Source: a virus (lineage: Duplodnaviria; Heunggongvirae; Uroviricota; Caudoviricetes). Taken from it: a stretch of DNA of 19,417 bases. Numbering within the stretch: the first letter of the stretch is position 1; every line of letters begins with the position of its first letter. The notes beneath the pieces were generated by a model, which worked only from the letters and a program-made list of their open reading frames with translations, was not told the DNA's origin and did not search any database. Where the stretch lies: the IMG/VR virus record IMGVR_UViG_2690316241_000020; one strand, 5' to 3'. The position numbers were made by a program, and so were the translations under genes. Below, piece after piece: positions 1 through 19,417 of this stretch.

Positions 1-7389: not shown

Positions 7390-8352
7390 ATGAGCAGCAA
7401 GCTTCATGGTCTTGTCTGGGAAGGGTGCGCCTTCACCGGCATGATCTTATCCAGGGTGGCGGTTATGGCCCGTCTTGCAGACTACAGCAATGACGAGGGC
7501 GTGTCATGGCCTGCCATTGAAACTATCCGGCGTCAGATCGGTGCAAGAAGTGAATCCACAGTGAAATCGGCTATTGCAGAACTGGCGAAAGAGGGCTGGC
7601 TGACGAAGGAAGAGCGTAAGGTCGGTGGGCGTAATGTAAGCAATATCTATCGGCTTAATGTGGAAAAACTCGAAGCAGCTGCGGCGGCGGCGCGTGAGTC
7701 ATATAAACCGAAAAGAAAAATTAGCCCGGCAAAAAATGACCCGTTAACAGTTGACCCGTCAAATATTGACCCCTCAACGGTTGACCCGTCAAATTTTGAT
7801 GGATCAACTGTTGATAAAAAACTGCCGATTAGGGGGGCGATGATTGACCCCGATCCGTCAGTATTAAAACCTGATCCGTCAGATAAAAGATCTTCTTGTC
7901 CGGACGCTTCGCAACCGGACCCGCAGACGGCTGAACAGGATTTTTTAACCCGACACCCTGACGCGGTTGTGTTCAGTGCGAAAAAACGCCAGTGGGGAAG
8001 TCAGGAAGATTTGGTGTGCGCACAGTGGATCTGGGGACGAATCGTGAGTCTTTACGAGCAGGCGGCCAGCGATGATGGCGAGATCACTAGACCGAAAGAA
8101 CCCAACTGGACAGCATGGGCCAATGACGTTCGCACAATGCGGATGCTGGATGGCAGAACTCACAGACAAATTTGTGAAATGTTTGGGCGTCTCCAGCGGG
8201 ATTCGTTCTGGGTAAAAAACATCATGAGTCCGGCAAAACTCCGGGAAAAATGGGATGAACTGGTTATCCGCCTGGGGCGTTCGCCCGCGCAGCGTTGCGT
8301 GAATCACATTTCTGAACCGGACACTGAAATACCGCCGGGATTCAGGGGGTGA
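7390..8352 (+). CDS. Replication initiator (lambda O-like / Rac YdaU-like) with N-terminal winged-helix DNA-binding region
   Basis: ATG at 7390 preceded by GGGGG (the track's GTG at 7375 is less likely). Position upstream of the DnaC-like gene. Contains an iteron array inside the coding sequence, as lambda ori does inside O. Confidence 0.7.
   Translation: MSSKLHGLVWEGCAFTGMILSRVAVMARLADYSNDEGVSWPAIETIRRQIGARSESTVKSAIAELAKEGWLTKEERKVGGRNVSNIYRLNVEKLEAAAAAARESYKPKRKISPAKNDPLTVDPSNIDPSTVDPSNFDGSTVDKKLPIRGAMIDPDPSVLKPDPSDKRSSCPDASQPDPQTAEQDFLTRHPDAVVFSAKKRQWGSQEDLVCAQWIWGRIVSLYEQAASDDGEITRPKEPNWTAWANDVRTMRMLDGRTHRQICEMFGRLQRDSFWVKNIMSPAKLREKWDELVIRLGRSPAQRCVNHISEPDTEIPPGFRG
7737..7811. repeat. 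Iteron array (four to five 15-bp direct repeats, core TGACCC(G/C)T(C/T)AA) inside the initiator gene; candidate origin
   Basis: TGACCCGTTAACAGT / TGACCCGTCAAATAT / TGACCCCTCAACGGT / TGACCCGTCAAATTT at exact 15-bp phasing from 7737, then a degenerate fifth unit and A-rich tract. Related TGACCCCGATCCGTCAG and TGATCCGTCAG follow at 7844-7880. Confidence 0.6.
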
Positions 8353-8358
8353 CGTGTC

Positions 8359-9099
8359 ATGAAAAACATTGCGGCAGTTGGGGTTCTTGAACGTATTCGC
8401 AGACTTGCACCACAGGGGGCGGTTCCACCGTACCGGACGGTGGAGGAGTGGCGGGAATGGCAACTTGCTGAAGGACGAAAACGCAGCGAGGAGATTAACC
8501 GCCTGAATCATCAGGTGCGGGTTGAAAAAATCCTGAACCGTGCGGGCATCCAGCCGCTTCACAGGAAGTGCTCATTCGGGAACTACCGGGTGCAGAACGA
8601 CGGTCAGCGCCATGCTCTGAGCCAGGCGAAATCCATTGCCGATGAATTGATGACCGGATGTACAAACTTCGTGTTCAGCGGTAAACCTGGTACCGGTAAA
8701 AATCACCTGGCAGCAGCGATTGGCAATCGGCTGATGGCGAAGGGGAGAAGCGTGATTATCGTCACCGTGTCCGATGTCATGAGCGTGTTGCATGACGGCT
8801 ACGACAACGGCCAGTCCGGGGAAAAATTTTTACAGGAGCTTTGTGGAGTTGACCTTCTGGTCCTTGATGAAATTGGCATGCAGCGGGATACGCGCAACGA
8901 GCAGGTCACGCTGAACCAGATAGTCGACCGCAGAACGGCTTCGATGCGTAGTGTCGGAATGCTGACGAACCTGAATCACGCAGCGATGAGCACACTCCTC
9001 GGAGATCGGGTGATGGACCGTATGACCATGAATGGTGGTCGTTGGGTGAATTTTAACTGGGAGAGCTGGCGGTCAAACGTTGGACGTCAGGGTATGTGA
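8359..9099 (+). CDS. DnaC-like helicase loader (IstB-like AAA+ ATPase)
   Basis: 246-aa ORF. Walker A GKPGTGKNHLAAAIG and Walker B DLLVLDEIG. Immediately downstream of the initiator gene. Confidence 0.85.
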   Translation: MKNIAAVGVLERIRRLAPQGAVPPYRTVEEWREWQLAEGRKRSEEINRLNHQVRVEKILNRAGIQPLHRKCSFGNYRVQNDGQRHALSQAKSIADELMTGCTNFVFSGKPGTGKNHLAAAIGNRLMAKGRSVIIVTVSDVMSVLHDGYDNGQSGEKFLQELCGVDLLVLDEIGMQRDTRNEQVTLNQIVDRRTASMRSVGMLTNLNHAAMSTLLGDRVMDRMTMNGGRWVNFNWESWRSNVGRQGM

Positions 9100-9124
9100 G
9101 AATTTTTGACGAGGTAAATTTTCG

Positions 9125-9895
9125 ATGGAAACTGTATTGCATGCACTGAAAGCGATGGGAAAAGCCAATTCTGTTGAACTGGCGGCGCGGCTTGATATCA
9201 GCCGTGAAGAAGTTCTTAACGAACTGTGGGAACTCAAAAAAAATGGCGTTGTTGATAAAACGGGTCACACCTGGTTTCTGGCTGTCGAAGGTGAAGCCGG
9301 GGTAGCCGAAGGGCAGGCACTACAACCTGAAGCGCCGGATGTGGTAACCGAAGAGGTCGCTCCAAAAGTTACCGCAGACATGATGGTTGAGTTTATCGGT
9401 CAGGATGGTGCTAAAACGTGTGAGGAACTGGCGGGTAAGTTCGGTGTCAGTACTCGCAAGGTTGCTTCCACGCTGGCGGTGGTAACCGCAACGGGGCGGC
9501 TGGCACGCGTTAATCAGAACGGTAGATTTCGTTACTGCATGCCGGGCGATAATTTACCAGCAGAGCCGAAAGCCGCGCTGGTAACGGAAAATGATGGTAA
9601 GGCCTTTCCTCAGCCAGCAGGTGCTGCGTTACCAGTCCGGGAAGCCGCAACACAGGAAGAAATAAAAACTGAAAGTGTGGCGGTCACAGTGCAGTCACAG
9701 CCGTTGTTCACCAGAAAACATCCGGATGGTCTGATTTTACCATCGCTGCATGTGGCTAACCGCGAGCTGCGCCGGGCAAAAGGTCAGGTTCAGAAGTGGG
9801 AGCGTGTCTGCGCCGCGCTGCGGGAGCTGAATAAACACCGGGATATTTTCAGTTCGATTGCTGATATTCCGGTTCATTCACCGACAACAAAGTGA
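9125..9895 (+). CDS. Hypothetical phage protein (256 aa), possible N-terminal winged-helix
   Basis: ATG at 9125 with GAGGTAA Shine-Dalgarno. No recognised catalytic motif. Confidence 0.6.
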
Positions 9896-9910
9896 TCTCC
9901 GGAGGTGCTT

Positions 9911-10333
9911 ATGACAAGAGCATTTACACCAGAAGAGCGGGAAAAAATTAAGGGGCTGATCGTGGAATTCGTACGCCTTAACGGACGAGGCACGATTCGG
10001 CAGTTATCGGATGAAATTGGTGTCAGTCATGCGTCTGTCGGTCGTTTATGCATGGAGCTGGCCGCCAGTGGTGATGTTTACAATTCCGGTTACGGAGTAT
10101 TCCCGTCTGAGCAGGCGCGCAAGGACTGGCAAAACGCCCGCAAAAAACTCTCAAGGGCAAAGCTGAAGAAACCATCTGTGGTTGATCCGGACCTTATCTG
10201 GCTATTACCAGACGGCGAAATACGCCGCTACGACAGGCGCCTAAACATAATCTGTCGCGAGTGCCGGAAGAGTGAAGCTATGCAGCGTGTACTGGCTTTC
10301 TATCAGGGTAATTTTCAGGAGACGGTACTGTGA
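9911..10333 (+). CDS. Hypothetical phage protein (140 aa)
   Basis: ATG at 9911 preceded by GGAGGTG; the track start at 9905 is a GTG two codons upstream. C-terminal CxxC (CRECRK). Confidence 0.6.
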   Translation: MTRAFTPEEREKIKGLIVEFVRLNGRGTIRQLSDEIGVSHASVGRLCMELAASGDVYNSGYGVFPSEQARKDWQNARKKLSRAKLKKPSVVDPDLIWLLPDGEIRRYDRRLNIICRECRKSEAMQRVLAFYQGNFQETVL

Positions 10334-10390
10334 GTGAAATTAGCTATCAGGCTTCAATTACCGCTGGCATTCGCATCAAAGGAGAGGAGC

Positions 10391-10747
10391 ATGGAAATAA
10401 AACCAGAGGATGAGTTAAGCAATATCGTTTTATTTCCGGTAAAAGAGGATGACCCTCGTAATCAGGTTAATTTTCTTTATGAGCCATCGGAAAGACCATA
10501 TTGTCATCACGCCTCTGTCCGGGTTGACGAAAAAGAGCGTCAGGTCCGCTGTAAAATCTGCGGTGCAGTTGTGGAGCCATTTGACTGGATGCTCTCTGTG
10601 GCGAAAAGAGAAACCAGGCTGGCAGATGATGTAAAGCTATTGCGCCAGGAGGAACAGGAAAGGCGGAAAAATATAGAAAAGTTAATTCAGATTGAGCGTA
10701 ACGCGAAAGCGCGGATACGCAGGGTGACAAAATCCAGAACTGAATAA
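10391..10747 (+). CDS. Hypothetical protein (118 aa) with Cys/His cluster
   Basis: ATG at 10391 with strong GGAGAGGAG Shine-Dalgarno; the track's 10334 start is a GTG with no ribosome-binding site. Motif CHH...CKICG suggests a zinc-binding element. Confidence 0.55.
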   Translation: MEIKPEDELSNIVLFPVKEDDPRNQVNFLYEPSERPYCHHASVRVDEKERQVRCKICGAVVEPFDWMLSVAKRETRLADDVKLLRQEEQERRKNIEKLIQIERNAKARIRRVTKSRTE

Positions 10748-10797
10748 ATAAATTTAGCGCTGTAAATAAAATCTAATCCTTAACTGGAGGTATATTT

Positions 10798-11010
10798 ATG
10801 TTAAATACACAGAAAGCCATTAATGCGGAAAAATATAACGAGTGGGCAAGAAAATTCTCTGAGCAGATTTTTAAAATTACTGGCGATGAGAATGCGGCAA
10901 AAAATGAATTAGAACCGTGGACGCCTGAAGGAGCCGACCCAAATTATTGCTGGAGGGAGGTTGATCCAGTTGATGCTGCAAATGAAGCTATGAGTTATTA
11001 CAACGATTAA
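10798..11010 (+). CDS. Hypothetical small protein (70 aa)
   Basis: ATG at 10798 with GGAGGT Shine-Dalgarno; followed by a GAAA-tetraloop hairpin at 11021-11036. Confidence 0.55.
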   Translation: MLNTQKAINAEKYNEWARKFSEQIFKITGDENAAKNELEPWTPEGADPNYCWREVDPVDAANEAMSYYND

Positions 11011-11261
11011 TGTCAGGAGGCCGCCCGAAAGGGCGGTAATGAATGGTCACATTATTTAGAAAAAATATCCGCGAAAGAGTAGAACAACAGAATTTCTGTT
11101 TCTCATTCTGTTTATCGTGTTGATGATACCGATATCCCCGTTAATCCTAGTCTGGATAATCGGAAAAATAATTGAGCCAGTTATTGAATTGTATAACGAC
11201 GTGGTATGGGCGTCATTCAACACACTGCACAATAAAATTAATCCGTATAAGGAAAACTGAT

Positions 11262-11525
11262 ATGGCAACTTTGACAAAAAAAGAACGGGCATGGTTGAAC
11301 GAATTACAGGAAGTTCTTGATCGCTGTCCATCACCGAAAAAAATTGGCTTTTACACCATTGGCGATAAAAGCATTTACCTGTATGACCTACGCCGCATGG
11401 ATGAAATCATGGAGGCTCTTGATAATCGTTCGTCGATGGATTGGTGTGTTGCTGTTCATGATATGAATGCAGGGTTTGATGAAAAGATTTTGTTCCCCTC
11501 ATCAGTTGAAAGCACTGCGGGTTAA
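11262..11525 (+). CDS. Hypothetical protein (87 aa)
   Basis: ATG at 11262 with AAGGAAA upstream. The track ORF from 11172 is an in-frame extension without a ribosome-binding site. Confidence 0.5.
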   Translation: MATLTKKERAWLNELQEVLDRCPSPKKIGFYTIGDKSIYLYDLRRMDEIMEALDNRSSMDWCVAVHDMNAGFDEKILFPSSVESTAG

Positions 11526-11535
11526 GGAGTAACAC

Positions 11536-12438
11536 ATGACCACTATTACCAAAGAACGTATTGAATTGTTCATTAAAAATCCGCTTGAAAACGGGCTTAC
11601 CCGTGGTGAACAAATGGAACTGGCACGGATTGCGCTGGCATCGCTGGAAGCAGATCCAGTTAAACGAGTTAACTCAGATCAGATGCGCCGAGTCTGCTTA
11701 GAAGCTAATCGCCATTTAGATAAATATGACGCGATGGCGAAAGAGGTAAATAAGTTGCTTGGACGCATCGCCCCGCCAGCGCCGGTAGTGCCGGAAGAAG
11801 CAACTCCGGAAAACGTAGAAATGCTCTCTGGCTATGTTTCCACGTACAAATTAACCGATAGCGAGCGCGATATTGCTGCCGAAATATGGAACGCCTGCCG
11901 CACCGCCATGCTTCAGTCCGGAAACTTTCGGGAAAGCAAGAATTCGTCAACCAATAATTTTCGGGAAATCCCGGAAGCGTCAACCAGCTCTCCGGTAACT
12001 CCGGCTCTTCTGCCTGGTGGTTTCACCATTGAGGAGGCGAAGGAATTACATGAAGACCTGGTACGCAGCCACATAAGCAAGGCCTTAAGTGGCGAAAAGA
12101 TGAAAAAGAAAGATCGCGATGCTGATTTGCGCTGGATTCATGGCGTTATAGTTCAGGCAGCGTGGTTTGTAAAAGCATCACTGGAGCAGAATGCACTATC
12201 GGGCAACTATCCGGTAACTCCGGATAGTTGGATAAGCTGTAGTGAGCGAATGCCGGATACCAAAACAGCCGTTCTTGTTGCCAGGGAGTTTGACAGGAAA
12301 GGTGACTGGCGAATGAAATGGGCTACTTACATCCCGGGGCATCCTGACGCTAATGATGGGTGGATAATTCCTGGTGCGTCGTGGAAACCGTCACACTGGA
12401 TGCCGCTACCAGAACCGCCGCAGGAGGTGCGCCAATGA
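11536..12438 (+). CDS. Hypothetical phage protein with C-terminal DUF551-like W/H-rich motif
   Basis: 300-aa ORF, ATG at 11536 with AAGGAG Shine-Dalgarno. C-terminus ...GWIIPGASWKPSHWMPLPEPP resembles the DUF551 signature common in enterobacterial prophages (recalled). Confidence 0.6.
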   Translation: MTTITKERIELFIKNPLENGLTRGEQMELARIALASLEADPVKRVNSDQMRRVCLEANRHLDKYDAMAKEVNKLLGRIAPPAPVVPEEATPENVEMLSGYVSTYKLTDSERDIAAEIWNACRTAMLQSGNFRESKNSSTNNFREIPEASTSSPVTPALLPGGFTIEEAKELHEDLVRSHISKALSGEKMKKKDRDADLRWIHGVIVQAAWFVKASLEQNALSGNYPVTPDSWISCSERMPDTKTAVLVAREFDRKGDWRMKWATYIPGHPDANDGWIIPGASWKPSHWMPLPEPPQEVRQ

Positions 12439-12518
12439 TCTGGCCTGAAGCCTTTGCAATTACAGGCGTTGCTATAGCTATTGATTTTTTAGTATATGTT
12501 ATTTGTCGGTGGGGGTAA
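12435..12518 (+). CDS. Candidate 27-aa hydrophobic micro-protein
   Basis: ATG at 12435 overlapping the upstream stop (ATGA) with AGGAGG six nt upstream. Encodes MIWPEAFAITGVAIAIDFLVYVICRWG, one predicted TM helix. Below the ORF-track cutoff. Confidence 0.4.
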   Translation: MIWPEAFAITGVAIAIDFLVYVICRWG

Positions 12519-12553
12519 AAACGTTCGCCGGGATTCACACCAAAGGAGGGAAT

Positions 12554-12658
12554 ATGTCGGATGATATTTCACTGGCAATGGAAGGTGCGCTGGCTGTTAT
12601 TGCTGTTGTGGGCGTTTACTGCCTGGTTGTGTTTTTGATGGATCGACTAGGGAACTGA
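12554..12658 (+). CDS. Candidate 34-aa hydrophobic micro-protein
   Basis: ATG at 12554 with AAGGAGGG Shine-Dalgarno. Encodes MSDDISLAMEGALAVIAVVGVYCLVVFLMDRLGN, one predicted TM helix. A 22-bp perfect palindrome follows at 12667-12688. Confidence 0.4.
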   Translation: MSDDISLAMEGALAVIAVVGVYCLVVFLMDRLGN

Positions 12659-12903
12659 ATTCATTACGATATGGGAATTCCCATATCGGGTAAAAACGGT
12701 TTGCGGTAAAGCGAGAGTTAAGTAGAATTGCTGCGGGTGCTTGAGGCTATCTGCCTCGGGCATGCCACCGTAAGGCAGACAGAGAAAAGCCCCAGTTAAC
12801 ATTACGCGTCCGGCAAGACGCTTAACATTAATCTGAGGCCATATCTATGCTCTACACACGTAGGTTAGCCTCTTACGTGCCGAAAGGCAAGGAGAAGCAG
12901 GCT

Positions 12904-13059
12904 ATGAAGCAGCAAAAGGCGATGTTAATCGCCCTGATCGTCATCTGTTTAACCGTCATAGTGACGGCACTGGTAACGAGGAAAGACCTCTGCGAGGTAC
13001 GAATCCGAACCGGTCAGACGGAGGTCGCTGTCTTCACAGCTTACGAACCTGAGGAGTAA
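12904..13059 (+). CDS. hok: Hok-family type I toxin (HokD/RelF- or HokC/Gef-like)
   Basis: 51 aa MKQQKAMLIALIVICLTVIVTALVTRKDLCEVRIRTGQTEVAVFTAYEPEE, matching the Hok/Gef family as I recall it. ATG at 12904 with AAGGAGAAG Shine-Dalgarno. The track ORF from 12847 is an in-frame upstream extension. Confidence 0.85.
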   Translation: MKQQKAMLIALIVICLTVIVTALVTRKDLCEVRIRTGQTEVAVFTAYEPEE

Positions 13060-13126
13060 GAGACCAGGCGGGGGAGAATCCCTCGCCACCTCTGATGTGT
13101 CAGGCATCCTCAACGCACCCGCACTT

Positions 13127-13153
13127 AACCCGCTTCGGCGGGTTTTGTTTTTT
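13127..13153 (+). terminator. Intrinsic terminator of the hok transcript
   Basis: Stem AACCCGC / GCGGGTT with TTCG loop, followed by TTTTGTTTTTT. Confidence 0.75.
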
Positions 13154-13225
13154 CCTAGCATTCTGGTTTACAATTCGCACGCCAGCCTGAACAACTGGCA
13201 CCTGCTGCGCCAGCAGAGACAACCG

Positions 13226-13504
13226 ATGGCGCACGATACCAAATTACACAATTCTGATGATTCTGCCGTCTTTGCCAGCAGGCACGGGCGGCGTTCCCGC
13301 ACTTTCAAATCTGACTGGTTCCAGCATCCCCCATGCACTGAAGAACAGGCCGAGTGGCTAATTCAGTGCTACCGCAGACACGGATACGAGATTAAGAAAG
13401 CCCTCAGCCTCGATTATCGTCACTGGATAATCTCCGTCAGGCTTCCTTACTCCGAGCGCCCACCGCGTCCGTCCCGCACATTCCAGCAACGCATCTGGAG
13501 GTAA
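13226..13504 (+). CDS. Hypothetical protein (92 aa)
   Basis: ATG at 13226, chosen because the track's longer ORF from 13097 would span the hok terminator. Weak ribosome-binding site. Stop at 13502-13504 abuts the next gene. Confidence 0.45.
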   Translation: MAHDTKLHNSDDSAVFASRHGRRSRTFKSDWFQHPPCTEEQAEWLIQCYRRHGYEIKKALSLDYRHWIISVRLPYSERPPRPSRTFQQRIWR

Positions 13505-13505
13505 C

Positions 13506-14555
13506 GTGCGGGTATTACTTCGACCTGTTCTGGTACCGGAACTCGGGCTGGTGATCGTTAAGCCGGGCCGTGAATCCATGCCGGTATTCCACAATACCCG
13601 GGTACTGGTGGAGCCGGAACCGAAAAGCATGCGTAATCTGCCGTCCGGGGTTGTTCCTGCCGTTCACCAGCCGCTAGTGGAAGACAAAACATTGCTGCCG
13701 TTTTTCAGTAACGCACGGGTGATTCGTGCTGCTGGTGGTGCTGGTGCATTGTCTGACTGGCTGTTGCGCCATATTAAATCCTGCCAGTGGCCACACGGCG
13801 ATTATCATCACAGCGAAACCGTCATTCACCGTTATGGTACCGGCGCAATGGTGTTGTGCTGGCACTGCGACAACCAGCTGCGTGACCAGACATCCGAATC
13901 ACTCGAGCAACTTGCTCATCAAAACCTGTCAGCATGGATGATTGACGTCATCGGTCACGCAATAAGCGGTACGCAGGAGCGTGAATTATCTCTGGCTGAA
14001 TTATCCTGGTGGGCGGTCTGCAATCAGGTGGCGGACGCGCTTCCGGAGGCAGTATTACGTCGTTCTCTGGGGTTACGTGCGGAAAAAATCCGCCCCTTGT
14101 ACCGCGAAAGCGACATCGTACCGGGAGAGCAGACCGCCATCAGCATACTGAAACAGCGCACAAAAAATCTTGCGCCGCTGCCTCACGCCCACCAGCAACA
14201 GAACCCACCACAGGAAAAGACGGTGGTCAGCATTGCCGTTGATCCTGAGCCTCCGGAATCTTTCATGAAACGACCTAAACGTCGCCGCTGGGTTAACGAG
14301 AAATACACACGCTGGGTGAAGACTCAGCCGTGTGCGTGTTGTGGTAAGCCAGCCGACGATCCCCATCACCTGATTGGTCATGGTCAGGGCGGAATGGGGA
14401 CAAAATCTCACGATATTTTCACGCTACCGCTGTGTCGGGAGCATCACAACGAGCTTCATGCGGATCCGCTGGCGTTCGAAGAAAAGCATGGCTCTCAGGT
14501 TGATTTAATTTTTCGTTTTCTTGATCACGCCTTTGCAACTGGCGTGCTTGGGTAA
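13506..14555 (+). CDS. DUF968-like prophage protein with C-terminal HNH-like Cys/His motif (putative nuclease)
   Basis: 349-aa ORF, GTG at 13506 with GGAGG five nt upstream. C-terminal CACCGKPADDPHHLIGHGQGGMGTKSHDIFTLPLCREHHNELH is HNH-like. Sits upstream of rusA, where DUF968/YbcO-type genes lie in lambdoid nin regions. Confidence 0.6.
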   Translation: MRVLLRPVLVPELGLVIVKPGRESMPVFHNTRVLVEPEPKSMRNLPSGVVPAVHQPLVEDKTLLPFFSNARVIRAAGGAGALSDWLLRHIKSCQWPHGDYHHSETVIHRYGTGAMVLCWHCDNQLRDQTSESLEQLAHQNLSAWMIDVIGHAISGTQERELSLAELSWWAVCNQVADALPEAVLRRSLGLRAEKIRPLYRESDIVPGEQTAISILKQRTKNLAPLPHAHQQQNPPQEKTVVSIAVDPEPPESFMKRPKRRRWVNEKYTRWVKTQPCACCGKPADDPHHLIGHGQGGMGTKSHDIFTLPLCREHHNELHADPLAFEEKHGSQVDLIFRFLDHAFATGVLG

Positions 14556-14567
14556 AAGAGGTGACTG

Positions 14568-14942
14568 ATGCTCATAGATTTGGTTTTACCTTACCCGCCA
14601 ACGGTGAACACCTACTGGCGACGTCGTGGCAGCACATATTTTATCTCGGAGGAGGGAAAGCGTTATCGCCGGGCTGTGGCGCTTATTGTTCGCCAGCAGC
14701 GGCTGAAATTAATCCTGTCCGGAAGGCTGGCGATAAAGGTGATTGCAGAGCCACCGGATAAGCGTCGTCGCGACCTGGACAATATCCTGAAAGCACCGCT
14801 GGATGCGCTGACGCATGCGGGAGTGTTAATGGACGATGAGCAGTTTGATGAAATCAATATCGTTCGTGGTCAGCCAGTATCTGGTGGACGTCTGGGGGTG
14901 AAGATTTACCCCATAATGCTTGAAGGGCAGGTCAAAAAATGA
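14568..14942 (+). CDS. rusA: RusA Holliday-junction resolvase
   Basis: 124-aa ORF, ATG at 14568 with GAGGTG Shine-Dalgarno. Matches RusA features as recalled (N-terminal PYPPTVNTYWRR, central DKRRRDLDN, C-terminal GGRL). Confidence 0.9.
   Translation: MLIDLVLPYPPTVNTYWRRRGSTYFISEEGKRYRRAVALIVRQQRLKLILSGRLAIKVIAEPPDKRRRDLDNILKAPLDALTHAGVLMDDEQFDEINIVRGQPVSGGRLGVKIYPIMLEGQVKK

Positions 14943-19417: not shown

Follow-up and report, generated by a model that had tools for sequence, protein, structure and literature searches.

A probable replication origin of 15-bp inverted-repeat iterons within the initiator gene of a lambdoid Escherichia coli prophage

A lambdoid replication origin situated inside the initiator gene is a known arrangement, which phage biologists expect and which overturns nothing. 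In the lambda record, four inverted-repeat iterons (ATCCCTCAAAACGAGGGA, with a dyad of 19 bp) occupy nucleotides 349–435 of gene O with start-to-start spacings of 20, 24 and 23 bp, or about two helical turns, and an AT-rich tract lies distal to them. This origin sits mid-gene, between the N-terminal DNA-binding and C-terminal loader-binding parts of O, and the gene for the helicase loader, lambda P, follows directly. Iteron number varies among these phages, with four in lambda and six in the Stx phages 933W and P27 (PMC7466680).

Theta-plasmid origins and P1 oriR also contain tandem direct repeats, bound by their own initiator and placed beside an AT-rich unwinding region. GATC sites cluster in the unwinding region of P1 oriR and of E. 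coli oriC. Plasmid iterons typically measure 17–22 bp and recur about every two turns, or 22 bp; they are located outside the rep gene, and Rep_3 proteins of the WH1-WH2 type recognize them (PMC4980987). Among phages, SfII, SfIV, phiNP, mEp460 and the Klebsiella phages of the Kp48xx type encode initiators, named 'replication protein O' or 'primosomal protein I', that belong to the PHROG 391 family; the SfIV genome paper mentions neither an origin nor repeats. In the Rac prophage of E. coli K-12, immunity genes of the racR/ydaS/ydaT type are followed by the initiator gene ydaU and then by the DnaC-like ydaV.

The locus described here lies in a window of 19,417 nucleotides, the whole stretch of DNA that was analysed. 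The genes concerned and the coding regions of the initiator domains are as follows.

5964 to 7367, no strand assigned: immunity and early-right context (Pfam matches and open reading frames)
5964 to 6737, minus strand: CI-like S24 repressor (Pfam and open reading frame)
6730 to 6945, plus strand: Cro of the P22 type (Pfam and open reading frame)
6942 to 7367, plus strand: YdaT-family protein in the cII position (Pfam and open reading frame)
7390 to 8352, plus strand: O-like replication initiator gene, 320 aa from the ATG at 7390 (PHROG 391, Pfam HTH_36)
7396 to 7701, plus strand: coding region of the N-terminal winged helix-turn-helix domain (AlphaFold2 and Pfam HTH_36, aa 30–76)
7933 to 8289, plus strand: coding region of the C-terminal domain (homology to the lambda O C-domain; AlphaFold2 pLDDT 82–96)
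8359 to 9099, plus strand: DnaC-like helicase loader gene directly 3' of the initiator (NCBIfam, PHROG 50, Pfam IstB_IS21)

The neighbouring genes form a typical lambdoid early-right operon, and early rightward transcription would pass through the candidate origin. The open frame of the initiator extends back to a GTG at 7375, and the 963-nt version is the one annotated in RefSeq. The initiator gene matches PHROG 391 ('replication initiation O-like') at 2.3e-115, and the loader gene matches NCBIfam NF009043 at 8.7e-151 and the DnaC equivalog at 1.8e-92. More than 1300 complete E. coli genomes contain the initiator gene at 99.9% identity; one of them, O103:H2 12009, has it in a Rac-like prophage beside potC. 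A 16-kb circular record, NZ_CP148542.1, carries the replication module, which is suggestive but may reflect an assembly artefact; the plasmid search returned mainly prophages in megaplasmids or mislabelled chromosomes.

AlphaFold2 predicted two folded domains in the initiator. The N-domain (residues 8–109, pLDDT 72–87) consists of helices and strands and is presumed to be the iteron-binding domain. Foldseek matched it to generic winged-helix proteins alone (MarR, PadR and DnaD-N, with E values of about 4e-3 or weaker), and a PDB sequence search with the initiator gave no match. The C-domain (residues 186–300) is helical and confidently modelled, and is presumed to contact the helicase loader. 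It is homologous to the C-domain of lambda O (BLASTP, 39% identity over 119 aa, E = 5e-26), and in tblastn it matched the O genes of lambda and of Stx phages. Residues 114–180, between the two domains, are disordered (pLDDT below 50) and rich in Pro, Ser and Asp. From these domain boundaries, the array and the AT-rich segment listed next encode the disordered linker only.

7690 to 7930, no strand assigned: synonymous-constraint zone defined by the top-codon fraction, taken to delimit the putative cis-acting origin
7721 to 7735, no strand assigned: leading degenerate unit TTAGCCCGGCAA, with 3 mismatches to the core and in phase with the array
7736 to 7810, no strand assigned: iteron array of five units, with cores at 7736, 7751, 7766, 7781 and 7796
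7811 to 7851, no strand assigned: spacer with an A6 tract, a G6 run and an iteron half-copy, ATTGACCCC, at 7843–7851
7852 to 7895, no strand assigned: AT-rich conserved segment, a putative DNA-unwinding element with Dam sites (GC content, conservation and GATC density)

The array consists of five 15-bp units in exact phase, each with the core TTGAC-CC-GTCAA. Direct reading of the sequence placed the starts of four units at 7737, 7752, 7767 and 7782, and that of the fifth, degenerate unit (TGATGGATCAACTGT) at 7797; start-to-start spacings of 15, 15 and 15 bp were returned by the repeat search. Tandem Repeats Finder reported a period of 15 over 7725–7814 (5.0 copies, 71% matches), which was outscored by a period of 30 over the same interval (2.5–3 copies, 80–84% matches), alternate units in the window being more alike. 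Every unit is an inverted repeat, TTGAC/GTCAA, with a dyad of 10–12 bp, and taken together the units form one imperfect palindrome, with arms at 7746–7778 and 7780–7812. Allowing up to two mismatches to the 12-bp core TTGACCCGTCAA, all matches in the 19.4-kb window fall in the array at 15-bp steps except one at 6068. At up to three mismatches, 20 matches were found against 17.8 expected by chance, no excess; the signal thus lies in the clustering and phasing of the word and not in the word itself. Tandem-repeat and core searches across the window revealed no second repeat cluster or iteron-like site.

Directly after the fifth unit follows GATAAAAAAC. In the closest relatives of the same iteron class (class A, defined below), the spacer region is a perfect inverted repeat, GGGGTCAA-N3-TTGACCCC. 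The AT-rich segment beyond it contains two GATCCGTCAG motifs, 21 bp apart at 7852–7861 and 7873–7882, and an AGATCT at 7888–7893. Its GC content is 0.325 over the 40 bp from 7860 to 7899, so that the AT-rich tract is short and moderate, and it is interrupted by the GATCCGTCAG motifs. Four GATC sites, including one in the fifth unit, fall within about 90 bp (7802–7889), and no other 100 bp of the window is as rich in them. The downstream motifs that bear GATC retain a TGA-N4-TCA core and may be weaker initiator sites.

When this layout is compared with that of lambda, the two are nearly superimposable. The array occupies nucleotides 347–421 of the initiator gene, likewise mid-gene between the presumed DNA-binding and loader-binding parts; dyad iterons are followed by a distal AT-rich tract, here a putative unwinding region, the C-domains are homologous and a helicase-loader gene comes directly after the initiator. 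There are also differences. The N-terminus of lambda O has no BLASTP match to the HTH_36 N-domain, the iteron sequences are unrelated, both period and dyad are shorter than in lambda, the loader is a DnaC homologue rather than lambda P, and the conserved GATC pair in the AT-rich part is a feature of the present family and not of lambda. Taken strictly, membership of the lambda O/ori-lambda family calls for a homologous N-domain, ATCCCTCAAAACGAGGGA iterons and two-turn spacing, none of which is found here. Of the features of an embedded lambdoid origin, an intragenic position, at least three dyad iterons and a C-domain of the lambda O type with an adjacent loader are present, and the short AT-rich segment is a candidate for the unwinding region.

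The initial annotation had described an array inside a replication-initiator gene and likened it to lambda ori within O. The gene assignment is borne out by the PHROG 391 match and by the C-domain homology to lambda O, and the repeats lie at the gene position of the lambda iterons (nucleotide 347 against 349). Its four tandem 15-bp units from 7737 onward agree exactly with the sequence read; the degenerate unit, the A-rich tract and the further motifs said to follow are all present, and the open reading frame translates through the repeats into the peptide it quoted, DPLTVDPSNIDPSTVDPSNFDGSTVD. The period had also been called shorter than that of lambda, as the measured lambda spacing of 20–24 bp confirms. 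To this description are added the inverted-repeat nature of the units and a wider constrained region, about 7690–7930.

With regard to the other systems, an iteron-plasmid origin is not indicated: the period is 15 bp, the array is intragenic and no Rep_3 Pfam match was obtained, even though direct repeats beside an AT-rich region, bound by their own initiator, are what is proposed here. DnaA-box-like sites, which accompany iteron-plasmid origins, numbered 43 against 38 by chance and showed neither enrichment nor conservation; synonymous sites are unconstrained at the single perfect DnaA box (7659–7667). The Rac prophage of K-12 has the same gene neighbourhood. Nevertheless, YdaU, its initiator, belongs to DUF1376 and carries another N-terminal domain, and Rac oriJ was accordingly ruled out as a direct comparator: since YdaU is a different protein, oriJ offers no direct precedent and shared iterons cannot be assumed. 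Gene 15 of phi80 was considered as a relative because one homologue bears the name 'Replication protein 15', and was set aside as no phi80 record occurs among the phage matches to the N-domain. The N-domains of the SfII, SfIV, phiNP, Kp48xx and mEp460 type are 64–72% identical to that of the window; SfII, unlike the window, has no adjacent DnaC-like gene.

A protein search gave 915 relatives, from which 80 loci were taken at one genome per species; 71 of the genes were full-length. Within the first 700 nt, about 69 of these 71 had 15, 30 or 45 bp as their best period, the latter two being multiples of 15. One finding that, according to the initial annotation, would speak against an origin is a lack of the repeats in homologous initiator genes; they are present in nearly all. 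Arrays of 3–9 units start at nucleotide 290–350 or thereabouts, straight after the winged-helix domain, and the reading frame is constant. All homologues belong to the Enterobacterales, and the genera with arrays include Edwardsiella, Erwinia, Morganella, Providencia, Yersinia, Rahnella and Kluyvera. Two loci that seemed to be array-less (L076 and L079) were rejected as deletion fusions of the first 78 aa or so of the initiator to a terminase fragment. Close alleles differ by steps of 5 aa (320, 315, 310 and 305 aa) with the gaps inside the array, which resembles the variation in iteron number between lambda and the Stx phages.

Two iteron classes track two classes of N-domain. Class A, to which the window belongs, has the N-domain signature MSSKLHGLVWEGCA and the unit [AG]TTGACCCnTCAA. 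Class B (MS[TV]KL..YVWD; SfII, SfIV, phiNP and Klebsiella phages) has the unit TCTGACnCnTCAAAAT, which is far less palindromic; 15-bp arrays of this class occur in the homologous genes of the SfII/SfIV type, for example at Shigella locus L007. TGAC-N3-TCAA is common to both, and the class contrast is real but modest. No phage record exceeds 72% identity to the class A N-domain with its iteron variant, which was found in prophages only. Downstream of the array, a non-repetitive element (...GACCCGTCAGAATCTGGnGGGGATCCGTCAGTAAAATCAAAACAAGATCCATCAGATAAAAAACC...) is kept in both classes and in all genera, and its two invariant GATC sites are 21 bp apart in class A and 24 bp apart in class B. Homologues whose similarity is confined to residues 6–183/189, their C-termini being of other kinds, still bear the array, and phage megablast matches start at gene nucleotide 478 or 511, just past it. 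These observations indicate that N-domain, array and downstream element are inherited as one module with an exchangeable C-domain, the classic lambdoid arrangement.

Selection on the DNA was assessed in protein-guided codon alignments by the top-codon fraction, the share of the commonest codon at columns with a conserved amino acid. This fraction was 0.92 (range 0.84–0.96) in aa 116–170, corresponding to about 7690–7930 of the window, and 0.92–0.93 in the AT-rich segment 7852–7895, compared with 0.54 in the N-domain and 0.58 in the C-domain (Mann–Whitney p = 6e-14 and 8e-12, respectively). The 61 class B genes alone gave the same pattern. For codon choice, arrays were defined by periodicity alone. 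Their Ser codons were TCA (230), TCT (160) or other (24) and never AGY, which makes up 36% of Ser codons in the remainder of those genes (Fisher p = 1e-30 for TCA in arrays); their Lys codons were AAA in 156 cases and AAG in none, against 816 to 379 elsewhere. Shared ancestry and repeat duplication could explain part of this codon uniformity, yet the flanking domains have diverged freely at synonymous sites. According to the ORF list no overlapping frame lies under the constrained zone, and scans of the region showed no promoter- or terminator-like site. Codon choice, the synonymous profile and the conserved non-repetitive downstream segment together point to selection on the DNA rather than on the peptide.

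The strongest claim of a purely protein-level repeat, that is, a (D-P-S-x-V)n linker driven by slippage whose DNA periodicity is passive and has no cis role, is that the encoded linker is disordered and Pro/Ser/Asp-rich, that copy number changes in whole 5-aa units and that tandem repeats homogenize themselves by recombination. Such a linker would not be expected to leave the amino acid of the central codon free (P, A, T, G or R) while fixing the flanking bases, third positions included. Nor does it fit the two Ser residues of each unit, which use different codons according to position, TCT at one and TCA at the other. Moreover, the synonymous constraint continues over 80 bp of non-repetitive sequence downstream and is seen in 61–71 distinct genes despite the synonymous divergence of their folded domains; a protein repeat is thus considered very improbable. 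An element acting in the initiator mRNA, at the level of RNA structure or translation, for instance through folding of the palindromic units, was judged to be extremely unlikely. The region does fold better than its shuffles (z = -3.66) and the array is one long imperfect palindrome, but such a fold follows trivially from dyad-symmetric units. Unit numbers of 3–9 in the homologues would ruin any specific long-range pairing, the less palindromic class B units are constrained equally, and an Rfam scan of the region gave nothing beyond a chance-level match (E = 0.13).

A cis-acting DNA element other than an origin, with the origin located elsewhere, is more difficult to set aside, because constraint at the DNA level shows that the DNA has a function and leaves the kind of function unspecified. 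Autoregulation or handcuffing, a transcription roadblock or pause and a host-factor site come into question, and plasmid iterons are known to act in autoregulation and handcuffing as well (PMC4980987). Nevertheless, the 19.4-kb window holds no other iteron-like cluster, and an array followed by an AT-rich element, in an O-like gene and at the position of lambda ori, has the layout of an origin. Control functions of this kind, in addition, would add to an origin role and not replace it. Such an element in place of an origin is regarded as unlikely, and the residual doubt falls mostly on a cis element with a control role instead of, or besides, the origin role.

The identity of the O-like gene, the layout shared with lambda, the conservation of the array and the selection at DNA level support the reading that about 7690–7930 is an origin. 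On this sequence evidence, the segment is probably the replication origin of the lambdoid E. coli prophage, placed inside the part of its own initiator gene that encodes the linker. The N-terminal winged-helix domain would bind the five dyad iterons (7736–7810) and the downstream TGA-N4-TCA motifs, an assignment supported indirectly by the co-inheritance of N-domain and array and by the class-specific units. The resulting nucleoprotein complex is predicted to destabilize the adjoining AT-rich, GATC-bearing segment (7852–7895), where Dam methylation may play a role. The lambda-O-like C-domain would then recruit the DnaC-like loader, which in turn would bring host DnaB. The repeat peptide would serve as a disordered tether, its sequence being largely a by-product of the DNA requirement. 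In the searchable literature, from which older subscription titles are mostly missing, no description of and no experimental data on this 15-bp-iteron origin family were found, the origin studies retrieved being those on lambda and Stx phages, and the iteron family seems to be undescribed.

A centre-to-centre distance of 15 bp, about 1.4 helical turns, places adjacent sites some 154 degrees apart, on nearly opposite faces of the helix. The lambda O-some therefore cannot serve as a simple model for the complex, and a winged-helix dimer bound to each unit would have little room. As a tentative and rather doubtful proposal, suggested by this phasing and by the greater likeness of alternate units, the initiator might form a two-faced or helical filament on the DNA with no wrapping, the universally conserved GATC pair flanking the AT-rich stretch might put opening under the control of Dam and SeqA, and some 60–80 codons might be dictated by the DNA. 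If this were true, the origin would have a filament-type, Dam-sensitive architecture distinct from the lambda O-some, opened under Dam/SeqA as at oriC, and would offer a clean case of about 60–80 codons set by what the DNA has to do, their peptide being merely tolerated as a disordered tether.

The analysis supplies a precise candidate origin of about 240 bp for a replication module that over 1300 complete E. coli genomes carry, EHEC and STEC lineages included, and that also occurs in temperate phages infecting Shigella, Klebsiella, Citrobacter and Yersinia. It would represent a second solution to the lambda layout, unrelated in sequence, that uses 15-bp iterons, an HTH_36 domain and a DnaC loader. 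It also illustrates that a simple profile of synonymous sites can reveal cis-acting origins hidden within genes. Once induced, prophages of this kind replicate, and their replication drives both gene dosage and the spread of the phage.

The K-12 MG1655 Rac prophage (1418500-1425000) matches the window in gene order (in Rac, racR, ydaS, ydaT, initiator and DnaC-like ydaV), but the K-12 initiator, YdaU, is a DUF1376 protein. Conservation of the order around an unlike initiator indicates that the N-terminal and origin module is one swapped between Rac-like prophages. The window also carries a YdaT-family gene in the position of cII:

6942-7367, YdaT-family gene (Pfam YdaT_toxin, 2.8e-10)

It is partnered by a P22-type Cro and a CI-like S24 repressor. 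In the O103:H2 12009 relative, racR and ydaS-like immunity genes precede the same initiator. As compared with those of the window, these differing immunity genes are another sign that modules are shuffled directly upstream of the initiator gene.

The open frame of the initiator begins with a GTG at 7375, 15 nt 5' of the ATG (window 7375-7389). Since all homologues and RefSeq start at the ATG (MSSKL...), the 325-aa length given by mechanical ORF calling probably includes five residues too many. At the other end of the gene, the last ~21 residues (...SEPDTEIPPGFRG; window 8305-8352) resemble the C-terminal end of the host primosomal protein DnaT. Positions 159-179 of the 179 in the NCBIfam DnaT model NF002770 matched initiator residues 305-325 (325-aa numbering) with E = 0.004, a match far under the family cut-off. 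The label "primosomal protein I" in phage records is probably explained by this DnaT-like tail, through which, as a short motif, the initiator might contact a replication protein of the host.

The iteron array within the initiator gene is an imperfect palindrome overall (window 7746-7812), with 33-nt arms that are 79% complementary and separated by 1 nt, because its single units are themselves dyads. Folding of the region as single-stranded DNA gave z = -3.66, and a cruciform could be extruded from the palindrome. Two DnaA-box-like sites lie nearby:

7659-7667, minus strand, perfect DnaA-box consensus TTTTCCACA, 70 bp upstream of the array
7809-7817, minus strand, DnaA box with one mismatch TTATCAACA, abutting the last array unit

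The perfect box is probably incidental, as no enrichment of DnaA boxes was found in the window and the stretch in which this one lies has unconstrained synonymous sites.

NZ_CP148542.1, which was submitted as a complete, circular plasmid of E. coli, is 15,977 bp long and consists solely of the immunity, replication, Q and lysis segment of a prophage 89-97% identical to the window. Its matches are to window 5717-10318 and to other segments. Either this is a natural replicon of the lambda-dv kind, with replication driven by the origin described here, or the assembly was mis-circularised.

Two E. coli loci (CP178308.1 and CP178306.1, both 3001-4368) each hold a 455-aa fusion ORF, in which a class B initiator, the class found in SfII, contributes its first ~78 residues and is joined to terminase-large-subunit-like sequence. 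The fusion is a prophage deletion in which the origin was lost together with all that lay between it and the packaging genes.

In Shigella phage SfII itself (NC_021857.1, 28142-33423), the class B initiator has no DnaC-like gene after it. Downstream are a "transcriptional activator" and a gene named dam, with its product annotated as PAPS reductase. If a methylase gene does sit in the SfII replication module, this would be noteworthy given the conserved pair of GATC (Dam) sites in the putative origin.

Follow-up and report, generated by a model that had tools for sequence, protein, structure and literature searches.

The window, meaning the whole stretch of 19,417 nucleotides analysed here, is the nin-like region of an O157-type E. 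coli lambdoid prophage, with genes in the order CI repressor, replication genes, DUF977, DUF551, ORF1, ORF2, hok/sok, DUF968, RusA and Q. This assignment draws on Pfam matches of the neighbouring genes, an Rfam match to sok and the PGAP annotation of the identical stretch in EDL933. The initial annotation had drawn attention to two hydrophobic micro-ORFs, a perfect palindrome and a repeated motif immediately upstream of hok, and a direct reading of the sequence and of its list of ORFs finds all of these features where it had placed them. Together with their neighbours they are:

11536..12438, + strand: DUF551 (EaA-like) gene, 300 aa (Pfam DUF551, E=1.3e-20); its TGA stop overlaps the ORF1 start as ATGA
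12422..12428, + strand: ORF1 Shine-Dalgarno (SD) AGGAGGT, within the 3' end of the DUF551 gene, seven nt before the ATG
12435..12518, + strand: ORF1, predicted single-pass membrane peptide gene of 27 codons (MIWPEAFAITGVAIAIDFLVYVICRWG); ATG at 12435, TAA at 12516-12518
12513..12525, + strand: motif copy 1, GGGTAAAAACGTT, made up of the ORF1 Gly27 codon, the TAA stop and an A-run; left edge of the indel that holds ORF2 and the palindrome
12543..12549, + strand: ORF2 SD AAGGAGG, four nt before the ATG
12554..12658, + strand: ORF2, predicted single-pass membrane peptide gene of 34 codons (MSDDISLAMEGALAVIAVVGVYCLVVFLMDRLGN); ATG at 12554, TGA at 12656-12658; PGAP WP_001278450.1
12667..12688, no strand: intergenic palindrome CGATATGGGAATTCCCATATCG, perfect over 22 bp, with 11-nt arms and zero spacer
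12688..12701, + strand: motif copy 2, GGGTAAAAACGGTT, an A-tract just upstream of the probable hok -35; right edge of the indel
12701..12728, + strand: probable hok promoter, with -35 TTGCGG (12701-12706), a 16-bp spacer and -10 TAGAAT (12723-12728)
12735..12909, + strand: hok mRNA leader with antisense sok region (Rfam RF01794, 112.6 bits, E=2.5e-25)
12904..13059, + strand: hok toxin gene, 51 aa, with a mok-like in-frame upstream start at 12847

The EDL933 homologue of the DUF551 gene is shorter and is named DUF551 domain-containing protein by PGAP. The hok promoter is placed from its location ahead of position 12735, where the Rfam sok/hok-leader match begins, and from its conservation in all compared hok cassettes; it scores under the threshold of our consensus promoter scan. 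In phage 933W the homologue of the leader stretch is annotated as sokW/mokW/hokW. The hok ORF itself matches the NCBIfam Hok-family models with E=5.7e-13, yet its 48.5 bits fall below the curated cut-off of 73 bits; PGAP names it hokD. Because the same promoter scan returned no + strand promoter-like site from 12000 to 12822, and hence none before either micro-ORF, ORF1 and ORF2 are probably carried on the rightward early (pR-type) transcript.

The two micro-ORFs and their conservation

ORF1 was recovered by tblastn in 92 phage records, mostly directly after DUF551/EaA genes, and its 27-codon frame is intact across 17 nucleotide variants, with the conserved residues M-x-W-P-E-A-F ... I-C-R-W-G. 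Its best 19-residue Kyte-Doolittle window (residues 6-24) scores 2.31, which fits one transmembrane helix. Its pN/pS is 0.26-0.41 in the proposed frame, where pS amounts to 0.55-0.77, and 0.75-1.55 when the other frames are read (Fisher p=4e-6 to 3e-3). The preceding stop overlaps the ORF1 start as ATGA whether the gene in front is DUF551, 933W L0139 or the unrelated one found in the related loci L055/L024/L053, and SD-like purine runs also precede ORF1 behind two other upstream genes (933W L0139; L055/L024). Through this overlap and SD, translation of ORF1 would be coupled to whichever gene precedes it. A fusion of DUF551 and ORF1, hinted at by a cluster mixing 121-aa DUF551 proteins with an ORF1 variant, proved to be a clustering artefact, ORF1 being absent from the DUF551 sequences. 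Nonsense variants also occur, namely W3* in POCJ13 and L041, and W26* in the L047 type. ORF1 is unannotated in RefSeq and appears as "hypothetical protein" in a few GenBank records; it is thus routinely missed in RefSeq though recurrent in many Stx-converting and other E. coli phages.

The SD of ORF2 is placed in the 35-nt spacer after the ORF1 stop, and ORF2 would be translated from this strong signal of its own. The sequence AAAGGAGGGAAT(A/G)TG at its start is kept in L121 and L374, while the rest of the spacer has diverged. The best hydropathy window (2.72, residues 11-29; same measure) again fits one transmembrane helix. PGAP annotates ORF2 in EDL933 and uses the 34-codon, SD-backed start. 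At least 80% of a 321-bp stretch is carried by 671 of 5426 complete E. coli genomes, and a protein homology search, run with an in-frame 51-aa extension as query, places the family in E. coli and close Enterobacteriaceae only. Among close ORF2 variants, five of the six polymorphisms are synonymous or an ATG-to-GTG start change. Homologues of 44-50% identity adjoin hok on its upstream side in phages Tritos and HannyBb, and tblastn gives the same match in Evi and mEp460; in 32 hok contexts the Tritos-type ORF2 is cut to six codons. Against L121, L213 and Tritos, pN/pS is 0.26-0.46 (Fisher p=0.007-0.025); between Tritos and HannyBb, a pair of low divergence with 7 differences, the in-frame value is 0.85. 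Out-of-frame pN/pS for the micro-ORFs is mostly 0.6-1.5, and the synonymous excess is frame-specific in nearly all pairs.

ORF2 together with an upstream in-frame extension corresponds to XECs145 of O157:H7 Sakai, a 54-codon model that was reported as transcribed and ribosome-covered and as a hypothetical protein in the annotation of another EHEC strain (Hucker et al., 2017, PLoS One, PMC5597208). RIBOseq in LB gave XECs145 an RCV of 4.35 and a coverage of 0.99 (PMC5597208 S2 Table), values that belong to a multi-copy locus and to the longer ORF model, the footprint counts of which take in the 3' end of ORF1. A prediction table of that paper lists XECs145 as 'inner membrane'; the study gives it no function and, in what it says of XECs145, does not mention hok, the palindrome or ORF1. 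ORF1, at 27 aa, lies under the 30-aa cut-off of the study. Literature searches on the two peptide sequences returned nothing else that was relevant.

Most likely, then, both micro-ORFs are genuine genes, each for a predicted single-pass membrane peptide. Both frames are kept in diverged phages, both show in-frame purifying selection and ribosome-binding sites, and ORF2 falls within an ORF with published ribosome footprints. As the frames are conserved in related prophages, the objection that the initial annotation had contemplated, a lack of conservation, falls away. Its near-consensus SDs are likewise both present; the four nt between SD and ATG of ORF2 are at the short end of the usual range. 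Their hydropathy predicts that both peptides would insert in the membrane, and their size, hydrophobicity and gene context suggest accessory micro-proteins of the phage, which might for instance modulate a membrane protein of the host or of the phage itself. The nonsense variants of ORF1 and the truncated Tritos-type ORF2 indicate that both genes are dispensable. They are nevertheless two well-supported additions to the poorly charted phage membrane micro-proteins. A separate idea, that ORF2 arose by degeneration of a Hok or by duplication of the hok leader, was rejected, since neither inspection by eye nor the family models reveal any similarity.

Two other accounts of the micro-ORFs call for weighing. 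The initial annotation saw in them an architecture typical of type I toxins, and one or both could encode such a toxin, or a holin-like depolarising peptide, with an antisense RNA from internal minus-strand promoters holding translation down. Both peptides are indeed small and hydrophobic with one predicted transmembrane segment, a bona fide type I system (hok/sok) adjoins them, and minus-strand promoter-like sites run 12578->12551 and 12519->12491, the region having 3 sites against 1.2+-0.9 expected. However, the minus-strand hexamers fall on coding and SD sequence that is conserved for other reasons, and both minus-strand sites are weak. Moreover, neither ORF has a + strand promoter-like site of its own, the ORF1 start overlaps the upstream stop, and ORF2 exposes a consensus SD. 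Rfam gives no match over 12430-12660 at the gathering score or at E<=5, and so no antisense RNA family. The peptides match neither Hok, Ldr, Ibs, TisB nor any other family: Pfam, PHROGs and NCBIfam offer no credible assignment for either, and the NCBIfam Hok models recognise the hok ORF and neither micro-ORF. Nor does the heavy translation of the multi-copy XECs145 locus in growing cultures (RCV 4.35, on the longer model) resemble that of a silenced toxin. We therefore regard the toxin interpretation as improbable. Equally improbable, and disfavoured, is that the micro-ORFs are non-functional, their conservation being hitch-hiking with neighbouring functional DNA and the footprints pervasive translation. 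The ORFs are certainly very short, take nonsense or truncated forms in some phages, belong to no family, lack a known function and are taxonomically narrow; yet amino acids, length and start and stop positions are kept while pS (0.55-0.77) nears saturation, in nearly all pairs only the proposed frame has the synonymous excess, and the SD and start context persist whichever of three unrelated genes lies upstream.

The repeated motif and the ORF2 indel

The motif GGGTAAAAACG occurs at 12513-12523 and 12688-12698; at least two matches to it arise in 14 of 200 shuffles, making its recurrence only marginally beyond chance. It had been described as following each ORF. Two copies do exist, but copy 1 contains the stop of ORF1 itself (GGG TAA), and copy 2 has the final G of the palindrome as its first base, 30 nt past the ORF2 stop, and runs into the probable hok -35. 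The proposal of a shared downstream signal does not hold up: the copies are separately explained, and the diverged homologue in L121 has no repeat, copy 1 being replaced there by TGGTTATAAACATCTGG. Variants of copy 2 accompany the hok cassette in 933W, PPompW, L055 and L121, and it might act as a promoter UP-like element.

The two copies bracket a segment of ~175 bp, comprising ORF2 and the palindrome, that is present in some phages and absent from others. The junctions in 933W and L383 consist of the left flank of copy 1 and the right flank of copy 2, that is, one fused copy, and in the 933W type the ORF1 tail is joined straight to the hok promoter. Among 145 hok-promoter contexts, 44 have ORF1, ORF2 and the palindrome, and 28 have ORF1 joined directly. 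As judged from these junctions, the motif appears to mark a mosaic joint rather than a regulatory repeat, and it offers an example of short A-rich homologies at gene ends serving as lambdoid mosaic joints.

The palindrome and its counterparts in KilA-N genes

The palindrome starts 8 nt past the ORF2 stop and ends 12 nt before the probable hok -35. Its perfection over 22 bp, as first described, is confirmed and non-random: it is the only match in the window within 3 mismatches, none of 200 shuffles gave a match, and the window holds no other palindrome of at least 10 of 11 pairs. As RNA it would fold into a 9-bp stem with an AAUU loop (-12.9 kcal/mol, z = -4.3). It is followed by GGTAAAAACGG (TAATGAATTC on the other strand), with no U-tract, and is absent from the terminator-scan list, so the hairpin is not an intrinsic terminator. 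Rfam has no family for the palindrome or its region, in the window or in five related loci, and literature searches with the palindrome sequence, or for KilA-N with palindrome or hairpin, returned nothing relevant. Other candidate identities did not hold up: the known operator consensus sequences of CRP, FNR, NarL 7-2-7, DeoR, IclR, CsoR/RcnR and lambda CII do not appear to fit; and a stop-codon read-through or SECIS-like hairpin after the ORF2 UGA was rejected because L121 has a TAA and the palindrome in another frame.

The exact 22-mer has 63 occurrences in species-representative genomes, mostly inside KilA-N genes, which from their motif we take to be the Pfam PF04383 family; the KilA-N-embedded palindromes form a family as defined in this analysis. 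There the palindrome sits at a constant position, about 50 nt upstream of the QGTWVHP codons, and in enterobacterial phage KilA-N genes such as that for the 268-aa protein of L053 it encodes D-M-G-I-P-I-S. The window 22-mer is identical to the commonest enterobacterial variant, with its GGAATTCC apex and CG ends. Across KilA-N genes this apex is conserved while the lower stem covaries, compensatory changes keeping the pairing, and the palindrome nucleotides are read in two different frames. The Gly codon at the centre AATT is GGA in about 60% of cases, against 6% at a control Gly codon of the same genes. The conserved apex and covarying lower stem are more in keeping with one strand folding back on itself than with a duplex operator. 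In KilA-N genes A.C mismatches are roughly as frequent as G.T ones, and so favour neither strand, and neither RNA nor DNA, as the acting form. The hairpin is spread across many phyla, from Cyanobacteria to Bacteroidota to Proteobacteria, and is undescribed in the literature and RNA families searched.

In the window, however, the palindrome is intergenic and no KilA-N homology was found in its flanks on either side, which identifies it as a free-standing copy rather than a family member in situ. A resemblance of its + frame YDMGIPISGKNGLR to DMGIPISGKNGL of a Calothrix KilA-N gene, with ~10 of 15 flanking bases in agreement, might have marked a coding relic; as no other flank homology accompanies it, we dismissed it as coincidence. 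Free-standing copies recur elsewhere. The exact 22-bp unit, CG ends included, is kept in at least 7 unrelated flanks; upstream of hok it stands behind four different left flanks, in other phages it lies 7-60 nt after stop codons, in L027 and L187 it separates cro-like and cII-like genes, and in L247 and about 40 loci it precedes a true terminator by 8-10 nt. This palindrome-plus-terminator cassette is found in 9 E. coli genomes by word-11 blastn and in none by megablast. Although their spacer sequences differ, the window, L213 and the diverged L121 all have the hairpin beginning 7-8 nt past the ORF2 stop. Single uncompensated mutations are also seen, CGATCTGGGAATTTCCATATCG in L374-377 and CCGTATGGG... 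in 8 loci, besides several further mutated variants in terminator context; such decay argues for weak or no pairing constraint outside KilA-N genes. In a hok-anchored scan, the exact palindrome is absent from about two thirds of the hok loci among the matches listed, and many of the cassettes that lack it are otherwise near-identical.

Possible roles of the palindrome and comparison with known systems

We regard the palindrome as a discrete module of 22 bp that copies, outside any KilA-N gene, the commonest enterobacterial form of the KilA-N hairpin, and at this locus it would most likely act on the transcript. Folding 7-8 nt past the ORF2 stop, such a stem-loop may form a 3'-end or processing barrier on the transcript, would perhaps slow terminating ribosomes, and could separate the early-operon message from the autonomous hok/sok cassette. 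A further possibility, though a doubtful one, is that it is a working copy of an undescribed but widespread element, the KilA-N hairpin in which the GGAAUUCC apex is conserved and the lower stem covaries. This element would be recognised by some protein, possibly the KilA-N domain, and phages would have redeployed it as an intergenic cis-regulatory or processing site, in this case between an early-operon micro-gene and the hok promoter.

It is rather unlikely that the palindrome instead works as duplex DNA, an operator bound by a dimeric protein such as one of the KilA-N/antirepressor type from its own or a co-resident prophage, and regulates the hok promoter or blocks read-through into it. 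A perfect, zero-spacer palindrome centred about 57 bp before the presumptive hok start would suit such a site, the exact 22 bp with CG ends in so many unrelated flanks is what sequence-specific recognition predicts, the AATT centre is also selected in KilA-N genes by the codon bias given above, and contig L007 has both a hairpin-bearing KilA-N gene and a hok-type copy. On the other hand, the L055 type shows an 18-bp difference in the spacing to the -35, many hok cassettes do without the palindrome, the arms in KilA-N genes are free to change provided that pairing is kept, with the centre conserved, opposite to what a typical operator shows, and the EDL933 prophage with this locus has neither a second copy nor a palindrome-bearing KilA-N gene within 49 kb. 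A possible, though doubtful, alternative makes the palindrome a functionless passenger, a KilA-N hairpin relic or recombination scar at a mosaic joint, hairpins attracting break-and-join events. This would accommodate the KilA-N/antirepressor-type genes that fill the same ORF1-hok slot in related phages (L053/L058, L055/L024), the breakdown of homology between hok contexts at or beside the palindrome, the uncompensated mutations of free-standing copies, and hok cassettes that work without it in 933W-type and Tritos-type phages. Set against it, no free-standing context has flanking KilA-N homology, so that two independent precise breaks would be needed each time, and the same 22-bp limits recur, always shortly past a stop codon.

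On balance, then, we consider it probable that the micro-ORFs are genuine genes, the motif a mosaic joint and the palindrome a free-standing copy of the KilA-N hairpin that likely acts on the transcript. The initial annotation is thus borne out for the micro-ORF genes but not for a type I toxin or a shared motif signal, and its palindrome is real and belongs to a far wider family. The palindrome is more important than it had implied, having led to a compensatorily evolving palindrome inside the KilA-N coding domain in many phyla; it is unusual for a constraint on nucleic acid to be so strong that it dictates amino acids in a DNA-binding domain of wide occurrence. A function for the hairpin, if found, would account for the conserved protein motif D-x-G-I-P-x-S/T as well as for the stray copies at the borders of phage modules.

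Among previously described elements, XECs145 (PMC5597208) has the same sequence as ORF2 and differs in its 54-codon model versus the 34-codon, SD-backed start. The hok/sok system is the immediate downstream neighbour, with ORF1 or ORF2-like ORFs abutting the hok promoter in different phages, and Hok and the two peptides are alike in being small, with one transmembrane segment and a conserved Cys. In contrast to the components of hok/sok, the micro-ORFs are not part of the hok mRNA, being located before its promoter, and have no mok-like overlap, sok-like antisense RNA or similarity to Hok models. KilA-N genes such as that of L053 contain the identical 22-mer, whereas the window copy is non-coding and its flanks are without KilA-N homology. 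The intrinsic terminators and nut/boxB hairpins of lambdoid early operons have a similar nin-region location; however, the palindrome lacks a U-tract, has no recognised boxA-like partner, is a single copy in the window and bears no evident resemblance to the known boxB loops.

The REP/BIME extragenic palindromes of enterobacteria are 3'-UTR stem-loops that protect the upstream mRNA, and REPs within about 15 nt of a stop codon have been reported to lower expression via ribosome stalling. The window element differs from them in being 22 bp long, perfect and phage-borne, with homologues inside coding sequence; by eye it does not resemble the REP consensus, and a single copy of the 22-mer is present in the window, as in 49 kb of EDL933. 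What it shares with REP/BIME elements is its form and setting, a stable palindrome in transcribed intergenic DNA, a few nt past a stop codon, that recurs at many unrelated loci.

The locus upstream of hok

The window corresponds to the part of a lambdoid prophage that runs from immunity to Q, with genes for an S24/HTH repressor, DUF977, DUF551, DUF968, RusA, the antiterminator Q and a SASA esterase (Pfam). The four features that the initial annotation singled out upstream of hok (two micro-ORFs, a palindrome and a repeated motif) all stand, in the sequence and the ORF list, where it had placed them:

12435-12518, + strand: ORF1, 27 codons
12513 and 12688: copies 1 and 2 of the motif, the 11-mer GGGTAAAAACG
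12554-12658, + strand: ORF2, 34 codons
12667-12688: perfect palindrome CGATATGGGAATTCCCATATCG, 22 bp
12701-12728, + strand: hok promoter (TTGCGG, 16 bp, TAGAAT), inferred from where the Rfam match begins
12735-12909, + strand: hok-leader/sok RNA, Rfam match of 112.6 bits

The 321 bp around the ORFs and palindrome are matched with 100% identity by loci in EDL933 and in numerous further genomes (O157, O145 and relatives). Of 5426 complete E. coli genomes, 671 contain at least 80% of this stretch, frequently in several of their prophages. The inferred hok promoter is kept in every hok cassette compared and is too weak to be detected in the consensus promoter scan. Elsewhere in the window, these RNAs lie above the Rfam gathering score, the two sRNAs being back to back downstream of Q:

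4403-4454, - strand: DicF RNA, early-left region, 75.8 bits
16532-16722, + strand: STnc100 sRNA, 146 bits
16723-16784, - strand: AgvB (anti-GcvB) sRNA, 96.5 bits

The palindrome, confirmed as perfect, is the sole window match to its sequence within three mismatches, and has no match in 200 shuffles; no other palindrome in the window reaches 10 of 11 pairs. An 18-bp palindrome, likewise perfect and zero-spacer (GGCAGGGGATCCCCTGCC, 1476-1493), lies inside an 823-aa minus-strand ORF (1288-3759); the corresponding EDL933 gene carries an exonuclease annotation.

Two occurrences of GGGTAAAAACG also arise in 14 of 200 shuffles, so the repeat is weak on its own. It is indeed present twice, but it is not conserved as a repeat, copy 1 not being kept in the related locus L121, and the copies have separate explanations: copy 1 (...TGG GGG TAA AAACG) is the Trp-Gly-stop of ORF1 followed by an A-run, and copy 2 is the A-tract that abuts the hok -35 on its upstream side, where it may serve as an UP-element. 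In 933W and loci of the L383 type, ORF1 (ending ...TGG AGA TAA or ...TGG GGA TAA) continues directly into AAACGGTTTGCGG and the hok promoter, with one fused motif copy and neither ORF2 nor palindrome. The motif copies therefore flank a ~175-bp segment that is present or absent, and short homology at a mosaic joint is the preferred reading of the motif.

Arrangements upstream of hok in 145 hok-promoter contexts; these include loci first retrieved via the palindrome, and the proportions are rough. ORF2b is the Tritos-type ORF2 homologue.
ORF1-ORF2-palindrome: 44
ORF2b remnant, without palindrome: 32
ORF1 joined directly to the hok promoter: 28
Palindrome without ORF1 or ORF2 (mostly PPompW-like): 18
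Intact ORF2b, without palindrome: 14
ORF2-palindrome, ORF1 motif not detected: 9

The palindrome inside KilA-N genes

Species-representative genomes contain the exact 22-mer in 63 stretches, with a chance expectation estimated at ~0.03 (596 Gb versus 4^22 22-mers); the matches belong to Cyanobacteria, Bacteroidota, Proteobacteria, Firmicutes, Spirochaetes and Chloroflexi. Most matches lie within ORFs of the KilA-N type, a widespread family of DNA-binding-domain genes (PF04383, assigned by motif), where they code D-M-G-I-P-I-S; six genomes of Bacteroidota (Saprospiraceae, Lewinellaceae, Haliscomenobacter, Aureispira) have the 22-mer in another frame, R-Y-G-N-S-H-I. Of 78 contexts recovered by a degenerate scan for any coding of D-M-G-I-P-I-S(TCN), 62 had both arms intact (neutral expectation ~1 in 24), an overestimate, since the tally pooled loci from the earlier exact-palindrome scan. 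An unbiased test is provided by scanning for the downstream KilA-N motif QGTWVHP, which gave 74 gene contexts never retrieved by palindrome search. Within 120 nt upstream, 48 of them contain a zero-spacer palindrome with 9 or more of its 11 pairs formed, and 18 of these are perfect 22-mers; within 120 nt downstream, just 1 of 74 reaches 9 pairs. The palindrome centers cluster 50 nt upstream of the Q codon.

At least 20 different palindromes, with both arms changed, occur in KilA-N genes (e.g., CGATATCGGAATTCCGATATCG, CGATGTCGGAATTCCGACATCG, CGAAACGGGAATTCCCGTTTCG, CGATGCGGGAATTCCCGCATCG and CGTTGTGCAAATTTGCACAACG). When the genes are aligned by codon under protein guidance, 76% of the cells for the nine outer pairs are Watson-Crick, as against 15-31% when the partner is slid by 1-3 columns; pairs 5-8 each show two to four pair types, one of these varying pairs being formed by the synonymous third base of the Pro codon, and the GTWxHP codons of the palindrome-bearing genes are synonymously saturated. 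The palindrome in these genes is a constraint on the nucleic acid and not on the protein. Rfam has no family for it, literature searches returned no description of its sequence or its presence in KilA-N genes, and as far as we could find this deeply conserved, covarying hairpin is undescribed. It was the window palindrome that led to it, and, judged from sequence, the latter is a putative redeployed copy of the KilA-N hairpin.

Free-standing copies and their possible roles

The exact 18-mer core of the palindrome has 122 occurrences in IMG/VR, 75 of them upstream of hok, where four different sequences adjoin the palindrome on its left:

DUF551-ORF1-ORF2
the diverged ORF1'-ORF2' of L121
a Paa/AdfO gene with just the last few ORF2 bases (PPompW phages)
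an antirepressor-like gene, with the distance from palindrome to -35 longer by 18 bp

In the window and the loci L213 and L121 the hairpin starts 7-8 nt past the ORF2 stop despite a differing spacer. Decayed hok-type palindromes with uncompensated changes also occur, and about two thirds of the visible rows of a hok-anchored scan are loci without the exact palindrome. One 10.7-kb IMG/VR contig (L007) carries both a KilA-N hairpin at 4796 (center AATC) and a hok-type copy at 10625 (AATT), 5.8 kb apart, and would be a convenient natural system for probing a possible trans-acting link.

Other non-coding copies of the enterobacterial variant lie 7-60 nt past stop codons. A portable 3'-end cassette, CTACCATACAAG-palindrome-GACAGCCAGGGCCTCTTCGGAGGCCTTTTT, in which GACAGCCAGGGCCTCTTCGGAGGCCTTTTT is the true intrinsic terminator, is found in the nin regions of E. 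coli ABWA45 (L247 4001-4064, after a DUF551 gene and a small ORF) and ~40 IMG/VR loci, behind at least three different upstream sequences; in a flank-anchored sample, many copies of its palindrome have single uncompensated mutations. The cassette is also present in L043, behind an EaA-like gene. Further copies follow a primase-like gene (L019), precede a terminator among seemingly late genes (L075), or, as the 22-mer, stand between cro-like and cII-like genes (L027 ~7066-7087; L187, Siccibacter colletis), the interval that in lambda is the site of nutR and tR1.

The reading that we consider rather probable, taken jointly, is that ORF1 and ORF2 would encode accessory micro-proteins that span the membrane once and are made from the rightward early transcript, the motif would be a recombination joint, and the palindrome a portable hairpin module, most likely acting on the transcript just past the ORF2 stop as a 3'-end or processing barrier that may also slow termination. 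It would keep the early message apart from the autonomous hok/sok cassette. That the palindrome is instead a duplex operator appears unlikely: in KilA-N genes the apex GGAATTCC is conserved and the lower stem covaries, which favors a folded single strand, while A.C and G.T mismatches are equally frequent and favor neither strand nor molecule (RNA or DNA). It is doubtful, too, that it is a functionless relic of the KilA-N hairpin stranded at a mosaic joint; the strongest point in its favor is that free-standing copies decay; against it, their 22-bp limits are precise, they are devoid of any KilA-N flank, and their placement after stop codons is constant.

The micro-ORFs and the type I toxin reading

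The ATG of ORF1 and the TGA that ends the 300-aa ORF before it form an ATGA overlap, with AGGAGGT seven nt upstream of the ATG; ORF2 has AAGGAGG four nt upstream. In both peptides a 19-residue window is well over the usual hydropathy threshold for a transmembrane helix, consistent with the single-pass hydrophobic peptides initially proposed. ORF1 is found in 92 phage records (tblastn), mostly directly behind a DUF551/EaA gene, including Stx phages, BP-4795, VT1-Sakai and some large virulent or P1-like phages; it is preceded by L0139 in 933W and by an unrelated gene in L055, L024 and L053, the ATGA overlap and a purine-rich SD being retained behind both. Its 27-codon frame is held in 17 nucleotide variants, with conserved ends (M-x-W-P-E-A-F ... 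I-C-R-W-G) and a variable, hydrophobic core. Diverged pairs (pS 0.55-0.77, pN 0.20-0.27) have pN/pS of 0.26-0.41 in frame versus 0.75-1.55 in the other two frames (Fisher p 4e-6 to 3e-3). Nonsense variants exist, namely an amber at codon 3 (TGG to TAG) in Shigella phage POCJ13 (L003 1514-1600) and L041, and W26* in four loci of the L047 type; hence ORF1 is dispensable, and these natural knock-outs or truncations are usable in a search for phenotypes. PGAP leaves ORF1 unannotated in the identical stretch of EDL933; it is conserved, mostly unannotated, and of the same ordinary kind as ORF2.

ORF2 is already known, being annotated in EDL933 (PGAP) as hypothetical protein WP_001278450.1, with its translation reported in a published listing. 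A search of 5.8 billion proteins recovered only close relatives from E. coli and Enterobacteriaceae; close variants differ mostly synonymously, GTG replaces the ATG start in five loci, and the diverged L121/L374 lineage retains ORF1, ORF2 and the SD with a diverged spacer. ORFs of 44-50% identity occur in phages Tritos, Evi, mEp460 and HannyBb (tblastn, E ~0.1), and in the two inspected, Tritos and HannyBb, the ORF is directly upstream of the hok promoter with its own SD and a GTG start. The pN/pS of ORF2 is 0.26-0.46 in more diverged pairs (p=0.007-0.025) and 0.85 in the low-divergence pair Tritos-HannyBb. In 32 hok contexts (L379 and 31 others like it) only the final six codons (MDHLSD*) of the Tritos-type ORF2 remain; hok is thus not in need of ORF2, and the left boundary of the mobile hok module lies inside a former ORF2-like gene. 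A terminator-like site (12609-12625, + strand; a 6-bp stem, then GTTGTGTTTT) within ORF2 codons 19-28 is probably an incidental product of Val/Phe/Leu-rich coding sequence.

Ribosome profiling, named as a check in the initial annotation, is partly available for ORF2 as footprints over XECs145 (Sakai 1550761-1550922), which is ORF2 plus an in-frame upstream extension; these data involve multi-copy mapping and an ORF model longer than ORF2. For LB, the listed RPKM values are 79.1 (transcriptome) and 346.1 (translatome), together with a coverage of 0.99 and a ribosome coverage value of 4.35; translation is almost nil under cold and osmotic stress (Hucker et al., 2017; PMC5597208).

The type I toxin architecture initially suggested is unlikely and finds no support in our searches: a consensus scan detected no plus-strand promoter-like site upstream of ORF1 or ORF2, Rfam no RNA family over them on either strand, and neither peptide matched a protein family. 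Two minus-strand pairs of sigma-70-like hexamers (12578->12551 and 12519->12491), each matching at 9 of 12 positions, face left over the start of ORF2 and the 3' end of ORF1 and, if active, would yield antisense transcripts; since both lie on coding and SD sequence, they carry little weight. Type I toxin mRNAs show the opposite of the translational coupling and exposed consensus SDs of ORF1 and ORF2, and likewise the opposite of the heavy ribosome coverage listed for XECs145 in growing cells.
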